From assembly GCA_963782525.1 (NCBI GenBank), contig CAWAKC010000007.1, positions 256,001 to 320,000 on the forward strand: a stretch of DNA of 64,000 nucleotides, written 5' to 3'. The DNA is from Candidatus Bathyarchaeota archaeon. GTDB lineage: Archaea > Thermoproteota > Bathyarchaeia > Bathyarchaeales > Bathycorpusculaceae. The notes below the pieces were generated by a model. That model was not told the origin of the DNA. It ran no database searches and saw only the letters and a list, made by a program, of their open reading frames with translations. Position numbers and translations under genes: made by a program. Numbering within the stretch: the first letter of the stretch is position 1; each line of letters begins with the position of its first letter. This document shows, one piece after another, positions 1-64,000 of this stretch.

Positions 1-120
1 TAAAGCTGTCGACCAATTTAATGGTGAATTATTGATATTTGATGCTAAATAGGCTAAATCCAGAAAAAGTCGTAGATACTTCAAGATTCTTATTAACCTT
101 AGTTTCCCATGTTTCCATGT

Positions 121-142
121 TCTTGTAGTCTTCAAAGACTAA
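121..142 (-). repeat. degenerate copy of island dyad site (TTAGTCTT-TGAAGA-CTACAAGA)
   Basis: Lies 18 nt downstream of the stop of ORF 160..579 and aligns loosely with the other copies. Confidence 0.35.
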
Positions 143-159
143 GAAACTAACAGTTTTCA

Positions 160-579
160 TTATTTGCTGTTTTGCGCTGGATATTGGCATTCTTTTAATT
201 CTATCAAAGAAGGTATAGGAATGCCTTGATTTATTTTTTGAAATAATTCATCAACTATTTTTAGGCAGTTATCTCTCTGTGCATTTAGCTGTATTAGTCT
301 AGGCTTTATAAAATAAACAAGGGTATAAACCAATATCATAAAAATAACTATATTTAGAAGACTTGCTAAATCGGAACTAGCTTTCAAATTAATTAATTGT
401 GAATATACTGTTCCCTGAAAAAATAAAGTTGCAAGAAAAATAAGATATCCAATAATAAAACCGTAATGAATCGAATAAGATATGTTCACTCTTGTTTGAA
501 AATAGCTCATTAAAGCTTGAACTCTTTGCAACTCCACCTCTCTATCGACAACCATAGCTTTTTGTTTTTCATTAGCCAT
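160..579 (-). CDS. hypothetical membrane protein (2 TM)
   Basis: 139-aa ORF with two hydrophobic stretches, in very AT-rich DNA. No family recognised. Confidence 0.6.
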   Translation of the reverse strand: MANEKQKAMVVDREVELQRVQALMSYFQTRVNISYSIHYGFIIGYLIFLATLFFQGTVYSQLINLKASSDLASLLNIVIFMILVYTLVYFIKPRLIQLNAQRDNCLKIVDELFQKINQGIPIPSLIELKECQYPAQNSK

Positions 580-664
580 GCTTACGCTATTTCTACGTTA
601 TGAAGTTTTAAGTTTTTGCATCGTAGTATAAGTCTTAAAAGACAATGCTCTATTAGTTAACACT

Positions 665-1369
665 ATGGCTATTCAACCGTTTGGAGTAAAAGTTAAAGAA
701 AAACACAACAGAAAGCTTTCGTTTGAACAAATTATTAGTATAGTTCTAAGCATTGCGCTTCTTTTCTCTACTGTCTATTATGCTAGCCAAAATGATAATT
801 TGCAAAAATCAAATGCTGATTTGCAAAACTTACTCTATAACTATACACCTTTCATATTTTCAAATTATTCAAGCTCAAATCTTCAGAATATATTCTTCTC
901 AATTAATGATTCAGTCATTTTGTTTGATGGGTGGGTTAACGTTGATTTGAAAGTTGTTTCCCCTTATGATGGGATGTTGAATTTAGACGTTAAAAATTTG
1001 AATTTTACAGATATGAATGGCTCATACGATATAATACCGTATTATTTCAACGTGAGTCTTCTTCAGTATTCAAAGGCTTCAATCGCTGGAGCAAATAATC
1101 ACCAATATTTTATCTCTAAAAATGTTATGAATCCAATAGTTGATAAAATCGAGGTTCAAATGTACGTCTATCTAAATACTGGAGTCCTTCAGGATGTTTT
1201 CAAGGATGTTGGAGTAAATAGCACACTTGGCGTGGGTTTCCCTTTAGGTGATATGACCTTTCAAGCTACCCTTTTTGAAACTCAAATAAACAGAAACTAT
1301 ACTCAGAATTTTATTGAGGGAATACATTGTGAAATTAATAAAAACCCTCAACGGATTATTATTGGGTAG
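665..1369 (+). CDS. hypothetical membrane-anchored exported protein
   Basis: 234-aa ORF with an N-terminal TM segment (IISIVLSIALLFSTVYY), a short coiled coil and an Asn-rich body. Confidence 0.65.
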   Translation: MAIQPFGVKVKEKHNRKLSFEQIISIVLSIALLFSTVYYASQNDNLQKSNADLQNLLYNYTPFIFSNYSSSNLQNIFFSINDSVILFDGWVNVDLKVVSPYDGMLNLDVKNLNFTDMNGSYDIIPYYFNVSLLQYSKASIAGANNHQYFISKNVMNPIVDKIEVQMYVYLNTGVLQDVFKDVGVNSTLGVGFPLGDMTFQATLFETQINRNYTQNFIEGIHCEINKNPQRIIIG

Positions 1370-1520
1370 ATTTATAACTTGAAATAGACATTTTGCTCTT
1401 GCTTTTTTTCATCTTCCTATTTGCTGTCTTATTACTGCTGACAACAAATTGTATGAAACAGCAAAAGACCACTTCAGCGTTCTAAATATAAAAGAATATA
1501 AATAAAGTTCTAAAATTATA

Positions 1521-1576
1521 GCGTTGAAACTTCCTTAACTAAACTTGATTTATAATTAGTCAAGTTTCTCGACTAA
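1521..1576 (-). repeat. tandem pair of island dyad sites (TTAGTCGA-GAAAC-TTGACTAA at 1556-1576 and TTAGTTAA-GGAAGT-TTCAACGC at 1521-1542)
   Basis: A near-perfect inverted repeat overlaps the stop codon of ORF 1556..2509, and a second degenerate copy follows it. Confidence 0.7.
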
Positions 1577-2509
1577 TTCAGTTTTGGGTTTGTACTTCTT
1601 GAAGTAAACCAGTAAGCCTACACCTACAATGAGTGCTAATGTTCCAGAAGCTATAATTACCAACAATGTTGGCAATGGTGAGGTTCCTATTGTGTTTGGA
1701 CTGAAGACAATAACAGCACCATGAATAAATGGAAAATTTTCATTTTCTTGAGAAATTACCAATTCATTTGAATTAGTGTAGTTTAATGGCGTTAGTGTCC
1801 CATTAGTATGTATAGAATAGGCTTGTATCTTATTTGAAAACGGTTCAACTTGTATATTGAATTTTTCAGGTAAATATTCGAACCAAGAATAGAGAGGATA
1901 TGAAATATTGCTACACCCATAACGCCCATAAATTGGAATTATTAATGCGTAATCTCCCAAATAGCCATAAGATGAACTGGTTTTTGGAATAGGTTGTTCA
2001 TAGTGAACTGTCACAAGAAAATCGCTTGGAACTGGAGAAACTGTCCAATTGACTTCCGCTAGATTGGCATCAAAAATATGGAAAAATCCCTTGTTATCTA
2101 TTTGCCATTTAATTTCTTGGTTATTTATCTTTACTGATAGGTTAGTTATATTTGTTGGAATTGGATAGTGAGCTTCTAATGTATTTTGTGTGACTGTAAC
2201 AGTTACATAAGGTGAGGGGTCTGTTACCAAGCCCATCCCGCTGTTTCGAGCAACATAACTATCTCCGAAACCGTAGATGGTATGCATATGATATTCTGCA
2301 TCAACATTCGCCCAAAATACTCCACTGGAACTTGAAATTGAAGCATGAATATTCGTTCCAGAAACTCCGACCTTCGGGGGAATCTCCGTATACATGGGGT
2401 TTGCTCTAACCGTATTAAAACTTTGAAGTTCGATTGAAATTAAAAGAACCATTGCTAAGAATATGGCTGTCGATATTCTCTTGATGGCAAGGTTTCTTTT
2501 TCTACGCAA
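1556..2509 (-). CDS. secreted/surface protein with C-terminal TM anchor (LLVYFKK family)
   Basis: Signal peptide ending VRA-NP, and a C-terminal TM followed by GLLVYFKKYK. Confidence 0.8.
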   Translation of the reverse strand: MRRKRNLAIKRISTAIFLAMVLLISIELQSFNTVRANPMYTEIPPKVGVSGTNIHASISSSSGVFWANVDAEYHMHTIYGFGDSYVARNSGMGLVTDPSPYVTVTVTQNTLEAHYPIPTNITNLSVKINNQEIKWQIDNKGFFHIFDANLAEVNWTVSPVPSDFLVTVHYEQPIPKTSSSYGYLGDYALIIPIYGRYGCSNISYPLYSWFEYLPEKFNIQVEPFSNKIQAYSIHTNGTLTPLNYTNSNELVISQENENFPFIHGAVIVFSPNTIGTSPLPTLLVIIASGTLALIVGVGLLVYFKKYKPKTELVEKLD

Positions 2510-2628
2510 AATTGCACCCGTTGGTTCATTTTTTTAGTATTAGTTTTTAATGTTTTAAGGTGTTAGTGCGGGTATTATTTGGATTTCAATTTGTATACTT
2601 GCCTTATTAACCGACTGGAAATAAAGGC

Positions 2629-2674
2629 TTATCGTAAACTTCATTGTCTAAAGTCTTTCAAAGTTTCTTAACTA
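2629..2674 (-). repeat. tandem pair of island dyad sites (TAGTTAA-GAAACT-TTGAAAGA at 2654-2674 and TTAGACAA-TGAAGT-TTACGATA at 2630-2651)
   Basis: The first copy overlaps the TAG stop of ORF 2672..3838. The second is followed by a TATA-like CCTTTATTT. Confidence 0.6.
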
Positions 2675-3838
2675 TCCAGTATTACGTTTATGCTTCTTGA
2701 AGTAAATCAGCAAACCGGCGACCACAAACACCGCAGCTGCTATCGAAACAGTGCCAACAGTTAAAGTTGGAAAGGTCTCAGATCCCGCATTGGGATGCGT
2801 TGGACTTGGCGAACCAGTCGATGTAGGATTTGGCCCAATCAAGGCGGAAAATGGAAATATTACAGGATAATGATCGATGGCGGTTCCTAGAACTGCGGTC
2901 CCTGTTTTGGTGGTACCGTTTGCATAATTATCAGAGTAGTTTGTGCTGTCGATGATCGCATAAGGTATGTCGCCTATTCCCAAATGGCCCAATTCCGTAG
3001 CATTAGGGTACTTTGACAGGTAATCACTCCAGTAGTTTCCGACAGAACCGTTGTCCCATTGTCCTGCGGGAGATAGTGGAACTATATTTGATACGAATGG
3101 CACGCCGATTGGAACATGGAGTATCTGCGAATTGTTTATGAAATTGTTAGAATAAAGTAGTTGGAATCCGGCGCTGTTTACATTCGCACTTTGAGTGCCC
3201 AGAGTCAGTACCACAGTGTTGTTTGTAACGTTGTTCTCTATGATTGTTGTTCCGTTGCTGTTTAGGATGTCGAGCGCCCAGTTGTTGTTTGTTATGTGGT
3301 TTTGCATTATAAGGTTGTTGTCTCCTTGCAAACGAGTAGCTCCTGTGTCGATAAGAATCGCGGCGTCACTGCTGCCCGACATACTGTTTCCACTCACGAG
3401 GTAATCATCGGCGTATATTGCGATGGCTTGATAATTGCCCCTGAACACGTTTCTTGTTATGGTGTTGTTGTTGAAAGCGCCGTAGACTCCAGCTTTCCAA
3501 CTAGTCACTTGCAGGTTTTCGACGGTTACGTTGCTAGCCATTAGAGTTATTGCTATAGCGTTCTGACTTATGCCAGGACCTTGAAGAGTATGGTTGGCTC
3601 CGTCCAACACGATATTCCCTTTTTCTACGGTTATGGAGCTGTTAAGATCCGCAGTTATTCTGTAGGTGTTTCCTTTCATTTGCATGGCAACGCCAGAAGG
3701 TGTGACGCTTCCGTCTGCTTTGATGGTTATTCCTGTAAGAGATTCAGCTTTAACAGACTGAAGGGTAATTACACAGGATGCCATCAGGAAGATAAGAACA
3801 AACAGTAGGGTGAAGCCTTTACTCATATTCATCCACAT
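2672..3838 (-). CDS. right-handed parallel beta-helix (NosD/CASH-like) surface protein with C-terminal anchor
   Basis: ITIKADGSV...NIVLDG, repeated N-x-I-x-x-N-x-I units, WDNGSVGNYWSDY, a Pro/Thr/Ser linker and GLLIYFKKHK. Confidence 0.85.
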   Translation of the reverse strand: MWMNMSKGFTLLFVLIFLMASCVITLQSVKAESLTGITIKADGSVTPSGVAMQMKGNTYRITADLNSSITVEKGNIVLDGANHTLQGPGISQNAIAITLMASNVTVENLQVTSWKAGVYGAFNNNTITRNVFRGNYQAIAIYADDYLVSGNSMSGSSDAAILIDTGATRLQGDNNLIMQNHITNNNWALDILNSNGTTIIENNVTNNTVVLTLGTQSANVNSAGFQLLYSNNFINNSQILHVPIGVPFVSNIVPLSPAGQWDNGSVGNYWSDYLSKYPNATELGHLGIGDIPYAIIDSTNYSDNYANGTTKTGTAVLGTAIDHYPVIFPFSALIGPNPTSTGSPSPTHPNAGSETFPTLTVGTVSIAAAVFVVAGLLIYFKKHKRNTG

Positions 3839-3869
3839 TAATTATGATATAATTAGTGATAAAAGAGTT

Positions 3870-3890
3870 CTTTTCAAGGTTCTTGATTAA
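3870..3890 (-). repeat. island dyad site (TTAATCAA-GAACC-TTGAAAAG)
   Basis: Overlaps the stop of ORF 3887..4714 and directly precedes AACTCTTTTATC (BRE/TATA-like) of ORF 2672..3838. Confidence 0.65.
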
Positions 3891-4714
3891 TTCAGTATTA
3901 GCTTATGTTTCTTAAAGTAAACCAGTAAACCCAAACTAATGATAATGGCAATTACTACAAGTGCAATAACTGTAAATGGAAATGATGTCTCAGGCGCTTT
4001 AGCAGTAAAATTTATTGTCTCTGATTTTGTCATATCTCCAAAAGTATTATTGCCAAAAACAACTATGCTGTGATTTCCAGAACTTAGTCCTGTTAAAGTT
4101 TTATTTCCACCTATAGTCACATTGGCTAAATTATCTAAGCTGTAGCCTAACCATGAAGTTGGCTGGTCAACTGTGAAATTCAAAGGAAAAGTTGAAAATG
4201 TTATGTTAGCACTCTGGTCTGTCAGAAGCTTAATTGAGGGAGCTTCATGCGTGATAAAGTAGACTTGAGATGAACTGTCCATAAAGAAAACAAAACTAAA
4301 CATATCATAAACACTTCCTTCTGCCTTAACTGTTAGGCTGTGGTTGCCTGCTGCTAAGTTAGGTGCAACAAAGGAAGTATAATACTGAGAAGTGCCATGC
4401 TCACCTTTCACAAGAATAAAACCTGCGTGTGGAATACTAACACTCTCGTCATCTATTTTGTAAGTCACATCAACGATATCAGAATCATAGCTACTGTATT
4501 GTGGTCCTTTAACGCTAAAGGTAATATTGAATGCCCCTGAGTAGTTAGCGTTGTTTTGTGGGCTGCCTATAGAAATAATTGGTGGAACCGCGCCTTTTGG
4601 AGGGTCAATCTGAGGTGTAAAACCGTAGGGGTTAGCATCCACGCCCTCAATCGCTTGTATCCCAATCAGCAATGAAAGAGCAAACACTATAGAAAAACTT
4701 ATTGTTCTCTTCAT
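3887..4714 (-). CDS. surface protein with two Ig-like domains and C-terminal anchor
   Basis: Signal peptide ending VDA-NPYGF, Ig-like motif LNFTVD...YSLD...GNKTLTGLSSGNHSIVV, and GLLVYFKKHK. Confidence 0.8.
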   Translation of the reverse strand: MKRTISFSIVFALSLLIGIQAIEGVDANPYGFTPQIDPPKGAVPPIISIGSPQNNANYSGAFNITFSVKGPQYSSYDSDIVDVTYKIDDESVSIPHAGFILVKGEHGTSQYYTSFVAPNLAAGNHSLTVKAEGSVYDMFSFVFFMDSSSQVYFITHEAPSIKLLTDQSANITFSTFPLNFTVDQPTSWLGYSLDNLANVTIGGNKTLTGLSSGNHSIVVFGNNTFGDMTKSETINFTAKAPETSFPFTVIALVVIAIIISLGLLVYFKKHKLILN

Positions 4715-5616
4715 TTTTTCCCCTTCATTCTCTTAAAATAAACGATTAAGCCAACAGTAGCTAGCGCAACCGCAAACATTGAAGCTAGAACCCAGAGCAT
4801 TGAAAACTGCAAAGGACTCGAAGAATCAGTTTCTACTTTGAAAAAAAGGATGCCTGAAGTGCCTACATACCCAAATGTGTCTGTTGCACAGACCGTAATG
4901 TTATGTTGCCCGTTGGATAAGCCAGTTAGAGTTGTGTTTCCTTTAATTGGTACAGGGTCTTGTCTATCTAGGCAGTAAGTCAGTTTTGGAACCGAGCGGT
5001 CGACTGTAAAACTCAAAGGAAAAGTAGAATTCGTTAAAGAACCATTCTGAAATGATACAAAACTGATTTTGGGGCTTGTATGCACCAAGAGTCCTGCTGC
5101 TGATGAGTTGACATAGAATTTTACCGATATTGGCTTTTCCAAATTAAACGTATATTCGGTTCCATTTTTGTTATAATCGCCGTGTCCATTTGCAACAATG
5201 TTTAAAGTACGATCTCCAGCTGGGATTCCACTAATGTTGAAGTTATATTGCAAGAAACGATTCTCTCCAACGGGATCCACACCAGGCGGAAAAGGACTCC
5301 ACTTTGCGTTTGACATCCAATCGCCCTGATATGTGGTGACTATGTTTAGATTTGTCGTAAGCCCCTCAGGTTGGTTTATTGTTTCATTGAAACAAAAATT
5401 AATGGGTCCATCGGAAAATGAAGCATTCTCCATCGGAGAAGTAACTCTGATGGTTATATTGACGTTATCGGGTGCAGGTACATCAACTGGAAACTTGAAT
5501 CCATAAGGATTAGCCTTGACAGACACAAAGGGGGCATCCACTTGCTCAACAACTTGAATTCCAACAACTAAAAGAAGAGCAAAGACTCCTGCAAATATGG
5601 CGTATCTTCTCTTCAT
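4711..5616 (-). CDS. surface protein with Ig-like domains and C-terminal anchor
   Basis: Paralogue of 3887..4714 (KA-NPYGF; LSFTVD...YCLD...GNTTLTGLSNGQHNITV; GLIVYFKR). Overlaps the next gene by 4 nt. Confidence 0.8.
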   Translation of the reverse strand: MKRRYAIFAGVFALLLVVGIQVVEQVDAPFVSVKANPYGFKFPVDVPAPDNVNITIRVTSPMENASFSDGPINFCFNETINQPEGLTTNLNIVTTYQGDWMSNAKWSPFPPGVDPVGENRFLQYNFNISGIPAGDRTLNIVANGHGDYNKNGTEYTFNLEKPISVKFYVNSSAAGLLVHTSPKISFVSFQNGSLTNSTFPLSFTVDRSVPKLTYCLDRQDPVPIKGNTTLTGLSNGQHNITVCATDTFGYVGTSGILFFKVETDSSSPLQFSMLWVLASMFAVALATVGLIVYFKRMKGKK

Positions 5617-6203
5617 GGCTGCCCCTTTCTTCTCCTAAAGTAAACCAATGAGATTGAAGCAACAGCCACTATTACAATCACAATAGCCAGGATATAGACT
5701 ATAGAGGGATTTAACGCAACTTGCATTTTGGGACCTGTGTTAATTGTTGGAATGTTTTGGCTTGTAGTTGGAGTAGCTGAATTAGGGATAATGCCTACTG
5801 TAAACAGCCAATTGGCTGATAACACCTTTCCTTCTGAGTCAGTTGCATAAGCATTGATTGTGTGGTTTCCTATCATTAGGTTGTGTAAGTTTTCCGTGAT
5901 AGAATATATCTGATGATTATTAGGCAAATCGGACTTAAACCAAGTTGTGTATTCTAAATTGGTAGATGTAATATTTGCCTCTCCGTCTAGGCTATAGCTA
6001 ATTGAAACAATTGCTTGAGCATCCATTGAAATATGTACCTCTACGGTGAAAGTGTAGTTGTTCCCATTTGGATAAGTTGGGTTATAACCCCTAACGTATA
6101 CTGAGGGAATTGGGTAAAAGTTAGCTTCTAACATAGGTATTGATGATAACACTGCAATTGCTGACAGTAGGATGATTGTTGTTGCCAAGAGTTTCTTTGG
6201 CAT
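5613..6203 (-). CDS. surface protein with single Ig-like domain and C-terminal anchor
   Basis: Signal peptide ending LEA-NF, ISYSLDG...GNHTINAYATD, and SLVYFRRRK. Confidence 0.75.
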   Translation of the reverse strand: MPKKLLATTIILLSAIAVLSSIPMLEANFYPIPSVYVRGYNPTYPNGNNYTFTVEVHISMDAQAIVSISYSLDGEANITSTNLEYTTWFKSDLPNNHQIYSITENLHNLMIGNHTINAYATDSEGKVLSANWLFTVGIIPNSATPTTSQNIPTINTGPKMQVALNPSIVYILAIVIVIVAVASISLVYFRRRKGQP

Positions 6204-6249
6204 ATACCGTTCCTGTCATATTATGAAGTTGAGTTTGCTTAAGTGGTTT

Positions 6250-6295
6250 TTTGTCAAACTTTCTTGCCTAAAGTTAGTCAAGATAGTTTTACAAG
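6250..6295. repeat. back-to-back island dyad sites (minus: TTAGGCAA-GAAAGT-TTGACAAA 6250-6271; plus: TTAGTCAA-GATAGT-TTTACAAG 6274-6295)
   Basis: Two oppositely oriented copies, each followed by a TATA-like element of one of the divergent genes. Confidence 0.7.
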
Positions 6296-6330
6296 AAGTC
6301 TTTTATCCGCAACCAACCCTAACCTTAATC

Positions 6331-7023
6331 ATGGGCAGTACAAGCAAGAGCTTCTCGGTACTTCTTGTCGTTATCTTAGCAGTATCAAGCCTAATAATGG
6401 TTGAATCTGCCTCTGCCCAATCAATACCTACACCATCTGTTCCAGAATTTACTGTAACGCTTATCGCTTCTCCTCCTGACAGCCATTTTGTAAATAAAAC
6501 AATAGAGTTGGCAATCAAAAATCAACCCTCCTTTCCTAAAAATGGGTTTTTCTATAATGTTCGCATAAGAATTAACGATGGTAATTGGGGTCTTCTCTAC
6601 CCTAACAATAATAGTGTGCCAAACCAGTCCGATGGTGAATATACAATCTTATCATACAGTTCAGGATATCTTGGGGTTGAATACCAATATCTTTTAGGAT
6701 ATAAGGTAGAGAACCTGACTGCAGATGATAAAATAGATTTTCAAGTACAAGCCATGGTTGGGTCTATATACCGAGTTTTTAACCCTAATGCAACAAACCA
6801 ATTAGAAATGTATCCATATATTTTTACTGGAGAAACAAGTGATTGGAGCAACACACAAACAATAACCATACCTGAAACTTCCACCTCACCCGCACCAAAT
6901 CCAACACCAACTCCTACCCTTTCAGAGTTTCCAGCTTTGGCAATTTTGCCTTTGTTTATTTCTTTGCTCTCTGTGGGTTTGCTTTATAGAAAGCATCGAA
7001 AGACCGCTCGATTCAGTGAGTAG
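6331..7023 (+). CDS. surface protein with PEF-CTERM-like C-terminus
   Basis: Start moved to ATG 6331 (MGSTSKSF... signal peptide). Contains IPTPSVPEFTV, a PT-rich linker, and SEFPALAILPLF-TM-RKHRK. Confidence 0.8.
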   Translation: MGSTSKSFSVLLVVILAVSSLIMVESASAQSIPTPSVPEFTVTLIASPPDSHFVNKTIELAIKNQPSFPKNGFFYNVRIRINDGNWGLLYPNNNSVPNQSDGEYTILSYSSGYLGVEYQYLLGYKVENLTADDKIDFQVQAMVGSIYRVFNPNATNQLEMYPYIFTGETSDWSNTQTITIPETSTSPAPNPTPTPTLSEFPALAILPLFISLLSVGLLYRKHRKTARFSE

Positions 7024-7139
7024 CTTTTTCATTCTTATGTGGTATGTGACAGGTTGAGACGGTAGAGATGATGATTGAGATAGACTAAATCTGAGAGATT
7101 ATTCTCCTTATTTTAGATAGAGTACCAGACTACATTCAT

Positions 7140-7688
7140 TTAATCAAGTTTTGAATCTATTGTGAAATAAACCTTGGTTTGAGCTAAATGGTCGAGGTCA
7201 TTAGCTTTCAAGTCTCCAAAAACTGTTATCCTGTGAGCGCCTTCGGACAGTTTTTGCAGAGTAATTGTTCCTGTGATTATTCCCACATATTGGTCATTTA
7301 GAGACCTTGGTTGTTCAATTACGGGAAACGGAAGGCTTTCTTGACCATCGAGGCTATAATTCATAAACAATTCAATGTTACTTGCACGTATTACTTGACC
7401 AGTGATATTCAGAGACAATATGTTTGAGCTGTAGGTTGTGTTAACTGGGGAAGTTATAGCAAAGAAGCTCAAAGGCTCGTCAAATGATGCGTTAGTTGTT
7501 GAAGATGAAGTCGGAGAGGGACTTGGGGAAGTCAATTGTGAAGTGGCATTCGGAGAGGGAGATGGATGGGGAGTTGGAGAACTATCGGTATGCTCGGAAA
7601 TTGGTAAAAAATATACTCCCAAGGCGATTATAGCCACTATCGAAACTAACAGAACTAATAAGGCAAAAGCTATAATTCTTTTATTCAT
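7140..7688 (-). CDS. membrane-anchored Ig-like domain protein
   Basis: N-terminal TM, Pro/Ser/Thr linker, and ITSPVNTTY...YSLDG...LSEGAHRITV. Confidence 0.75.
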   Translation of the reverse strand: MNKRIIAFALLVLLVSIVAIIALGVYFLPISEHTDSSPTPHPSPSPNATSQLTSPSPSPTSSSTTNASFDEPLSFFAITSPVNTTYSSNILSLNITGQVIRASNIELFMNYSLDGQESLPFPVIEQPRSLNDQYVGIITGTITLQKLSEGAHRITVFGDLKANDLDHLAQTKVYFTIDSKLD

Positions 7689-7793
7689 TTTGCATTAACA
7701 CTTTACTCAGAAGAAAATGGTTTGTTAGAAGTTAAAACGTTTTCTAATAAATTTGGCTTCTAACGCATATATCTTAGCCAACAGGAACCGCTT

Positions 7794-7832
7794 TGTATAA
7801 ACAAAATGTATAAACAAATCATATAAACAAAA
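7794..7832 (+). repeat. three tandem 13-bp direct repeats (TGTATAAACAAAA / TGTATAAACAAAT / CATATAAACAAAA)
   Basis: Read directly. Lies at the right edge of the AT-rich island. Confidence 0.75.
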
Positions 7833-7943
7833 CGCCCGCCGTTCGCAAACCCCTATCAATTAAACGGTCTGATAAACAGAAGCTTGTCGGGGTTTAATAA
7901 ACACGACGCAGATTCCGGCATTTTAGGTTAAGTCGGCTACCGA

Positions 7944-8429
7944 TTAGCAGGTATCTGAGGGTTTCATTTGCTTCAGCATGGTTTTCCGTGGAAGAAAACC
8001 GTATTTTGCATAGAAACAGAAAGCTTCCTAGTTGCCAGAGGCTACCTCAACGATTTTTGCCACTGCTCCTTCCTGATCCATCCAGCAGAGCGCTTTTTTC
8101 ATAAGTGAATCCCCTATTCCCGAGCCCCGGTAGTTAGCGCCAACAAAAATGGATTCAGCCTCACCTATCATTTCTTGATTGAGGCTGCTAACGCAATACC
8201 CAACATTTTGGCCTGTCACTTCATCGACAGCTAAGTCAACTCTCATTTTTCCAGAAGCGGCTTTTTTTATTAAATCTGCCTTTCGCTTCTCAAAAGTCAT
8301 ATCTTTATAGTGCTGCTTAAAATTGGTCGATAAACCTAAATGGTGACTGTTTAGGGCGTCCCACAAAACCCTGATTTGATCAAGCAAAGCGTCGTCACCA
8401 TGAATGAACTCGACACTTCGTTTATTCAT
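7944..8429 (-). pseudogene. GNAT family N-acetyltransferase with in-frame TAG at 8028-8030
   Basis: Motif A is FVGANYRGSGIG. The frame continues past TAG as VASGN*EAFCFYAKYGF (motif B) to TAA at 7944-7946. Confidence 0.75.
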
Positions 8430-8535
8430 CAAATAACCTACCCACTCAAGAGCAATCATTCCCTCAGCAAGTTTAAAGCTTTATTTCCCCGAAAACCCCA
8501 CCTAAACTAGCAAAAAACTCGGTTGAACTTTTAAA

Positions 8536-9351
8536 ATGCCGGACAATAAAACAGAAAAAACCCAAAACAACAAAAACCAAGACGAAGAAATCGGCGTTTA
8601 CAGCGACCTATTTTCTGCAAAAACTAACGTTGAGGGACAGGATGGCGGAGTGGTTTCATCGCTTTTGGTTAGGGGTTTTGAGGAAGGATTGTTTGATGCG
8701 GCTATTGTCGTTCGCCGAGGAGTTGGATATAGCGCGGAAGCAGTCGTAGCCACGAACGCAAATGAAGTCTTGGCGGCGAAGGGAACCAAATACCTCAAAG
8801 TTAATGTCACAAAAAAACTGCGAGAACTAATCAGCCAAGGAAAAAAACGAATTGCGATAGTTTGTACACCCTGCGAAGCCAAAGCAGCAAGAAAGATCCA
8901 GCAAACCCTCAAAAACGTTTGCGAAATCACGATTATCGGGTTATTCTGTTTTGAAGCCTTCAATAGCACAAAAATAAAAGAAGAAGCGAAAACGCGGCTG
9001 GGAGTTGATTTAGATAGAGCTCAAAAAACTCAGGTTAGACAAGGCAAGTTCACAGCGTTTGCTGAAGGAAAAGAGTACAGTTGCAGAGTAAAAGACTTGG
9101 ACTCGGCGGCGGAAAAGGTTTGCAGTTACTGCATTGATTTTACCGCTCAGTTTGCGGATATCTCAGTCGGTTCAGTGGGCAGCAAAAAAGGATACTCAAC
9201 CGTAATTGTACGGTCAAAGGCTGGAGAAAAACTGATAAAAACCCTAGAGACAACCAAAGAAGTTGCTGATAAGGAAGAAATCGCTAGATTATCCAAGTTT
9301 AAGCGGGAACGAGCTGAAAAAAGCTTAGCTACCTTAGACAAAGCGAAATAA
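8536..9351 (+). CDS. coenzyme F420 hydrogenase/dehydrogenase beta subunit (FrhB/FdhB) family protein
   Basis: GQDGGVVS, AKGTKY, VCTPCE, IGLFC, CSYCIDFTAQFADISVGSVGS..GYSTVIVRS. Confidence 0.9.
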   Translation: MPDNKTEKTQNNKNQDEEIGVYSDLFSAKTNVEGQDGGVVSSLLVRGFEEGLFDAAIVVRRGVGYSAEAVVATNANEVLAAKGTKYLKVNVTKKLRELISQGKKRIAIVCTPCEAKAARKIQQTLKNVCEITIIGLFCFEAFNSTKIKEEAKTRLGVDLDRAQKTQVRQGKFTAFAEGKEYSCRVKDLDSAAEKVCSYCIDFTAQFADISVGSVGSKKGYSTVIVRSKAGEKLIKTLETTKEVADKEEIARLSKFKRERAEKSLATLDKAK

Positions 9352-9467
9352 TGCTTGTTTTCCAGTATACTGCATCATAAACCGTTAAACTGAAAAGCTC
9401 AATCCTGCGCATGCAAAAGCCTTTTTAACCCAAACATCTTACCCCTTTAACCTGAGATGAAATCTCC

Positions 9468-10193
9468 ATGAAAATACTAAACGAGTTTGTGCCAACACGT
9501 AAATTCTTAAAGCTAGCAGATGAACTCAAAGACTTAGTTGATGGATGGAACGTAACTGACAGCGCAGCAGGTTTCCCAGCCGCAAGCGGCGTAGTCGTAA
9601 GCTGCTTACTCAAAAATAAGTACCCAGAAAAATATGTCTGCCCAATCTTCATTTTACACTACAAAGGACCAGTTGAAGTTGGAGGCTTAGCCTTAGCGTC
9701 CGACATAATCGGCCTAGACGGCTTAGCAGTCACAATGGGAGACAAACCCAAGTACGGCGAACCTATAACAATGCTGCCTAGCTCTGAGGCTGCAAGAGAC
9801 TTCATACGCAATACAGTTAAAACCAAGAACCTAAAACTCGGCTGCCTAGTAACAGCAAGACGCACCATAGAAGAAACACTTTGTCGTGTACGCGAGCCAT
9901 GGGACTTCGTATACTTCATGCGACTACAGGACTCATCGTTCGAAGCACTCAAAGCAGTATCCGCAGAATGCAAAAAACTCAACAAACCACTCTTCGCATA
10001 CTTCCTAGTTGGAACAGCCAAAAACGTTGAAACCGTCAAAATGATCGGCTGGCCAACGGCTGCAACAATGGAAACAGTTGAAGAGAAAGCATCACAACTT
10101 GTCGGGTTAGTCGACGGCATCATCGCAACATGTGCAGGTGACGCTGAAGGCGACAAACTGATGCTACAGAAACTGCAGAAGTTCAGAAGCTAA
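9468..10193 (+). CDS. divergent methylenetetrahydrofolate reductase (MetF)-like FAD-linked oxidoreductase
   Basis: E.VP...VDGWNVTD and GLDGLAVTMGDKPKYG resemble the MetF barrel motifs. Short (241 aa). Confidence 0.5.
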   Translation: MKILNEFVPTRKFLKLADELKDLVDGWNVTDSAAGFPAASGVVVSCLLKNKYPEKYVCPIFILHYKGPVEVGGLALASDIIGLDGLAVTMGDKPKYGEPITMLPSSEAARDFIRNTVKTKNLKLGCLVTARRTIEETLCRVREPWDFVYFMRLQDSSFEALKAVSAECKKLNKPLFAYFLVGTAKNVETVKMIGWPTAATMETVEEKASQLVGLVDGIIATCAGDAEGDKLMLQKLQKFRS

Positions 10194-10206
10194 ACGCCTA
10201 ATCATC

Positions 10207-10260
10207 GAGACCACTTTGGTCTCTCCCCAAATATTTAAAATCCAATCTTTTTAATTTTTT
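10207..10260 (+). terminator. hairpin GAGACCA-CTT-TGGTCTC followed by T-tracts
   Basis: Perfect 7-bp stem 14 nt after the stop of the MetF-like gene. Confidence 0.4.
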
Positions 10261-10332
10261 ATGTTTTTCAACTTTCCGAGATAAATTTAAGTTCTATCGC
10301 TTGATAAGCAACTCCAAGAAGAGGCAAAAAGT

Positions 10333-11091
10333 GTGAACCCTGTCCAAGTATTCGCTGTAGAAAATTTACCGCTAATAAAACAAGGAGACAACCTGGGCAA
10401 ACTTATCGTTGAAGCTGCTAAAAACCAGAGCAACCCAATCCAGCCAAATGATGTCGTCGTGGTTACGCATGTGGTTGTTTCGAAATCGGAAGGAAACGTA
10501 ATCAACCTAGACCAGGTTAAGCCCTCAGAAAAAGCCAAGGAAATAGCACAAAAAACCAACAAGGACCCCGCCTTAGTCGAGGTCATCCTGCAGGAAACAA
10601 AGGATATCGTGCGTGTCGGTCAGAACAGCATAATAACTGAAACCGTAAGCGGCATAATCTGTGCTAATGCCGGCGTTGACCGTTCCAACGTTTCAGGCGA
10701 CAGAAACGTTGTGCCTCTACCAAAGAACCCGAATGCCTCAGCAGAAGGCATCAGAAAAGTAATTAAACGCTTAACAGGCGTTAATGTTGCGGTTATTGTT
10801 TCCGACACACATGGCAGACCGTTTAGGCTAGGCGAAATTAATGTAGCAGTTGGCGTGGCTGGGTTCAAGCCGATAAGAGATAGGAGGGGCGAAAAAGACC
10901 TCTTTGGCTACACGCTGAGGATAAAGCAGACTGCCATCGCCGATGAGCTTGCTTCAGCTGCTGAACTTGTAATCGGGCAAGCCAACGAGGGCATCCCAGT
11001 TGCCATCATACGTGGATACAACTATCAAACCGACGAAAACGCGGGTGCCACTTCGCTAACCAGAGCTAAAGAGAGAGACCTCTTCAGGTAG
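10333..11091 (+). CDS. cofE: coenzyme F420-0:L-glutamate ligase
   Basis: LPLIKQGDNL, VVSKSEG, CANAGVDRSN, DTHGRPFRLG, ADELASAA..GQANEGIPVAIIRG. Confidence 0.95.
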   Translation: MNPVQVFAVENLPLIKQGDNLGKLIVEAAKNQSNPIQPNDVVVVTHVVVSKSEGNVINLDQVKPSEKAKEIAQKTNKDPALVEVILQETKDIVRVGQNSIITETVSGIICANAGVDRSNVSGDRNVVPLPKNPNASAEGIRKVIKRLTGVNVAVIVSDTHGRPFRLGEINVAVGVAGFKPIRDRRGEKDLFGYTLRIKQTAIADELASAAELVIGQANEGIPVAIIRGYNYQTDENAGATSLTRAKERDLFR

Positions 11092-11154
11092 ATAATTCCC
11101 AAACCTTCAATAACTCAACCGTGTAAAATAGCTGAAACCCAGCAGGCTGAAACA

Positions 11155-11484
11155 ATGGAAACAAACACACCCAAAGAATTCTTCGACACAACCCTACCGG
11201 CGAGGTTTAAACCTGAAAAAGCCAAAGGTATCGACGTCACCGCACAAATAAACATAACTGGGATTGAAGGCGGCAACTGGACAGTCACTATTAAAGACCA
11301 AAAACTTTTGGTAGAAGAAGGAACTCATGCATCTCCGAGTTTAACTTTGAAGATGAACGAAAACGATTTTTTAGACTTGGTTAATGGAAAGTTAAGTGCT
11401 GAAAAAGCCTTCTTTACAGGCAGAGTACATTTCAAGGGCGACATAGGCTTAGCACTCAAACTGCGGGATGCCGGCTTCTTATAA
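11155..11484 (+). CDS. SCP2 sterol/lipid-binding domain protein
   Basis: RFKPEKAKG...GGNWTVTI...AEKAFFTGRVHFKGD is the typical SCP2 pattern. Confidence 0.85.
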   Translation: METNTPKEFFDTTLPARFKPEKAKGIDVTAQINITGIEGGNWTVTIKDQKLLVEEGTHASPSLTLKMNENDFLDLVNGKLSAEKAFFTGRVHFKGDIGLALKLRDAGFL

Positions 11485-12022
11485 ACCGAGTTTTTTAACC
11501 ACTTCAACGGGCAAGTCTTCTTCTCCTACTTTGAAAGTTTGGGGCTCATCAATTTTCATAAGCTCAAGAAGCTCAACTGCAGAGAGCTCTCCGATGAGGC
11601 GCATTATTTCTTTTTTGGCTACCGCTGTAGTGTTCTTTGAAAGCATATTTATTCTTGTACAACTCGCCCGCATAGGCGCAGATTTCGGATTTCTTCAAGA
11701 AATATTGGACTTTTTTTGTTTTGAAGTTTACGTCGAAGGTTATTGGTCCTGCGCGACAAGTTTCAGGCTTAACCTGATGCACGAAGCACCGTTTGGTTTC
11801 TTTGCTGTTGAAAACGCAGAGAACCTGTTCATCCACTGAAGGGTAGGAATAACTCTCTTTTGTGAATGGTTTATCAACTTTGATTTTTTGCTTGTTGAGG
11901 TATTCTTTTATGATTTTTTTTCGGCTCTCGCTTAACGGTGGTTTTGCGTCTTGGCAGCAAATAATCTTGCATTCACTGCACACATCATATGAGTAGGTGG
12001 TTCCTTTGTTGTCTTCAGGCAC
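11479..12022 (-). pseudogene. YkgJ/CxxCxxCC cysteine-cluster protein, frameshifted near 11627
   Basis: CSECKIICC...CVF...CFVH..KPETCRAGP. The natural C-terminus (AVAKKEIMRLI...DEPQTFKVGEEDLP) is in another frame after one extra base. Confidence 0.7.
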
Positions 12023-12038
12023 AGTGATTCACCTGTTT

Positions 12039-13304
12039 TTAGAGGTAGGGTTGATTATCGGCTAGGCTCTTAATAAGAGTTGAATATACATCGACGATTG
12101 CCTCATGGAAATCTGTTTTTTCTGCGCGTCTTTGAACGTTTGCGCGTATGCGTTCTGAGAGGCAGCCTTCGTCTATGCGCTTCTTTTCAAGCCAGAGGTA
12201 TTTTTTCTCGTCTTCATCTGCATGTTCCTGAGCTAATTTAAAGTAGTGTTGGCATACCTGCCGAGCCGTTTTGCCATGGGGGCTATAGACGGCTGCGTTT
12301 AACCCATTCACAATGATTGCGTTGAAGTCCTTGACTAAAAGCTCATGGGGCAAAAGAGCGATGCTTGAAGCGATCATACCTCTAAGAGCAGCACGCACAA
12401 AACAGGCAAGCGCCACATCCGACTTGACGCATTCCTGCTCATCCATAACCCGCACTTCTAGGGCACAACGGTCAAAACGGAAAATCACACCTCTCGAATT
12501 CACCCATTCCCGATTCAGCAATGTTTTGTCTGCTCCCGCACTCTCTAAATCTTGTGAATACCTTCCAATAACATTCTGCGTGTATTGGCTTAGCGACGTT
12601 GCATACTCAGGGATTACATCTCCAGTTATTGAGGGCACTTCCTTTTGGTTAGCCTTATAGAATTGAAGCCTATTGTCAACATCCGGACCTTCTTTGCCTT
12701 CAAAAATTGGGGACGAAGCTGCGATTGCGGGCAGGTAGGTGCAGAGGTTGACAAGTTGGTTGTGGGTTTGGATGGCGTCGGGTTCTTTTTGGTAGGGCAG
12801 ATTGAGATGGAAGCTTTGGATGTTTAGCCATCCATGCTGGTTTAGGTTGAAGATTTTGCCGTATTGCTGGTAGATTCTTTTGTGGTAATGGGGCCACACT
12901 TTGGTGTCTTGCAATTTGAGGAAAGGATGCATACCTGTTCCGAGTAGGCGGGCGCCGTGTTTGTGAACAATTTGGTTTAACGTTGTGACGGCGGTTTGCA
13001 TGGTTTCCTCGAATTCAACGGGCGACTTGAAGGGCTGGTTGGCTTTGATTTCCATAACATGCAGTTGCAGTTCTTTGCCGAACGTAAACTTGGGCATTTC
13101 AATGAAATTTATGATTTTTCCACAGGTTGCTTTGATGATTTTGTCGCTGATTGGCAAAACTTGGAGGTCTTGACCAACCAATGAGTATTCATGCTCTGGA
13201 CCGAGAACTTCTAACGGTTTATACGTTGTTTTTGCCCCTTTTTTTCGTTTAGCGTTAACTTGGAATGCTCTTATAGGTATAGTTAATTTTAAATATAACT
13301 GCAC
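12039..13304 (-). CDS. glutamate--cysteine ligase family 2 (GCS2/YbdK-like carboxylate-amine ligase)
   Basis: LGPEHEY, ELQLHVMEI, LLGTGMHPF, SFHLNLP, AASSP, NSRGVIFRFDR.ALEVRVMD. The true start is probably downstream of 13304. Confidence 0.9.
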   Translation of the reverse strand: MQLYLKLTIPIRAFQVNAKRKKGAKTTYKPLEVLGPEHEYSLVGQDLQVLPISDKIIKATCGKIINFIEMPKFTFGKELQLHVMEIKANQPFKSPVEFEETMQTAVTTLNQIVHKHGARLLGTGMHPFLKLQDTKVWPHYHKRIYQQYGKIFNLNQHGWLNIQSFHLNLPYQKEPDAIQTHNQLVNLCTYLPAIAASSPIFEGKEGPDVDNRLQFYKANQKEVPSITGDVIPEYATSLSQYTQNVIGRYSQDLESAGADKTLLNREWVNSRGVIFRFDRCALEVRVMDEQECVKSDVALACFVRAALRGMIASSIALLPHELLVKDFNAIIVNGLNAAVYSPHGKTARQVCQHYFKLAQEHADEDEKKYLWLEKKRIDEGCLSERIRANVQRRAEKTDFHEAIVDVYSTLIKSLADNQPYL

Positions 13305-13327
13305 GAATAACGCCTTCTAATTACCTG

Positions 13328-14035
13328 GTGTCAAATGAAGTGTTGGTCGTCTCTAACATCGACCTTAAAGATGATTTACAGACGTTAAAACCGTCACAGT
13401 TTCTTGAATCATCGATTAAAGACACCACTATCAACATAAATTATGAGTACCGCTACCTCAAGACTGGCTACTATGTGTCTTTGCACGCGGAAGTTTTGGG
13501 AAACAACGTTATTCCCTCATGCGAGAACATAATCGACTCAAGCAGAACCCCAATTCTACTTTTGCGCGCGACAAGAGCAAAAATTCCCACCGCACCATTC
13601 CTCGTTACCGATTCGGTTACGAAAATAATGGCTGAGCTCAAGCTGCCCGTCGTAGTTTTTGCGGTTAACCCCTTCATCTACGAAGGCTACCAAGTAGCAA
13701 AAAACAAGAGCGCCTTGTACCGAGCCATGAAAAGTTTAGGAATGAACTACAAATTCACCGTTTGTGCACAGCCGCTGATGGGTGAAATGTTCACGGTCAA
13801 ATCTTTCTTGGGAAAAAGCCAAATTGAAGATGAACAAATTAGCGCTATCACGGAAAAGGTTTATGAACTCTTCAAGATTCCAATCTGCAAAGTACACGTT
13901 CAGAAAGCAGAGGGAAAAGCTTTCCTGTGTGGTCTTGAACCTTTGAAAGAAAAAGAACTGTCTAAAAAGGATAGGGAGTTAATCTCGAAGGAGATTATGC
14001 TGATTTCTCAGCAGGGTGAACACATCGGTGTCTAA
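13328..14035 (+). CDS. RimK-like ATP-grasp N-terminal (RLAN) domain protein
   Basis: ININYEYRYLKTGYYVSLHAEVLGNNVIPS is the RLAN signature. Confidence 0.8.
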   Translation: MSNEVLVVSNIDLKDDLQTLKPSQFLESSIKDTTININYEYRYLKTGYYVSLHAEVLGNNVIPSCENIIDSSRTPILLLRATRAKIPTAPFLVTDSVTKIMAELKLPVVVFAVNPFIYEGYQVAKNKSALYRAMKSLGMNYKFTVCAQPLMGEMFTVKSFLGKSQIEDEQISAITEKVYELFKIPICKVHVQKAEGKAFLCGLEPLKEKELSKKDRELISKEIMLISQQGEHIGV

Positions 14036-14906
14036 GATCGCTTGCTTTGTCGAGAAATATAATTTTACTGACCCCCGAGAGGAAGGCGCCCTTCAAAACT
14101 TCAAGCGTGCAGCCGAAGGGTCGGGGCACGAGTTTAGTTTTCTTTTCCGAGAAAACATCGAAGACATACCCAACTACGACGCCGTTTTCATCAGAGCAAC
14201 AACTGACCCGTTGTTCACCTCGTATATTGTCTCTAAAACGGCTTGGGAACTGGGCTTAAAAGTCGTCGACGACCCTGAATCCATCAAAATCTGCGGCAAC
14301 AAAATCCACCAATACGCCTTATTCGAAAAGTATAATGTCCCACGCATTCCCACAGTTTTCCTAAACAAAGATGAGCTGCACCACAAAAAAATCACCGAAA
14401 TCTTCGACGAACTCGGCAAACCCGTCGTCATTAAAGCGCCTTACACGAGTTTTTCGCGATACGTTGAGAAGGCCGCTTGCGAAACAAGCTTTCGAGAAGT
14501 TGCCAAACGATTCTTCAAAAAATCCGATGTCCTCGCCATCCAAAAGTTTACCCCAACGGGATTCGACTGGAGAGTCGGCGTACTAAACAATGATATCCTA
14601 TACGTTTGTAAGTACATGATTCCCAAGGGCAAATGGAAACATGGCGCCAAACTCCGCGGCAAACCAACGGTGATCTGGGGCAGAACCGTCAGCTCTGAAA
14701 AAAGGGATATGCCTGCGCGGCTTCGAGAAGTTGCGCTCAAAGCCTGTAGCGTGGCGGGTAAAGGACTCTACGGCGTGGACATCAAAGAAGTCAACGGCGA
14801 CTATGTGGTCGTGGAAATCAACGATAACCCAAGCATCTACGCAGGCTACGAAGACTCAATGGATAAAGATATCTACCAACGTATCATCAACTACCTCTCC
14901 GAGTAG
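14016..14906 (+). CDS. RimK-family ATP-grasp ligase
   Basis: DAVFIRAT, VVDDP, CGNK, PVVIKAP.TSFS, FDWRVGV, GLYGVDIK, VEINDNPSI. Start may be GTG 14028. Confidence 0.9.
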   Translation: MNTSVSKIACFVEKYNFTDPREEGALQNFKRAAEGSGHEFSFLFRENIEDIPNYDAVFIRATTDPLFTSYIVSKTAWELGLKVVDDPESIKICGNKIHQYALFEKYNVPRIPTVFLNKDELHHKKITEIFDELGKPVVIKAPYTSFSRYVEKAACETSFREVAKRFFKKSDVLAIQKFTPTGFDWRVGVLNNDILYVCKYMIPKGKWKHGAKLRGKPTVIWGRTVSSEKRDMPARLREVALKACSVAGKGLYGVDIKEVNGDYVVVEINDNPSIYAGYEDSMDKDIYQRIINYLSE

Positions 14907-14972
14907 TGCGGCGTTTTCGACACCTATTTATTAGAACAAACATTTATCCCATGTACACAGGAGACATTTCGC

Positions 14973-15932
14973 TTGCCCAAAGAATCACCTAAAATCGCCG
15001 TGAAAGATTACGAACTTACGGAGAAAATGTCGGTTGACGAGCTTGTTGACCAGATGGATGCTGCGTGGGGGTTCACCGCGGGCAAGCTTGCCACAGGTGT
15101 TAGCATTATGGAATCGATGATTAACGCCAAGGGCTGCGTCAAATTCCTCTCTTTCCCCGCCGACATCGTTGCCACTGGCACACGAGGCGTCGTCCGCGAA
15201 CTGGTTAAACGCAAACTCGTCGACGTCCTAATCACTACATGTGGAACCCTTGACCACGATGTGGCACGCTGCTGGAAAGACTACTACAAAGGCAGCTTCA
15301 TTATGAACGACAGCAAACTCCACCAAGAAGGCCTAAACCGCCTCGGCAACGTCCTAGTTCCAAACGACAGCTACGGTATAATAATCGAGAAAAAAATCCT
15401 TCCAATGCTCGAAACCCTGTACAAAGAAGGCAAAAAAGAACTCTCCACCACCGAACTCTGCCGAGAAATCGGACTACGATGCTGCAACGAGTCTTCAATT
15501 CTGTATTGGGCAGCCAAAAACAACATCCCAGTCTTCATCCCAGGCATAACAGACGGTTCTGTCGGCTACCAACTCTGGTTCTTCAGTCAAGACCACAAAG
15601 ACTTCAGAATCAACCTGTTGAAGGATGAAGGAGACCTAAACAACATCGTCTTCGACGCCAAAAAATCAGGTGCCCTCATAGTAGGCGGCGGTATATCTAA
15701 ACACCACACGATTTGGTGGAACCAATTCAAAGACGGCTTAGACTACGTCGTATACATCTCAACGGCAGACGAATGGGATGGTAGCCTCAGCGGCGCACGC
15801 CCAAGAGAAGCAGTTTCATGGGGAAAAATCAGCGAAAAAGCCAAACGCATCATGATAGAAGGCGACGCAACAGTAATAATGCCCATAATGGCAAGCTCGC
15901 TTCTGACTCGTTTGAACAATAAGAAAAAATAA
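14973..15932 (+). CDS. dys: deoxyhypusine synthase (archaeal type)
   Basis: GFTAG, TTCGTLDHD, NRLGNVLVPN, GGGISKHH, DGSLSGA..EAVSWGKI with the catalytic Lys. Confidence 0.92.
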   Translation: MPKESPKIAVKDYELTEKMSVDELVDQMDAAWGFTAGKLATGVSIMESMINAKGCVKFLSFPADIVATGTRGVVRELVKRKLVDVLITTCGTLDHDVARCWKDYYKGSFIMNDSKLHQEGLNRLGNVLVPNDSYGIIIEKKILPMLETLYKEGKKELSTTELCREIGLRCCNESSILYWAAKNNIPVFIPGITDGSVGYQLWFFSQDHKDFRINLLKDEGDLNNIVFDAKKSGALIVGGGISKHHTIWWNQFKDGLDYVVYISTADEWDGSLSGARPREAVSWGKISEKAKRIMIEGDATVIMPIMASSLLTRLNNKKK

Positions 15933-15952
15933 AAAAACTAAAAATTGGGCGT

Positions 15953-17023
15953 CTATTGCACGCCTTTGAATAGCCAGCTCATGTCTGGTCCTTTCCGCTT
16001 TTCTGGTACCCTTTCAGCGAGTGCATGGCATATGAGTGGCAACGCAATCGTCGCGTCGCAGTAGCAAACTGCTCTGGTTCCGGTTTGGCTGTTGATTTTG
16101 CCCCAGCTGATTGCCTCTTCGAGAGTGCAACCGCTTAAGCCGCCCCATTGTGGACTGTCAGTGGTGATTTGAATGGCATATTTGTGGGGGTAGTAATATT
16201 CTTGTAGAGATTTACGTAAACCACCTTTTCTGCCTTTGACGCCTTTGTCTTCAGTCATTGGAGAAACGGAGATGGCTATGAGTTGGGTGAGGTCTTTTGG
16301 GACGCCACCGCCTATGTAGACGACGCCGACTTCCTTGGTTTTTGTGCCGATGCTAACAAACTGATCAAATTCTTTGACCGAGTCGATGTGGACGTTGTGT
16401 CCCTGGTTTTTGGCTAAGAGGAAAGTTTCACCGTAGGCGCTGTCAACCATGGCTGGACTAAAGATTGGAACGCCATTGGCTGCGGCAACTGCGGAGATGG
16501 CGGGAATTTTTTTCTTGCCCAAATATTTGCCTAAGAGGTAGAGGAATTCTGCTGAGGTGTAATTGTAGTCTTGTTTGCAGGTCATAACGAAGTCTGTGAC
16601 AAGGGTTTCCATTTCGCGGTAATCGGTTTCTTTTCCGTAGACATCGTAGTATCGGTTGACGTCATCGTGGAGCAATTGCTCATCGTTTACCATATGGTTG
16701 CCTTGATAGTAGCCCAAACCCATAGCGTCAACGATGTCTTCGCTAACGTTTGCGCCCGTGGAAACGAGCACATCAATAAAACGGTTTTCCATAAGCCAAT
16801 TAACAATCGTCCATTGACCAGCTGTACTCATGGAACCTGCAAACCCCATGGCGATCACAGTGTCTTTTGAATTAATCATGTTTTCCCAGACGTCAACTGC
16901 TTCGCCAAGTTTGCGTCCTTGATAGGCGGTTTTGCCCATTTCTTTTAAAAGTTGCGAGATTGGTTTTTGTTTAGTAACTTTGATTGGTTCAAGTTTCTTA
17001 CTGAAATATGAATCATTACTCAT
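15953..17023 (-). CDS. deoxyhypusine synthase-like paralogue (SpeY/homospermidine-forming type)
   Basis: AYQGRKLG, VSTGANV, NRYYD, GGGVPKD, YAIQITTDSPQWGGLSGCTLEEAISWGKI, CDATIALP. Confidence 0.85.
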   Translation of the reverse strand: MSNDSYFSKKLEPIKVTKQKPISQLLKEMGKTAYQGRKLGEAVDVWENMINSKDTVIAMGFAGSMSTAGQWTIVNWLMENRFIDVLVSTGANVSEDIVDAMGLGYYQGNHMVNDEQLLHDDVNRYYDVYGKETDYREMETLVTDFVMTCKQDYNYTSAEFLYLLGKYLGKKKIPAISAVAAANGVPIFSPAMVDSAYGETFLLAKNQGHNVHIDSVKEFDQFVSIGTKTKEVGVVYIGGGVPKDLTQLIAISVSPMTEDKGVKGRKGGLRKSLQEYYYPHKYAIQITTDSPQWGGLSGCTLEEAISWGKINSQTGTRAVCYCDATIALPLICHALAERVPEKRKGPDMSWLFKGVQ

Positions 17024-17109
17024 TAGGATGCACCGCGTTCTACATTATTAGGGTTGTATATGAAATTTGTTATTATATGCAAAGCTTACATGTATGGGAT
17101 AAATGGGTA

Positions 17110-17799
17110 TTAGCTCTTAATTTTTAGCCAAACGCTTCTTTTAACAAAAATAAACGAAGTAACACCTGTAATAAAAGCTGAGGCAGTAACGATGAGGTTG
17201 GCAGTAGTGGCGGATGCTGGGTTAAAAAACATGGCTAAAGAGATTGCAACAAAAATGTAAAAGGTGATTGCTCCAGTTATTATATGGACAACGGAGACGA
17301 GTTTTCCGCCCTGCCCAACCTTCTCCTTAAGCCAGTTTAAGGAAGACTCAACTTTTCCATGAACATCCGGCAGGTCATCTAAAACCAAAGCCAATCCACC
17401 AAGCAAGAGAACCCTACCAGCATTTACGTCTATACGTGTACTATTTACGAAAAAGATGTTTGGCAGATAAACAGGTGTAAAGAAAACAATGTAGAGGGAG
17501 GAAAAAATCAAAACCAGAAAACCGTAAAAATAATGGTGAAAAAACAACCTGCCCGTATGCAGGGAACGGCCAAGTCCAGCGCTTGGAAAAATGTTAATCA
17601 CCGCTGTTGCAATTAGCACCCAAAAAAAGGCGGCGCTGAAAAGGTAGGGTGCAAACGGCTGCCAATTGTGGTATCGCCAGTAGAAGCCAGATAAGATTCC
17701 TGCCGCGCAGCCTATTGAGACGAGGGCATTGAAGACTAGGGTTACGCTGAATATTTTTTTGCATATGACCCAACAATGCGCAACTTTTGGATTCGTCAT
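17110..17799 (-). CDS. hypothetical multi-pass membrane protein
   Basis: About 6 hydrophobic segments, plus HTGRLFFHHY and LDDLPD motifs. Confidence 0.75.
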   Translation of the reverse strand: MTNPKVAHCWVICKKIFSVTLVFNALVSIGCAAGILSGFYWRYHNWQPFAPYLFSAAFFWVLIATAVINIFPSAGLGRSLHTGRLFFHHYFYGFLVLIFSSLYIVFFTPVYLPNIFFVNSTRIDVNAGRVLLLGGLALVLDDLPDVHGKVESSLNWLKEKVGQGGKLVSVVHIITGAITFYIFVAISLAMFFNPASATTANLIVTASAFITGVTSFIFVKRSVWLKIKS

Positions 17800-18021
17800 C
17801 GAAACTATTCCCTCTGCCCCTTGTGAAGAAATTACAATTTAATGAATCTGAGTTGTTTTTGAAGGTTACGGCAAAAAGGGATTAAACAAGTGACTAAGCC
17901 ATGTTGCTTTAACTTAGATTGCATAGTTCTAAACACCATAAGGGGTAGATTTCTTCAGAAAACATGAAAAGCATAACTTAAAAAGTAACACGCCATAACA
18001 GATGAAGCTTGGTGTCACCCC

Positions 18022-18303
18022 TTGAAAAACTCTAAAATCATAAGCAAATTAGCCCGTTACTTCTCAATCGTATCCTTTGTTTTCGTCATTTTATCCGCAA
18101 TCATAACATTTTATCTTTTACAAATTGGAAGCCCCACCGCACCAATCGAATACGTTGTGTTTGTTATTTTATCAAGTATAGTTCCATACCTGTTCATAGC
18201 GGTGCTTTCATTGGTAATTGCCATTTTGGCGGGTGGAATGAAAACAGATAGCTCAGAAAAAGAGGCGCAATCTCCAGCCCAGCCTGAAGCGGTTAACGCC
18301 TAA
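18022..18303 (+). CDS. small 2-TM membrane protein
   Basis: 93 aa with two TM helices and an upstream GGTG RBS-like element. Confidence 0.6.
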   Translation: MKNSKIISKLARYFSIVSFVFVILSAIITFYLLQIGSPTAPIEYVVFVILSSIVPYLFIAVLSLVIAILAGGMKTDSSEKEAQSPAQPEAVNA

Positions 18304-18374
18304 TTATTTTCTTTTGGAACTAATTCTAGAAAACACAAAAAAGGGAAAAAAGACCTAAATTCCCTCGCCAACAC

Positions 18375-20324
18375 TTACATTTTTTCTGGCGCAACCACGC
18401 CAATCAAGTTTAGTGCGTTATGTATAACGGTTTTTATGGCTTCTGTGAGCGCTATGCGTGCGTCGCGTAACTCCTGCGAATCTGCTTTGATAACCGGCAA
18501 TGCGTTGTAGAATGTGTTGAACTTGTCCGCTAACACGTTCGCGTAGTCTGCTATCATGTTGGGTTTGAGGTATTCTGTAGCTTCGATGAACATATCTGGG
18601 AACCCTGCGAGATTCAATATGAGTTCGCGCTCGAGCTTTTCGGTTAGCAACTCGTAGGCTGGTTTTTCAGGTTCACGAGCAGCTTTACGTAGAATGCTAC
18701 AGGCTCTTGCATGGGTATATTGAACGTAGGGTGCGCTATTGGTTTCGAAGTTGAGGACGCGTTCCCAAGTGAACACTACAGGCTTTGACGGGTCAACATC
18801 CACGAGTGCATAGCGAACCGCTCCCAACCCGACGAACTCGGCGATTTTATGTTTCTCCTCCTCTGACAGAATCGGGGACCGCTTCGAAACTTCTTCGTAA
18901 GCCCGTTGAACCGCTTCGGTCAAAACCTCATCGAATGTGATGTAGTGCCCTCTTCTGCTGCTCATCTTGTAACCCGGTAAGGTGACCAGGTTATAGGCAA
19001 AATGCACCAGATTCTCGGCGAATTCGCTGTAGCCCATTGCATACAGAGAGATTTTTAGCTGCAACTGTGCCAAAGACTGCTCCATACCGATAACGTTAAT
19101 GACTTTTTGGGCTTTTTTAAACTTCCAGAGGGTGTAGGCGATGTCGCGGGTGGTGTAGAGTGTGGTTCCGTCAGCGCGTCCAAGAGTTAATGGCGGAACT
19201 TCGTTGTTCGGGCTTAAACCCAACTTTGCCTTCAACCCAAGGGTCTGAACAACTTTTTCTGCGTCAAACTCCAAAACACCCTTCTCATTGTAAACAAAAG
19301 GGGTCGCCCTCAGCTTCGCCAACACATCGTTTACTTGCGTACTCCAGACAAAGTCGCTTTCCCAATCCCACGAATCGTAGGTAACGCTAACGCGTTTCAT
19401 GGTTTCGCGGAACCCTTCGAGGCATAGGTCGCTGACATCACGGATGAGTTTTTTGGCGTTTGGTTCGCCGTCTTCGTAGGCGCAGTTTAAACGTTTGATT
19501 TCTTCTTCAGGGTTTTCATCTTGGCTGATTTGCGCAGTTAATGCTTCAAAGAGCACTGGATATTTTTCTTTAAGCTCAGCGGCTATGGACATCCATTCAT
19601 CGATTTCCTTGTTTGCCTTAACTAAATCATCAGCTGAATGGATGGCTATGGCGTTTTCGCGGACTTTTTTGAGGCGGTTAATTTCGACTAGGCAGCTGGT
19701 TACGGTGTAGATTTTTCCGACGAAAAGGTCTGCTTTCTCGGTTGGTTTTGGTCTTCCTATCTTAGCATAACCATATGCGACAACAGATGATTGTCGTCCA
19801 ACATCGTCAATGTAGTAGTGCCTTGAAACCTGATGCCCACGATACTGGAGAATCCGCGCTAAAGCATCACCCAACATAGGGTTGCGTGCCTGACCAATGT
19901 GGATTGGATGCAGCGGGTTAACGCTGGTGTGTTCCACTATGATTTTTTTGGGTTCCTCAGTCTTGACAAAGCCGTAATCAACCCCCAACTTCTTAACCGA
20001 ATCTAAAGTTAGTTCGGAGAATTTTGCGAATTTAACGTGGAAGTTTATGTATCCTGCACCTGCAGGTGCAACCTTCTCGATAAGATTGAAGCTTGATTTG
20101 TCCATGGCATCCACAAGCTGCTGAGCTAAAGCGAGTGGTTTCTGGCCAAGTTTCTTTGCCAACTCAAAACAGAGCGATGAGGCAAGCTGTCCGTAGTCGA
20201 TGTTGGGTGTCTTGTTTAGGGTGAGGGTTGGTTGTTGGATTTCTGGCAGGGTTTTCTTTAGCGCATTGGCTAGGGCTGTTTGGCATTCTTGGCGAAACTG
20301 ATCGAAGGGATTCTGTGAGACCAT
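18375..20324 (-). CDS. argS: arginine--tRNA ligase
   Basis: EHTSVNPLHPIHIGQARN (HIGH), RADGTTLYTTRD, KMSSRRG, APYVQYTHARACSIL. Confidence 0.97.
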   Translation of the reverse strand: MVSQNPFDQFRQECQTALANALKKTLPEIQQPTLTLNKTPNIDYGQLASSLCFELAKKLGQKPLALAQQLVDAMDKSSFNLIEKVAPAGAGYINFHVKFAKFSELTLDSVKKLGVDYGFVKTEEPKKIIVEHTSVNPLHPIHIGQARNPMLGDALARILQYRGHQVSRHYYIDDVGRQSSVVAYGYAKIGRPKPTEKADLFVGKIYTVTSCLVEINRLKKVRENAIAIHSADDLVKANKEIDEWMSIAAELKEKYPVLFEALTAQISQDENPEEEIKRLNCAYEDGEPNAKKLIRDVSDLCLEGFRETMKRVSVTYDSWDWESDFVWSTQVNDVLAKLRATPFVYNEKGVLEFDAEKVVQTLGLKAKLGLSPNNEVPPLTLGRADGTTLYTTRDIAYTLWKFKKAQKVINVIGMEQSLAQLQLKISLYAMGYSEFAENLVHFAYNLVTLPGYKMSSRRGHYITFDEVLTEAVQRAYEEVSKRSPILSEEEKHKIAEFVGLGAVRYALVDVDPSKPVVFTWERVLNFETNSAPYVQYTHARACSILRKAAREPEKPAYELLTEKLERELILNLAGFPDMFIEATEYLKPNMIADYANVLADKFNTFYNALPVIKADSQELRDARIALTEAIKTVIHNALNLIGVVAPEKM

Positions 20325-20421
20325 GAACTTTTTTCTCCAATTGCTGTGTTAAGAGTAACTTGACTAGTTATGTTTTTTAAATGTGAAAGCGTACTTATGT
20401 GTCTAATGGATGCAGTTAGCG

Positions 20422-21276
20422 ATGAAAACAAAAATAGTCTATTCAGAGAAATGTTTAGGCTATGGCACATGGCACATAGAAGGACCCCAACGAGTAAAAG
20501 TCGCACATGACATTTTGAAGGGTAAGGGTTACGGGTTTATGGAGCCAAAGCCAGCAAACGACGAAGAACTCTTAACAGTTCACGACGCTGATTACCTCTT
20601 TAACATAAAAAAGGGATTGGTTGAAGATTCGGACACCCCAGCATACGCCAATATCTACGAGTTCGCAAGACTCTCCGTTGGCGGAGCGCTATTGGCCAGT
20701 AAAATCAACGGTTTTTCTCTTATGCGTCCACCTGGACATCACGTGGGAAGATATGGGGCAGCTTTGGGTTCTACAACTCGGGGTTTCTGCTACCTAAACA
20801 ACATCGCCATAGCCGTCAAAGAATCAAGAAAACGCACATTAATCTTGGACATCGATGGACACCACGGAAACGGGACACAGGAAATCTTTCAAGGGGATGA
20901 AAAAGTTGCTTACATATCGCTTCATCAATCACCCAATTACCCTGGAACAGGCCACTTCACCGAAGGCAACTGCATCAACTACGCATTGCCAAGCAATTTA
21001 GGCGGAAAACAATACATAGAAACACTCGACAAAGCATTAGGCACGATTGATTTAGCCAAGTTCGAAGCAGTTGCCGTTTCCGCGGGCTTCGATACCCACC
21101 AGGGCGATTTAGCAAGTTTAGGCTTACTCGACAAGGATTATTTTGAGATTGGAAAAAGAGTTGCCCAACTTAAAAAACCCGCATTCTTTGTACTGGAAGG
21201 CGGTTACGTTGGTGAAAAGGTTGGGTTGGACATTGATAGTTTTTTGAGGGGTTATGAAGAAAACTGGAAAGAATAG
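20422..21276 (+). CDS. histone deacetylase/acetylpolyamine amidohydrolase family protein
   Basis: RPPGHH, GFCYLNN, DIDGHHGNGTQ, SAGFD, LEGGY. Confidence 0.92.
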   Translation: MKTKIVYSEKCLGYGTWHIEGPQRVKVAHDILKGKGYGFMEPKPANDEELLTVHDADYLFNIKKGLVEDSDTPAYANIYEFARLSVGGALLASKINGFSLMRPPGHHVGRYGAALGSTTRGFCYLNNIAIAVKESRKRTLILDIDGHHGNGTQEIFQGDEKVAYISLHQSPNYPGTGHFTEGNCINYALPSNLGGKQYIETLDKALGTIDLAKFEAVAVSAGFDTHQGDLASLGLLDKDYFEIGKRVAQLKKPAFFVLEGGYVGEKVGLDIDSFLRGYEENWKE

Positions 21277-21287
21277 AGAGATTGTTT

Positions 21288-21905
21288 CTATTTTTTTGCT
21301 TTTACTTTTTTGTTCAAAGCTTCTAGTTTTTCTGTTATTACCCCTGAACGCTTCTCTGCAATAGCCAGAAATGGTTTCCAGTCCTTGTTCTTGATGCTAA
21401 CGGTTATTTTTTCAATTTGTTCTGACAAAGTTGATAATGAGTCGTTAAAACGTTTTTCTGCTTCTGCATCCGAATCCACAATTGCTAATGCTTCTTCTGG
21501 ACAAGATGAAACGCATTGTGGCTCACCCTTACAAAGGTCGCATGCGATCGCCTTTCCAGTATCTGCATGTATAGTTATTCCGCCGTGATCACAAGCTTGA
21601 ACGCACCAGTCGCAACCTTTACACTTATTTTCGTCGATTATTAACAGGCCTGTATCCTCTGCTTGTGAAAGCGCCCGTTCCGGACATGCTTTTACACATT
21701 TCGCATCTTTGCAGCCTCTGCAAGACAATGCAAAGTTGAGCACTGGCGCCATCCGAACTACTCTAATTCTGGAGCGGATTGGATTCCAAGTGTTTTCACC
21801 TTTTTCTACGGTGCAAGCATATTCACAAATCCCGCATCCAATGCATTTGCCTGGGTCAACTGAAATGAATTTTCGTTGTTGAGTTTTAGCAGACATTGTT
21901 ACCAA
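21288..21905 (-). CDS. 4Fe-4S dicluster electron-transfer protein
   Basis: Four Cys clusters (CIGCGICEYAC, CRGC..AKCVKACP, CKGCDWCVQAC, CDLC...CVSSCP). Confidence 0.9.
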   Translation of the reverse strand: MVTMSAKTQQRKFISVDPGKCIGCGICEYACTVEKGENTWNPIRSRIRVVRMAPVLNFALSCRGCKDAKCVKACPERALSQAEDTGLLIIDENKCKGCDWCVQACDHGGITIHADTGKAIACDLCKGEPQCVSSCPEEALAIVDSDAEAEKRFNDSLSTLSEQIEKITVSIKNKDWKPFLAIAEKRSGVITEKLEALNKKVKAKK

Positions 21906-22075
21906 ACCTTCTTCGGCGTTAAAGTAACACTGTGCATCATTTGCTTTTAACCGTTACTTAAAAAAACCACCAATTCCAAGTAAAAACCAGATAACCAATG
22001 GTTGAACTGAAGTGTTCAGAAAAAACTATAGAACCCTTATGTATAGAGTTAAGGGCTAAAAATAGTCAAAACGGG

Positions 22076-22284
22076 CTATTTTTGTGGAGGTCTGGGCGGC
22101 CAAGGCGTTTCAGAATGAAGTTTTCCGCCTGAAGCCCAATTCTCCTTGGACTCCTCAGAAATTATGATTGTAGTTGCTTGACTTGGAATACCTAGGCTCT
22201 CCATCACTTTGGTATTCCTTCAACCATTTTCTTCTTATTCTCTAAGCTCATACCGGCCCATACTGTAACTTGCAAAACAGGCAC
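22076..22284 (-). pseudogene. 4-oxalocrotonate tautomerase family protein with single-base deletion near 22213 (absent from ORF track)
   Basis: Reconstructs as (M)PVLQVTVWAGMSLENKKKMVEGI[T]KVMESLGIPSQATTIIISEESKENWASGGKLHSE. Pro-1 and the ENW.xGG motif are present. Length is 209 nt, i.e. 70 codons minus 1 base. Confidence 0.75.
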
Positions 22285-22333
22285 AAACATCACCAAAATA
22301 TCAAGACACGCGCATAATAATAAAATTTTTTAT

Positions 22334-22365
22334 AGTGTGAGGGGTGTGATTTTGAACCCTCAGAA
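22334..22365 (-). repeat. degenerate direct repeat of tRNA-Leu 3' end (att-like remnant)
   Basis: AGTGTGAGGGGTGTGATTTTGAACCCTCAGAA versus tRNA AGTGCGGAGGGTGGGATTTGAACCCACGAA, about 25 of 32 columns identical. Confidence 0.5.
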
Positions 22366-22672
22366 GACCCGAGGATTACTGAGAATTAATTAGCCCGCGA
22401 TAGGCGCCTTTTTTATAGATGGATTTGGAAAGAACAAAAACAGTTGCGAATGGTTTATTGTTGTTCTTTCAACTCTACTGAACTGAAAGAAGAAGGTTAG
22501 AAAATTTGCTCTTCTTCTACCCATTAAATGGTTATTTTCATTTATCGGTAAAACACTCATGGAAGACAGGCCATCGAAGTACCGAAGGCACCTAGTTAAA
22601 GGCAAATGTTGGTGCGGAGGGAGAGCTTTACACTGTCGTTGAAAACTATCATCTCACAGATGCTTATCAAAA

Positions 22673-23041
22673 CTATCTTGACTCGTCGTCTTCAACATCC
22701 ATGGCTTCGCGAATTAACTCAACATCCCGAACGAGCATCTTCTTGTTAGTAGCCTTTAAAACCAAACGTTCTTGCCAGCCGCAATCGGGGCACTCATAAC
22801 TCGGAGGCAGCATCCCTAAGTGACCCCACATATCGCCTCCCGTGCTTTTTGCTCTCTGAACTTTAGGGCTCTTACATTTGGGGCATACCTGAATATCGAG
22901 GCGAATCCCCTGCTTTTCTAGCTCTTCTAGAGCCTGAGTGACCTCAACCGCTTTTTGGATTGCTGCTTCTTCTTGCACCTGTTCAAGTGCAGAGAGCTGC
23001 TGCTTCCTTCGTTTTTTCTTCCGTACTTGGGGGTCAGCCAT
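22673..23041 (-). CDS. zinc-ribbon protein (CPKC...CPDC) with basic N-terminus
   Basis: 122 aa with two CxxC pairs and an RKKKRRK stretch. Confidence 0.7.
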   Translation of the reverse strand: MADPQVRKKKRRKQQLSALEQVQEEAAIQKAVEVTQALEELEKQGIRLDIQVCPKCKSPKVQRAKSTGGDMWGHLGMLPPSYECPDCGWQERLVLKATNKKMLVRDVELIREAMDVEDDESR

Positions 23042-23244
23042 TTCTCACTCAACTTATACAGCCTGAATAATGGTTAGCTTTAAGAAAAAGTTTTCTGGCA
23101 CAATAATTTACAATTAGTACAGTGGTTTAAAGAATGTAATAAATAGTTGAATTGCGAACCTTTGCAGGATTCTATTTGAACCTAAAAACTGCTGCCGAAA
23201 CAATATTACTCATCATGCTGGCGCTTTCCGTCTGCTTCACAGCA

Positions 23245-23536
23245 GCATCTTCTACGTCCAACACAGTTCTTTCACACAGACGGATATGAAGTTAATTTAA
23301 CTTGTGAGGCACGAAACGAGAGCCAAAATTCTGACAATTTTAGCTCGAATGGCTCAGCTCTTCATAAGGACATAGCACACAGTGTTGGAATTTCTTCGCA
23401 AGCTTTGACTTGGCGGATAAATCAACTCAAAAAGACAGGATTAATCAACGCAGAAAAAGCAGATATAAACATCAAATACAGTTTGAATGATGCAAAGGCG
23501 ATAAAAGTTATCCTCATTCTAACCAATACCTTTTAA
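23245..23536 (+). pseudogene. winged helix-turn-helix regulator fragment
   Basis: MKLI*LVRHETRAKILTILA / NGSALHKDIAHSVGISSQALTWRINQLKKTGLI has an internal stop and a frameshift. The 5' limit is approximate. Confidence 0.6.
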
Positions 23537-23820
23537 ATGAATTGGGTTAAAGCTTCTTTGAACATACTTACTTTAAAAAATTGAGCTACACATTTCTTTT
23601 GCGTTAGCCTAGAATACGATTGCTGACACTTTTCAAGAAGTTTATGGCTCACTCAATTGTTTTAGCAAAGGATACTTATTGATTCACAAAACCTTTTGTA
23701 AAAAATGACAGTTCAAACGCTCAAACAAAATCTGAAACAACCCTCGTTTTGATGTTGTTTTTCTACAGTTTTACGCTCAGAACAGGCTTAAAATGAGCAT
23801 AATTACCGTCTGAAGAAGAG

Positions 23821-23905
23821 TGCGGAGGGTGGGATTTGAACCCACGAACCCCTGCGGGATAGGAGCCTCAGTCCTACGCCTTTGGCCATGCTGGGCGACC
23901 TCCGC
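23821..23905 (-). tRNA. tRNA-Leu(GAG)
   Basis: GCGGAGG acceptor stem, anticodon arm TAGGA-CTGAGGC-TCCTA, long variable arm, GGTTCAAATCC T-loop and discriminator A. No encoded CCA and no intron. Confidence 0.96.
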
Positions 23906-24066
23906 GTTGTGTTGCGGAAATATAGGAACAGGGCTCATTTAAAGGCTTTACTTTATGTTTGGGCGGAAGTGTTTTAGGTTGAGTTTGTTATAGTGTTTTA
24001 TGCGGTTGTAGTGGTAAGGTTTAAACCACAGCAACCCATAACGCTGTTATAAAATAAGGTGTTAAA

Positions 24067-24999
24067 ATGAAAATCAACAAAACAGTCCTCGAAACAATAG
24101 GAAAAACACCCCTCGTCCAAATAAACAAACTAACCCAAGGCGCAGGCGCAACCGTCGTCGCCAAATTGGAAGCCAGAAACCCAGGCGGCAGCGTCAAAGA
24201 CCGCATCTGCCTAAGCATGATAGAGGAAGCAGAAAAACAAGGCATAATAAAACCCGACGCAACCCTCATCGAACCCACAAGCGGCAACACCGGCATCGGC
24301 TTAGCCATGGTCGCAGCAGTAAAAGGCTACAAACTAATCCTCACCATGCCCGAAACAATGAGCATAGAACGCCGCAACCTCCTAAAAGCATATGGAGCTC
24401 AGCTCGTCCTAACCCCAGGACCAGAAGGTATGGGCGGAGCCATAAAAAAAGCTGAAGACCTCGTCAAAGCCACACCTAACAGCTTCATGCCCCAACAATT
24501 CAAAAACCTAGCCAACCCCAAAATCCACAGGGAAACGACTGGACCAGAAATTTGGGAAGACACCGACGGCAAAGTAGACATCGTCGTCGCGGGAGTGGGG
24601 ACGGGCGGAACCATAACAGGCATAGCCCAGTCCATCAAGCCCCAGAAACCGGAGTTTAAAGCGGTCGCGGTTGAGCCTGCTTCATCGCCTGTGTTGAGCG
24701 GGGGACAGAAAGGACCACACAAAATCCAAGGAATAGGCGCAGGCTTCAGACCCGACGTGTTAAAACTTGACTTGGTAGATGAAATATTCAAGGTAACAGA
24801 TGACCAGGCACTGCAAACGGCAAGGCAGCTAGCTCAAAAAGAGGGCTTACTCGTCGGCATATCGTCTGGAGCCGCAGCTTACGCTGCCATAGAAATCGCG
24901 AAACGCCCCGAAAACAAGGGTAAACTCATAGTCGTTATTCTCCCTGATACGGGCGAACGTTACTTAAGCACCGTTCTCTTCCAAGAACCAACTGGCTAA
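24067..24999 (+). CDS. cysK: cysteine synthase A
   Basis: [14 protein letters not shown] (PLP Lys), [32 protein letters not shown]. Confidence 0.96.
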
Positions 25000-25074
25000 A
25001 ACATCCAAACCGCGTCGAAAAGACGCTTTTCTTATATTCCCCCCTTTTCACATAGTCTAACTAAGGGAAACCAA

Positions 25075-26139
25075 ATGTCCGCAAACCCAAACCAGCCTAT
25101 ACCGAAAGAATGCCATGAATGCAAAGACAAAAACTTGATGAACGATTGCTGGAATCCAGACCGCATGTTAGCCACGCTTATGCATAATCATGACAAAGTG
25201 GAACAAGACTGGGTTGAAACTCGAGTGCCAAAGCTAGTAGACGAAATCATGACTAGTTACCAAAAATATGGTGGTATGGACCATCTTGAAGGGCGAGACC
25301 TGCCTTCAAAAAAAGTGGTCATCGAAGTTTTAGAAGATTTATTCATGGTTCTTTTTCCCGGCTACCTAGGCGATTCAGAAATCACCAAAGCCAACATAAA
25401 GTATCATTTGGGCACCACTTTAACCTCTGTTTCCACCCGACTCACGGAGGAAGTCGAGCGGAGCCTAAAGTACATCTGCAGAAAAATCAGCGGATGCCCA
25501 CAGGACGTATGCCAAAAACGCGCTCACGTAGTAGTTAAGGAGCTGCTTGAAAAACTTCCGGAAATCCGCGCAATGCTAAGCGGCGACATCCAAGCAGCCT
25601 ACAGCGGCGACCCAGCAGCAGTAAGCACCGAAGAAGTCATCTTAAGTTACCCCTGCGTGTTGGCAATAACTACTTACCGAATAGCACATGAACTCTACCT
25701 GGCCGGAGTACCCTTAATTCCCCGCATAATGAGCGAACATCTGCACTCCTTAACAGGCATCGATATTCATCCAGGCGCAAAAATCGGCAAAAACTTCTTC
25801 ATCGACCACGGAACAGGCGTCGTCATCGGCGAAACCGCAGAAATCGGCGACAACGTAAAACTCTACCAAGGCGTAACATTGGGTGCACTGAGTTTTCCAA
25901 AAGATGAGAAGGGCAACATAATCAAAGGACGCAAACGCCACCCAACCGTCGGAAATAACGTTGTCATTTACTCAGGTGCAACGTTGCTTGGAGCGGAAAC
26001 TGTCATCGGCGACAATGTAGTCATCGGCGGAAATGTCTGGATAACGGGTCCTGTCGCGCCTGGAACAAAAATCACCATTGCTCAACCAGAACAAAAATAC
26101 AAGATGGAAAATCACCACTCAGAAAAAACTAAGCCCTAA
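25075..26139 (+). CDS. cysE: serine O-acetyltransferase (long EpsC-type)
   Basis: [46 protein letters not shown]. Confidence 0.93.
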
Positions 26140-26155
26140 ATTGTAGGGCTCTGTT

Positions 26156-26599
26156 TTAGAGCAGTCGGAAGTTTTCTTTCACAGTCGTTAAGACTACATG
26201 AGTGTTTGTGCGTTCAATGTATGGGAGTGAGAGCAGTTTTTTGGTGAAGGCGCCTAGGTCTTCGCGGCTTTTGAATTTTGCGACGATGATGGCGTCGGTT
26301 AAGCCCGTGACGTCGTAGACTCCGCAGACGTTGGGGATTTTGGCTATTTCGTTTTCGGTTTCGACGAGCCTGCCTTTAGAAACGGTGATTTCGGTGACTA
26401 CTGTTAGTTGGTAGCCCAGTTTTTCATGGTCCAAAATAACAGAGTATCCTTTGATTAAGCCGTCATCTTCCATCTTTTTTATTCTGGATAAGACTGTGCC
26501 GACTGAAACGCCAACGTTCTTGGCGATTTGTCTGCTTGAGAACCTTGCATCCTCCAATAGACCTTTAAGTATTTTTACGTCGGTTTCGTTTAATTCCAT
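26156..26599 (-). CDS. Lrp/AsnC family transcriptional regulator
   Basis: D.KIL..L..DAR.S...IAK.VGVS..TV..RIKKME..G.IKGY, followed by a RAM domain (VYDVTG). Confidence 0.93.
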   Translation of the reverse strand: MELNETDVKILKGLLEDARFSSRQIAKNVGVSVGTVLSRIKKMEDDGLIKGYSVILDHEKLGYQLTVVTEITVSKGRLVETENEIAKIPNVCGVYDVTGLTDAIIVAKFKSREDLGAFTKKLLSLPYIERTNTHVVLTTVKENFRLL

Positions 26600-26809
26600 A
26601 ACTATCTTTCCTGCACGTTCTTTCAATTAAAGCCTATTTTTTGGGACAGCCTTTTGATAATCATATGATTAAGTTAATAAAAGTTTAGTAATTTGGGCTA
26701 AGCAACGGAGCCTTAATTAACGCAACAAACCGAAAAAACATGTTTTTAGCTGTAAATAGATAGTAATCTTAAATTATAGCCTAAACCCCAATAGTTCTGA
26801 GCCACTGCA

Positions 26810-28360
26810 ATGCAAGCGAAATACGATACCATACTCGTCTTGGACTTCGGCGGGCAATACTGCCATCTTATAGGCAGAAGAATCAGAGAGCACGGCGTTT
26901 ACTCAGAAATCGTTCCACACGACATCTCACCCGAAGAAGTGGCGACTCTAAACGAGAAATTCAACGTTAAAGGCTTAATTTTTTCAGGCGGACCCTCAAG
27001 CGTCTACGATCTAAATGCACCTAAACTTCACCCACGCATCTTAGAGGTCAACCTGCCAATTTTGGGCTTGTGTTATGGGCATCAACTTTTAGCACAAATC
27101 ACGGGAAGCAAGGTTGAGCCTGCAGCTTGCAAAGAATACGGCATTGCACAAGTGGCAATCGACAAGCCAGTGGGCGTTTTGGAAGGGTTAGGTGATACTG
27201 AACAGGTTTGGATGAGTCATGGCGACACAGTCTTTGCGCCGCCAGCTGAATTCGAGGCACTCGCTCACACCGACAACTGCCCTGTCGCCGCATTTCGCCA
27301 CAAAACAAAACCAATCTACGGCCTACAATGGCACCCCGAAGTTATCCACACCCCAAACGGCATGCGCATGCTCCAAAACTTCATATTCCAAGTCTGTAAG
27401 TGCCAAGCCAACTGGCAGATGGAAGACCTCATACCGAAAATAGTCAAAGAACTCCAAACCGAAACAGGTGGAAGCACAGCGATAATAGGGTTAAGCGGCG
27501 GTATTGATTCCAGCGTCGCCACCGCACTTGCTGCACAAGCACTCGGCGACAGGTTAACTGCAGTCTACGTTGACCATGGTTTTATGCGGGAGGGCGAAAC
27601 AGAACAAATCCGCGAAGCCTTCGGAAAATTTAACATACGCTTCATCGTTGCCAACGCTCAAGAGCGGTTCATGGCTAAACTAAGGGGAGTCAGTGAACCT
27701 GAAACTAAGCGGAAGATTATGGGAGAAGAGTTCATCAGAGTTTTTGAGGAGTTTGCAATCGAATCAGGCGCCGAATACCTCATCCAAGGTACTATCTACC
27801 CAGACAGAATCGAGTCAGGCTTCAGGAAAAACTCAAATAAAATCAAGTCTCACCACAACGTTGCAGGTTTACCAGAGAAGATTAAGTTCAAAAAAATCCT
27901 CGAGCCCCTCCGCGACCTATACAAAGACGAAGTCCGAAAGGTTGCCAGAATGCTGGATTTGCCTAAAGAAATCGTGAATCGCCAGCCGTTTCCAGGACCA
28001 GGCTTAGCAGTGAGGATAATCGGCATTTTAGATGAGGAAAAAGTCTCAATCGCCAAGAAAGCCGACAAAATTGTCCGAGAAGAAATCGAGAAGAACAATT
28101 TAGCGGATAATCTTTGGCAATACTTTGCTGTGTTAACTGATACTAAAGCCACTGGTGTAAAAGGTGATGCACGCGCGTACGGCTACGTTGTGGCTGTTCG
28201 GGCGATGGAGAGCCGCGAGGCTATGACCGCCAGCTTCGCCAAGATACCATACCCAGTTTTGGAAAAGATTTCCACCCGAATAACAAACGAGATTCCCCAG
28301 GTTACCCGAGTGGTTTACGATGTTACTCATAAGCCTCCCGCAACCATTGAATGGGAATAA
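26810..28360 (+). CDS. guaA: GMP synthase (fused glutaminase + ATPPase)
   Basis: LDFGGQY, GLCYGHQ, QWHPEV, SGGIDSS, KSHHNV, RQPFPGPGLAVR, KPPATIEWE. Confidence 0.97.
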   Translation: MQAKYDTILVLDFGGQYCHLIGRRIREHGVYSEIVPHDISPEEVATLNEKFNVKGLIFSGGPSSVYDLNAPKLHPRILEVNLPILGLCYGHQLLAQITGSKVEPAACKEYGIAQVAIDKPVGVLEGLGDTEQVWMSHGDTVFAPPAEFEALAHTDNCPVAAFRHKTKPIYGLQWHPEVIHTPNGMRMLQNFIFQVCKCQANWQMEDLIPKIVKELQTETGGSTAIIGLSGGIDSSVATALAAQALGDRLTAVYVDHGFMREGETEQIREAFGKFNIRFIVANAQERFMAKLRGVSEPETKRKIMGEEFIRVFEEFAIESGAEYLIQGTIYPDRIESGFRKNSNKIKSHHNVAGLPEKIKFKKILEPLRDLYKDEVRKVARMLDLPKEIVNRQPFPGPGLAVRIIGILDEEKVSIAKKADKIVREEIEKNNLADNLWQYFAVLTDTKATGVKGDARAYGYVVAVRAMESREAMTASFAKIPYPVLEKISTRITNEIPQVTRVVYDVTHKPPATIEWE

Positions 28361-28471
28361 TACCGAGTTTCAACATTTTGATGACTTAAAAACCGACGAT
28401 ACGACCTACGTCCTATAGGTTTCTGTATAGAACTGCTATTGGATCCCTGATGGGTTGGTAAAATTCAGCCG

Positions 28472-29593
28472 GTGGTTCATAATTGTTTATATAAAAACGC
28501 CTCAATAGTCTTAAGCCATACCAAGGTGACACCTCTGAAAGCATTGATTCTAGCAGGCGGCTTCGCTACAAGACTACGACCCCTAAGTTGCTCCAGACCC
28601 AAAACCCTTTTCCCCATAGTCAACAAACCACTGTTACAGTGGATTTTTGAACGATTAGCCGAAGGCGGAGTAGACGAAGCCATTCTCGCAGTCAACGCAC
28701 TAACAAAATTTTACATCCAACAACATAAACCGTCAAAATGCGGTTTAAAAGTTCGGTTTTCCGTTGACCCACCCAAGATGCCGCTGGGTACAGGTGGTCC
28801 ACTGAAAAAAGCAGAAAAGCTGATTGGCCATGATGAACCGTTTATCATGTTGAACGGCGACATTTACGCTGACATAAACTACCGCGAACTACTTGAGGCG
28901 CACAGAAAATCAGGTGCCTTGGCAACTATTGCGCTCAGCAAAGTTGAGGACCCATGCAGTTTTGGCGTGGCAGACCTAAAAGGCAATGTCATCAAACGGT
29001 TCGTGGAGAAACCGCCTAAGGGTCAAGCGCCCAGCAATCTCATAAATGCTGGTGCCTACGTTCTCAGCCCAGAAGTGTTCGCTTATATTCCAGAAGGAAG
29101 AGCGGTTTCTATCGAGCGCGAAGTCTTCCCAAAACTAGCGGAGGAAGGCAAACTATGTGGCCACTGCATCAATGGGTTATGGATAGATATTGGCAAACCC
29201 CATGAATACTTGGAAGCAAACAAGATTGTCCTCGATTCTCTGGCAAAAACCAAACAAGCTAACCCTGAACCATTTGTGAGAGCCCCTGTTGCCCTGGACG
29301 ACGGCGTTGTAATAGGCGAAAAATCAGTTATAGGACCCTACGCGGTATTAGGTAAGAACGTCAAAGTCGGCAAAAACGTCCAAATCTCCAATTCAGTCAT
29401 CTTTGCAGAAGCTCACATAGCGGACGGTGCCATCCTCAACGGAGCAATAGTTGGCGAAGGCGCAAAAATTGGCAAAGGCGTTAAGCTTTCAAAGGGCTGC
29501 GTTGTAGGTGACCTCTCTAAGGTAAAAGACAGCATTCATATGCATGATGGACAAGTAGTTTGCCCCGCAAAAGAAGTCACTGAAACGTTTTAA
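28472..29593 (+). CDS. NDP-sugar pyrophosphorylase (mannose-1-phosphate guanylyltransferase-like) with C-terminal LbH domain
   Basis: LAGGFATRLRPL...PK, LGTGG, NGD, FVEKP, WIDIG and hexapeptide repeats. The true start is probably near 28526. Confidence 0.9.
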   Translation: MVHNCLYKNASIVLSHTKVTPLKALILAGGFATRLRPLSCSRPKTLFPIVNKPLLQWIFERLAEGGVDEAILAVNALTKFYIQQHKPSKCGLKVRFSVDPPKMPLGTGGPLKKAEKLIGHDEPFIMLNGDIYADINYRELLEAHRKSGALATIALSKVEDPCSFGVADLKGNVIKRFVEKPPKGQAPSNLINAGAYVLSPEVFAYIPEGRAVSIEREVFPKLAEEGKLCGHCINGLWIDIGKPHEYLEANKIVLDSLAKTKQANPEPFVRAPVALDDGVVIGEKSVIGPYAVLGKNVKVGKNVQISNSVIFAEAHIADGAILNGAIVGEGAKIGKGVKLSKGCVVGDLSKVKDSIHMHDGQVVCPAKEVTETF

Positions 29594-29635
29594 AACCTAG
29601 AGTTGTTTGATAGATAACTACTGAGTTGAATTTAC

Positions 29636-31006
29636 ATGAGTGCACGAAAGCTTTTTGGAACAAACGGAATTCGCGGCCTTGTCAACGTTGAATTAACGCC
29701 TGAAATGGCCATTAAAGTTGGAGCGTGTATTGGAACTTTTTTTGGAAAAAACAAAAACGTACTTTTGGGCTATGATGCCCGAACCAGCGGACCCATGTTT
29801 GCAAAAGCCGTGATTTCTGGCTTAATGTCTGCAGGAATTAACGTTTACTTTGCAGGAATGGCATCTACGCCTGCCATCCAGTTTGCCACTAAAAACCACA
29901 AGATGGACGGCGGCGTAATAATCTCTGCTTCGCATAACCCGCCAGAATACAACGGCATCAAGGTAATCTGGAGCGATGGCATAGAAACCTCCCATGAACA
30001 AGAAACCGAAATAGAAGACATTTACTTTGACAACAAAATCGTTTACGCCCCATGGGACAAGCTGGGAGCTAAACGTGAACTGCCAGGAATCAACGACGAA
30101 TACAAAGACGCCGTCAAAAACCATATCGATGCCGAAAAGATAGCGGCTAAACACTTCCATGTCGTAGTCGACGCAGCCAATAGCGTCGGAGGAATCGCAT
30201 TGCCCCCACTGTTAAGAGAAATAGGCTGCAAAATCACAACTATAAACGCAAACATCGACGGAACCTTCCCAGGCAGACTACCTGAACCGCGTCCCGAAAG
30301 CCTCGGCGACTTATCGGCAACCGTTAAAGCCCTCGGCGCAGACTTGGGCGTTGCCTTCGATGGAGACGCAGACCGCTCCATTTTCACAGATGGAAACGGC
30401 ACCATCTACTGGGGTGACAAAACCTTCGCAGTTGTAATAAAGCAATACCTTTTGAAGCATCCTGGCGCAAAAATAGTTACCCCCGTCAGCTCATCTACCC
30501 TGATAAAAGATACCGTAGAAACCTACAAGGGCAAGCTGATCTGGACCAAGGTCGGCAGTGTAACTGTTTCGCAGACGATGAAAGCAGAGAACGCTGATTT
30601 AGGAGGCGAAGAAAACGGCGGAATCTTCTATCGTCCTCATCAAGCAGTTCGCGACGGAGCCATGACAACCGTACTCCTGCTGAATATTATGGCGGAAACT
30701 GGAAAATCTCTTGAGCAACTCGTTGCTGAGCAGCCGCAGTATTTTATTGAAAAAGGAAAAATCGATTGTTCAGATGATAAGAAAGCGATTTTGCAGCAGA
30801 AAATCTACGAGCAAGTTAAGAAAGAGAACGTCAGCACCATCGACGGTGTAAAAATTTGGTTTAGCGACGCAAGCGCTATTTTGATTCGTCCCAGTGGTAC
30901 GGAACCAGTTTTTCGTTTGTATGCTGAAGCTAAAAACCAGCAGAAAGCACTTCAACTAGTCGAAGACTACAGCGCAAGACTTAAAAAAATCCTCCAAACC
31001 ATATAA
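29636..31006 (+). CDS. alpha-D-phosphohexomutase (GlmM / PMM-PGM family)
   Basis: LFGTNGIRG, SASHNP, FDGDADR, GGEENGG, IRPSGTEP. Confidence 0.95.
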   Translation: MSARKLFGTNGIRGLVNVELTPEMAIKVGACIGTFFGKNKNVLLGYDARTSGPMFAKAVISGLMSAGINVYFAGMASTPAIQFATKNHKMDGGVIISASHNPPEYNGIKVIWSDGIETSHEQETEIEDIYFDNKIVYAPWDKLGAKRELPGINDEYKDAVKNHIDAEKIAAKHFHVVVDAANSVGGIALPPLLREIGCKITTINANIDGTFPGRLPEPRPESLGDLSATVKALGADLGVAFDGDADRSIFTDGNGTIYWGDKTFAVVIKQYLLKHPGAKIVTPVSSSTLIKDTVETYKGKLIWTKVGSVTVSQTMKAENADLGGEENGGIFYRPHQAVRDGAMTTVLLLNIMAETGKSLEQLVAEQPQYFIEKGKIDCSDDKKAILQQKIYEQVKKENVSTIDGVKIWFSDASAILIRPSGTEPVFRLYAEAKNQQKALQLVEDYSARLKKILQTI

Positions 31007-31039
31007 CAACCCCCTACTTTGTTGGGAAGAGAACCGCTG

Positions 31040-32362
31040 ATGCCCCAAGTTCTAAACCTAAAACCCGAAGAGGTAGATTCGAACGAGAAACGCTCAAAGT
31101 ACACTGTAAGCGTGGTCGGATGTGGGCAAAAAGGAATTCTTTATGCGAATGCTTTTGCGGAAGCAGGGTTTAGAGTAATTTGTACGGACGCTGATGCGAG
31201 TGTTGCCAAGAAAGTGGCGAAGGGAAAAATAGCGAGCGCACAAGTTGAAGCGAAACTAAAAAGTTACATCACCAGCGGACAAATAACTGTTAGTTCTGAG
31301 CGCAAAGACGCTGTTTCCCAAAGCGATATCATCGTCATAGCTGTCGGAGCTAAAGTTGATGAACAGAAAAAAACGGATTATTCTCAGATAGTTAGCGCTG
31401 CAAAACAAGTCGGAGCCGCCTTACATCAAGGTACACTTGTCATGTACGGCGGCATAGCTGGCTTTGGCTTTATCGAGGGTGCGATGAAGGAAACCTTGGA
31501 GAATACTTCAGGTTTTAAAGTTGGCACAGATTTTGGTTTAGCCTATAACCCAATCCACACTGCGGATGCTTTGATGGAAAATTTGGAGTTGAAAGTTGCG
31601 GCGACCGACCCAACCAGCTTAAACGCAGCATCCACCATCCTCAAAACGTTAACAAAAAGAATCAAAGAAGTCGCCGACCTCAAAACCGCTGAAATAGCCA
31701 CTCTCTTCACCGTCGCAAAGCAAGACTCCAACCGCGCCTTAGCCAACGAATTGGCAATTTTCTGCGAGAACGCAAACATCGACTATTTCAAAGTCCTAAA
31801 TCTTCTGGACCTCAACGACCCTTACTTTTACCCCACCATCGTCGATGAAGAAAGCAAGCATGAAGCATACTTGTTACTTGACAGCGCAGAAAACATTAAC
31901 GCTAAGCTTCGGCTTACCACGTTGGCCAGGCAGATAAACGAGGATATGGTTAAGCACGCAGTTAATTTGACGGCGGATACGCTTAGCAGGTGCGGTAAAC
32001 CACTTAGAAGAGCCAAAGTTGCTGTTTTAGGAACGGCTAACCCGTCAACGGCTACTGGTATCTTTGTTAAGATGATAGAGTTGAAGGGTGCCAAAGCCAG
32101 CGTTTATGATCCCATATCAAAGATGGGTCCTCAGGATTGGCGCATAGTAAAAACCAACCTAAACGAAGCCGTCGAGGGAACGGACTGCATTGTTGTGTTG
32201 ACTGGGCAGGAGCAATTCAAGAGTTTGAACTTGAAAAAACTAAAAGCCCTCATGAAAACCCCATCAGTAATCGTGGATTTAATAGGAATTTTCGAGCCAA
32301 AAAAGGTGGAAGCAGAAGGCTTCATATACTGTGGGTTGGGAAGAGGAACTGATAAGACTTGA
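31040..32362 (+). CDS. UDP-glucose/GDP-mannose dehydrogenase family protein, catalytic motifs degenerate
   Basis: Overall three-domain pattern retained (VVGCG..G, TLENTSG..VG.DF.LAY.P, ALANELA, ARQINE.M, YDP), but PER, the catalytic Lys and GGxC are absent. Confidence 0.8.
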   Translation: MPQVLNLKPEEVDSNEKRSKYTVSVVGCGQKGILYANAFAEAGFRVICTDADASVAKKVAKGKIASAQVEAKLKSYITSGQITVSSERKDAVSQSDIIVIAVGAKVDEQKKTDYSQIVSAAKQVGAALHQGTLVMYGGIAGFGFIEGAMKETLENTSGFKVGTDFGLAYNPIHTADALMENLELKVAATDPTSLNAASTILKTLTKRIKEVADLKTAEIATLFTVAKQDSNRALANELAIFCENANIDYFKVLNLLDLNDPYFYPTIVDEESKHEAYLLLDSAENINAKLRLTTLARQINEDMVKHAVNLTADTLSRCGKPLRRAKVAVLGTANPSTATGIFVKMIELKGAKASVYDPISKMGPQDWRIVKTNLNEAVEGTDCIVVLTGQEQFKSLNLKKLKALMKTPSVIVDLIGIFEPKKVEAEGFIYCGLGRGTDKT

Positions 32363-33309
32363 AGAAACTTGGCGTAGCAGTAATTGGAACGGGTCAATGG
32401 GGAAAAAACCACGCCCGAGTCTACAAAGAACTACCGTCAACTGAACTTGTTGCTGTTTGCGATGTTAACGCTGAAAGAGCCAAAGCTATGGCTGCCCAAC
32501 ACGGTGTAAAAGCGTACTCCGACAGCACAGAGATGCTTAAAGACAAGTCTATCGAAGCAGTAAACGTCTGCACATGGTCAACCATTCTCGCTCAAGAAGC
32601 TATGAAAGCGCTTGAAGCTGGAAAGCACGTTTTAGTGGAGAAACCCATGGCAACTACTCCCCACCAGGCAGAAGAGCTGGTTCAAACCGCCAAAACAAAC
32701 GGATTACATTTAACGGTGGGTTTTCTGATGCGGTTTATTCCAGGGTTGCAGATAATTCGTGAGTCCGTTGAGAACAAAAAAATCGGCGAACTCGTCTGCG
32801 CAACCGCCAAACGAGTGTCTCAGTGGCCTGAACGAATCGGTGACGTCGGCGTCGTCAAAGACACCGCCATCCACGACATCGATGTCATGCGGTTCATTTC
32901 AGGTCAAGACCCCATTTCCGTTTATGCGAAAATGGGCAGCATGAAAATCCAAAAATTCGAAGACTACGCCCAAATAATGCTCACCTACGCCGACGGCAAA
33001 AGCGCGTTTATCGAATCCAACTGGTTAACCCCCTACAAAACCCGCACCCTAACCGTGACGGGAAGCGATGCCATCATGCGACTAGACTACATAACGCAGG
33101 ACTTGTGGATTGAACAGCAAACCCAATCGGTGCAGCCACGTTATCCGTTCCAAGAACCCCTCAAAGCAGAACTCCAGCACTTCGTAGAATGCATTTTGGA
33201 GAAGAAAAAACCCATCGTGACTGGCGAAGACGGAGTTCGAGCTCTAACAGTTGCAACAGCAGCGCTTGAATCCTCTGCAAAAAACAAAGCAGTTGAACTA
33301 AAAAAATAG
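32359..33309 (+). CDS. Gfo/Idh/MocA oxidoreductase (nucleotide-sugar 3-dehydrogenase-like)
   Basis: VIGTGQWGKNHAR, GKHVLVEKP, DVGVVKDTAIHDID, SNWLTPYK. Confidence 0.92.
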   Translation: MKKLGVAVIGTGQWGKNHARVYKELPSTELVAVCDVNAERAKAMAAQHGVKAYSDSTEMLKDKSIEAVNVCTWSTILAQEAMKALEAGKHVLVEKPMATTPHQAEELVQTAKTNGLHLTVGFLMRFIPGLQIIRESVENKKIGELVCATAKRVSQWPERIGDVGVVKDTAIHDIDVMRFISGQDPISVYAKMGSMKIQKFEDYAQIMLTYADGKSAFIESNWLTPYKTRTLTVTGSDAIMRLDYITQDLWIEQQTQSVQPRYPFQEPLKAELQHFVECILEKKKPIVTGEDGVRALTVATAALESSAKNKAVELKK

Positions 33310-33312
33310 AGC

Positions 33313-33582
33313 TTATTTTAGGTTGAAGGGTTTGCCTTCAGAAACGATTTTCTGAGGAGCTTTTTCCTTCCATTTCTTGAGAAACGGCAAATCTTCGTCG
33401 GCTTTGCGCAGCTCATCAGGGAGCATTTCGGGAATTTCATCGCGTATGGGGTACCAGCGTAGGCATTTGGGGCAAACGATTAAGCCTTCGACTATTTCGT
33501 CTTTTTCTTCGAAGACGTGAAGCTCCAAAGGGTGATACTTATCGATTGGGCAGGCGAGAATTTCCATTAGTTTGCGTTTCAT
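33313..33582 (-). CDS. Trm112 family methyltransferase activator
   Basis: LMEILACPIDK..PL...EG.IVCPKC.RWYPI.DEIPEMLP. Confidence 0.92.
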   Translation of the reverse strand: MKRKLMEILACPIDKYHPLELHVFEEKDEIVEGLIVCPKCLRWYPIRDEIPEMLPDELRKADEDLPFLKKWKEKAPQKIVSEGKPFNLK

Positions 33583-33636
33583 CGGATTCCACGAAATAGA
33601 ATAGTCTTTGTTGAGTTATTAAAACTTGTTTGGCAA

Positions 33637-34485
33637 CTATGTAACCTGTATGTCCAGTACGGTTTGGTACCAGTTTGGACCAGTTGGTCGCATCACCCGT
33701 GAATTAGCAATTACGTATTTTATGTCTAAGCTGTCGAGTTTTTGTGCAACCATTACCCTGGTTTTTTCTACGGGATTTTCTTTTCCTGGTGCATGCTGGA
33801 AATCGTAGAAGTGGATCCAGCCGCCTGTTGGCTTCAGAGCCGACAATGCGCAGGGGAGGTATTCGAGGGCTTTCTCTGGCAGGGGCATCAATACGCGGTC
33901 AGCGACGCCTCGCAAGTTTGCTGCAATGATGTCTTTCGCATCGCCAAGTATGGGAAAAACGCTGCCCTCGACGCAGTTGACTGTTACGTTCTCCTTCATG
34001 CATTCTATGGCGACGGGGTTAACATCTATTGAATAAACTTTGACTGGATTAACGGTTTTGGCAATTAATATGCTAAAACAGCCCACGCCCGCAAACATGT
34101 TAACCACCGTCTCGCAACGCTTAACAAAGCAAGCTATGCGCTTATGCTCAAATGAAAGTCTGGGTGAAAAATACGTTTTTTCAACATCAACCCTAAAAAA
34201 GCAACCACTTTCTCTGTGGGTGGTGACGGTTTTGTTTTCACCCGCCAACAGCATAAGCACTCTGACTCTAAAGTCGCCTGAGATGCTGGTTGCTGGTGTA
34301 AAGACGGTTTTGACGTTGCCGTGCACTCCCATTATTTGCTTTGCAATAGTTTTTGCGTTAGCGGTGTTGCTTGGTGGGATCTTGATTATAGCTATGTCAC
34401 CTATTACGTCAAAAGAACTGTACACTTTCCCCAATTCTTCTTCGGGGTGAGCATCTGAAAGTTTGTCGCGGAGCCGTTTCCTCAA
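33637..34485 (-). CDS. Trm5/TYW2 (Met-10+) family tRNA G37 transferase
   Basis: FDVIGDIAII, THRESGC.F.VD...YFSPRL, MFAGVG.F, D.NP.A, DRVLMPLP. Confidence 0.88.
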   Translation of the reverse strand: MRKRLRDKLSDAHPEEELGKVYSSFDVIGDIAIIKIPPSNTANAKTIAKQIMGVHGNVKTVFTPATSISGDFRVRVLMLLAGENKTVTTHRESGCFFRVDVEKTYFSPRLSFEHKRIACFVKRCETVVNMFAGVGCFSILIAKTVNPVKVYSIDVNPVAIECMKENVTVNCVEGSVFPILGDAKDIIAANLRGVADRVLMPLPEKALEYLPCALSALKPTGGWIHFYDFQHAPGKENPVEKTRVMVAQKLDSLDIKYVIANSRVMRPTGPNWYQTVLDIQVT

Positions 34486-34562
34486 CTATTCATCCTCATT
34501 GTAGGCAAGTATTGGAAATGTTTAAAAGTAAAATGCTTTTCTTTGTAGGACAGGCGTTCTTT

Positions 34563-34724
34563 ATGGAAAAATCAGGAATTGTTTATGAATGCATGAGATG
34601 CGGTTCAAGAGTCCCATCTGAAGAGCTGGAACTACGTGGAGGAGAAACCAAATGCATCATCTGCGGCTACAGGATACTAAAGAAAGTTAAGCCACCAGTA
34701 GTTAAACGGGTTAAATCAAAATAG
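34563..34724 (+). CDS. rpoP: DNA-directed RNA polymerase subunit P (Rpo12)
   Basis: YECMRCG...KCIICGYRILKK..PP.VKRVK. Confidence 0.92.
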   Translation: MEKSGIVYECMRCGSRVPSEELELRGGETKCIICGYRILKKVKPPVVKRVKSK

Positions 34725-34734
34725 AAATGGGAAA

Positions 34735-34752
34735 CTCGTGCTTTTACACGAG
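34735..34752. terminator. hairpin CTCGTG-CTTTTA-CACGAG between convergent genes
   Basis: 6-bp stem followed by T-tracts. Confidence 0.35.
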
Positions 34753-34778
34753 CAAATTTTTGTTTTAAACATTATTTT

Positions 34779-35093
34779 TTAGTAGAAGTCTTGGTCTCCA
34801 AGTTTACGCAGCGCTTTTCCCTTTAGTTTAACCGCTGAGTCTTCAGGGAATTCGTCGTCTATTTCTTTTTCAACTGTTTTTCGTTTGACGGTTTCGCCGC
34901 AGATTCCGCCGGGCAACATGCGTCGCTTAAAACACATCGAGTATGTGCATTTTGCAACGTTACATTGTTCCTCGGTTTCTCTGCACCAAACAGAGTCGCG
35001 TCGGTAGAAAACGGAGTTTTTTGCACATTTGAATGATTGACACGCGGGAGAACAAGCTTTTGATTGAGCCAACAGATACACCTCAATTGTCAA
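34779..35093 (-). CDS. hypothetical Cys-rich protein
   Basis: Eight Cys in about 60 aa (CSPACQSFKC...WC..C..KC.Y.MC...IC). Start is possibly TTG at 35072. Confidence 0.7.
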   Translation of the reverse strand: MTIEVYLLAQSKACSPACQSFKCAKNSVFYRRDSVWCRETEEQCNVAKCTYSMCFKRRMLPGGICGETVKRKTVEKEIDDEFPEDSAVKLKGKALRKLGDQDFY

Positions 35094-35180
35094 TTCAAAA
35101 TGTTGTGTTTTGTACTGGTCTTTAGTTTTCCATTATTGATTTGAATGAGATATAAACTTTATTCTAATAAAAGGAAAAAT

Positions 35181-37262
35181 TTAGGTTGCCGCCGCATGTT
35201 TAACTCTTCTTCGCCGGTAGATCTCAACGATCGCGAACAATATCATGGCTAATACAACTATCAGTACGGTGAAGAGGGAGCTGGTTGGTATCAGCATTGA
35301 ACCAAAAGCAACATACTTGTCAATTTTTATTTGAACAATAGTCGACTGGTCAACAGTGACTGTAATTGCTTGGGAAGCATCCTGTGTTCCTGAAGGTTGA
35401 GCGATTATTTGCATGTTGCCGCCGATTATGTTGTTAAAGGTGGCTTTTCCGTTGCTCTGAGTGACCGCTGAGGCGTGTAAGGGACCATTTAACGTCACGT
35501 TTGCGTTAGAGACTGGCGATCCAAAAAAGTCAACTACTGAAACTGAAAGTTGAATACCGTAAAGTGTACAGTGGATTTGCTGTTGACTACTACTAAAGAC
35601 ATCCACGTTTGTTTCGTTGATTAGAGTCGTATCCTTGAAGACTCTTGCACGGTACATACCAAAGGTAGCTTGTATTGTGGCTGCACCATTGCTGTCAGTT
35701 GTTGCAGAATAGAACAAGCCATTCGATAACTCTACTAGTTCTATTCGTGCATTGGGAATTGGTTCTTGGTTAGAGCCAACGATGTTTAAGTTCAGGGTTT
35801 CGCTTGGGCAAATTACGAACACTTGAGCAGTTGCTTGAGTTGGCAAGTTGCTTACTGTGTTGTTGCCTGCGTTGAAGATTTGTTTGTAGATTGAAGCATC
35901 TATAGTGTATGTCGCTCCGGCAAAGCCCGAGGTTAATGTGTAGGTTCCTGCGGAGTCTGTTTGACCTGTCGCACTTCCAGTCTTTGTTCCCGAACCACTT
36001 TGATAGCGGTAGGATACGGTTAAGTCGACAAAGGGCATGGCGACGCCATTAGTGGTTATTACTGTTATTTTGATGTTCGTTAACTGACAACTTAAAGTGA
36101 AGGATGCATCGCCACTGACAGTCACAGTTTGGCTTCCAACATTAACGGCATTCCAGAAAGCCGTGAGGACCTGCGCACCTGATTCAAGCTTAAAGTTTGC
36201 AATCCCATTTGAATCGCTGGTAACATTGTAAACAGAGTTAGTGGCGGAATCTACAGCTGAAATAGCTATTCCCCCAACGGCTTGACCCGCCAAATTGTTT
36301 GTTTGAACCTTAATATTGTAGCCCGGAACCGTAAAAGTTTCTGAGTCAGATATTCCCTTTTGAGTATCTTGAGGTGTTATTTTTATGGTGTAGTCGCCAA
36401 CGGCGGCATTTGATGAAACCACCCAGTTTGCTGTGATTACGCCTTCGGCTGAAGCAATTACAGGAGCGGTATAGATAGCAGTAACAGAGTTAATGTTCGT
36501 TATAGTGAGGGTTGCAGCTTCGTTAGCTGCGTAATCTGTCGCTCTAACGTTCACAGTTTGACCCCTATGGTAAGATGTTGAATCGATAAAGTTTACTGCA
36601 AAAGAGTTCTGAGCTAAAGACTGCGATTGGTTAAAGTACAATGTGTAGGTTCCCGCATAGTCGGTTAGTGAACCGCTTGGTACAAAACTGCTGTCTGGAA
36701 AAGTTACCTGTGCATTCGCAGTTCCAACGGAGTTAGCTTCGCCCAAATTAACGTTCTTTGTGTACACTATGCCAAGAGGACTTGGAAGAGCAACCCCGAC
36801 AACTGCGTTGTATGAAGTGCCCAATGAACCGCCTGAGACAGTAACGTTTAGCACAACACTGCCGCCTTCTTGTACCGATGAAGGAACAGCATTTATCGCA
36901 TAGTTCGTTGTAACGGTGAATTGCTTAGTTGAGTTAATGTTTATTGCAACATCTTGAAGAATCAACGCATAGGATCCGCTTAACAGTTGGGGAACTGTGA
37001 AGTTTGTTTCAACATAGTAACCTTGGGATTTTCCGCTGGCAACCAAAGTTTTGCCTACAAAAAGTTGGTAGGAACCGTTAGAAGTGTAGAGGGTTCCAAT
37101 GACATTAATGCTTGACCCGACTTGACCTGATGCTGTGCTGGGAGTAATTTGGAGCAGGTTAACACCAAGGTTTGTGTTCTGAGCATAAACTTCTACGGGC
37201 AAAACCACTGCGGCAAAAGTAATAATGAATAGGATGGTGACTGTGATAATTTTCTTGTTCAA
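35181..37262 (-). CDS. large surface glycoprotein with repeated beta-sandwich (carboxypeptidase regulatory-like) domains
   Basis: Signal peptide, repeated TDSNG.A.F units, many N-x-S/T sequons, and a C-terminal TM plus RRRR. Confidence 0.85.
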   Translation of the reverse strand: MNKKIITVTILFIITFAAVVLPVEVYAQNTNLGVNLLQITPSTASGQVGSSINVIGTLYTSNGSYQLFVGKTLVASGKSQGYYVETNFTVPQLLSGSYALILQDVAININSTKQFTVTTNYAINAVPSSVQEGGSVVLNVTVSGGSLGTSYNAVVGVALPSPLGIVYTKNVNLGEANSVGTANAQVTFPDSSFVPSGSLTDYAGTYTLYFNQSQSLAQNSFAVNFIDSTSYHRGQTVNVRATDYAANEAATLTITNINSVTAIYTAPVIASAEGVITANWVVSSNAAVGDYTIKITPQDTQKGISDSETFTVPGYNIKVQTNNLAGQAVGGIAISAVDSATNSVYNVTSDSNGIANFKLESGAQVLTAFWNAVNVGSQTVTVSGDASFTLSCQLTNIKITVITTNGVAMPFVDLTVSYRYQSGSGTKTGSATGQTDSAGTYTLTSGFAGATYTIDASIYKQIFNAGNNTVSNLPTQATAQVFVICPSETLNLNIVGSNQEPIPNARIELVELSNGLFYSATTDSNGAATIQATFGMYRARVFKDTTLINETNVDVFSSSQQQIHCTLYGIQLSVSVVDFFGSPVSNANVTLNGPLHASAVTQSNGKATFNNIIGGNMQIIAQPSGTQDASQAITVTVDQSTIVQIKIDKYVAFGSMLIPTSSLFTVLIVVLAMILFAIVEIYRRRRVKHAAAT

Positions 37263-37462
37263 ACCACTCGCTCTCCCAAATAGGTAGCCAACATTGCTTG
37301 ATGCTCATGATTTAACCTAGGGATGATTTTAAACTTTACCATTCAACCCTCAAACCCAAGCCCTAAACCTGCCAAACAGCTTAAACAAGGTTTACAAGCA
37401 GAAAATGGCTTTTGGACAATAGGGATTTTTAAAAGACGCTTTTCTAATGTAACAGAAACTCG

Positions 37463-38434
37463 GTGTACTCCTTGGAAAACCAATCTGCCTCTCCGCTTCT
37501 TACTGCGCTCAAGAAGCAAAAGTACCATCTCATCGGAAGTCACTCGGCGGTTAAACGGTGCAAGTGGCTCTACGAATCCATAGTTAACGGCAGAGTCTGC
37601 TACAAACAGAAGTTCTATGGCATCCAATCTCACCGTTGCATCCAGATGACGCCTTCGCTGTACTCCTGCACACAGCAGTGCCTGTTTTGCTGGAGAGCCC
37701 AGAGCGGGGACTTGGATGTTACTTGGGATGAGATGAAAAACCCAGGCAAGGATACTCCTGAAGAAATCGTTGAGGGCTGTTTTAGGGCGCAAGAAAAAAT
37801 TTTGACGGGTTATAAGGGTAATGAAAAAGCAGATTGGCGCAAACTGCAAGAAGCGCAAAGACCCAAACAAGTTGCCATCAGCTTAACGGGTGAACCAACA
37901 CTTTATGATCCGCTTGGCGAATTAATCCGCAATTTCCACCAGAAGGGCTTAACCACATTTCTTGTTTCCAACGGTACCCTGCCGTCTAAACTTTCCAAGT
38001 TAAGCCAAGAACCAACACAACTCTACATGTCCCTCTGCGCACCAAACGAACAAGTCTACAAACAAGTCTGCCGACCCCTCTTTCCAGGCGCTTGGGCGAA
38101 AGTGAATGAAACGTTGGGTTTGCTGCAGAGCTTTCGCTGCCCCACAGTGATTCGCACCACATTGGTAAAGGATCACAACATGGACTTGGTTGATGGGTAT
38201 GCTAAACTTGTCGAGAAAGCTAATCCGACCTACGTCGAAGTGAAAGCTTACATGCACATCGGCTTTAGCAGCTTGCGATTGGGCTTCGACCGCATGCCCA
38301 TGCATAACGAAGTCAAAGATTTTGCAAACCATTTAGCTGAGAAAACGGGTTACAAGGTTATTAATGAGGCGCCAGAGAGCCGTGTGGTACTGTTGAGTCG
38401 GTTGGAGAAGCCGATTCAGGTTTCGGCTAATTAA
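37463..38434 (+). CDS. taw1: 4-demethylwyosine synthase (TYW1/Taw1, radical SAM)
   Basis: HSAVK.C.W, CYKQKFYGIQSHRCIQMTP, CTQQCLFCWR, AISLTGEPTLY, VEVKAYM. Confidence 0.96.
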   Translation: MYSLENQSASPLLTALKKQKYHLIGSHSAVKRCKWLYESIVNGRVCYKQKFYGIQSHRCIQMTPSLYSCTQQCLFCWRAQSGDLDVTWDEMKNPGKDTPEEIVEGCFRAQEKILTGYKGNEKADWRKLQEAQRPKQVAISLTGEPTLYDPLGELIRNFHQKGLTTFLVSNGTLPSKLSKLSQEPTQLYMSLCAPNEQVYKQVCRPLFPGAWAKVNETLGLLQSFRCPTVIRTTLVKDHNMDLVDGYAKLVEKANPTYVEVKAYMHIGFSSLRLGFDRMPMHNEVKDFANHLAEKTGYKVINEAPESRVVLLSRLEKPIQVSAN

Positions 38435-38534
38435 GGCTTGCTTGAAGCACTTTTAAATGTTGACTGTGAGTTTGGATAAACTTAAATACGGTTTTTTCCC
38501 ATAGTAGTTAACCGTTCAATAGGTTGGGCAATTT

Positions 38535-38729
38535 ATGGTAAGCGAAGGAAGAGGACGGTTATTCAAAAGGAAAGACGGCAAATACCTTGTTTATTTGCCG
38601 AAGGATTTAGCGGAGGACAGTATGTTTCCGTTTAAGGGTGGAGACACAGTCTTTGTTAAGGTCAGCTTCTCTTTGGGCGACCGCAGATTGACGGTTGAAA
38701 AATGGGCAGCAGGCGTCCAGCAGCCATAG
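38535..38729 (+). CDS. small AbrB/MazE-like DNA-binding protein
   Basis: GRLFKRKDGKYLVYLPKDL...F..GDTV.V fits a swapped-hairpin pattern. Confidence 0.6.
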   Translation: MVSEGRGRLFKRKDGKYLVYLPKDLAEDSMFPFKGGDTVFVKVSFSLGDRRLTVEKWAAGVQQP

Positions 38730-38782
38730 TCTGTGTAAGAAATTGAAATAAGCAACCACCCCAATCTTCTAGCGGTGCAATT

Positions 38783-39442
38783 TTGTCTTCATTAGAAACC
38801 ATAATCCAAACCATAAAAACTGAGCTTATGCAGAAAAACCAGATCCGCGAAGACACACACGAAGCCATGCGCAAAGCCACCAGCCTCTCTAAACAGGCGA
38901 TTCTGCTAATTCATCAAAAAAGGCTTGAAGACGCCGCAGCAATGGTTAAGTGCGCAAAAGAAAAAATCGTTAACCTTCAAACACAAGCCAAACAGTACCC
39001 AGAAATCATCTACGGCGGCATGCTCAGCGCAGCATTCCAAGAGTACTCAGAAGCAAACATTTTTTTAGTTTTAGTTAAAGAAGACAGGCTTGTGACTCCA
39101 ATCGAAATTAACGTGCCCTCGGTCGATTACGTTTTGGGTTTAGCTGACGTTATTGGCGAATACAGACGTTTAGCATTGGATAATTTGCGTGAAGGCGAAG
39201 TAAAGAAGGGCGAGAGGTGCCTTGAAATCATGGATGATATATTCATTCAACTGTTAGCGCTCGACGAAGCCTATATGCTCGTTCCCGGCCTTCGACACAA
39301 ATCAGACACCGCAAGAAGAATCATAGAATCAACACGCGGCGACATCACCCTTGAGGTCCGCAGAAAATCCCTTGAAGACCAACTCAAACGGTTTGAACCA
39401 GCAAAATCTGCCAAACTTAAACCCCGAAAGGACAAACCCTAA
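38783..39442 (+). CDS. translin/TRAX family protein
   Basis: SK.AI..IH, QEYSEA, DYVLGLADVIGE.RR, LRHK.D.AR..IE.T. Confidence 0.9.
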   Translation: MSSLETIIQTIKTELMQKNQIREDTHEAMRKATSLSKQAILLIHQKRLEDAAAMVKCAKEKIVNLQTQAKQYPEIIYGGMLSAAFQEYSEANIFLVLVKEDRLVTPIEINVPSVDYVLGLADVIGEYRRLALDNLREGEVKKGERCLEIMDDIFIQLLALDEAYMLVPGLRHKSDTARRIIESTRGDITLEVRRKSLEDQLKRFEPAKSAKLKPRKDKP

Positions 39443-39444
39443 AA

Positions 39445-40131
39445 TTGACCAAGCTTTCCAAGAATTTCTCCGTAAAAAAAGCACACAACACACAGGTTTG
39501 CTTATCAAAAAAGCTGATTTTACAGGATAGGCCGCCGCAGAGAATCCGAACAGTCGGCGGTGTGGATGTTTCATAAGTTGGCACCGTCGGAATTGGTGCC
39601 GTAACAATATTAGATTACGAATCTTTGGAACGTTTAGAAGCCCAAGTGGCAATTTGCGAGGTTAAAATGCCCTACATTCCGACACTACTGTCGTTTAGGG
39701 AAATCCCGCCTGCCATGGCAGCAATCAAAAAACTAAAGATTCAGCTGGATGTTTTTCTAGTTGATGCCCAAGGATTCGCTCATCCCTACAGATGCGGGTT
39801 CGCCAGTCTCCTTGGCTTAGCGCAGAGAAAACCGACGATTGGCGCGGCAAAAAGCAGGTTAATTGGCACGGAAATGGAGAGGGACGGCAAGACATTGCTG
39901 GTTAATAATGACAAGGTTATCGGTGAAGTTGTAACCACAAAGCCAGACGCTAAACCCATCTACGTGAGCATTGGCCACATGGTCTCACTTGAAACCGCCG
40001 TAGAAATCGCCAAGCACTGTGCAAAAGGCAGAATTCCCGAGCCACTGCTGCAAGCCCACAATTTAGCAACAAAAACACGAATTCAGCTGACAAACAAAAG
40101 CAAAGTAAATAACCCAACACACCTAAACTAA
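39445..40131 (+). pseudogene. nfi: endonuclease V with in-frame TAA at 39574-39576
   Basis: An upstream in-frame segment MTKLSKNFSVKKAH...VGGVDVS*VG joins PYIPTLLSFRE, VDAQG.AHP, TIGAAKS and IYVSIGH. Confidence 0.85.
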
Positions 40132-40147
40132 ACCTGAGAGTGAATGC

Positions 40148-40480
40148 ATGGCTGAAGAAATAACATTCGCCGAATTCCAAAAAATAGACCTCCGCATAGG
40201 AAAAATCATCGAAGCAACCCAAGTTCCAGAATCAAAAAAACTAATCAAAATCATAGTTGATTTTGGCTCAGAAAAGCGTCAAGCCGTCGCTGGTTTGCTC
40301 AAGTACTACAAGCCTGAGGAGCTCGTGGGCAAAAAATGCGTTTTCCTCCTAAACCTGCAACGGCGCATGCTTGCAGGCATTGAATCGCAGTGCATGGTTT
40401 TAGCCGCTGAAGATGAAGCGGGCAACGTTGTGGTTTTGCAGCCAGAAAAAGATATTGCGGAAGGCAGTAAAATCGGTTAA
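40148..40480 (+). CDS. tRNA-binding OB-fold protein (Trbp111/MetG C-terminal domain/CsaA-like)
   Basis: F.KIDLRIGKI, KL....VDFG.E.RQ.VAG, NL..R...G..SQ.MVL. Confidence 0.9.
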   Translation: MAEEITFAEFQKIDLRIGKIIEATQVPESKKLIKIIVDFGSEKRQAVAGLLKYYKPEELVGKKCVFLLNLQRRMLAGIESQCMVLAAEDEAGNVVVLQPEKDIAEGSKIG

Positions 40481-40568
40481 TCCAGACTCAAATTCCCAGT
40501 TTTTTGGTAGGGAAAGATAAAATAGTAATTAGAGCAAGTATTCAGTAGTTTATTTGGAAGGTTAACTT

Positions 40569-41576
40569 ATGGCTGTTAATGAAGAAGCACTTATGTGGGT
40601 CGAGAAATACCGCCCCAAAACCCTCGACGAGGTCGTTGGATTAAAAGACATCATTGAGAGTATCAAAGCGTTCATGAAGAACCCAAAAACTATGCCGCAC
40701 CTCATGCTGGCCGGGATTCCGGGCACAGGGAAAACCACCATAGCCCTCGCTATCGCGCACACCCTCTACGGCGCGAATTGGCGAAACTTCACTTTAGAAT
40801 TGAACGCTTCTGACGAGAGAGGAATCGACACCGTCCGCGAGAGAATCAAAGATTTCTCAAGATACAGCCGCTCAAGCTTCGGCGAGATACCGTTCTCATT
40901 AATAATACTCGACGAATGTGACCAGATGACTGGCCCCGCTCAAACGGCACTAAGACGCATAATGGAAACCAGCAGCCGCACCTCCAGGTTCATCTTAATC
41001 TGTAACCAATCCAGCAAAATCATCGAGCCCATCCAAAGCCGCTGCGCTATCTTCCGCTTCTCACGTCTAGACAAACAAGCCATGAAAGAACATCTACAAT
41101 GCATCGCCAAAAGAGAAAACGTAACCTTGCTGCCTGAAGCCGCAGATAAAATTGTGGATTTCTCGGAAGGCGACCTAAGGCACGCTATAAACGCGTTACA
41201 GACTGCTTCAGCTTACAAGGATGGCTGCGTAGACGACAAAACGGTTGCGTTAGTCATCGGTGAAGCCAGCCCAAGCCAAGTACAAAAGATGATACGGAAA
41301 GCACTCTATGGTGATTTCATTGAATCACGCAAAACAATGTATGAAATAATGGGTTCATTCGGCTTCTCGGGTTCAGAAATTATCCGCCAAATCCAGCGTG
41401 AAATCTTCAAAATGTCCGATTTAACACCCGAACAGAAAGCAGAGCTCTCAAACATAATAGGAGACTATGACTTCCGCTTGACGCAGGGCGCAAACAGCGA
41501 TATTCAACTAAGCGCTTTGTTGGCGCAGTTTGGAAAGTTTGGGAAGAACGTAGAGGAAACTTATGCAGGCAAATGA
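40569..41576 (+). CDS. rfcS: replication factor C small subunit
   Basis: WVEKYRP, GIPGTGKTT, LELNASDERGID, LDECD, IQSRC. Confidence 0.97.
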   Translation: MAVNEEALMWVEKYRPKTLDEVVGLKDIIESIKAFMKNPKTMPHLMLAGIPGTGKTTIALAIAHTLYGANWRNFTLELNASDERGIDTVRERIKDFSRYSRSSFGEIPFSLIILDECDQMTGPAQTALRRIMETSSRTSRFILICNQSSKIIEPIQSRCAIFRFSRLDKQAMKEHLQCIAKRENVTLLPEAADKIVDFSEGDLRHAINALQTASAYKDGCVDDKTVALVIGEASPSQVQKMIRKALYGDFIESRKTMYEIMGSFGFSGSEIIRQIQREIFKMSDLTPEQKAELSNIIGDYDFRLTQGANSDIQLSALLAQFGKFGKNVEETYAGK

Positions 41577-42804
41577 TCTGCTTTGGGTAGAAAAGTACCG
41601 CCCAAAAAAGATTGAAGACATCATCGGCAACGAAGAAGCTATAGCATCCTTTGTTGAGTGGCTTAAGACTAAGCGTAAAAGCAAAAAAGCTGTGTTGCTC
41701 TATGGACCGCCTGGCGTGGGAAAAACGGCTTTGGTTAATGCTGCTGCAAGGGAGTTCGGCTTTACCATTATCGAGATGAATGCCAGCGACACCCGGTCTG
41801 AAAAAGCCATCAATGCGGTTGCTAAACCAGCCACCTCTTATGTTGCCTTAGACAACTTTTCAACAAGCCAGACTAAAGGCAAAGGAAACTTGCTTTTCCT
41901 TGACGAAGTCGACGGCATCGCAGGCAACGAAGACCGAGGCGGCGTTAGCGCAATAATAAAAATCGTAGGAGAAGCGCTTACACCGGTCATAATGGCAGCT
42001 AACGATCCCGACGTTGAAAAACTTCGTCCGCTAAAGAAAGTCTGCCTGCTCATACGTTTCCAACAAATACGCATACCACTTGTAATTGCTTTGCTACAAA
42101 AAATCTGTCTGTTGGAGCATATCAAAGCTGAGTTTGAGGCACTCGAAAGAATTGCCCAAAACAGCCGAGGCGATGTGCGCTCAGCCATAAACGACTTGCA
42201 GAGCCTCAGCGAAGAAAACCACTCGCTAACCTTGCAGGACACTGCGATGTTGAGTTCCCGAAACAAAGACATTAGTATGGACGATATTCTTCGAGGCTTC
42301 TTTTCTGCAAAATCAATCGCGGAAGTCTCCTCATTACTGAGTTATTCAAGCGTTGACTACGACGATTTCCTGCTCTCAGTAAGCGACAACCTTCCTAGAC
42401 GCTACACTGATCCCTCGGAGCTTGCCGCAGCATACGACTTTGTTTCCCAAGCTGACATGTTCCGCGGCAGAATCGGAACCGAATACTGGCATCTACTCAA
42501 GTACTTCTTCAACGACCTCTCACAAGCCGCTGCAGTAAACCCCCAATCCTACAAACCCTTTGAATTCATCTCGCCACCAATTCGCATAATTACACTATTT
42601 TGGACCAAGGGCAAAAGAACCATGCTTGACGGCATATGCGGCAAAATCGGCGCCAAATGCCACGTTTCCCACAGCAAAGCCAAGCACGATTTCGTTCCCT
42701 TTGTGAAGATGCTTTTGCAGAAACAAAAAAATAGTCCCTTGATCGCATGGTTTGAATTTTCTCCTGAAGAAGTTGATTTCCTGGTTAAGATAAACAGGTT
42801 CTGA
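41563..42804 (+). CDS. rfcL: replication factor C large subunit
   Basis: WVEKYRP, GPPGVGKT, EMNASDTR, LDEVDG..G..DRGG, GDVRSAINDLQ. Confidence 0.94.
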   Translation: MQANDLLWVEKYRPKKIEDIIGNEEAIASFVEWLKTKRKSKKAVLLYGPPGVGKTALVNAAAREFGFTIIEMNASDTRSEKAINAVAKPATSYVALDNFSTSQTKGKGNLLFLDEVDGIAGNEDRGGVSAIIKIVGEALTPVIMAANDPDVEKLRPLKKVCLLIRFQQIRIPLVIALLQKICLLEHIKAEFEALERIAQNSRGDVRSAINDLQSLSEENHSLTLQDTAMLSSRNKDISMDDILRGFFSAKSIAEVSSLLSYSSVDYDDFLLSVSDNLPRRYTDPSELAAAYDFVSQADMFRGRIGTEYWHLLKYFFNDLSQAAAVNPQSYKPFEFISPPIRIITLFWTKGKRTMLDGICGKIGAKCHVSHSKAKHDFVPFVKMLLQKQKNSPLIAWFEFSPEEVDFLVKINRF

Positions 42805-42809
42805 GGAAT

Positions 42810-43145
42810 ATGGTGGTTTTGAATAAGAAAGCCTTCAAGCTTCCGCGGGTTGAAAAAGACAAGTTCGTACTTTTGATGCATTTAGGATGCGATTATAACC
42901 GTGACCAAGGCGTTTTCTCCATTAAAAGTTACAATAACATCGAGAAGCTCATGGAAACCATCAGCGGCATTCTTGACAATGAAGTGATTTTTCTTCAAAG
43001 TTGCACTCGCTGCGGCAAAGATTTCGCGTGCGGCGAATGCAAATACGACGAATTATGCACTACCAAAAATTTGCCGTTTGGCTGTGTCTGCCCTCAATGT
43101 TTGAGGGATAGGAAGCATTTTGAACAGTACCTTGAAAAGTTTTAA
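42810..43145 (+). CDS. hypothetical Cys-rich (zinc-binding) protein
   Basis: CTRC....CGEC....C.......CVCPQC. Starts 5 nt after rfcL with a GAGG RBS-like element. Confidence 0.75.
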   Translation: MVVLNKKAFKLPRVEKDKFVLLMHLGCDYNRDQGVFSIKSYNNIEKLMETISGILDNEVIFLQSCTRCGKDFACGECKYDELCTTKNLPFGCVCPQCLRDRKHFEQYLEKF

Positions 43146-43376
43146 GTGCATTTCATTTGACAAAACTTTAGTTGTCTTTAGCACTTTAACGCTAAGTTAT
43201 TGGTTAATAATTAAGCAGTTTAACTCAATTAATCAATCAAATTTTGTTGCAAAGCAAAGCACCTCATATTCAGAAAACATTCCGTATACAAAAGCATCAA
43301 CCAATCCCACAAAACAAGCAAAGGGTAAGTCTTATCTAACCATTTTAGTTTAACAATTACAGCAGAAGGCTCGTTT

Positions 43377-44627
43377 ATGGCTGAAGAAAACACCGCGTTA
43401 AGCGTCGCACTTTCTCAACTCAAGTTAGCATCAAAAAAGTTGGGGCTCGACTCAGGCATGCACAAGATGCTAAGCCAGCCCAAACGCTCAATCTCCGTGA
43501 GCATAGACATCCGCATGGACAACGGCGCTGTCAACGTCTTCAACGGTGTACGCGTTCAACATTGGGATGCACGGGGACCCTTCAAAGGCGGAATCCGCTA
43601 TGCGCCCGGCATCACCATTGACGAAGTTATCGCGCTTGCAATGCTTATGACTTGGAAATGCGCCATCGCCAACCTACCCTTCGGCGGAGCCAAAGGCGGC
43701 ATCTGCGTGGATACCAAAAAACTCAGCCAGCATGAGCTGGAACGATTAACCCGCAGGTACGTCAGCTTAATCTCAGAGTACCTTGGTCCACACATGGATA
43801 TTCCAGCGCCAGACATGTACACCGACTCGCAGACCATGGCATGGATAATGGACACTTACAGCCAACTTAAAGGCTACCGAATCCCAGAAAGTGCCACAGG
43901 TAAACCCGTCGAGATCGGCGGGTCATGGGGCAGAACCGAAGCCACAGGCAGAGGCGTAATCCACTGCGTTAAACAGGCTTCAGAGAACAACGGCTTAAAA
44001 CTCAAAGGCGCCCCAGTCGTCATTCAAGGCTTCGGAAATGTCGGCTACCACTCAGCAGTTGCGGCACAGGAAATCGGCTGCAAAGTCATAGCCGTGAGCG
44101 ATTCCACAGGTGGCATCCACTGCCAAGATGGCTTAAACCCCCCAGACATTTTAGCACACAAAGAAAAAACAGGCACCGTCCAAAACTACAAGGGCTGCAA
44201 GAACATAACCAACCAAGAACTCCTCGAACTTGAATGCGACGTGCTAATTCCTGCGGCACTTGAAAATCAAATTACCCGTAAGAACGCCGACAAGATTAAC
44301 ACTCACATGGTCGCCGAAGCCGCAAACGGACCAACCACCCCAGAAGCTGACAAAATCCTTTATGAAAAAGAAATCTGCCTTATCCCTGACATCCTCGCAA
44401 ACAGCGGCGGCGTAACCGTCAGCTATTTTGAGTGGGTGCAAAATTTGACGCGGGAGCAGTGGCCATTGGAAGTGGTCAATCGGAAATTGGAGGAGAAGAT
44501 GACTAAAGCCTTCAACGATGTAGAAGCGATTGTTACCAAGGAAGAAAGCGACATGCGCACGGGCGCCCTAATGCTGGGAGTGGGAAGAGTAGCGAACGCA
44601 ATCAAAGTACTGGGATTATGGCCATAA
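43377..44627 (+). CDS. gdhA: glutamate dehydrogenase (Glu/Leu/Phe/Val dehydrogenase)
   Basis: RGPFKGGIRY, MTWKCA, FGGAKGG, DIPAPD, QGFGNVG, EAANGP, ANSGGVTVSYFEWVQN. Confidence 0.93.
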   Translation: MAEENTALSVALSQLKLASKKLGLDSGMHKMLSQPKRSISVSIDIRMDNGAVNVFNGVRVQHWDARGPFKGGIRYAPGITIDEVIALAMLMTWKCAIANLPFGGAKGGICVDTKKLSQHELERLTRRYVSLISEYLGPHMDIPAPDMYTDSQTMAWIMDTYSQLKGYRIPESATGKPVEIGGSWGRTEATGRGVIHCVKQASENNGLKLKGAPVVIQGFGNVGYHSAVAAQEIGCKVIAVSDSTGGIHCQDGLNPPDILAHKEKTGTVQNYKGCKNITNQELLELECDVLIPAALENQITRKNADKINTHMVAEAANGPTTPEADKILYEKEICLIPDILANSGGVTVSYFEWVQNLTREQWPLEVVNRKLEEKMTKAFNDVEAIVTKEESDMRTGALMLGVGRVANAIKVLGLWP

Positions 44628-44701
44628 CCCTATCAAATCGGCTTGTGACCGCAAATCTAAATAGCGCAAATGACCCAAAGTATCTAAAGATAGGAGCCGA
44701 T

Positions 44702-45864
44702 TTGAACAAACGCTTTGTGCTGGTTTTAGTTCTTATTGGGCTAATCGTGTTATCTGTTTCTTCACTAAAGCCTACTGCCGCAACCGGCGATAGCTGGGTA
44801 TCTAAAGCGCCTTATGCCTACGGCTAGAAGTTACTTGGGTGTTGCCGTTGTCGATAACAAAATATATGCAATCGGAGGATCCAGCAACCGAGGTTATGAA
44901 AATATTACCGAACAATATGACCATGTCACCGACACATGGTCAACCAAAGCTCCCATGCCTACAGCGAAAGATAATTTTGCCGTAGCGGTCTATCAGAACA
45001 AAATTTATACTTTCGGCGGATTTACTTTCGGAGACCCTTTCTCATACAGTAACGCAACCGAAGTTTATGATCCTGCCTCTGATAACTGGACTACTACAGC
45101 GTCAATGCCAATCAATGCCTGATTCCGCTTACTTATGTGCACATACTGTAAAAGACAAAATTTACTTTTTTTATGGATAATTATGATTATGAAAATAACA
45201 GAACAATGATTTAGTTTATGAACCAAAAACAGACGTTTGGACGACTAATATTTTGACGTTTCATTAATGATGACATATCGGCAGCCATCAGTAACCAAAT
45301 TTATTTTCCCAACGATCCAGGCAAATGGAATGTTTACAACACTGAAACCGATAATTGGACTTTACGCGCATCCTGCCCATACTTTTTTGATGGTAAAGCG
45401 GTTACAACGAACGGAGAATTTACTCCAATCCGCAGGTACGTTTTTGGGGTTAAAAGTGAAACAGATCAAGATCCCATGCCTACTAGAATTTATGACCCTA
45501 AAAATGATTCGTGGACCTTTGGCGCCGATGTACCCACCAATCGACATGACTTCGGGGTAGCGGTTGTAAACGATACGATTTACGCAATCGGAGGCCCGTA
45601 AAGTTTACTTATCCCTGGCCTAACGACTATGCCGTGTTAAAATTAAACTCTGCTAACGAACAGTATATTCCTGCAGGCTACGGGACCCCTGACCCAGCAT
45701 ATCAGCCGCCGACAGCAACGCCACAACTAACTACATTAACAAACTCAGAACCAGCAAGCCAGCAAACTCTCTTCATAGCTTTTGTTGCAGTAATAGCGAT
45801 AGCTGCGTTGGCAAGTCTTATTCTCTTTTGGTCAAGAAAAAAACAATCAGGAAAAAACAAATGA
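44702..45864 (+). pseudogene. Kelch-repeat surface protein, multiply frameshifted
   Basis: Signal peptide, then SWVSKAP/MPTARSYLGVAVVDNKIYAIGG, YDP..D.W repeats scattered over different frames, and a C-terminal TM plus RKK. Confidence 0.85.
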
Positions 45865-46183
45865 AAGTTACCCCTTAGCCGAATGGAACAGCTATCTATT
45901 CAGAAATGCTTGTTTTTGTTCTGCTTGTGGCTGGTTGTACAATTGAAAAGCAAACCTGAACCTATCTCAGATAGCAAAAACTGCCAATTTATGCAGTTCA
46001 TAGGTTATTTTGCTATAGGAACTCTTCCGCCATAACTTCTAAGTTTAAAAATGAGCGTAAAAATGCAGAAAACAGCCGAATTCTATTCCGAAAAGTTCTA
46101 CAAATCTAGTGCAAACCCTTAAAACTCCTATCGCTATATGTGTTGAACCCCGAAAAGAGCACTGAGTTGAGAGGGAATAGGGT

Positions 46184-46741
46184 TTGGCAGCGAAAATATA
46201 CACTTTGGACTTTTGCTATGAGAACTCGCTAGTTAAAATCGTGGCGAATCGTAACTGTCCAGAAATTAAGCTTGCCGGGTTAACTGTCGGTCCCTTCGAC
46301 GAAGGCAACGAATATGAAGTGTATTTTTGGGTAGCTAAAGAAATAGCGTCTGCAGGCATGGTTCATTTTCGGGAAGGCGAAATGCTTGACGCTACTAGAC
46401 TGTTTCAGTTACAATGGAAGGAAGGAGTGCAGATTCCAGGGCAAATATCCGATTTACCTGGCGATTTCTACCCTAAATTGCGTCGGTTCATCGGTGACCT
46501 AAAAGACCAAACCCAAAAACAACCTGACGCAGTAAAATTCCAGGAATACGACCGGGCGCGGCAATTAGCGCGTGACATCGTGAATTCTCGGCTAAAAAAA
46601 ATTGTTGCTTTATCTGCGGCTCCAGCCCAAAGTGACCAGGTTCTAAAAAAACTTACAAGCGAAGAAAGACTAGTCTACGAGCAACTAGTAAAAATCATCT
46701 CCGAGTGGAAAACAAGAATTTTAGAGAGTGGAGAGAAGTAG
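46184..46741 (+). CDS. GINS complex subunit (Gins23-type)
   Basis: N-terminal B domain (GPF.EG...EV.FWVA), LP.DFY...R, I...RL.KI, LT.EE. Immediately upstream of mcm. Confidence 0.8.
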   Translation: MAAKIYTLDFCYENSLVKIVANRNCPEIKLAGLTVGPFDEGNEYEVYFWVAKEIASAGMVHFREGEMLDATRLFQLQWKEGVQIPGQISDLPGDFYPKLRRFIGDLKDQTQKQPDAVKFQEYDRARQLARDIVNSRLKKIVALSAAPAQSDQVLKKLTSEERLVYEQLVKIISEWKTRILESGEK

Positions 46742-46742
46742 G

Positions 46743-48776
46743 ATGGCTAAGCTTGAAACCATCGATCCTCAGCAGCGGTTCCAAGAGTTCTTCAAGAAAG
46801 AAAAGTACCGACAGAGAATCGCGCAATTAGCCATTTCGGGCAAGGGTTCATTAAGCATCGATTTTGAAGAGCTCTACGGCTTTGATCAGGCACTCGCTGA
46901 GCTGTTACTCAACAAGCCCGAAGAATACCTGCAACATGCTGGTAAAGGAGCTTACGAGCAGCTTCGCATTGAAGATGCTGAATATGCTGAGAAAATAGAG
47001 AAAGTCATAGTTAGAATCGTAAAGCTTCTGGGCAAAGAAGTTCTTCGAAAGCTCGGCTCAAGACAGATGAGCAAGCTTGTCATGATTGAAGGCATCGTGG
47101 TTCGGGCTACTCCTGTGCGACCTATGGTTCAGCTTGGAGCCTTTAAATGCAAACGCTGCGGCACCATGAACCTAGTTGAGCAAACTGGGCAGTTCTTGAA
47201 GGCCCCTTCGGTTTGCGTTGCGCCCGATTGCGGTCGAGATGGACCATTTGAGTTTAGTCAAGAAGAATCCACTTTCATTGATTCACAGGACCTGAGGTTG
47301 CAGGAAAAACCAGAGGATTTACCTCCAGGACAACTTCCTCGTGTGTTAGCTGTGAAGCTTGTAGGCGACGAAATAGTCGATGTGGCACGACCAGGAGACC
47401 ACGTATCCATAGTTGGCACTGTGCGTGCTTTTGCACCGTCACTAATGGGCATGGGGAAACTGCGCACATTCATCCTCCAACTAGACGCCAACTCCATAGA
47501 AGTCTTGGGCAAAGAACCAGAAACCTCTCCGCCCACACCTGAAGAAGAAGCAAAAATGATCGAACTATCCAAAGACCCCTTAGTGCACAGAAAAATCATG
47601 ACTTCCATCGCACCCTCAATCTTCGGCTTAGAACACATCAAAGAAGCAATAATGTACCTACTGTTCGGTGGAGTTTCAAAGAGCCTCCCTGACGTAAACG
47701 TGAGGGGCGAAATGAACGCATTGCTCATCGGTGACCCAGGCACAGCCAAATCACAGTTGCTCCAGTACGTCGCCAGAATAGCGCCAAGAGGCTTGTACAC
47801 ATCGGGCAGAGGCACAACCGCGGCAGGCTTAACCGCAGCCGTAGTTCGAGAGAAGGGCGGAAGCATGAGTCTAGAAGCAGGAGCATTGGTCCTCGCCGAC
47901 AAAGGAATCGCATGCATCGACGAAATGGATAAAATGCGACCTGAAGACCGCGTTGCCATCCACGAAGCCATGGAACAGCACACGGTTTCAGTAGCAAAAG
48001 GCGGCATCGTGGCCACACTAAACGCAAGGACCGCGGTCCTAGCAGCGGCGAACCCATCGTTGGGCAGGTATGAACCTAACCGAACTGTTGCAGAAAACAT
48101 TTCCCTGCCTGTAACCATCCTTTCACGTTTTGACTTGATCTTCGTTCTGCGAGATGTGCCAAACAAAGAATCCGACAACAAAATGTCAAGACACATCTTG
48201 GAGATACACCGCAGAGGAGTAAGCCCTGTAGAAGCCCAAGTCGACGCTGAACTCCTGCGCAAATACGTCAGTTTTGCCAAGAGCATCAAGCCAGAACTCA
48301 GCATGGACGCGTTAAACCGCCTAAGCGACTTCTACTTAGCAATGCGTTCAGCAAGCGAAACCGAAGGCTCCCCCGTAGCAATAACTGCTCGTCAGCTGGA
48401 ATCTCTAGTTCGTGTTGCCGAAGCCCGAGCGCGTGTTGCGCTGCGCAAGGAAGTCACTGCAGCCGATGCAGATGCAGCCATAGCAATTATGAAGCGGTCA
48501 CTAGAAGAAGTTGGAATCGACCTCTCATCCTACAAAGTTGACATCGACTTGATTATGACTGGCAGATCCAAGAGCATCCGAGACAGATTATCCACGGTGC
48601 TGTCAACACTTATGGATATGGAGAAGATAACAGGCATCGTTGAGAAAGATGCGTTGGTTAACGAGTTGGAAACCAAGCATAAGATTTCGAGAGGCGAAAT
48701 CGAACGCATGCTTAGCCAACTGCTACGGGAAGGAACAATTTATGAACCACGCGAAGGATGCTTGAAGAAGACGTAG
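46743..48776 (+). CDS. mcm: MCM replicative helicase
   Basis: Zn motif CKRC...C..C, GDPGTAKSQ, IDEMDKM, HEAMEQ, LSRFD and a C-terminal winged helix. No intein. Confidence 0.97.
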   Translation: MAKLETIDPQQRFQEFFKKEKYRQRIAQLAISGKGSLSIDFEELYGFDQALAELLLNKPEEYLQHAGKGAYEQLRIEDAEYAEKIEKVIVRIVKLLGKEVLRKLGSRQMSKLVMIEGIVVRATPVRPMVQLGAFKCKRCGTMNLVEQTGQFLKAPSVCVAPDCGRDGPFEFSQEESTFIDSQDLRLQEKPEDLPPGQLPRVLAVKLVGDEIVDVARPGDHVSIVGTVRAFAPSLMGMGKLRTFILQLDANSIEVLGKEPETSPPTPEEEAKMIELSKDPLVHRKIMTSIAPSIFGLEHIKEAIMYLLFGGVSKSLPDVNVRGEMNALLIGDPGTAKSQLLQYVARIAPRGLYTSGRGTTAAGLTAAVVREKGGSMSLEAGALVLADKGIACIDEMDKMRPEDRVAIHEAMEQHTVSVAKGGIVATLNARTAVLAAANPSLGRYEPNRTVAENISLPVTILSRFDLIFVLRDVPNKESDNKMSRHILEIHRRGVSPVEAQVDAELLRKYVSFAKSIKPELSMDALNRLSDFYLAMRSASETEGSPVAITARQLESLVRVAEARARVALRKEVTAADADAAIAIMKRSLEEVGIDLSSYKVDIDLIMTGRSKSIRDRLSTVLSTLMDMEKITGIVEKDALVNELETKHKISRGEIERMLSQLLREGTIYEPREGCLKKT

Positions 48777-48800
48777 GCTCAATTGGAACAGAGGAGAAGT

Positions 48801-48828
48801 TGCCTTTTTTCGCCCTTTGGCGATGGCA
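48801..48828. terminator. hairpin TCGCC-CTTT-GGCGA between convergent mcm and PAC2 genes
   Basis: Short stem with an adjacent T6 tract. Confidence 0.3.
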
Positions 48829-48871
48829 CAGCAGCTCTCAATATAGTTGAGATAATAAAGAAAGTTTTTGG

Positions 48872-49642
48872 TTAGGAAATATACGTCGTCTTCTTGTCGT
48901 CTTGTTTTCGGGTTTCTTCAGCTTGTACAGCACGTTTTTCTTCGATTTGCTGCAGGCGGGTAACCATTGTTTCGGCTTTTGCGATTTCTTCGTTTAAGCC
49001 AGCAAGGTCCAAGTCAAAGTTGAAAGTTGACTTCAGTACTTCTAGAACGCTTTTTGCTGCGAGAGGATCTGGGAGATAGCCACGTGTTTCGCCAAGTAAG
49101 CAGAGTGCGTCGATTTTTTTGAATTTCGCTAAGCCAAGGATTAAGCCTGCTGTTCCTACGATGGGGCTCCCTGAAGTGCTAAGTGTTGCACCAGCTTCCA
49201 AAGCTTTGTGCAGAACATCTTGGGATGTTGCTGCTATGAAGACTTTGGGTTTCTCTTTGGGTTCCATGCGGTAGCCACCGATGGTTGCAATCGTTTTCAC
49301 ATGGTGTTTTTCAGAAAAATCCAGCATGCGGTCGGCGATTTCGTATTGTCCTTCGATGGTTTGGCTTTGGCTGTCGCCTGTGAATAAGATGATGTCGTTT
49401 CCCTTGGGGTTTTGGTAGAAGTAGAATGCTCCTCTTAACAAGCGCACATTACCTTTTTTGTTAACTAACACGAAGTATGGAAAATGTGGCGAGTATAGGT
49501 AAGCGATTTTTTTGGCTTTCAACTGTTTAATCAAATAGCGCAGAGCGATTTTTCCCACTAGTCCTAAGCCAGGTAGACCTTCGATAAGGATTGGGTTGTT
49601 GGGTTTGATTTCACTAAATTCTTTGATGTACGTTTCCTTCAT
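48872..49642 (-). CDS. PAC2 family proteasome assembly chaperone
   Basis: LIEGLPGLGLVGKI, GDSQ, TIGGY, IVG.AGL, CLLGET.GY.PDP.AA. Confidence 0.92.
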   Translation of the reverse strand: MKETYIKEFSEIKPNNPILIEGLPGLGLVGKIALRYLIKQLKAKKIAYLYSPHFPYFVLVNKKGNVRLLRGAFYFYQNPKGNDIILFTGDSQSQTIEGQYEIADRMLDFSEKHHVKTIATIGGYRMEPKEKPKVFIAATSQDVLHKALEAGATLSTSGSPIVGTAGLILGLAKFKKIDALCLLGETRGYLPDPLAAKSVLEVLKSTFNFDLDLAGLNEEIAKAETMVTRLQQIEEKRAVQAEETRKQDDKKTTYIS

Positions 49643-49809
49643 TGTGCTTCTGCGCCCCTTTTCATAGCCATTCGGTACTTTAGGTATTTATCATCTGGGG
49701 AAAATTTAGGCGGATGAGGAATTCTCACTGGTCCACCACAGTAGGGACAACTAGTCTTGTTTAGGGTGTATTTTTCACATTTCACGCATTTGCGTAGTTG
49801 CCAAACCAA
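49639..49809 (-). CDS. nop10: H/ACA RNP protein Nop10 (below ORF-track cutoff)
   Basis: TTG start. MVWQLRKCVKCEKYTLNKTSCPYCGGPVRIPHPPKFSPDDKYLKYR, 56 aa, with its stop overlapping the PAC2 ATG. Confidence 0.93.
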   Translation of the reverse strand: MVWQLRKCVKCEKYTLNKTSCPYCGGPVRIPHPPKFSPDDKYLKYRMAMKRGAEAQ

Positions 49810-49866
49810 TCAGCAGTCCCTTCTAGAAAAGCTAAGCTGCCGGCCAATTAGCTCAAGCTCAGCCAT
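49810..49866 (-). other. 18-aa mini-ORF (MAELELIGRQLSFSRRDC) at the position normally held by aIF2-alpha
   Basis: GAGGA RBS-like element then ATG at 49866. TGA at 49812-49810 abuts the nop10 start. Confidence 0.5.
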
Positions 49867-49879
49867 TTTGCTGTTCCTC

Positions 49880-50077
49880 TTACTCAAGAACTGCTTGGAC
49901 GTCACCGTTAATCTTTGCTCTTCCACCGCTGGGTTCAGCTAACAATTCACCGCAGACGTTGCAGACGATTTTGTTAACTGCATTGCTGAAGATGAGTTGT
50001 TCGTTGCCGCATTTCTGGCATTTAACCCGTAGGAAGACGCTTCGCGGTTTCGGGATAAGTTTATTCCATTCAGACAT
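49880..50077 (-). CDS. rps27e: 30S ribosomal protein S27e
   Basis: IPKPRS.FLRVKC.KCGNEQ.IF.....C.VCG..L..P.GG.A.I. Confidence 0.96.
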   Translation of the reverse strand: MSEWNKLIPKPRSVFLRVKCQKCGNEQLIFSNAVNKIVCNVCGELLAEPSGGRAKINGDVQAVLE

Positions 50078-50098
50078 AATTTTCAAACTCCGTTAATT

Positions 50099-50374
50099 TT
50101 ATACTAGTGCTAGTTTTCGCAGGCGTATTCCATCTTTGTGGTACATGTAGTTGCATTTTTTGCATTTCATGCGCATAGTTTGCTTTTTTGTGGTTTTGGC
50201 GAATTCATGTTGAAGTGGATATTTTTGTCCGCCGTAACCTTCTTTTTCACGTTCATGGTGTCTTTCGCCTCTAGCAAGCGCTCTGCGTTTGCCCGCTTTA
50301 TAGATGGATACAGTATGAACGGTGTGAGCTTTACATTTTGGACAGTACGTATTGATTTCTTTAGGAACGTTCAC
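50099..50374 (-). CDS. rpl44e: 50S ribosomal protein L44e
   Basis: PK...TYCPKC..HT.H.V, GYGGQKYP, AKTTKK....KC..C. GTG start at 50374. Confidence 0.96.
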   Translation of the reverse strand: MNVPKEINTYCPKCKAHTVHTVSIYKAGKRRALARGERHHEREKEGYGGQKYPLQHEFAKTTKKQTMRMKCKKCNYMYHKDGIRLRKLALV

Positions 50375-50822
50375 GTTGACTACCAGCTCGCATAAAAGAA
50401 ACATACACCCTCTTATACTTTATGACTTTTAAAGCAAAAACCAGCAGTTTTCACCTCTGAAGTTTTGTATTTTTCAATAGTAGTTGTAACAGAAAACCCC
50501 GAACTAAACATCGTTTAGGAAACAGCCTAGAAATTGGTTTTTGGCGTAAGCGTCGGGTTTGAATTATAGGCGGGTCATGCTGCAAGTAGCATAAATTACA
50601 CGAGTGACATGTAGTGAGAGGTAAAAGTTGAGAAGCTTAAACTAGGCTGATCTTACCTCTTTGAGAAGAAAAAGGATAGAGAATTGGTTATGCACTCAGA
50701 AATTTAATTTCTATTGCCAAACGCTTGTTTCTGTGTTTGGTTGGGAACAATTTTATTAACTAAAAGCGTTATCAATAGCTATATAAATTTACAATACATG
50801 ATACAGCGAGGAAGAGGGTAAC

Positions 50823-51578
50823 ATGTTCAAGCTTAAAGTGTCTGACGCTAAACTCTTAAGGGATATGGCTACTGCCATCTCAATTCTTGTTGATGAAGCA
50901 ACCTTCAAAATTGACTCTGAAGGCTTAAAACTTCGCGCCATGGACCCATCACGCGTAGCCATGATAGATTTTGAATGGCCCAAAACGCTGTTCCAAGAAT
51001 TTGTGACCACTGAACCCACAAAAATCTGCTTAAACATCAGTGAATTACTCAAACTTCTCAAACGCGCAGGAAAAGAAGAAGCAGTTGAACTGTCCTTGGA
51101 CGACAAAACTGGCCGTTTACTTGTTACGATAACTGGCAAGTACAGCAGAAACTTTACGATGCCTACACTTGAAGCTTCCGAAGAAGAAGTTCCAACACCA
51201 AAAATCAGCTTCAACGTCAAAGCCAAAACCACTACTCAGGGCTTAAGCCAAGCAATCGAGGACGCCCAACTCGTCAGCGACCACGTAAAAATCGAAGCTG
51301 AACCAGAAAAGTTGACCCTGAGCGCTTCAGGCGACTTGATGGGAGCAACAATCACACTCCAAAAGGGTAACGACGCACTCCTCGACTTAGAAGTCAAAGA
51401 AAACGCAAAAGCAACCTTCAGCTTAAGCTACCTCTCAGAAATCATCAAAGCCGCGTCTGCAACCTCAGACATTGCAACATTGGAATTCTCATCTGACATG
51501 CCTGTGCGAATCGATTTCCAGCAGACAAAAGAAGGAAAGTTAACTTTCTTCTTGGCACCAAGAATCGAAACAGAGTAA
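50823..51578 (+). CDS. pcn: DNA polymerase sliding clamp PCNA
   Basis: LVDEATF...GL.LRAMDPSRVAM, FSLSYL, F..DMP, F.LAPR. Confidence 0.97.
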   Translation: MFKLKVSDAKLLRDMATAISILVDEATFKIDSEGLKLRAMDPSRVAMIDFEWPKTLFQEFVTTEPTKICLNISELLKLLKRAGKEEAVELSLDDKTGRLLVTITGKYSRNFTMPTLEASEEEVPTPKISFNVKAKTTTQGLSQAIEDAQLVSDHVKIEAEPEKLTLSASGDLMGATITLQKGNDALLDLEVKENAKATFSLSYLSEIIKAASATSDIATLEFSSDMPVRIDFQQTKEGKLTFFLAPRIETE

Positions 51579-51585
51579 GACAAAA

Positions 51586-52611
51586 GTGCAGATGGAAACG
51601 GCTTTATCTTCCGAAGATTTTGCCAAATACCCATTTTTAAAACAAGCATCAAAACAGATTGAAGGGCTCCAGTTTACCATCGGAGCTTTATCTTCCGAGA
51701 AACCCATTTTTGACCGAGCCCAAAAACGCGTCGAAAAAGCAATCTTAGAAGTAAATACAGGAGAAGCAATCAGAGATGGACGGGCTGAAATTTCATCTTT
51801 TGCTGCTGCGCTTATTCTGGTTATTGCAACCAAAAATTCATGGATTAAAAAACGGTACACGTTGGCAGTTGCAAAAACTGCGCACGCACAAATGCTCAGC
51901 GAGGGTAAAGGAAAAATTTTTGCCATTGCCCAAGACTTTGAGTGGGATATTGCAGAAGGAGAGTTTGGCAAAGATTTTCGTTTAGGGTTTAATTTCTACC
52001 TCAAGAATGCCGCCCACATGCATGGTTCCGAGTGGAAGCTGGTTAACCAAATCATGGATAAGGGCATGGTTTACTTAAACAAAGACAAAGTCGTGCGACT
52101 GCTCCAAGAAGAAATAAAACGCCGAGTCGAGAAAAGGATGGACGTTTCTGAAATCAAGAACCTGCCCTCAGAAATTATCGCCATCGCCGAGGAACTGATG
52201 AAGTTGGCTCAAGCTATTATGGGGCAGGAAATTGAGGAGATGCCCAAAGTTGTAGTCCAAGCCGCTTTTCCACCATGCATTAACGCGCTCTATGCGGATG
52301 CAGCACAAGCACATCACCTTAGCCACATCGGACGCTTTACGCTGACATCTTTTATGGTTAACATCGGCATGACACCTGAAGGACTCAATGACATGTTCAA
52401 AACCTTCTCTGATTACAACGAACGTTTAACTCGCTACCAGATCGAGCACATTGCGGGTGAACGCGGGTCAGGAACAAAGTACACTTGTCCCCAATGCTCG
52501 GTTTTGCAAACTCATAGCGTATGCAAGAACCGTGATGAGTTATGCCGCCGTATCTATCATCCGCTTCAATATTACAAGAGAAAGCAGAAAACCATGACTC
52601 AGGGGCAATGA
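51586..52611 (+). CDS. priL: DNA primase large subunit
   Basis: AKYPF, WKLVN....G.VYL, FPPCI, LSH..RF, T.YQIEHIAG, Y..P.C......C.....C. Confidence 0.93.
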   Translation: MQMETALSSEDFAKYPFLKQASKQIEGLQFTIGALSSEKPIFDRAQKRVEKAILEVNTGEAIRDGRAEISSFAAALILVIATKNSWIKKRYTLAVAKTAHAQMLSEGKGKIFAIAQDFEWDIAEGEFGKDFRLGFNFYLKNAAHMHGSEWKLVNQIMDKGMVYLNKDKVVRLLQEEIKRRVEKRMDVSEIKNLPSEIIAIAEELMKLAQAIMGQEIEEMPKVVVQAAFPPCINALYADAAQAHHLSHIGRFTLTSFMVNIGMTPEGLNDMFKTFSDYNERLTRYQIEHIAGERGSGTKYTCPQCSVLQTHSVCKNRDELCRRIYHPLQYYKRKQKTMTQGQ

Positions 52612-52662
52612 TTTGTTGATCTTTATTAGTTTATTTAGCTCTATTATGGGTGACAAAGTTTT

Positions 52663-53406
52663 ATGGGTTATGACTTAATCAGCAATTCAGTGGGAAATTC
52701 TGACGTCGGCGTGATTCTTCCAACCTATGGAGAAGCCGACAACATAGCGAAACTAATCGAAGACATTGAAAACCTGAAGTTGGATGCGTCCATATTGGTT
52801 ATTGACGATTCAAGCCCAGATGGAACCGCAGAAATCGTCAGGGAAAAACAGCGCAAATACCCCAACATCACGCTCTATGTGAGACCAAAAAAATCAGGTT
52901 TGGGCACAGCCATAACAGACGGATTCAAAATATTCTTATCCGCTCCAAATCCTCCCAAATATGTCTTCGCAATGGACGCTGATTATTCTCATAATCCACA
53001 GGACATGCCCCAGCTCTTAGCAACCATGCGGGAATGCGACTGCGGAATCGTCATAGGCAGCCGATACGTCAAAGGAGGCAAAATCAGCGGATGGCCCTTC
53101 ACAAGAAAAGTCATTAGCAAAACAGCCAACTTTATCGCCCGGAATTCTTTGGGTTTAAAGCTGCATGATTGCACCAGCGGATTCCGCTGTTACTCTACAA
53201 TATTCCTAAGAGAAGCCGTCGACAGCCTACATAGCCACACCTACGAAATCCAGATAGAAACAGTTAGACAGGCGACTTTGAAGAAATTCACGGTTAAAGA
53301 ATCGCCTATTGTTTTTGTGAATCGAAAGCGTGGGAAATCAAAGCTTTCGTTGACTGAAGTTAAAAGTTACTTGTCGTATACTTTCAAGGCAGTTTGGCGC
53401 TCGTAA
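52663..53406 (+). CDS. polyprenol/dolichol-phosphate mannose synthase (GT2, DPM1-like)
   Basis: ILPTY.EA.NI, IDDSSPDGT, MDADYSH.P, GSRY..GG, D.TSGFR, R..GKSKL. Confidence 0.92.
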   Translation: MGYDLISNSVGNSDVGVILPTYGEADNIAKLIEDIENLKLDASILVIDDSSPDGTAEIVREKQRKYPNITLYVRPKKSGLGTAITDGFKIFLSAPNPPKYVFAMDADYSHNPQDMPQLLATMRECDCGIVIGSRYVKGGKISGWPFTRKVISKTANFIARNSLGLKLHDCTSGFRCYSTIFLREAVDSLHSHTYEIQIETVRQATLKKFTVKESPIVFVNRKRGKSKLSLTEVKSYLSYTFKAVWRS

Positions 53407-53451
53407 TAACGCTTTAACCTAACAGTAAATAAAGACGCCTCCCATCAGACA

Positions 53452-54999
53452 TTGAGGCGAATAATCTTGGCAATTAACGTAGAATCTGCATACAAGGAGC
53501 TTTTATCAAAAACCAAAGATTTGGTAGTGCTTTCGACGGCTGAAGGAATCGTCCACTGGGACATGGAAATCTACATGCCTCCCAAAGCGGTGGAGCAACG
53601 CAGCCAACAACTGGCGCTACTCAACCGCATCCGCCACAAAATGGCAACCGACCCGGAGATCGGTAAACTCTTAAAAATTATCCGAACAAACGCAGAGTAC
53701 CAAGCGCTTGAAGAAGTAGAAAAACGAAACCTGTACCTCATGAACAAAAGCTACCAAGAACAAACGGCTCTGCCCGAAAAACTCGTTTCAGACCTTGCCA
53801 TGCAAGAGACTTTGACCGTTAATGTTTGGAAGAAAGCAAAAGCCAAAAAGGACTACAACCTCTTCAAGCCTGAATTGCAAAAACTGCTTGACCTAAACAA
53901 GCAAGCGGCAGAAATTCTCATGAAAGTTAAAGAAACCAAAACGCCCTACGAAGCGTTGCTTGACAATTTTGAGCCCAAAATGCCTGCACAGACCATAACC
54001 GCAACCTTCAACCAGTTGCTGGCAGGTTTAAAACCGTTAATTGCAAAGATAGAAGATTGCAGGGCCAAAACGAACACGCAAATCCTCAATCAACCCGTTC
54101 CAGTCGAGGACCAACGCGAAATCACGCAACTCATAACCCAATCGCTCGGCTACGACACTGCTTCATCGGCGGCTGGTGGAAGAGTGGACGAGACAGAACA
54201 CCCCTTCACCACAGGATACTACGATGATGTACGCATAACCACGCACTATTACCTCAACAATTTTGCAAGCTCAATCTTCTCGGTACTCCATGAAAGCGGC
54301 CACGCCCTCTACGAGCAAAACCTCAACCCAAAATGGCAATATCAACCCGTCGGCTCAACCTGCTCGTACGGCGTTCATGAATCGCAATCGCGTTTCTATG
54401 AAAATATCATTGGGCGTTCCAAGGAGTTCTGGACGTGGTTTCTGCCAAAAATCAAGCAAGCCGCACCAAGCCTTAGCAATCTCCAGTTAGACCCATTTAT
54501 CCATGCTGTAAACAAAGTTGAACGCTCAAAAATCAGGATTGAAGCCGACGAAGTAACCTATAGCCTCCACATCATAATTCGTTTTGAAATTGAAAGAGAC
54601 CTATTCGCAAACAAAATTACTGTCGACGAACTACCAGAGGCATGGAATCAGAAATACGCTGACTACCTGGGCGTGAAAATCAAGAACGACTCCGAGGGTG
54701 TAATGCAGGATACTCATTGGGCAAGCGGATTGTACGGTTACTTCCCAAGCTACGCATTGGGAAACATTTACAGTGGGCAAATAACCTCGGCAATTAACAA
54801 GGACTTGCCAAACTGGCGCGGAGAATTGGCTGAGGGAAAACTCGAAAACGTTAACACTTGGCTAAAAACGAACATCCACAGCAAAAGCGATTTCTATGAC
54901 CCCGAAGAACTAATTAAGCTATCAACTGGAACATGCCTGAATTCACAACCATACCTGCAGTACTTAAACAAAAAATACGGCGAACTCTACGGATTTTAA
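53452..54999 (+). CDS. carboxypeptidase, M32 family
   Basis: HPF, DVRITT, HESGH, HESQSR, IRIEADE, GVMQDTHW, YFPSYALG. Confidence 0.96.
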   Translation: MRRIILAINVESAYKELLSKTKDLVVLSTAEGIVHWDMEIYMPPKAVEQRSQQLALLNRIRHKMATDPEIGKLLKIIRTNAEYQALEEVEKRNLYLMNKSYQEQTALPEKLVSDLAMQETLTVNVWKKAKAKKDYNLFKPELQKLLDLNKQAAEILMKVKETKTPYEALLDNFEPKMPAQTITATFNQLLAGLKPLIAKIEDCRAKTNTQILNQPVPVEDQREITQLITQSLGYDTASSAAGGRVDETEHPFTTGYYDDVRITTHYYLNNFASSIFSVLHESGHALYEQNLNPKWQYQPVGSTCSYGVHESQSRFYENIIGRSKEFWTWFLPKIKQAAPSLSNLQLDPFIHAVNKVERSKIRIEADEVTYSLHIIIRFEIERDLFANKITVDELPEAWNQKYADYLGVKIKNDSEGVMQDTHWASGLYGYFPSYALGNIYSGQITSAINKDLPNWRGELAEGKLENVNTWLKTNIHSKSDFYDPEELIKLSTGTCLNSQPYLQYLNKKYGELYGF

Positions 55000-55178
55000 A
55001 TCTTGGGTTTCTTGGTTAATTCCTTATAGATGTAGATGATGAGGTAGGCTCCAATTGAACCGATGAAAATGTAGATACCGCTGTATCCGACGACTGCGCT
55101 GTAAATGTTGGCACCGTACAAGAACAGTATGAAACCAACAATAAATAAGCCCAGTAATGTCCAGTCAGTCCAAGACAT
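54996..55178 (-). CDS. small 2-TM membrane protein
   Basis: MSWTDWTLLGLF... with a GAGGA RBS-like element upstream. Confidence 0.6.
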   Translation of the reverse strand: MSWTDWTLLGLFIVGFILFLYGANIYSAVVGYSGIYIFIGSIGAYLIIYIYKELTKKPKI

Positions 55179-55343
55179 CGAATTTCCTCGCCGAATTAAG
55201 CATTCAATGCAGGCTATGGGATATAAAGATTTACAGAAGAGGACATACACCAACCGAAACACTCATCGCCACTGATAAGTTATCGCCAAACGACAATTTA
55301 CCACTAAAACCTTCTTAGTCAACCATAATCTTTCCAGACCCAT

Positions 55344-55402
55344 CCGACATTTTTATATATAACATAAGCCAAAGAAAGCGACCGAGGAAAAATAAATGTC
55401 GG
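55344..55402 (+). promoter_or_regulatory. fae-hps promoter: TATA-like TTTATATA flanked by 9-bp inverted repeat CCGACATTT / AAATGTCGG
   Basis: Arms at 55344-55352 and 55394-55402. The second arm spans the ATG. Confidence 0.45.
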
Positions 55403-56835
55403 GAGCAGACATCAAAAAGCCAGAAACACGTGAAATATTAATAAAAATGCTTACAGAAGCCGCCAAAAAAGAAGTTGGCACAAAAGGTAAGCCGACAAAA
55501 CCGACAGTCGTCGGAACAGCAAAAGAAATGGACATCCACAGAGACACACTCTACTCATGGCTAAAAGAATTTAATGTCGATTTCAAAGAAATCGTTGACC
55601 GGATGCAGACAACAGCTGACATTGCAGAGGAGGATTCAAACCCAACTTACCTTATCGGAGAATCATTACTTGGAGAAGGAAACGAAGTTGCACACATCGA
55701 TCTCATGATAGGCGATAAAAACGGACCCATCGGACAAGCATTCGCAAACGGCATGACACAACTATCCGCCGGCCACACACCAGTGCTAGCCGTCATCAGA
55801 CCTAACCTGCCGCCAAAACCACACACTCTAATCGTGCCAAAAGTCACCATCAAAAACATGGAGGACACAGGTAAAATCTTCGGTCCAGCACAAGCAGCAG
55901 TTGCAAAAGCCATTGCTGACTCAGCCGAAGAAGGGGTTATTCCAGCCAGCAAGCTAGACAGTTGGGTTATCATCTGCAGTGTCTTCATTCATCCAAAAGC
56001 AACCGATTACCGCAAGATATACCAGTACAACTATGGAGCAACCAAAATGGCGCTACAACGAGCGTTAAAGAGCTATCCAACACTAGAAAAAATTATCTAC
56101 GAAAAAGATCGCTCAAAGCACCCAATTATGGGCTTCAAAGTTCCACGCCTATGGAGACCACCATACCTACAAATTGCACTTGATGCACCCTCACTTGAAG
56201 GCGCAAAGAAAGTTATACAAGCACTGCCAGGAAGCGACAGAATTATCCTTGAAGTCGGAACCCCATTCATTAAACGCTACGGCACAAGGGGAATCAATGA
56301 ACTACGTCAAATAGCCAAAGACAAATTCATTATAGCAGACCTAAAGACCCTTGACGTTGGCAAAGTTGAAGTGGACATCGCCTACGAAGACACCGCAGAC
56401 GCAGTAGTCGCAGCAGGCTTAGCTCCTCCAGAAACCCTCGACGCAACCGTTCACGAAGCCAGACGCCTTGGAATCTACGCAGTCATCGACATGCTAAACG
56501 TTGAAGATGTGTTGGGTAAACTGAAATCTCTCAAAGACCTTCCAGACATCGTCATATTACATAGAGGCATCGACCAAGAAAGCGGCAGAACCTGCGGATT
56601 GGAACGCATAAAACTTATACGCCAAGCATTCCCCAACAAGAAATACCTAATCGCAGTCGCAGGCGGCATAGTACCAGAAACAGCTAAAGAAGCATTAGAT
56701 CTAGGCGCAGACATACTCATCGTCGGCAGATACGTTACACAATCCAAAGACATCGAAAGGTCAGTTCGAGATTTCCTCGAGTTAACACCAAGCATGCGCG
56801 AAGACGTCGACTTATATAGAGTCCACACAGAATAA
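55396..56835 (+). CDS. fae-hps: bifunctional formaldehyde-activating enzyme / 3-hexulose-6-phosphate synthase with extra N-terminal HTH
   Basis: Fae: IGE.L.G.GNEVAHIDL.IG, GHTP, FGPAQAAVA. Hps: LQIALD, EVGTP, ADLKTLD, LHRGID, AVAGG, VGR. About 80-aa N-terminal extension. Confidence 0.95.
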   Translation: MSGADIKKPETREILIKMLTEAAKKEVGTKGKPTKPTVVGTAKEMDIHRDTLYSWLKEFNVDFKEIVDRMQTTADIAEEDSNPTYLIGESLLGEGNEVAHIDLMIGDKNGPIGQAFANGMTQLSAGHTPVLAVIRPNLPPKPHTLIVPKVTIKNMEDTGKIFGPAQAAVAKAIADSAEEGVIPASKLDSWVIICSVFIHPKATDYRKIYQYNYGATKMALQRALKSYPTLEKIIYEKDRSKHPIMGFKVPRLWRPPYLQIALDAPSLEGAKKVIQALPGSDRIILEVGTPFIKRYGTRGINELRQIAKDKFIIADLKTLDVGKVEVDIAYEDTADAVVAAGLAPPETLDATVHEARRLGIYAVIDMLNVEDVLGKLKSLKDLPDIVILHRGIDQESGRTCGLERIKLIRQAFPNKKYLIAVAGGIVPETAKEALDLGADILIVGRYVTQSKDIERSVRDFLELTPSMREDVDLYRVHTE

Positions 56836-56847
56836 ACCATAAAACCC

Positions 56848-56880
56848 CGAGCAAAGCTCGCCTAATTTTCTTTTTTATTT
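56848..56880 (+). terminator. hairpin CGAGC-AAA-GCTCG plus T-tract
   Basis: Downstream of the fae-hps stop, convergent with the MFS gene. Confidence 0.4.
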
Positions 56881-58185
56881 AATGTTTTTTGGAAATAGCT
56901 TTAGGGCTATGAAGGCAACCAAGAAGACTAAAGCGGCAATTGCGAACATTATGACAAAACTGAGGCTACTAGCAAGAAAAGGTCCAAGAAAAGCACCGAC
57001 TGCTGAGCCTAAGCCGACAAGTCCATCGAAAAATCCGGCTTTACCCTCAGGTATTACTTCCATAGAAAGAGAAAGCATCAGAATGTAATACATTGCGTAG
57101 GCGAAACCGATGAAAACGAGCAGGAGACCAGTCAAAATTTTAGGAGCCAGAGCAAATTCAACTATTCCAACCAACGAAAATATTAGAAGACTTCGCAGAA
57201 GCACGAAACGGGGCATTTGTTTTCTTATATTCATTGATCTTGCGCGTCCGCGTATTAAGAAGTACCCTGTTGTTGCACCGACTGAATTAAGAATGTATGC
57301 TAGATATACGTACTGTTGTTGTCCGCCAAAGAGGTCTTTAAGATATACGGGTAGTGGCGTAAAAAATAGACTGGTCGCAAGAGAAAACAAAACTATTCCC
57401 AAAACCAACCCTAGAAAGCTTTCCTCTTTGAGCGAACCATTCCAACGCAGTCCATCCATAAGTCTAGTTGACCCCTCCAAACCCCGAGAAGCGGTATCAA
57501 GCTTCCTTTCAATACCTACCAAGCGCCTTTCAAAAATCATCAATGGGTCAGCAATAAATGCCACAGCCAAAATGAAGGCTACTGCACTTAAACCGGAACA
57601 CAGGTAGAAAGAGTATGTGGATAGAGTTGAAAAGCTAAGCGCAGATGCAAACAGTAGCAATCCGGCTACTAAGCCGATAATGAAACCAATTTCAGTAACT
57701 CCCTCGTATAATCCAAAAGAGCTCTCCCAGTCCTTGCGGCTGTAATGCTCGGTTACAAGCACATTTTTCGGTGATTCGTGTGCTACATGGAGCATTTGCA
57801 TGACAACATACAGAATGACAAAAACGATTAAATTTTGTGCGAACGGAAGTGCCATAAGAAAAAGAAGTATAGCTATTGAAGCGAAGGAAAGAAGAATGAA
57901 CGCTTTGTAGTGGCGAGTTTTATCACAGAGGTATCCCCAGAGAAATGAGGCTGGAATGGAGCAGAATATAGCTACGGAAGTCATGATGCCAAGAGCAAGC
58001 AGCGGGCCACCCAAGAAAACTATCACGTACAATGGTATAAAAACTGTTAGCAATCCGAAGGCCATATCGTGAAAGAAGAATCCTAGCCGCCACATAGCCA
58101 CAAACCAGTTCACTGTCGAATTAAAACTTTTACCTGAAAAATCAGAACATACGTAAAAGTAGTGTTGGAGAGAAAAAATTTTCAT
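56875..58185 (-). CDS. MFS transporter
   Basis: About 12 TM segments and motif A-like WGYLCDKTR. The start is probably nearer 58095. Confidence 0.88.
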   Translation of the reverse strand: MKIFSLQHYFYVCSDFSGKSFNSTVNWFVAMWRLGFFFHDMAFGLLTVFIPLYVIVFLGGPLLALGIMTSVAIFCSIPASFLWGYLCDKTRHYKAFILLSFASIAILLFLMALPFAQNLIVFVILYVVMQMLHVAHESPKNVLVTEHYSRKDWESSFGLYEGVTEIGFIIGLVAGLLLFASALSFSTLSTYSFYLCSGLSAVAFILAVAFIADPLMIFERRLVGIERKLDTASRGLEGSTRLMDGLRWNGSLKEESFLGLVLGIVLFSLATSLFFTPLPVYLKDLFGGQQQYVYLAYILNSVGATTGYFLIRGRARSMNIRKQMPRFVLLRSLLIFSLVGIVEFALAPKILTGLLLVFIGFAYAMYYILMLSLSMEVIPEGKAGFFDGLVGLGSAVGAFLGPFLASSLSFVIMFAIAALVFLVAFIALKLFPKNIK

Positions 58186-58237
58186 AAATCCTTAATAGAG
58201 AGAGCACCCAATTTCATACTCCGCTGGAGAGAATATC

Positions 58238-58627
58238 ATGGCGAAGTTTAAGGTAATAGTTTCCGATCCCCAAGCTGGAACATCCAAAGTAGTAGAGCTC
58301 GAAGAATCACGCGCAGCCCCATTCATCGGCAGAAAACTAGGAGAAACATTAGACGGTTCAGTAGTAGATTTACCTGCTCATACAATTCAAATTTTAGGTG
58401 GATCTGACAAAGACGGCGTCCCAATGAGGGGAAACGTCCATGGCGGAATCCGAAGAAGAGTAGTGCTTAGCGGCGGAGCAGGATTTAAGGCTAAGAAAAG
58501 CGGTGAGAGAAAACGCAAAACTGTTCGTGGAGACATAATTACCGATGAAATTGTTCAGATTAATCTAAAGATTGTTGAAAGACCAGCAAAGCCAGTTGAA
58601 GCCAAGCCAGAACAAGCTGCGAAATAA
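58238..58627 (+). CDS. rps6e: 30S ribosomal protein S6e
   Basis: FKVIVSDP..G, IG.K.GE, GGSDKDG.PM, GERKRKTVRG..I....VQIN. Confidence 0.96.
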   Translation: MAKFKVIVSDPQAGTSKVVELEESRAAPFIGRKLGETLDGSVVDLPAHTIQILGGSDKDGVPMRGNVHGGIRRRVVLSGGAGFKAKKSGERKRKTVRGDIITDEIVQINLKIVERPAKPVEAKPEQAAK

Positions 58628-58722
58628 TCGCAATTTTGTTTTTATGCATGCTTAAACCTTATAAACTGCATTAATTAATTCATCCTTATTCGTCAGTATT
58701 TATTGGAAAGAAGAAGAATCCT

Positions 58723-59970
58723 ATGAGTAACACTAGTAAAGCCTTGCCTAAGCAGCCAGAAGTCAACATTGGCACAATCGGACATGTAGACCACGGAAAA
58801 ACAACGTTGGTTCAATCGTTAACTGGAACTTGGGCATCACGCCACAGTGAAGAACTCAAACGGGGCATCACCATAAAACTCGGCTACGCCGACATGCCCA
58901 TCTACAAATGCCCCAAATGTGAACCGCCAAAAAACTTCACGATTAACCCTTATTGTGAAAACTGCAATTCTGAAGCAGAATTTGTGCGCGCCATTAGCTT
59001 TGTCGATGCACCCGGTCATGAAGCTTTGATGGCAACTATGCTCTCAGGCGCAGCCATCATGGACGGCGCAATCTTAGTCATTGCAGCGGATGAGCCGTGT
59101 CCTCAACCGCAGACACGCGAGCACCTTGCAGCCGCAGAAGTCAGCGGCATAAAAAACCTAATCATCGTTCAGAACAAAATCGACATCGTCGACGAGAAGA
59201 GGGCGATTGAAAGCTACAAAGAAATCAAAGCTTTCGTCAAGGGAACAGTAGCAGAAAATGCTCCCATCATACCAATCTCAGCGCAACGCGGCATAAACAT
59301 TGACGTACTCTTAACCGCCATTCAAACTATCATCCCTACACCCAAGAGGGATGAAACCAAGCCCCCAATGATGTTCATCATACGCTCCTTCGACATCAAC
59401 AAGCCCGGAACAACCCTCGAAGGCTTGGAAGGCGGCATCATCGGAGGAACCATCGCACAAGGCAAATTTGCTGTCGGCGAAGAAATCGAAATCCGACCAG
59501 GCGTCATGGCTGAGCGAGAAGGCAAAACAGTCTACGACCCCCTAATCAGCGAAATAATCAGCCTCCAAGCAGGCAACGAAAACGTTAAGGAAGCCACATG
59601 CGGCGGCTTAGTCGGGGTAGGAACATGCCTTGATCCTTCATATTCAAAAGCAGACGGGTTAACAGGCAGCATCGCAGGAAAAATTGGTCAACTACCACCA
59701 ACCCTAACTGAACTCACATTGGAAACGCATGTCTTGGAACGGGTGGTTGGAACTAAGGAGCTTCAGAAAGTCGAGAAAATCAACCCAGACGAAGCCCTAT
59801 TGCTCCACGTTGGCTCCGCCGTGAACGTTGGCAAAGTCATCTCCATCAAACAAAACGTGATTAAAGTAAAGTTGACAAGGCCGATTTGTGCGTTGCCAGG
59901 TTCAAGAGTTGCCATCAGTAGAAAAATTACTGCAAGGTGGAGATTAATCGGTTACGGACTCGTAAAATAG
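58723..59970 (+). CDS. eif2g: translation initiation factor aIF2 gamma subunit
   Basis: QPEVNIG..GHVDHGKTT, HSEELKRGITIKLGY, DAPGHE, QNKID, RSFDINKPG, RWRLIGYG. Confidence 0.97.
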   Translation: MSNTSKALPKQPEVNIGTIGHVDHGKTTLVQSLTGTWASRHSEELKRGITIKLGYADMPIYKCPKCEPPKNFTINPYCENCNSEAEFVRAISFVDAPGHEALMATMLSGAAIMDGAILVIAADEPCPQPQTREHLAAAEVSGIKNLIIVQNKIDIVDEKRAIESYKEIKAFVKGTVAENAPIIPISAQRGINIDVLLTAIQTIIPTPKRDETKPPMMFIIRSFDINKPGTTLEGLEGGIIGGTIAQGKFAVGEEIEIRPGVMAEREGKTVYDPLISEIISLQAGNENVKEATCGGLVGVGTCLDPSYSKADGLTGSIAGKIGQLPPTLTELTLETHVLERVVGTKELQKVEKINPDEALLLHVGSAVNVGKVISIKQNVIKVKLTRPICALPGSRVAISRKITARWRLIGYGLVK

Positions 59971-59973
59971 AAC

Positions 59974-60414
59974 CTAATCTTTTACTAATTTTTGTTTAAC
60001 TAGAAAATCATGTGCTTTCTGTAGCACATCTTTGGCGTTTTTGAAGTTTAATTTTTCCATGGCACGTTTATAATCCAGCCAGATGTATCCGATGTGCTCG
60101 AAGGATATCTCGACTTTTTCTGTGTGGGACTCCATAACGAAGAATACAACTTCTTTATGGACCGTTAAGCCTTGTCTTCGGTAGAAGTAAGCGATGGTTT
60201 CTTTGAAGCCTTCGATGAATTGGGCATCGGTTATGCCTGTTTCTTCCTGTAATTCGCGCAGGACAGTTTCTTTTTCGTTCTCGCCGGGTTCAACGTTGCC
60301 CTTGACGAAATCCCAGTGGCCTGCTGCATAATTTAAGAGAAGATACTTTGTCTGTTCTTCTTTGTTTAGGTATATGACAGCGCCACATGATTTCTCCCGA
60401 ATCACTACATTCAC
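59974..60414 (-). CDS. Nudix hydrolase (asymmetrical Ap4A hydrolase-like)
   Basis: SCGAV, YLLL, HWDFVKG..E.GE......RELQEETGI, S.EH. Confidence 0.92.
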   Translation of the reverse strand: MNVVIREKSCGAVIYLNKEEQTKYLLLNYAAGHWDFVKGNVEPGENEKETVLRELQEETGITDAQFIEGFKETIAYFYRRQGLTVHKEVVFFVMESHTEKVEISFEHIGYIWLDYKRAMEKLNFKNAKDVLQKAHDFLVKQKLVKD

Positions 60415-60531
60415 CTGAATGAGTTCAAATCACTTATTCAATTATTTAAAGTAATAGCAACTTTACGCTGACAACGGCAAAACAAAATGTTTTAAGCCAG
60501 CAGAATTAAACGTTAAACAACCAGGAGCCAT

Positions 60532-60966
60532 TTGCAAGTGTCGGCTTCCCCGCCAAAAAAAAACCAATCCCTAAAAGTTATTTTAGATTCAAACGCCCTG
60601 TTCGTTCCGCTGGAGCTAAAGATTGACATTTTTGAAGAGGTAAAGCGACTTCTAAACAGGAATGTAGAATTTATACTGCTCTCAACGGTTAAACGGGAAC
60701 TTGAGTTGCTTTCAGCTAAAGATTCACCTAAGACTAGACGCGAAGCCTTTTTTGCGTTGAAGTTAGCCGAAAAATGCAAGTACGTACCAGTCGAAGATGA
60801 TGAAAAATTATCCACAGACGACGCCATCGTTAAGGTGGCTAAGAACTGGAACTCGCCAGTCTTTACGAACGATAGACAACTAAAGAATAAGCTAAGAGAT
60901 ATAAGTGTCCCAGTGATTTATGTGAGACAAAAATCGCGTCTAGACATTGACGGGATGATATCGTAG
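60532..60966 (+). CDS. PIN-domain protein (Fcf1/Utp24-like)
   Basis: VILDSNAL, V.REL, TDDAIV, TNDRQL, PVIYVR. Confidence 0.9.
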   Translation: MQVSASPPKKNQSLKVILDSNALFVPLELKIDIFEEVKRLLNRNVEFILLSTVKRELELLSAKDSPKTRREAFFALKLAEKCKYVPVEDDEKLSTDDAIVKVAKNWNSPVFTNDRQLKNKLRDISVPVIYVRQKSRLDIDGMIS

Positions 60967-61554
60967 ATGTTTAAACTAATTACTCTTCAAGATACTATTC
61001 GCATTCCGCCCGAGACCTTCGGCAAGCCACTTGAAAAAGTCGGTCGCGAACAAGTTAAACAGAAGTACGAAGGAATCGTGGATGAAGAATTAGGCTATGT
61101 TATAGCAGTTACAGGTATAGAAGTTAGTCCCATCGGAAAAATCATACCTGGCGACGGCGCAACATTCCACAAAGTAACCTTCTCACTATTAGCATTCTAC
61201 CCAATTATTCAGGAAGTCGTCGAGGGAGACGTCGTTGAAATCGCTGATTTCGGCGCGTTCGTCCGCATCGGACCAGTCGACGCCCTGCTCCATGTTTCAC
61301 AACTCATGGACGACTACATCTCCTACGATGAAAAGCAAGGTGTTCTCTTAGGAAAAGAAAGCAAACGCAAACTAACCACAGGCGACCAAGTTCGCGTCAG
61401 AATAACCGCGGTCTCATTAGGCAGGATTGGCAGTTCAGGCAAAATCGGTGTCACGGCAAGACAACCGTTCCTAGGCAAACTCGATTGGCTAAAGATGGAT
61501 CAAAACATAGGAACCGAGAAGAAGCCCGCAGAAAACGCGGAGAAAGCAGCTTAG
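60967..61554 (+). CDS. rpoE1: DNA-directed RNA polymerase subunit E' (Rpo7)
   Basis: D.IRIPP..FG, GKIIPGDGA, FGAFVRIGP.DALLHVSQ, T.RQPFLGK. Confidence 0.97.
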   Translation: MFKLITLQDTIRIPPETFGKPLEKVGREQVKQKYEGIVDEELGYVIAVTGIEVSPIGKIIPGDGATFHKVTFSLLAFYPIIQEVVEGDVVEIADFGAFVRIGPVDALLHVSQLMDDYISYDEKQGVLLGKESKRKLTTGDQVRVRITAVSLGRIGSSGKIGVTARQPFLGKLDWLKMDQNIGTEKKPAENAEKAA

Positions 61555-61565
61555 AGGTATTTTGA

Positions 61566-61751
61566 ATGAGTGAAAAAGCATGTACAAGCTGCCACTACAT
61601 AACAAAAGATAACATTTGCTCAAGATGCAAATCAGGCAATTTTAGTGAAGATTTCAGCGGTTTAGTGGTAATGTTTGACCCGGAAAACTCTGCAATCGCC
61701 AAAGCTATGAACATCAAAGAAAAAGGCAGATACGCTCTAAAAGTCCGCTAA
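61566..61751 (+). CDS. spt4: transcription elongation factor Spt4 (RpoE'')
   Basis: KACTSCH.I.....C..C....S.DF.G.....DPE.S.IAK...I...G.YALKVR. Confidence 0.95.
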   Translation: MSEKACTSCHYITKDNICSRCKSGNFSEDFSGLVVMFDPENSAIAKAMNIKEKGRYALKVR

Positions 61752-61812
61752 GAGTGGCGGTTTTGCGGTAGTTTCTTAACCTACCGAGCAATCATTTTTG
61801 CAGGTTCTAACG

Positions 61813-62343
61813 ATGAAAATAGAGTACATCATAACTCCTGAGTTACGGGTCAAGTTGAAGGAACCTTTCGGCAGCTTGATTCAAGGCACCGTTGAAGAGA
61901 CGATGGCTAAACTGGAAAGCCTCATTGAAAAAGAGAAGCCGCCGATGATTATCTCTGTTGGCGATGTAGTTTCGAAGAACCTGCACCAATACAAGTTACA
62001 CCCACAACTCACCGTTATCGACAATATTTCTCTACGTAACCAGAAAACAGTGCCGCCTGATGCTCACGGTGAAGAAAGCCTTAACGTAAAAAATCCTCAG
62101 GGGACAATAACAGAAGAGTCATCAGCGGCAATTCAAAGAGTCTTAGCTAAAGGCGTGCATACTCACATCGTTGTAGATGGTGAGGAAGATCTGTTAACAC
62201 TCATAGCAGTTTTGTATGCTCCAGAAAACAGTTTTGTGATCTATGGCCAACCGCATTCAGGCGTTGTAGTCGTTAAAGTCACCGGCCAGAAAAAAGGTCA
62301 GGTACAAGAATTCTTAAATGCTATGAAAGTTTCGAAAAGCTAA
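61813..62343 (+). CDS. GTP-dependent dephospho-CoA kinase (DUF359)
   Basis: LR..LKEPFG, ISVGDVV, NPQGTIT, V.GEEDLL, YGQP..G.V. Confidence 0.9.
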   Translation: MKIEYIITPELRVKLKEPFGSLIQGTVEETMAKLESLIEKEKPPMIISVGDVVSKNLHQYKLHPQLTVIDNISLRNQKTVPPDAHGEESLNVKNPQGTITEESSAAIQRVLAKGVHTHIVVDGEEDLLTLIAVLYAPENSFVIYGQPHSGVVVVKVTGQKKGQVQEFLNAMKVSKS

Positions 62344-62386
62344 ATAAGAAGTGTTCTGTATGATTTTACGCCTTAAGTGAACATTA

Positions 62387-62695
62387 ATGCAAGTCAAAAT
62401 AGATTCAACCAAGAACAACGCGCTTCTAAAACGGAAAGAAGTAGGTTTCACAATCTTTTCTGGTCCAAAAGAGAAAACTCCAAAACGGCTAGATGTAAAG
62501 AAAGCCGTTGCCGCTGAAATGCAATTGGGCGACGATGTAGTTTTCATTAAAAGAATGCGCACCAAAACAGGAACGAGCATAACCGTTGGAGTTGCAAACG
62601 TTTACCAGTCTGTTAATCAAGCAAATATTGTTGAGCCTGAATACATCAGGAAACGTAACAGTCCACCCAAACCCAAAGAAGAGGCGCCAGCATAA
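62387..62695 (+). CDS. rps24e: 30S ribosomal protein S24e
   Basis: N.LL.RKEV, TP.R..V, T..G.....G.A.VY, EPEYI..RN. Confidence 0.92.
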   Translation: MQVKIDSTKNNALLKRKEVGFTIFSGPKEKTPKRLDVKKAVAAEMQLGDDVVFIKRMRTKTGTSITVGVANVYQSVNQANIVEPEYIRKRNSPPKPKEEAPA

Positions 62696-62967
62696 TGCCA
62701 GCAGCTAAACCAGCACCCAAAAAAGAAGAAGCAAAACCAGCGGCAGCAGAAGCTGCACCAGCAACAAAATCAGCAAAGCCAGAGAAGAAACGCGAGAAAA
62801 AACACAAAGAAGAGAAGGGCGTCCATGCAATGTACAAGGCTGAAGGCGAAAAAATTTCCAGGGCACGCCCTACATGCGAGCGGTGTGGACCGGGCTACTT
62901 CATGGGAGACCACCATGATAGGTTCACTTGTGGGCACTGCGGCTTTACACGTTACAAGCCAAAATAA
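62695..62967 (+). CDS. rps27ae: 30S ribosomal protein S27ae with Ala/Lys/Pro-rich N-terminal extension
   Basis: Y......I.R....CERCGPGYFM.DH.DR..CG.CGFT. Confidence 0.93.
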   Translation: MPAAKPAPKKEEAKPAAAEAAPATKSAKPEKKREKKHKEEKGVHAMYKAEGEKISRARPTCERCGPGYFMGDHHDRFTCGHCGFTRYKPK

Positions 62968-63019
62968 ATAGTAAGCAGTTTTAAATCTCCCAATCGCACT
63001 ATTTCTTTTTTGACCTACC

Positions 63020-63448
63020 ATGCTTAGAGTAAACGTAGTTATTACCAGTATTTCGGCAGAACGCTTCTGGGACATTCGAAAACCCATCCCCCCCATTCAA
63101 ATTAGCACTAACATTAACGTCGTGGGCATGGAAAAGAAGCAGGATGAATCTTTGGAAGTACCCTTTGTTTTATCGATTGGTTACAACCCATCAATCGCCC
63201 AAATGAGCCTCAAAGGAAACGCTTACGTTAACGGAGAAAAAAGTGAAGTTGACAAAGTTCTCAAGGATTACGAACAGAAGAAGCCGCCAGCCCAAATAAT
63301 AATCCAGTCAATATCAAACGTTGTCTTTGTCGAATCAGTTATAATCTCTAGGACCCTGAACATTCCGCCGGCGATTCCGTTGCCACAGATTCCTGAAGCA
63401 GGAAAACCTGTAAGCACCAAGCCCGAGGGACGAGACTACAGCGCCTAA
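63020..63448 (+). CDS. conserved archaeal hypothetical protein (SecB-like fold suspected)
   Basis: Alternating beta strands, Y.P....I.L.G, and a C-terminal helix followed by LNIPPAIPLP. Confidence 0.7.
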   Translation: MLRVNVVITSISAERFWDIRKPIPPIQISTNINVVGMEKKQDESLEVPFVLSIGYNPSIAQMSLKGNAYVNGEKSEVDKVLKDYEQKKPPAQIIIQSISNVVFVESVIISRTLNIPPAIPLPQIPEAGKPVSTKPEGRDYSA

Positions 63449-63999
63449 AGGAACCCCTTAAACTTACGTGCCACAGCATCCGCCACCTTTAGCTCAACAG
63501 GGAAACTAAAGTTTCGGTGGCTCCAACGATATTTTTCAATCCTATTCATAATGCCATAAGCAAACTTGTATGCTACGTCACGTTCATTGATTCTTGATTG
63601 AGGATAGAATGCTAAGCGCGTAACTGCTGAGATCGTGTGTAGTTTTTCGATTTGCACCTTGCTATGCCATGGTGGATCAAAATGGAAGACTTGTACGCTT
63701 CCCCATTCTTCGAGCGTTTGCGGCGGCGTAAACTCCGACGGCAAATACTTCATTACCGTGCTTGGGAAGGGTGTGTAGACGAATATACCGTAGTGCTGAG
63801 TTTTAGGGTTTACCTTTCGCATCCTATCCATTAAATCGAAGGTTTTCGCTAAGTCCTCATCCGTTTCACCCGGCAGTCCGCTCATCCAGGATACATAGGG
63901 CTCGATGGATGGCGCCCAACGCTGTAGGTTCGCAACCGACTGCAACATTTCATCCGCCGTAACATCCTTACAGATGAGTTGCTGGAGACGATCTGAACC
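63445..63999 (-). CDS. radical SAM protein (probably B12-binding class), C-terminal part, truncated by window end
   Basis: GSDRL...I.K, GLPGET.ED...T, YTPFP.T. The frame is open to the window edge. Confidence 0.8.
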   Translation of the reverse strand, partial: GSDRLQQLICKDVTADEMLQSVANLQRWAPSIEPYVSWMSGLPGETDEDLAKTFDLMDRMRKVNPKTQHYGIFVYTPFPSTVMKYLPSEFTPPQTLEEWGSVQVFHFDPPWHSKVQIEKLHTISAVTRLAFYPQSRINERDVAYKFAYGIMNRIEKYRWSHRNFSFPVELKVADAVARKFKGFL

Positions 64000-64000
64000 T

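Follow-up and report, generated by a model that had tools for sequence, protein, structure and literature searches.

A palindromic dyad beside the core promoters of anchored surface-protein operons in a bathyarchaeon: a predicted operator

The surface-protein array and its dyads

The DNA that we analysed, here called the window, is a 64-kb stretch of Candidatus Bathyarchaeota archaeon GCA_963782525.1 (contig CAWAKC010000007.1, positions 256,001-320,000). Near its left end lies an array of genes for anchored surface proteins:

1556..2509, minus strand: gene A, anchored surface protein, start uncertain; the ORF ends in the palindrome at 1556-1576
2672..3838, minus strand: gene B, anchored NosD-like beta-helix surface protein (PF05048 at 38 bits, cut-off 23.6)
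3887..4714, minus strand: gene C, anchored surface protein carrying an Ig-like domain (Big_7 at 27.1 bits, cut-off 24.1); its start overlaps the gene D stop
4711..5616, minus strand: gene D, anchored surface protein; its start overlaps the gene E stop
5613..6203, minus strand: gene E, MPKKLL family, first in its operon, with a signal peptide and, at the C-terminus, a membrane anchor whose last residues are SLVYFRRRKGQP
6331..7023, plus strand: gene F, read from its ORF as secreted, with a C-terminal anchor (SEFPALAILPLF...RKHRK)

Gene E has no match in Pfam or NCBIfam, and no dyad lies between genes E and D. An RNA-library contig of a relative starts at 6330, a weak hint of where the gene F transcript begins.

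The array is punctuated by copies of an inverted repeat, or dyad, whose core is CAAGAAAGTTTGACAA, with arms GTCAA and TTGAC around a 6-nt spacer. The full arms are TTAGTCAA and TTGACTAA, flanking an A-rich spacer of 6 nt, and the commonest form in the host genome is TTAGrCAAGAAAGTTTGACAA. The scores listed below come from a non-circular matrix of 19 sites, all from outside the window; matrices trained with the weak window copies scored those copies higher, which is circular.

121..142, minus strand: unrelated short palindrome, negative score
1522..1542, minus strand: decayed copy TTAGTTAAGGAAGTTTCAACG, 2.0 bits
1556..1576, minus strand: near-perfect palindrome TTAGTCGAGAAACTTGACTAA, 5.8 bits
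2631..2651, minus strand: decayed proximal copy TTAGACAATGAAGTTTACGAT, -0.1 bits, recognised by context alone
2655..2675, minus strand: moderate dyad ATAGTTAAGAAACTTTGAAAG, distal site of the gene A promoter, 12.7 bits
3870..3890, minus strand: decayed dyad TTAATCAAGAACCTTGAAAAG, spacer one base short, 1.3 bits
6237..6244, minus strand: TATA-like octamer ACTTAAGC of the E-D-C promoter, 6 nt past the dyad
6251..6271, minus strand: strong dyad TTAGGCAAGAAAGTTTGACAA, 31.1 bits
6274..6294, plus strand: strong dyad TTAGTCAAGATAGTTTTACAA, proximal site of gene F, 24.3 bits
6301..6308, plus strand: gene F TATA box TTTTATCC, 6 nt past the dyad and 30 nt ahead of the ATG at 6331

The two strong copies lie back to back between divergent genes, just as the original prediction had described them. 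The dyad at 6251..6271, which includes one of the seven exact genomic copies of the 16-mer, doubles as proximal site for the E-D-C operon and distal site for gene F, and the 6 nt between it and the octamer ACTTAAGC, AAAACC, occupy the place of the BRE. This octamer stands at the identical offset in seven more genomic promoters, and the near variants ACTTAAAC and TCTTAAGC in four others. The dyad at 6274..6294 is kept in the relative G010 with one change.

Three copies do overlap a stop codon after ACTG(A/G)A, as had been noticed, and these are the 3' ends of paralogous genes. The dyad at 3870..3890 overlaps the gene C stop and is followed by AACTCT and then by TTTATCAC at 3856-3863, the gene B promoter, which keeps its dyad-to-TATA spacing despite the decayed dyad; G010 is without this promoter, and a B-like gene follows directly after C there. 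The dyad at 2655..2675 overlaps the gene B stop, and downstream of the copy at 2631..2651, with 6 nt in between, stands TTATTTCC at 2617-2624. The palindrome at 1556..1576 makes up the last seven codons of gene A, is kept in G010 and is the distal partner of the copy at 1522..1542, from which 6 nt lead to TTTTAGAA at 1508-1515; this last copy has no downstream gene and faces the relic of a PIN gene. The equal spacing to the next element that had been seen at two copies, GAACTCTTTTATC and GAAGTCTTTTATC, is likewise present. The palindrome at 121..142, just past the 3' end of the gene at 160-579, forms a hairpin of -6.8 kcal/mol that 14 of 200 shuffles equalled; we excluded it as a dyad copy, since it is a different palindrome with a negative matrix score.

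All eight stretches first proposed as copies of one motif thus exist, within 0-4 nt of where they had been placed, but their quality is very uneven: three of the eight are recognised by the non-window matrix, four are decayed and supported by context, and 121..142 is unrelated. Context supports reading the four weak copies (1522-1542, 1556-1576, 2631-2651 and 3870-3890) as decayed relatives of the dyad, because each either has a TATA-like octamer 6 nt downstream or is the distal partner of such a copy. Since five of the eight are missed by a matrix that excludes them, several window promoters may be dead or outside control.

Recurrence, conservation and promoter geometry

The dyad is a real, non-random element. 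The exact 16-mer occurs 7 times in the 2.87-Mb genome, and 10 times with at most one mismatch, while its reversed control occurs nowhere in those 2.87 Mb; a 22-mer consensus derived from the sites of relatives gives 11 matches when up to 4 mismatches are allowed, three shuffles yielding 0, 0 and 1. Within the window, the strict consensus TTAGTCAAGNANGTTTGACAA with up to 3 mismatches is found twice, at 6251-6271(-) and 6274-6294(+), where 0.04 matches are expected. A loose consensus shows no enrichment over the whole window (17 matches against 13.5 expected, 7 of the 17 within 1-6300). The genome scan with a position weight matrix that had been proposed finds strong matches over-represented at the array, the non-window matrix giving 3 matches of at least 12 bits in 1-6300, with 0.20 expected from the genome density, and a single match in the remaining 57.7 kb. 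The window core, as had been observed, holds no full copy; the strongest site elsewhere scores 13.9 bits, at 53798, and lies inside a coding frame.

Allowing one mismatch, the 16-mer is present in 16 of 24 genomes of the same genus, and among 150 genomes drawn from the order it clusters in its own genus and one genus of another family (17/19 genomes), with 0-2 matches per genome for reversed-pattern controls. In those other species many of the dyads are perfect 8-6-8 palindromes, and the dyad adjoins BRE/TATA elements at equal spacing ahead of similar genes. Moreover, the dyad is kept where its flanks diverge, both in promoters of unrelated genes and in species where the protein of the neighbouring gene is as little as 54% identical.

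The geometry of these promoters is tight. A TATA-like octamer, by a pattern defined post hoc after inspection of the data, begins 5-7 nt after the dyad (mostly 6) at 20 of 21 proximal sites, and at none of the 21 does one start at offsets 0-2 or 8-12, the background being 3%. The TATA start precedes the ATG by 30 nt at two unrelated genes and by 41 nt in the MPKKLL family; the spacing of 30 nt suggests that the gene F mRNA is leaderless. The promoter-proximal dyad is usually preceded, 24 nt upstream, by a second full or half copy, the distance between tandem copies varying over 24-46 nt, and between divergent gene pairs each dyad is the proximal site for one promoter and the distal site for the other.

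The genes downstream form a recognisable class. Sites of at least 17 bits lie upstream of 11 of 206 C-terminally anchored ORFs and 6 of 2555 others (Fisher p = 2.6e-9, with a matrix that included window sites and with paralogues counted though non-independent). The target genes vary in their N-termini and domains (NosD beta-helix, PQQ propeller, Ig-like, unknown), and in a 35-kb array on contig C1 strong sites occur at operon heads only. A few strong sites stand apart: those at C3 89014 and C4 43910 lack an ORF nearby, the one at C1 82657 belongs to an orphan promoter, C11 12106 precedes a 59-aa ORF, and C1 490457 precedes a 128-aa protein without a signal peptide.

Could such a pattern arise otherwise?

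We consider it highly probable, on the evidence of sequence comparison, that the dyad is the operator of a dimeric transcription factor next to the core promoters of anchored surface-protein operons. The original prediction had held one regulator's BRE-adjacent operator only as its alternative, and it is this alternative that the fixed 6-nt TATA spacing, the link to a gene class, the conservation and the position at operon heads bear out.

Could the pattern arise with no dedicated regulator at all, from promoter sequence inherited with duplicated genes, or from an extended element for a basal factor such as a TFB paralogue? Many strong sites, including the strongest, indeed belong to one paralogous promoter family, that of the MPKKLL genes, in which the entire 5' region is conserved, 5' UTR and signal-peptide coding included, so that site counts overstate the number of independent observations; a fixed distance to the BRE/TATA is also what a basal element would show. 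We nevertheless find this explanation improbable, since the dyad persists across unrelated genes and across species while its flanks diverge, and since it is restricted to a small, coherent set of promoters. The BRE as read by TFB is asymmetric and about 6-7 nt long, whereas perfect 8-6-8 symmetry in many relatives, together with the tandem copies, is the signature of a dimeric binder.

The explanation that the original prediction preferred makes the dyads core sites of a tyrosine recombinase, with integron- or pdif-like exchange of units that each run from site through promoter and gene or genes to the next site. The shape fits: like Xer/dif, pdif modules and integron attC sites, the dyad has inverted arms (8 nt) and an asymmetric spacer of about 6 nt, and is placed between variable gene units. 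Relatives of 90-97% identity do differ in the gene content of their arrays. From one metagenome contig exactly the unit between 1556-1576 and 2655-2675 is missing, a net loss of 1099 nt, and these two are the only window sites with a common spacer, GAAACT. At one edge of a 6.5-kb indel, homology ends directly after the left arm TTAGGCAAA; this edge is uninformative, however, squeezed as it is between two convergent stop codons. The contig without gene A has its crossover 8-11 nt beyond the dyads, and the kept dyad with its flank is wholly one parent's. Other junctions fall within the stretch that codes for the anchor (about 1633 and 3908; overlap at C1 72447-72477) or immediately past the TATA element (6233). 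The junctions that an alignment or a contig joint resolves share no crossover point, and none lies at a fixed position in a dyad spacer. Of the comparison proposed earlier, gene content between sites in relatives, the variation was found but, among these junctions, the breakpoints inside the spacer were not. Tyrosine recombinases require matching spacers for strand exchange, and the spacers here are unlike between sites (GAAAGT, GATAGT, GAACCT, GAAACT, TGAAGT, GGAAGT). Unlike dif, pdif and attC sites, moreover, the dyad is present in many copies per genome, confined to operon heads and held at a fixed distance from the TATA element. As for a recombinase, the earlier remark that the window contains none is borne out: the genome has eight matches to PF00589 (Phage_integrase), none of them on the window contig, and about 46 kb separate the C1 array from the closest one. 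With the resolved breakpoints off the sites, unlike spacers and no tyrosine recombinase gene nearby, we regard the cassette system as very improbable; ordinary homologous or unequal recombination best accounts for the gene units gained and lost between relatives, and it would act inside a conserved joining module of anchor coding, dyads, promoter and signal peptide.

The least credible explanation of all is that the palindrome works at the RNA level, as a hairpin that terminates or processes transcripts where the upstream genes end. Although three copies overlap stop codons and 1556-1576 folds at -10.9 kcal/mol (z = -6.7), it is the sole stable hairpin, the other 5 of 6 retained copies folding at 0 to -2.4 kcal/mol like their shuffles, the strongest pair lies upstream of both divergent TATA elements and so would not be transcribed from either, no T run follows the palindrome, and an Rfam search of the dyads gave no match up to E = 0.1.

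A predicted operator and its candidate regulator

If the dyad is an operator, which factor reads it? Our candidate, offered tentatively and from sequence features, is a membrane-tethered one-component regulator encoded at G000 C1:490578-491918. It has an N-terminal winged helix of ArsR/SmtB type (Pfam HTH_5, HTH_20 and DUF7347 all above cut-offs), one long predicted membrane-crossing helix and PepSY-like outer domains. In a structural model the N-terminus is ArsR/SmtB-like, its first 90 residues matching the fold of CzrA, SmtB and HlyU with a TM-score of about 0.7 (normalised to the target), and the C-terminus resembles the PepSY repeats of YpeB. ArsR/SmtB proteins bind imperfect inverted repeats as dimers. 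The classical members are soluble, sense metals and act as repressors by covering the promoter, whereas the candidate has a membrane helix and about 280 extracytoplasmic residues.

The dyad-TATA island is the best-conserved block adjoining the candidate gene in 6 of 6 orthologues of at least 54% identity. Among remoter homologues (40-44% identity), a site of at least 13 bits lies within 1.5 kb in 2 of 10 (G008 and G024); in the 330 nt upstream, at the 8 of 10 loci whose flanks are not cut, a dyad is found at G008 only, the G040 copy lacking one. Of 151 genomes, 41 encode full-length homologues (E <= 1e-80), among them 16 of the 18 with at least 2 motif matches, a co-occurrence that rests on about two clades and that any gene so distributed would share; 25 of the 41 have fewer than 2 matches of the 16-mer.

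Palindromes shared by a set of promoters have precedents in archaea. According to PMC4706686 and PMC6737238, the TGM operator of TrmBL1 in Pyrococcus furiosus and the Tar site TGGACA-N8-TGTCCA in Thermococcus kodakarensis are both palindromic and multi-promoter, and both regulators activate from upstream of the BRE/TATA. Like these sites, the dyad is a palindrome common to a promoter set, with a dimeric regulator predicted. Unlike them it is a predicted operator, has a different sequence and an 8-6-8 layout, is usually tandem and directly abuts the BRE, and its targets are envelope proteins where theirs belong to metabolism; the candidate binder, too, is ArsR-like and membrane-tethered, while TrmBL1 belongs to the TrmB family. 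By analogy, the nearest functional counterparts of the candidate are ArnR and ArnR1 of Sulfolobus acidocaldarius, which PMC6396743 describes as membrane-bound one-component activators at archaellum and pili promoters. The likeness is functional: ArnR targets type-IV-pilus-like filaments, whereas the candidate's predicted targets are anchored surface proteins and its sensor part, unlike that of ArnR, is PepSY-like and predicted to lie outside the cell.

We therefore arrive at a proposal with conditional steps. A dimeric factor would bind the dyad and sit against the BRE, where TFB binds. The bound factor may help TFB/TBP onto core elements that, in our judgement, depart from the usual archaeal TATA; from the geometry, activation appears somewhat the better guess, with repression through blocking of the BRE a serious contender. 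In this way one factor would switch some 15-20 promoters of the envelope proteome together.

The dyad and its copies

Our analysis points to the recurring dyad as an ordinary but well-defined putative operator of a surface-protein regulon. Read toward the gene that each precedes, the copies align as TTAGnCAAGAAAGTTTGACAA, an element that is two-fold symmetric and of a size that fits a dimer, with arms GTCAA/TTGAC in this genome. The original prediction listed eight copies near the start of the window. All eight stretches are indeed present, and we grade two of them as strong, one as moderate and four as decayed, while the last, 121-142, is unrelated to the dyad. That stretch is a separate short palindrome (AGTCTTTGAAGACT) which directly follows the membrane-protein gene at 160-579 on its 3' side and may form a hairpin where that gene ends.

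The strict consensus matches twice in the window against 0.04 expected, and only as the pair 6251-6271 (-) and 6274-6294 (+). The loose consensus TTAGTCAANNNNNTTTNA of the original prediction shows no enrichment: at up to two mismatches it matches 17 times in the window, with 13.5 expected. A matrix of the seven window copies recovers 29 matches of at least 16 bits versus 11-16 in five shuffles, an enrichment of about twofold only. Over the genome scanned (2.87 Mb, 12 contigs), the core 16-mer CAAGAAAGTTTGACAA occurs 7 times exactly, 10 times at no more than one mismatch and 20 times at no more than two; the same 16-mer read backward, used as a control, has no occurrence there. A 22-mer consensus derived from other species matches this genome at 11 places with up to four mismatches, compared with 0, 0 and 1 in shuffles.

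A refined matrix that included the window copies gave them 13-20 bits, scores that are circular and are superseded by those of an independent matrix, trained on 19 sites elsewhere in the genome, outside the window. With the latter, only three of the eight listed copies score, at 31.1, 24.3 and 12.7 bits; four more range from -0.1 to 5.8 bits, and the score of 121-142 is negative. The four weak copies are likely relatives of the dyad, since each either has a TATA-like octamer 6 nt downstream or is the upstream partner of a copy that does. The copy at 3870-3890 departs from good sites chiefly by one absent spacer base.

The motif extends well beyond this genome. With no more than one mismatch allowed, the 16-mer is present in 16 of the 24 genomes from the archaeon's genus and, in a first draw of relatives, in one genome of another family (12 matches versus 1 for the control). 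When 150 genomes were drawn from the order and this one added, 41 of the 151 had a match. Genomes with at least two matches are nearly confined to the archaeon's own genus and close genera and to one genus of another family, in which 17 of 19 genomes have a match. In relatives of both motif-bearing groups the dyad is often a perfect palindrome, TTAGTCAA-GAAAGT-TTGACTAA, and in these species the dyads are paired, keep the same TATA spacing and precede the same kind of gene. The block of dyad, BRE and TATA is nearly invariant where its flanks have diverged (alignment A1).

Promoter layout and putative target genes

Positions 1-7100 of the window carry a series of genes whose products have an N-terminal signal peptide, a C-terminal hydrophobic anchor and a basic tail (anchored-protein tails here read ...LLVYFKKHK and ...SLVYFRRRKGQP). 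The genes referred to below are the following; the stops and starts of C, D and E overlap.

1556-2509, minus strand, gene A
2672-3838, minus strand, gene B, NosD-like beta-helix
3887-4714, minus strand, gene C
4711-5616, minus strand, gene D
5613-6203, minus strand, gene E
6331-7023, plus strand, gene F

We call the dyad copy nearest a TATA-like octamer the proximal site and its partner further upstream the distal site. Alignment of 21 proximal sites of the genome gives, in all but one, the order dyad, 6 nt, octamer, where the 6-nt link reads AAAACC, GAAGTC or GAACTC among others and the octamer is, for example, ACTTAAGC, TCTTAAGC or TTTTATnn. Offsets 5-7 carry a TATA-like octamer in 20 of the 21, and offsets 0-2 and 8-12 carry one in none, for a pattern that was chosen after the data had been seen and has a background frequency of 3%. 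Most proximal sites have a second copy, or the right half (cTTGACwAAc), upstream at 24 nt centre to centre, a spacing that runs from 24 to about 46 nt in other species. In the pair 6251-6271 and 6274-6294, each site is proximal for one divergent gene and distal for the other. From the start of the TATA element to the ATG there are 30 nt at gene F and at an unrelated gene on contig C11, which fits a leaderless mRNA, and 41 nt in the MPKKLL family, the paralogues of gene E type. An RNA-library contig that starts at 6330, one base ahead of the gene F ATG, is only a weak hint of the gene F transcript start, contigs not showing transcript ends.

High-scoring sites lie 36-47 nt ahead of the start codons of proteins with a signal peptide and C-terminal anchor, and these targets belong to unrelated families: the MPKKLL family, NosD beta-helices, a PQQ beta-propeller, Ig-like proteins and unknowns. 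Of 206 anchored ORFs, 11 have a site of at least 17 bits in the 150 nt upstream, compared with 6 of the 2555 other ORFs (Fisher p = 2.6e-9), in a test that uses crude ORF calls and a matrix including window sites, and with a count inflated by paralogues that are not independent. Contig C1 carries an array of about 30 genes for anchored surface proteins (C1:53600-82500, loci L021 and L022, about 30-35 kb), arranged in operons of 2-6. Strong sites occur there at operon heads only and not between every gene, as is also the case for C-D-E in the window. The exceptions are strong sites at C3 89014 and C4 43910, without an ORF within 400 nt, one that heads a 128-aa cytoplasmic-looking protein, and two described below, the orphan promoter at C1 82657 and the site ahead of a 59-aa ORF.

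Several side observations concern these genes. Many in the C1 array share near-identical signal peptides (MKRRYA...GIQAVEVVDANP) and tails (SLVYFRRRKGKP). The array also contains a two-gene insert (L021:14146-14749) whose second ORF starts VDENIPRD, a start that presumably resembles those of some PIN proteins. An NCBIfam scan of the surface proteins (E <= 0.01) returned no sorting-signal or other family. Gene F and several targets in the other family (genome G040, loci L001 and L049) end in (P/S)EFP, a hydrophobic stretch and basic residues, endings that we take to recall archaeosortase-type PEF-CTERM signals.

Other observations concern dyads in less usual settings. The two tandem dyads at C3:88990-89034 (L032), of 24.8 and 17.0 bits, lack a TATA-like element in the usual position; genes for a TusA-like protein and a cysteine desulfurase follow about 490 nt downstream. 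An MPKKLL-type promoter (dyad, AAAACC, ACTTAAAC) at C1:82657-82720 (L022:14657-14720) has no reading frame behind it and is an orphan promoter left by gene loss. On C11, a strong dyad and TATA (C11:12106-12349; L024:1106-1349) head a 59-aa ORF with CxxC...HxxC motifs, directly upstream of a proteasome beta-subunit gene; genome G023 has the same ORF after two dyads (L013), and its product may be a small zinc-binding protein belonging to the regulon. In G040 (L052), of the other family, a dyad lies 116 nt upstream of a gene whose product looks like a DtxR/MntR regulator, judged by eye from its N-terminal sequence. Within the window, a decayed promoter at 1508-1542 points into a relic at 1430-1505 (+), where the final 24 codons of a VapC-like gene with a PIN domain survive (ITADNKLYETAKDHFSVLNIKEYK*); at this position the relative G010 has an intact two-gene pair (PF01850, 48.7 bits).

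Recombination and the variability of the arrays

The original prediction preferred to see the dyads as tyrosine-recombinase core sites (Xer/dif, pdif or attC-like) at which gene units are shuffled. Their 8-6-8 shape, inverted arms around a spacer, is that of core sites, where the spacer is 6-8 nt, and the gene content of the arrays does vary between close relatives. However, such sites are not needed to account for the data. The spacers differ, there being six kinds among the seven window copies, of which only 1556-1576 and 2655-2675 agree (GAAACT). Junctions surveyed in contigs and genome comparisons (about 1633, 3908, 6233, 1584/2686 and C1 72447-72477) share no common point in a spacer. Of the eight matches to Phage_integrase (PF00589) in the genome, none is on C7, the contig of the window, or near the arrays, the closest to the C1 array being C1:2818; a recombinase may act on the dyads from a distance.

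The individual junctions can be placed in some detail. Blocks that the window shares with G010 are 90-94% identical. G010 is without genes D and E and without the C-B promoter, has a different A body and B gene, and carries 3.5 kb of other genes in place of most of gene F. Two breaks, near 1633 and 3908, fall within C-terminal-anchor coding sequence, the break at 6233 is just past the TATA-like octamer, and those at 4637 and 6449/7079 are far from any dyad; one metagenome contig carries the G010-like form, 4637 to 6233. Another joins 1584 to 2686, dropping gene A and its promoter; a net 1099 nt are lost, which is how far the dyads 1556-1576 and 2655-2675 lie apart. That contig is of A type across the whole dyad and 8 nt beyond, and therefore the crossover lies in tail-coding sequence, not in the spacer. 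The comparison with G010 also shows a 6.5-kb indel on C1, with some 30 nt of homologous tail-coding sequence at its flanks. The left edge of this indel, which ends after TTAGGCAAA, is uninformative because it is boxed between two convergent stop codons. Junctions scattered in this way over the conserved module of anchor, dyad, promoter and signal peptide would be expected from unequal homologous exchange between paralogous units. As for the sequencing runs, all were contigs, and the best contained 0.17 of the sampled words. A joint that goes back from 6282 to 5641 (depth 3.3) is explained by a paralogous locus, and an RNA-library joint from 3264 to 6946 (side 21) is uninformative, as are those stretches to which no contig aligned.

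Could the dyad serve both as an operator and as the place where a dedicated site-specific recombinase exchanges strands, so that surface-protein units with their own promoters are gained, lost and swapped? We consider this very improbable. A small opening for it comes from the great plasticity of the arrays and from the variant that is without exactly one dyad-to-dyad unit, and that unit lies between the only two window sites with an identical spacer. If true, it would give the archaeon an integron-like way to vary its envelope.

That the repeats act as RNA hairpins is the weakest proposal: in a folded set of six of the retained copies and the unrelated 121-142, with 2631-2651 outside the set, only 1556-1576 is stable (-10.9 kcal/mol), the other five retained copies are no better than shuffles, and an Rfam scan gave no match.

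A putative operator and its candidate regulator

The BRE-adjacent operator, which had been put forward as the alternative to recombination, is supported by the symmetry of the site, its fixed position in the promoter, the coherent set of targets and the conservation across species. A 22-bp symmetric site that ends where the BRE starts has the layout of archaeal regulators acting on TFB/TBP recruitment. For both TrmBL1 (PMC4706686) and Tar (PMC6737238), a site upstream of BRE/TATA leads to activation and one downstream to repression. For the putative dyad-bound factor we lean towards activation, and repression by occlusion of the BRE is quite possible. In our judgement, the MPKKLL-family octamer ACTTAAGC departs from the usual T/A-rich box, and such an unusual TATA-like octamer would fit dependence on an activator.

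Which protein might bind? At C1 490457 (-) a strong dyad and TATA head a 128-aa ORF, about 120 nt from a divergent gene, C1:490578-491918, that encodes a protein of 447 aa. This candidate matches HTH_5 (23.8 bits, cut-off 22), HTH_20 (28.9, cut-off 27) and DUF7347 (33.4, cut-off 27.6) in Pfam, and NCBIfam HTH_metalloreg at 29.3 bits, under the cut-off of 55. Its structure model (mean pLDDT 78.7) has one long helix at residues 108-160. The N-terminus of the model is ArsR/SmtB-like, matching HlyU, CzrA and SmtB in Foldseek at probability 1.0, and the sequence has one weak ArsR match in the PDB (E = 0.0079). The C-terminal part, predicted to be extracytoplasmic, resembles the tandem PepSY domains of YpeB (Foldseek 5boi, E = 1.9e-8), with a TM-score of only 0.29/0.50 and an rmsd of 9.6; Foldseek matches of the model also include vibriolysin propeptides, and Pfam gives no PepSY match at E <= 0.01. 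Look-alike clusters in a protein atlas are mostly from Candidatus Bathyarchaeota.

The dyad island is retained beside all six orthologues of at least 54% identity. Among 10 remoter homologues, only two (in G008 and G024) have a site of at least 13 bits within 1.5 kb, and the 330 nt upstream of eight of the ten contain a dyad at G008 only. Of the 151 genomes of the order, 41 encode a full-length homologue (E <= 1e-80), among them 16 of the 18 with at least two motif matches and 18 of the 19 that belong to the distant genus bearing the motif. Since this evidence rests on roughly two clades, these sequence comparisons are suggestive only of the candidate as the dyad's regulator. A second gene for a winged-helix protein, C1:50507-51268, which borders the C1 array, was also considered; present in only 3 of the 151 genomes, it has too narrow a range for the cognate factor. 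The closest described analogue of the candidate is ArnR/ArnR1 of Sulfolobus, which are membrane-bound activators of surface-structure promoters (PMC6396743).

A palindromic operator beside the BRE is already well known; what is new is the regulon and not the type of system. A search on promoter control in Bathyarchaeia, with subscription journals outside it, found nothing relevant among the top matches listed, and within that literature the predicted surface-protein regulon and its candidate regulator seem to be undescribed. Bathyarchaeia are an abundant group with few cultures. For them the module supplies a clear cis-element, predicted transcription starts, one named candidate regulator and a list of some 15-20 putatively controlled promoters. 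The surface-protein arrays turn over fast between close relatives, and the dyad is predicted to mark those genes, among the many variable ones for surface proteins, that are switched as a group.

Follow-up and report, generated by a model that had tools for sequence, protein, structure and literature searches.

The operon considered here runs on the minus strand of the window, by which the whole analysed stretch of 64,000 nucleotides is meant. It comprises rpl44e, rps27e, nop10 and a PAC2-family gene, and between the second and the third of these lies a very short ORF. As the initial annotation had assumed, the gene of aIF2-alpha is normally found between the genes of S27e and Nop10; this is true in the order of the host, and aIF2-alpha is adjacent to Nop10 in 14 of 15 outgroup genomes. 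The only non-adjacent case among the 15 order-level genomes with both genes is G040, where the genes of Nop10 and aIF2-alpha are found on opposite strands of contig C1, some 11 kb from each other (73662-73814; 85106-85894), an arrangement that may be a separate relocation. The flanks of the operon are replication genes, MCM, PCNA and the primase large subunit (46728-48776, 50823-51578 and 51586-52611 of the window). The four genes of the operon clear their Pfam thresholds by a wide margin. The features of the locus are the following.

50099..50404, minus strand: rpl44e, first gene of the cluster (PF00935, 91.3 bits)
49880..50086, minus strand: rps27e, whose TAA stop ends at 49880 (PF01667, 71.6 bits)
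49875..49879, minus strand: GAGGA, Shine-Dalgarno-like, 8 nt upstream of the mini-ORF ATG (from the sequence)
49810..49866, minus strand: mini-ORF MAELELIGRQLSFSRRDC, ATG (49866-49864), 17 sense codons and TGA (49812-49810) (from the sequence; homology to aIF2-alpha via intermediates)
49852..49866, minus strand: first five codons, relic of the aIF2-alpha 5' end (ancestral ATG GCT GAG CGT AAG, MAERK), constrained (alignment to the full-length gene of G003)
49810..49830, minus strand: last six codons and stop, relic of the aIF2-alpha 3' end (ancestral TTT AGA AGG GAA AAA TAG, FRREK and stop) (alignment to the full-length gene)
49830..49864, minus strand: possible hairpin with a 9-bp outer and a 3-bp inner stem, statistically unsupported (centroid fold)
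49639..49809, minus strand: nop10, whose TTG immediately follows the stop of the mini-ORF (PF04135, 83.5 bits, profile positions 1-50)
48872..49642, minus strand: PAC2-family gene, its ATG overlapping the nop10 stop (ATGA, 4 nt) (PF09754, 152 bits)

From the rps27e stop (49880) to the nop10 TTG (49809), the spacer 49879..49810 measures exactly 70 nt. The TGA of the mini-ORF abuts this TTG with 0 nt between them, and both ORFs are co-directional. The length of the spacer, the GAGGA, the ATG, the ORF of 18 codons and the abutting TGA had all been annotated before, and every coordinate was confirmed, as was the intact aIF2-gamma gene 9 kb from the operon (58723..59970; NF003077, 650 bits vs a cut-off of 315). 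No aIF2-alpha domain was detected in the spacer 49879..49810, and the mini-ORF peptide gave no match in Pfam. The 3' end of the 16S rRNA reads ...GGAUCACCUCCU, and its CCUC is complementary to the GAGG that stands 9 nt before the ATG of the mini-ORF. At the GAGGA site, relatives have GAGATGA or GGGATGA; GAGAUGA is complementary to the anti-Shine-Dalgarno sequence at 6 of 7 positions, and the AGAAGG before nop10 matches it, by manual pairing, at only 5 of 6. Inside the 3' relic, AGAAGGGA lies 7 nt upstream of the nop10 TTG, with its AGG core 9 nt upstream, and 49810..49830 is presumed to be the translation-initiation region of nop10.

Graded remnants and a second copy of aIF2-alpha

The genes of S27e and Nop10 were located first in 24 relatives from the genus and 16 order-level genomes; the survey was later extended to the full set of 120 species-level genomes in the genus. 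A spacer of about 790-815 nt, with a full-length aIF2-alpha gene, occurs in 54 of the 120. Among these full-length operon copies 52 are open, and five of them use non-ATG starts. Two further cases are early stages of decay that precede deletion: the full-length copy of G087 has 7 stops (C1:666998-667780, 41% identity) and that of G089 has 1-2 stops (C13:102801-103583). The other 66 genomes carry an aIF2-alpha remnant in a spacer of 59-300 nt. About 25 length or junction variants could be distinguished, of 59, 62-63, 70-75, 80-81, 120-122, 129, 135 and 138-143 nt, among others, and at greater lengths of 153-156, 174-181, 206, 221-232, 250, 258 and 291-300 nt. The minimum is 59 nt (14 codons), and none of the 120 genomes has a shorter spacer. 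In the alignment with the full-length G003 gene, every remnant retains the leader of 15 nt, the ATG, the first codons (MAERKPEW...) and the last codons (...FRREK and the stop), and the interior is removed to a varying extent. A tblastn search with aIF2-alpha found no match in the 70 nt of the window, although the longer remnants do match; it is through intermediates of 72, 120, 143, 178 and 231 nt, aligned to the G003 gene, that the scar of the window is tied to aIF2-alpha. These alignments show the spacer to be a remnant of the aIF2-alpha gene of the operon, which internal deletions have shortened. The proposal that an in-frame deletion left a scar with both ends of the gene is supported by this graded series, in which both ends align to full-length copies in 66 of the 120 genomes, and it also fits the frame preservation and the sequence constraint described below.

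It had also been suggested that the assembly collapsed at this place. A collapsed full gene, for which no supporting point was found, is hardly conceivable; misassembly is excluded because contigs of four runs, two of DNA and two of RNA libraries, run across the junction free of indels, and a spacer of 70-72 nt is present in 17 other genomes. One DNA contig (X1, possibly the source sample) spans 586 nt with 1 mismatch, and another, from a different study (X3), spans 777 nt. The RNA-library contigs, from two studies, cover S27e, scar and Nop10 over 353 nt (X2) and 308 nt (X10); they are compatible with co-transcription and no proof of a single transcript, as DNA may be present in libraries of this kind. 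In X10, loose ends correspond to the scar type of 120 nt that occurs in relatives.

The remnant genomes do not form one clade (AU test, p = 0.000147, delta lnL 44.4). On a 35-row tree of the flanks the remnant state needs 3 changes, and G003, with two intact copies, is sister (95/96) to G004, G019 and G016; on a 130-row FastTree it needs 10 changes, at least 4 of which are forced by the starred branches, the resolution of these trees being limited by the roughly 480 columns of the locus's own flanking genes on which they were built. Taken together, the topology test and the trees show that the operon copy has been lost more than once, independently in several lineages. The same architecture of 34 codons and 120 nt appears at three separate places on the flank tree (G011-type, 7 genomes; G013-type, 5 genomes; and G016). 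The junction of the 120-nt remnants is apparently identical, with ...GCTTAYGCT directly followed by TTTAGAAGG (loci L007, L016, L006 and others). This recurrence could reflect a deletion hot spot (only 2 nt of microhomology are seen by eye), recombination between lineages, or tree error.

The fate of the protein itself had been left between relocation and loss. The host genome (12 contigs, 2.87 Mb, 95.8% complete) holds, in a profile search over the whole genome, a single match to PF07541, on contig C1. It belongs to an intact aIF2-alpha gene of 262 aa at about 329959-330747 of that contig (G000 C1), with an S1 domain (PF00575, 46.2 bits) and an EIF_2_alpha domain (PF07541, 94.9 bits). The protein is full length above the curated cut-off (NF003064, 269.5 bits vs 252, profile positions 3-259 of 262) and passes two NCBIfam equivalog cut-offs for aIF2-alpha. 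Because this one full-length copy passes equivalog cut-offs, the searches show aIF2-alpha to be relocated rather than lost, with the paralogue as the sole intact and putatively functional copy; the suggestion of relocation is borne out, and that of loss is refuted.

In a maximum-likelihood tree of 38 aIF2-alpha sequences, the 17 copies located elsewhere than in the operon form one clade (100/100), on a long stem of 0.29, inside the clade of the genus (100/100). Because these copies form one clade within that of the genus, the tree indicates a single duplication, which would have taken place within, or at the base of, this genus of Bathyarchaeia. Of the 120 genomes, 25 contain the operon copy alone, 27 contain both copies intact, and 2 combine a decayed full-length operon copy with the paralogue. 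The paralogue is present in 59 of the 66 remnant genomes; the seven without it (G011, G086, G090, G094, G021, G074 and G130) are 52-88% complete. Terminal branches of the elsewhere copy are long (0.11-0.27) where the operon copy is intact and short (0.004-0.06) where it is the sole copy, which fits relaxed constraint during redundancy. Several genomes with the operon copy only, e.g., G020, G099, G060, G041 and G062, nest among paralogue-bearing lineages, which suggests either that the paralogue was reciprocally lost in them or that their assemblies are incomplete. The elsewhere copy appears split or interrupted by stops in G120 (C6), G124 (C21), G108 (C38) and G129 (C30), all with a remnant operon copy, and these are either assembly errors or genomes without an intact aIF2-alpha. 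On contigs C8 and C9 of G092, two full-length copies of the elsewhere type were found (94% and 92% identity to the query), in a bin with 6% contamination.

As to the origin of the duplicate, no relics of S27e, L44e, Nop10 or PAC2 were found beside the 66 loci of the elsewhere type (among 80 loci), and the ORFs that adjoin the relocated gene (58, 127 and 234 aa) matched no Pfam family. The ORF of 127 aa (L001:1932-2315) has its GTG start 2 nt past the stop of the relocated aIF2-alpha and adjoins it in 46 of the 66 elsewhere-type loci; it may be a new coupled partner.

Reading frame and substitution rates of the scar

The frame was measured from the ancestral ATG to the AGAAGG anchor. It is kept in 55 of the 66 remnants, and 53 stay open as far as a stop that lies 0-2 nt from the start of nop10, 50 of these with the ancestral ATG. 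Under a relaxed criterion, an ATG-initiated ORF of at least 8 codons that ends no more than 2 nt from the nop10 start is present in 58 of 66. Remnants of 63-94 codons are also free of stops. Coarse single-linkage clustering gave 17 deletion classes, of which 15 contain an in-frame member and 13 are in frame in their majority (P = 3.4e-4 vs an expectation of one third, with the reservation that frame counts are phylogenetically non-independent and that remnants inherit openness from the former gene). The ancestral ATG has been lost in 6 of the 66 remnants, 5 of which have an in-frame ATG a few codons upstream; G049 is the only remnant without any ATG-initiated ORF. Eleven of the 66 are frame-shifted, and eight of these stop at the TAG inside TTTTAGAAGG, 12-13 nt upstream of nop10. 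A further one, G095, stops 38 nt upstream. The ORF extends 28 nt into nop10 in the frame-shifted G113 and G100, and also in G098, which is in frame but no longer has its stop. Either the upstream ORF is not indispensable in the out-of-frame remnants, or these are assembly errors.

The start of Nop10 is TTG in 58 of the 66 remnant genomes. A TTG or GTG start at, or overlapping, the upstream stop is found in 61 of the 66 genomes with a remnant and in 52 of the 54 with a full-length gene, and such abutment of a stop with a TTG or GTG start is a signature of termination-reinitiation. In many relatives (e.g., G001, G012, G023, G108 and G102) the GAGATGA located 3 nt past the rps27e stop itself holds an ATG that shares the frame of the scar ORF (MNSKMAERK...). 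The genome of the window lost this ATG by the 2-nt deletion that created GAGGA (49875-49879). In such relatives, the scar ORF may also be coupled to rps27e.

Substitution rates were compared with those at 4-fold sites of four flanking genes. For the 72-nt class, the 66 pairs among 12 genomes gave a pairwise divergence of 0.091 over the first five codons, 0.071 over the middle and 0.120 over the last six codons with the stop, vs 0.422 at 4-fold sites. The first six genomes gave 94/1062 differences in the scar vs 1040/2558 at 4-fold sites, and the scar was lower in 15 of 15 pairs. In the two 120-nt classes, divergence is 0.07-0.17 at the ends and 0.202 and 0.262 in the middle, with 0.258 and 0.367 at 4-fold sites. 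For the 3' relic, values of 0.07-0.12 stand against 0.26-0.42 at 4-fold sites, and the TTTAGAAGGGA motif, with at most one mismatch, occurs in 62 of 66 remnants and is kept in frame-shifted ones too. The 13 nt upstream of the ATG are unconserved in the class 120b (0.408 vs 0.367). The rates show that the ends of the scar are evidently constrained, evolving 3-5 times slower than 4-fold sites, and that the middle of the longer scars is nearly neutral. With its frame kept and its ends slow, the scar is not mere neutral debris. Constraint extends over the whole length of the 72-nt class, with the third codon position the slowest (0.037), and this is the least well explained fact of the locus.

Changes of codon state were non-synonymous and synonymous in proportions of 16:3 in the 72-nt class, where two of the three synonymous ones are stop-codon variants, and of 34:14 and 40:6 in the 120-nt classes. 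Because amino-acid changes dominate, these comparisons show that the peptide of the scar is itself not conserved.

Explanations for a retained stub

The 70-nt stub of a translation-factor gene that was duplicated and then lost persists in the ribosomal-protein operon of a soil archaeon, apparently because the start of the next gene still requires ribosomes to pass through it. In our estimation the scar is probably a relay ORF, kept to bring ribosomes to the weak TTG of nop10 by termination-reinitiation. Ribosomes would load at the retained aIF2-alpha start, at the ATG 8 nt from GAGGA, translate the 18 codons and stop at the TGA immediately before the TTG. They would then reinitiate at this TTG, and the chain would continue into PAC2 via the ATGA overlap. 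Selection would keep the 5' initiation region, the last 20 nt or so, which form the nop10 initiation region, and an open frame between the ends of a length divisible by three, the peptide being irrelevant, and gene decay would halt at a minimal translated relay ORF. Coupling of this kind across the scar, and with it a dependence of nop10 on upstream translation, is what we infer from the locus, because the frame is preserved and the start is a weak TTG or GTG.

Published experiments bear on the distances involved. In Haloferax volcanii, 40-60% of reinitiation is left with a gap of 13-14 nt and almost none with 22-23 nt, and in E. coli the last 15 nt of the upstream gene suffice for coupling (PMC10666635). 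The frame-shifted exceptions, 8 of 11 of which stop 12-13 nt upstream, fit this published gap tolerance. The relay ORF would cover the whole-length constraint of the 72-nt class only if two ribosome-binding footprints fill the ORF.

Other accounts share part of this evidence. Polarity is known in archaeal operons, together with a termination factor that acts on untranslated RNA. An open ORF could keep ribosome cover between rps27e and nop10 and so avert termination or RNA decay, with nop10 initiating on its own. This would explain the frame and the openness equally well, and tolerance of stops 12-13 nt upstream fits it. We consider it unlikely: 60-70 nt without translation make a short gap for polarity, but in no lineage has the remnant been removed entirely (minimum 59 nt), and ribosome cover does not need the exact stop-start abutment or the weak TTG or GTG start that are kept in 113 of 120 genomes. 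It is rather improbable that only the ends work, as untranslated cis-elements (the ribosome-binding region of nop10 on one side and, on the other, a 3' element of rps27e or the retained aIF2-alpha start region), with translation of the ORF absent or irrelevant and the frame a matter of inheritance and chance. Conserved ends around a near-neutral middle, a 3' motif that is kept in frame-shifted remnants, and the loss of the ancestral ATG in 6 of 66 remnants speak for such elements; the frame of 55 of 66 genomes and of 13 of 17 coarse classes (P = 3.4e-4), the stop-free remnants of 63-94 codons and the upstream in-frame ATG that backs 5 of the 6 ATG losses speak against them, and the first five codons are conserved with no evident role outside translation.

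A structured RNA within the mRNA of the operon, with a role in processing, stability or regulation, would account for what the other readings explain least, namely the full-length constraint of the 72-nt class with its most conserved third codon positions (0.037). The fold noted in the initial annotation is possible: 9 bp pair between spacer positions 16-24 and 42-50, the stem appears in the centroid structure of all five sequences folded, and two one-sided changes leave wobble pairs in place. The stability of the fold does not exceed that of shuffled sequence: the z-scores are -0.14 and 0.04 in the window and 0.03, -0.03 and -1.0 in three relatives. None of the 14 stem pairs showed compensatory change, and 3 had unpaired cells. 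A search of both strands of 49300-50600 against Rfam gave no credible match, the best E-values being 1.7 and 7.2, far below the gathering scores. The 3' arm is missing from the scars of 59-63 nt, so that the stem is class-specific. An RNA element, which had been put forward as an alternative, is thus unsupported by folding energy or covariation and seems quite improbable. A functional micropeptide, finally, would draw on the open ORF with its Shine-Dalgarno-like motif and on termini, MAE(R)K... and ...FRR(D/E)x, that recur across classes. It is very improbable, given the excess of non-synonymous over synonymous changes in all three classes (16:3, 34:14 and 40:6), codon positions without a coding-type pattern, a length that varies from 14 to 94 codons, a C-terminal motif that is conserved as nucleotides even out of frame, and the absence of a Pfam match.

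Two further candidates were rejected by eye. In the case of a C/D-box sRNA, the scar of the window lacks the GAGATGA and CTGA motifs that relatives have, and Rfam gave no support. An internal promoter in TTTTAGAAGG would lie about 16 nt from the TTG, too close for the TATA box of a leaderless nop10 mRNA.

Known systems and meaning

Termination-reinitiation is a known system (PMC6728339, of 2019; Huber et al. 2023, PMC10666635). Like the pairs described in these papers, the scar and nop10 are co-directional ORFs with the stop beside the start and a Shine-Dalgarno-like motif inside the upstream ORF. Also shared are a steep dependence on distance, with 13-14 nt partly tolerated and more than 20 nt not, and the sufficiency of a short 3' part of the upstream ORF. 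Unlike the coupled pairs reported there, the upstream partner is here the stub of a decayed gene, and the case rests on parallel evolution in 66 genomes. The coupling as such is already known; what would be new is that the stub of a decayed gene has been kept, in several lineages, to serve it as a minimal relay. No precedent for this was found among the top 10-15 of 53-67 literature matches, which leaves its absence unproven.

The retained stub also invites comparison with other short ORFs and with gene decay in general. Short upstream relay cistrons drive downstream translation in synthetic bicistronic designs and as natural leader cistrons. The scar resembles them in being a short, putatively translated ORF that stops at the start of its target and carries the ribosome-binding sequence of that target. 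It differs in having arisen as a pseudogene remnant, and no regulatory sensing is implied. As in the ordinary decay of bacterial and archaeal pseudogenes, a redundant copy was lost by internal deletions after duplication; unlike it, the decay is biased in frame, halts at about 59 nt and leaves ends that evolve 3-5 times slower than 4-fold sites. By analogy of design, the nearest counterpart of this presumed natural scar is the engineered in-frame scar of knockout collections. In the Keio collection, the start codon and the last few codons are reportedly joined in frame, so that a short scar ORF preserves the expression of the downstream operon. The start and the last codons of the removed gene are likewise retained here and joined in frame, but this state was reached by natural deletions and selection, repeatedly, and at lengths of 14 to 94 codons.

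On balance, translational coupling may well act as an evolutionary ratchet. A redundant gene in a tightly coupled archaeal operon could not be deleted cleanly and would be trimmed in parallel, across many lineages, to a minimal relay ORF of 14-18 codons, made of its own start region and its last six codons or so, and the 66 deletion variants would form a natural mutagenesis series that defines the cis requirements of termination-reinitiation in a class of archaea without cultured members. If this is true, the locus would provide a natural and replicated demonstration that coupling constrains the loss of genes from operons, and it would explain tiny unannotated ORFs between conserved genes. The roughly 25 natural deletion variants would map the parts of an upstream cistron that archaeal reinitiation needs, and they are valuable since such experiments are impossible in uncultured Bathyarchaeia. 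The hidden paralogy of aIF2-alpha and its reciprocal loss in the genus would matter wherever this gene is used as a single-copy marker or as an anchor of gene order.

Follow-up and report, generated by a model that had tools for sequence, protein, structure and literature searches.

PutA, BirA, NadR and RbkR belong to a functional class known as trigger enzymes. Enterobacterial PutA carries an N-terminal ribbon-helix-helix (RHH) domain on a bifunctional proline catabolic enzyme, represses its own control region via several operator sites and is switched by redox state and membrane binding. The canonical Fae-Hps is the enzyme of Methanosarcina barkeri. Among bacterial formaldehyde-responsive regulators, HxlR controls an HPS-PHI operon, and sensing by HxlR and FrmR is a matter of cysteine chemistry. 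Both regulate formaldehyde-handling genes (for FrmR, PMC5016687). The part of the RbkR paper available to us, which also mentions PutA, describes RbkR as an archaeal riboflavin kinase bearing at its N-terminus a winged helix-turn-helix (wHTH) whose DNA binding was shown experimentally, and its authors class it among the 'trigger enzymes' (PMC5397151). According to the same part, RbkR is the only orthologue of riboflavin kinase in most genomes that have it, and autoregulation was proposed since its own transcription unit contains candidate operators (PMC5397151).

We analyzed a stretch of 64,000 nucleotides from a Candidatus Bathyarchaeota genome (assembly GCA_963782525.1, contig CAWAKC010000007.1, positions 256,001 to 320,000; hereafter the window, whose numbering we use). 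An ORF on the plus strand (55396–56835, ATG start, stop codon at 56833–56835) encodes a 479-aa Fae-Hps with an N-terminal extension. The NCBIfam model of the bifunctional enzyme (NF009833, PRK13307; 392 positions) scored 572.6 bits against a cut-off of 274. Its positions 2–390 align with residues 85–478; thus ~84 residues precede the enzyme, in line with the ~80 extra residues reported in an earlier note on this DNA. On the single chain, the formaldehyde-activating enzyme (Fae) domain (residues 85–245, 55648–56130; PF08714 over residues 87–245, E 2.6e-69; TIGR03126, 251.9 bits) is followed by the 3-hexulose-6-phosphate synthase (HPS) domain of the OMP-decarboxylase fold (residues 256–459, 56161–56772; PF00215 over the same residues, E 3.4e-32; TIGR03128, E 2.7e-38), both on the plus strand. 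The A-H-I-D-L segment of Fae and the A-D-L-K-T-L-D segment of HPS are invariant or nearly so among 32 aligned sequences, with H100, D102, D315, K317 and D320 found in 32/32. We take the H-x-D and D-x-K-x-x-D within them to be the catalytic motifs, and the two domains are intact in this respect, as the earlier note had read them. From its family membership, the enzyme part probably interconverts hexulose-6-phosphate and ribulose-5-phosphate plus formaldehyde and passes the formaldehyde to H4MPT, as Fae-Hps does elsewhere; it presumably links formaldehyde handling to pentose synthesis. Genome-wide, this Fae domain is the sole Fae match. For a PHI partner, the TIGR03127 equivalogue had no match above cut-off in the genome (65 bits versus 160). 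The gene stands alone, and the next gene is convergent (56875–58185, minus strand).

Canonical Fae-Hps has the same two-domain order and matches residues 85–478 end to end, but it starts at the Fae domain, unlike the extended form. Several Bathyarchaeia families, as well as other classes of their phylum, likewise have a Fae-Hps that starts within ~10 residues of the Fae domain. The extension consists of an N-terminal domain (residues 1–70, 55396–55605, plus strand) and of a variable linker (residues 71–84, 55606–55647, plus strand). The linker is acidic, as had been noted before. Its pLDDT falls below 50 at residues 72–82 of the full-length model, and with a codon-position divergence of 0.542/0.498/0.652 it is the least constrained and fastest-evolving segment of the gene.

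As for the distribution of the fusion, residues 1–88 were matched at E≤0.01 by 718 of 833 candidate proteins (protein clusters), and at least 125 of 401 sampled Bathyarchaeia genomes carry the HTH extension. Among the 120 matches listed, identity over residues 1–88 was 80–100%, and most proteins were 479 aa long with both Fae and OMPdecase domains. The start M-S-G..KKPE is conserved and the sequence upstream of it is not. Because the source genome has an in-frame ATG at residue 70, the extension might be an annotation artefact, with translation beginning downstream and the upstream frame not being made. We give this almost no weight: Met70 is not conserved and is replaced by I, V, L or K elsewhere, a promoter lies just 5' of Met1 in the loci examined, with a Shine-Dalgarno-like element in most, the N-domain has a confident fold prediction, and it is kept down to 46–56% identity across families. 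Moreover, the HTH core (residues 34–66) evolves like coding sequence. Its codon-position divergence (0.207/0.086/0.484) resembles that of Hps (0.203/0.093/0.567), a coding-type substitution pattern that indicates purifying selection of the same strength as that acting on the enzyme domains. Together with the conserved start and a TATA box at a fixed distance, this argues that the extension is translated; the N-domain exists, is made and is conserved, and its HTH fold is a prediction described below. Metatranscriptome contigs (four runs from four studies) span the HTH-to-Fae junction, for example at 55406–55715 and 55414–55877, which is weak evidence because the contigs come from relatives and DNA carry-over is possible. 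None of the contigs of these four runs lies over 55276–55359, upstream of the promoter; this gap should not be read as a transcript start, since contigs of relatives would fail to map where intergenic DNA has diverged.

The AlphaFold2 model of the N-domain (38-row alignment; mean pLDDT 85.7, pTM 0.71) predicts four helices (residues 12–29, 38–44, 49–58 and 63–71). The second and third form a helix-turn-helix packed on the other two, and the full-length model recovered the same helices. Eleven residues are invariant in 38 sequences (T37, A42, H48, R49, D50, T51, W55, E58, F59, V61 and F63), and the signature of the domain reads PT..GTA....IHRDTLY.W..EF.V.F. The HTH string singled out in the earlier note lies at residues 37–59. 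When an 85-aa piece was compared with Pfam, all matches were sub-threshold: HTH_29 (20.5 bits, cut-off 28.1), GP3_package (19.9, 29.4), HTH_28 (19.4, 25) and HTH_23 (17.1, 24.6). The best family scores, 20.5–20.7 bits for HTH_29 and 19.4–19.7 bits for HTH_28, lay below the gathering thresholds. These sub-threshold matches recur at E≤0.01 among the 38 aligned N-domains, with HTH_28 in 37/38, GP3_package in 33/38, HTH_29 and HTH_23 in 30/38 each and the Fis-type HTH_8 in 9/38. The HTH_28, HTH_29, HTH_23 and GP3_package matches span helix 2, the turn and helix 3 (residues 37–61). These families, of transposase and terminase-small-subunit type, are the nearest to the N-domain in sequence, from which it differs by its scores below cut-off, its own signature and its long first helix. 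Foldseek searches of the model against PDB and BFVD yielded no match at E≤0.001 (best 0.48 and 0.26, respectively), and the top lists were made up mostly of HTH proteins (TetR, Fis, NtrC, sigma region 4, homeodomain and gp3) with TM scores of 0.4–0.5. A PDB sequence search with the N-domain alone gave nothing below E 0.57, and a PDB profile search gave only Fae itself and 2ao9, a phage protein (E 0.067; Foldseek rank 44). The model and the recurrent HTH-clan matches thus support the HTH-type domain that had been claimed. The label 'Fis/homeodomain-like' fits only loosely: the nearest Pfam entries, all sub-threshold, are HTH_28, HTH_29, HTH_23 and phage gp3 (terminase small subunit).

The DNA around the start of the gene holds a conserved array of one short motif, CCGACA (all positions on the plus strand). 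A TATA box (TTTATATA, 55352–55359) ends ~37 nt upstream of the ATG, and TTAWATA is conserved at this distance in 29 loci and in 78/79 further loci. This spacing implies a short leader; in placing the transcription start we assume the general geometry of archaeal promoters. A Shine-Dalgarno-like GAGG (55384–55387) lies 9–12 nt upstream of the ATG, and by eye, GAGG/GGAG/AGGT-like strings occur at the same place in most loci displayed. The proximal CCGACA (55344–55349) abuts the TATA box at the expected BRE position, and its forward core is found at about −51 in 31/32 HTH-type loci and 78/79 further loci. An inverted copy, TGTCGG (55397–55402), is written over the start codon (ATG-TCG-G); the reverse core at about +1 is present in 31/32 HTH-type and all 79 further loci. 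The distal core CGACA (55291–55295), ~105 nt upstream of the ATG, is partly conserved, with a forward copy at −103 to −106 or −93/−94 in 16/32 HTH-type loci and between −110 and −90 in 34/79 further loci. In the coding region, two tandem CCGACA copies (55492–55506; 55492–55497 and 55501–55506) encode two Pro-Thr pairs just ahead of HTH helix 2, and an inverted core TGTCG (55575–55579) falls on Asn60-Val61-Asp62, with reverse copies at about +170 to +191 in 20/32 HTH-type and 76/79 further loci. A site at +211 is present in many relatives and absent from the source-genome copy.

Codon usage sets these coding-region copies apart. When 308 conserved gene columns were ranked by the fixation of synonymous codons, the four strongest all built motif copies: Ser2 as TCG in 28/28 (expected frequency 0.16), followed by Pro36 as CCG in 24/28, Val61 as GTC in 22/28 and Thr37 as ACA in 28/28. 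The invariant Pro36-Thr37 is written CCG-ACA in 24 of 28 loci. Gene-wide, by comparison, CCG accounts for 138 of 681 Pro codons and ACA for 215 of 524 Thr codons, and none of the 12 other Pro-Thr pairs uses CCGACA. Candidate operator copies within a CDS, enforced by synonymous codons, would illustrate clearly how protein and DNA codes can overlap.

We compared the motif with the type of N-terminal domain. In Bathyarchaeia sister lineages, the N-terminal position of Fae-Hps is occupied by three domains: the HTH, an RHH domain and a sigma-region-4-like HTH. The RHH assignment is sub-threshold, as both N-termini tested scored below the Pfam RHH_1 cut-off of 20.5 bits (18.7 and 18.5 bits, E about 0.002); the strand-helix-helix segment has 21 invariant positions in 15 sequences. 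Within 420 nt upstream of the Fae domain, a window that includes the coding part of the extension, CCGACA or its complement was found in 31/32 HTH-type loci (shuffled mean, 3.8), 1/13 RHH-type loci and 1/19 loci with no DNA-binding domain. For GTGACAC or its complement, the corresponding counts were 0/32, 11/13 and 0/19; the promoter word of an RHH-type sister lineage is arranged as GTGACAC-N6-GTCACA. Counts of two or more sites in this comparison are inflated because the 420 nt take in intragenic copies. Left out were two loci (L057 and L058, family f80) whose 64-aa upstream open frame has no recognisable domain or clear start; one locus cut by a contig end (L059) and 80 further loci also stood outside it. 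In a third type, a diverged HTH, GCGGCA occurs two or more times in 2/2 loci.

Within the HTH clade, the HTH was secondarily lost on two occasions (nesting support 100/98), and both went with loss of the motif. The HTH-less G234 has CCGGCA, TGTCAG (Ser2 = TCA) and an altered distal copy, and the second Fae-Hps copy of G354, which has lost the HTH, has zero motif copies (Ser2 = TCT). The loci of the comparison are not independent events because domain type and promoter motif both follow phylogeny; about three domain types and two losses underlie the co-variation. In sum, the array is both conserved and under nucleotide-level constraint, and it co-varies with the kind of DNA-binding domain; the exchange of HTH for RHH at the same position amounts to a natural experiment on regulator/operator co-evolution.

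We propose, with a probability of roughly 60%, that Fae-Hps with an HTH head is a self-regulating trigger enzyme. The protein has three parts: a predicted HTH head, a linker that is acidic and flexible, and the whole of Fae-Hps. The head, which most likely binds CCGACA, would grip the copies at the BRE position by the TATA box, inverted over the start codon, ~54 nt further upstream and in the first 220 nt of the CDS, and through them the enzyme would regulate its own gene at the level of transcription. Repression is the more probable sign since the two universal sites flank the region where the pre-initiation complex forms, and control may be coupled to the ligand state of the enzyme. The regulatory DNA-binding role that the earlier note had suggested gains comparative support from the motif array, the coding-region constraint, the RHH form with its own repeat and the decay of the motif. 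Fae is a pentamer, and on a more speculative view, possible though we would sooner bet against it, a multi-subunit particle with several tethered heads wraps its own promoter and early CDS, so that occupancy by formaldehyde, H4MPT or sugar phosphate sets synthesis of the only route to pentoses. The heads would then sit on phased sites at about −105, −52, +2 and +106, with a further one at +211 in relatives, a spacing of roughly five helical turns. If this view is right, the capture of two or more unrelated DNA-binding folds (HTH and RHH) at one position, each paired with an operator of its own, would show repeated selection for such direct enzyme-to-gene feedback in an archaeal class without a cultured representative.

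The HTH-like domain could also be real and have another job, for example helping the enzyme oligomer to assemble, docking a partner protein or tethering non-specifically to the nucleoid, with TFB or another transcription factor binding the CCGACA words. We consider this unlikely, although several observations are consistent with it: every HTH family match is sub-threshold, the structural searches gave no significant match, domain type and motif type both track phylogeny, and the proximal site, at the expected BRE position, could be a gene-specific TFB site. A non-DNA role is, however, hard to reconcile with three N-terminal domains at the same position that are all of DNA-binding kinds. Each kind of head has its own repeated word, and two independent HTH losses coincide with loss of the word. 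Furthermore, no paralogue of the N-domain occurs elsewhere in the genome to act as a separate factor of the same family.

It is more improbable still that the motif copies act in the transcript as RNA, for instance by pairing of UGUCGG at the start codon with CCGACA ~100 nt downstream to control translation, with a head that is unrelated or binds RNA. The UGUCGG at +2 is indeed complementary to CCGACA at +97/+106, and the single-sequence fold of −12 to +130 is more stable than shuffles (MFE −25.9 kcal/mol, z −3.25). In that fold, however, the start codon pairs locally and not with the distal CCGACA, and RNAalifold on 28 sequences found 0 conserved pairs between −12 and +130. The −51 and −105 copies, moreover, lie outside the transcript because they are upstream of the TATA box.

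The extended Fae-Hps shows one trait of trigger enzymes, an enzyme and a predicted DNA-binding domain in one polypeptide. Like RbkR in the part of its description available to us, this archaeal metabolic enzyme carries a DNA-binding domain, here a predicted one, at the N-terminus of the same chain, and as a self-regulating enzyme it would be a second archaeal case after RbkR. By the same partial account, the two differ in enzyme and pathway, and the RbkR head is a MarR-type winged HTH, in contrast to the small, helical and wingless HTH of Fae-Hps, which has no MarR match. DNA binding and a DNA-bound structure of RbkR are experimental, whereas the Fae-Hps head is known from sequence and prediction; RbkR has a multi-gene regulon, whereas for Fae-Hps only its own promoter was found. 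MarR and riboflavin kinase families are absent from the Pfam and NCBIfam matches of the Fae-Hps protein, and the likeness, an analogy, is one of design only and not of homology. PutA resembles the extended Fae-Hps in having its DNA-binding domain at the N-terminus of a bifunctional enzyme, where sister Bathyarchaeia Fae-Hps proteins also have an RHH; it is bacterial, has unrelated enzymes and shows no homology to the HTH head. HxlR and FrmR are stand-alone proteins with other folds, and the Pfam and NCBIfam matches of the Fae-Hps protein show no sequence similarity to them. In the literature searched, we found no description of a Fae-Hps with a DNA-binding head. As Bathyarchaeia are uncultured, almost nothing is known of how they control transcription, and here sequence alone yields a putative regulator, a probable operator and a target. 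A single recombinant protein and a single 350-bp DNA fragment would suffice to test the proposal in vitro.

We also searched the source genome for other targets. Of 981 CCGACA sites genome-wide, 165 fall in non-coding DNA, which makes up ~27% of the sequence, so the motif shows no non-coding enrichment, and we found no second conserved target of the motif in this genome. Direct CCGACA pairs 40–60 nt apart number 8 in coding DNA and 0 in non-coding DNA. The motif followed by TTWA has 6 matches in non-coding DNA, of which two promoter-like ones were dismissed because neither is followed by a genuine ORF (17 aa in one case, none in the other). A second intergenic cluster (C8:29407–29478), which has no Rfam match, is not a conserved target because its downstream gene occurs in only 2/30 relatives. 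The composite CCG[AG]CA-N1-4-TTAWATA has just two matches in the 2.87-Mb genome, the second without an ORF behind it, and four hexamers within 300 nt occur at only three loci.

We analysed the open frame at window 55396-56835 (+), which starts with ATG and encodes 479 residues. It combines a Fae domain (residues 87-245, Pfam E 2.6e-69) with an OMP-decarboxylase/HPS fold (residues 256-459, Pfam E 3.4e-32). Residues 85-478 scored 572.6 bits (cut-off 274) against NF009833, the 392-position NCBIfam equivalogue of bifunctional Fae-Hps. Because this match begins at residue 85, the first 84 residues lie outside the known enzyme, and the extra region that an earlier note had seen ahead of Fae is indeed present. 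The frame is the only Fae match in its 2.87-Mb, 95.8%-complete genome, and it is solitary, with a small opposite-strand ORF upstream and a convergent gene downstream. No frame in this genome scored above the cut-off of TIGR03127, the 6-phospho-3-hexuloisomerase equivalogue; the closest was a 396-aa SIS-domain frame (65 bits versus 160), and the accompanying RuMP step may fall to a diverged or different isomerase.

Used as the sole query, residues 1-88 matched 718 of 833 candidate proteins at E<=0.01. The 120 matches listed were 80-100% identical over these residues, and nearly all were 478-487 aa long with both enzyme domains. Among 401 genomes sampled from the class, one per species, at least 125 had the extension (query start at residue 7 or before), giving at least 126 matches; among the matches listed, carriers belonged to the window's family, three other families of its order and, in one genome, another family elsewhere. 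Across the phylum, alignments to Fae-Hps from other classes begin only at residue 77-85. The domain is encoded in 358 stretches of the species collection, and 80 related loci are assigned to Candidatus Bathyarchaeota or Bathyarchaeia, including Bathy-6 and Ca. Bathycorpusculum. Three HTH-Fae-Hps contigs (L115, L129 and L150) that sit in bins named Methanocella, Limnocylindrales and Acidoferrum are probably mis-binned Bathyarchaeia.

The protein start M-S-(G/D/E)...KKPE was common to 29 loci, while the sequence 5' of that Met was unrelated among them. Pairwise divergence at the three codon positions was 0.207/0.086/0.484 in the HTH core (residues 34-66), the same pattern as in the Hps domain (0.203/0.093/0.567), and 0.542/0.498/0.652 in the acidic linker (residues 67-84), which evolves nearly freely. 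Metatranscriptome contigs of relatives (four runs, four studies, 82-99% alike) span the HTH-coding part into Fae; they carry no end or strand information and may include DNA, so they lend weak support to translation. The comparisons indicate that the extension is translated and conserved. A start downstream of the HTH, which would have undone the earlier proposal, is contradicted by the coding-type substitutions of the HTH core, by the conserved M-S start and by the variability of Met70, the sole other in-frame Met ahead of the Fae domain.

AlphaFold2 (38-row alignment) predicted that the N-terminal domain, the head, is compact (pLDDT 85.7, pTM 0.71), with helices at residues 12-29, 38-44, 49-58 and 63-71; the full-length model reproduced this domain, and the linker behind it had pLDDT below 50. 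The helices 38-44 and 49-58 carry an invariant signature (T37, A42, H48, R49, D50, T51, W55, E58, F59, V61, F63) and align with helix 2, turn and helix 3 of Pfam HTH_28, HTH_29, HTH_23 and phage gp3. Every score against these families was under its cut-off; the sub-threshold matches were consistent among members (HTH_28 37/38, HTH_29 30/38, HTH_23 30/38, gp3 33/38). Foldseek returned no significant match to the head (best E 0.48 in PDB, 0.26 in BFVD), its lists holding mainly TetR, Fis, NtrC, sigma region 4, homeodomain and gp3 HTHs. The earlier description of a Fis/homeodomain-like HTH fits only loosely, and neither Pfam nor Foldseek places the head significantly in a family. The head has no paralogue in its own genome. 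A library of 50%-identity representatives gave 34 matches, most of them extended Fae-Hps fragments with identity down to 44%. The same head also exists as one free-standing 108-aa protein and, in one case, joined to another C-terminal part (153 aa, perhaps truncated). Some unrelated proteins (314-589 aa) contain a similar HTH repeat in 5-7 tandem copies (P0134, P0145, P0137, P0147, P0148 and P0151 for all these forms).

Upstream of the gene, CCG(A/G)CA, a gap of 1-3 nt and TTA(T/A)ATA were common to 29/29 loci, with the TATA box ending ~33-37 nt 5' of the start codon. At about -10 lies a GAGG-like element. The composite of motif and TATA box occurs twice in the window's genome, the second time with no ORF downstream. 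We mapped the core CGACA/TGTCG from -150 to +300 across 32 HTH-type loci and then in 79 further distinct loci. The forward core was found at -51 in 31/32 and 78/79 loci, and the reverse core over ATG-TCG-G at +1 in 31/32 and 79/79. Forward cores also lay at about -105 or -94 (16/32; 34/79), at +97 to +118 (most of the 32; 79/79) and at about +202 to +224 (around half of the 32; 75/79), and a reverse core at about +170 to +191 (20/32; 76/79). In the window, the copies are at 55291-95, 55344-49, 55397-402, 55492-97, 55501-06 and 55575-79. At 55501-55514, 3 nt separate the second intragenic CCGACA from a downstream GTCGG, and together they form a tight palindrome (CCGAC-N4-GTCGG) that is present in this genome and some of the genus and was flagged on the minus strand by a terminator scan.

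The intragenic copies do not simply follow from the protein sequence. Codon fixation was ranked over 308 conserved-residue columns of the whole 479-aa gene in 28 loci. The four strongest synonymous fixations were Ser2 TCG (28/28, expected 0.16), Pro36 CCG (24/28, 0.25), Val61 GTC (22/28, 0.22) and Thr37 ACA (28/28, 0.46), and each forms part of a motif copy. Pro36-Thr37 is spelt CCGACA in 24/28 loci, versus 0/12 for other Pro-Thr pairs of the enzyme part, and Ser2 is TCG in 79/79 further loci. Relatedness does not cause this ranking, because all columns share one tree. That the copies act at the RNA level is a weak alternative: RNAalifold found no conserved pair from -12 to +130, and neither upstream copy is part of the transcript.

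In other families of the class, the place of the HTH head is taken by a different one, a segment of 45-55 residues. It matched the ribbon-helix-helix (RHH) family RHH_1 at 18.5-18.7 bits, under the cut-off of 20.5 (E ~0.002). This RHH-type head occurs in 14 genomes from five families and, in a protein search, in 21 clusters (447-452 aa); 21 positions are invariant among 15 sequences. The RHH-type promoters have GTGACAC-N6-GTCACA ~14 nt 5' of the TATA box, often with an extra GTGACAC further upstream and in one case as a perfect 18-bp palindrome; CCGACA is absent from the promoters so described (a 420-nt count gives 1/13). A diverged HTH, scoring 22.3 bits as a Sigma70_ECF region (cut-off 21.1), is present in two genomes of another family, where GCGGCA flanks the TATA box on both sides. 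In the 420 nt that precede the Fae domain, counting either motif or its complement, CCGACA was present in 31/32 HTH-type, 1/13 RHH-type and 1/19 head-less loci, and GTGACAC in 0/32, 11/13 and 0/19 (shuffled expectation 3.8 for CCGACA in the HTH set, 0.6 for GTGACAC in the RHH set); since head type tracks phylogeny, these counts do not represent independent events. Two loci of family f80 (L057, L058) have a 64-residue open frame before Fae with no recognisable domain or clear start, and three other f80 genomes have Fae-Hps with no extension. Many relatives, though not the window's genome, encode a second Fae fusion of ~495 aa (L052-L056), in which a DHDPS/DapA-family aldolase domain (PF00701, E 3.4e-79) precedes Fae (PF08714, E 2.8e-62).

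The Fae-domain tree (162 columns, many unresolved forks) united every HTH-type sequence and two head-less ones in one group (support 92/80), with the head-less pair nested deep within it (100/98); the RHH type formed four unresolved groups. Both head-less genes come from the window's genus. In G234, an in-frame deletion removed the HTH and kept the first 12 residues, and all three motif copies are altered (CCGGCA; TGTCAG with Ser2 as TCA; a changed distal copy). The other, a more diverged extra copy in G354 beside a normal HTH-bearing one, has zero motif copies, and its Ser2 is TCT. There are thus two losses of the head, each accompanied by loss of the CCGACA word.

The simplest account of these sequence patterns is that Fae-Hps with its head is a trigger enzyme that would bind its own promoter. 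The TATA box and presumed transcription start lie between the two universal sites, which makes us favour repression: a head bound there would exclude TFB or RNA polymerase. Activation is a possible alternative. The earlier note further proposed that such a regulator may respond to formaldehyde, H4MPT or sugar phosphates. The in-phase sites at -105, -52, +2 and +106 (+211 in relatives) are spaced by ~53 or 105 nt. Fae is a pentamer, and this spacing would suit an oligomer that places several heads on the same face of the DNA. PutA is alike in design, its head having no homology to that of the window protein. The same design, an enzyme with a DNA-binding head, is seen in RbkR (PMC5397151), again with a non-homologous head. 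No description of a DNA-binding domain on Fae-Hps turned up in full-text searches of the openly accessible literature.

A motif search of the window's genome, with a check of relatives, found no conserved second CCGACA target. Four hexamers fall within 300 nt at only three places in this genome. At the intergenic C8:29407-29478 (L163, 808-879), on another contig, the inverted repeat CCGACA-N14-TGTCGG occurs twice, 45 nt apart, 5' of a TATA-like, AT-rich stretch that is followed by a 345-aa ORF found in 2/30 relatives. This site had no Rfam match and could be an additional, strain-specific target for the same head. At C7:243742-243928, ~12 kb upstream of the window, four CCGACA/TGTCGG hexamers lie within an 817-aa open frame.
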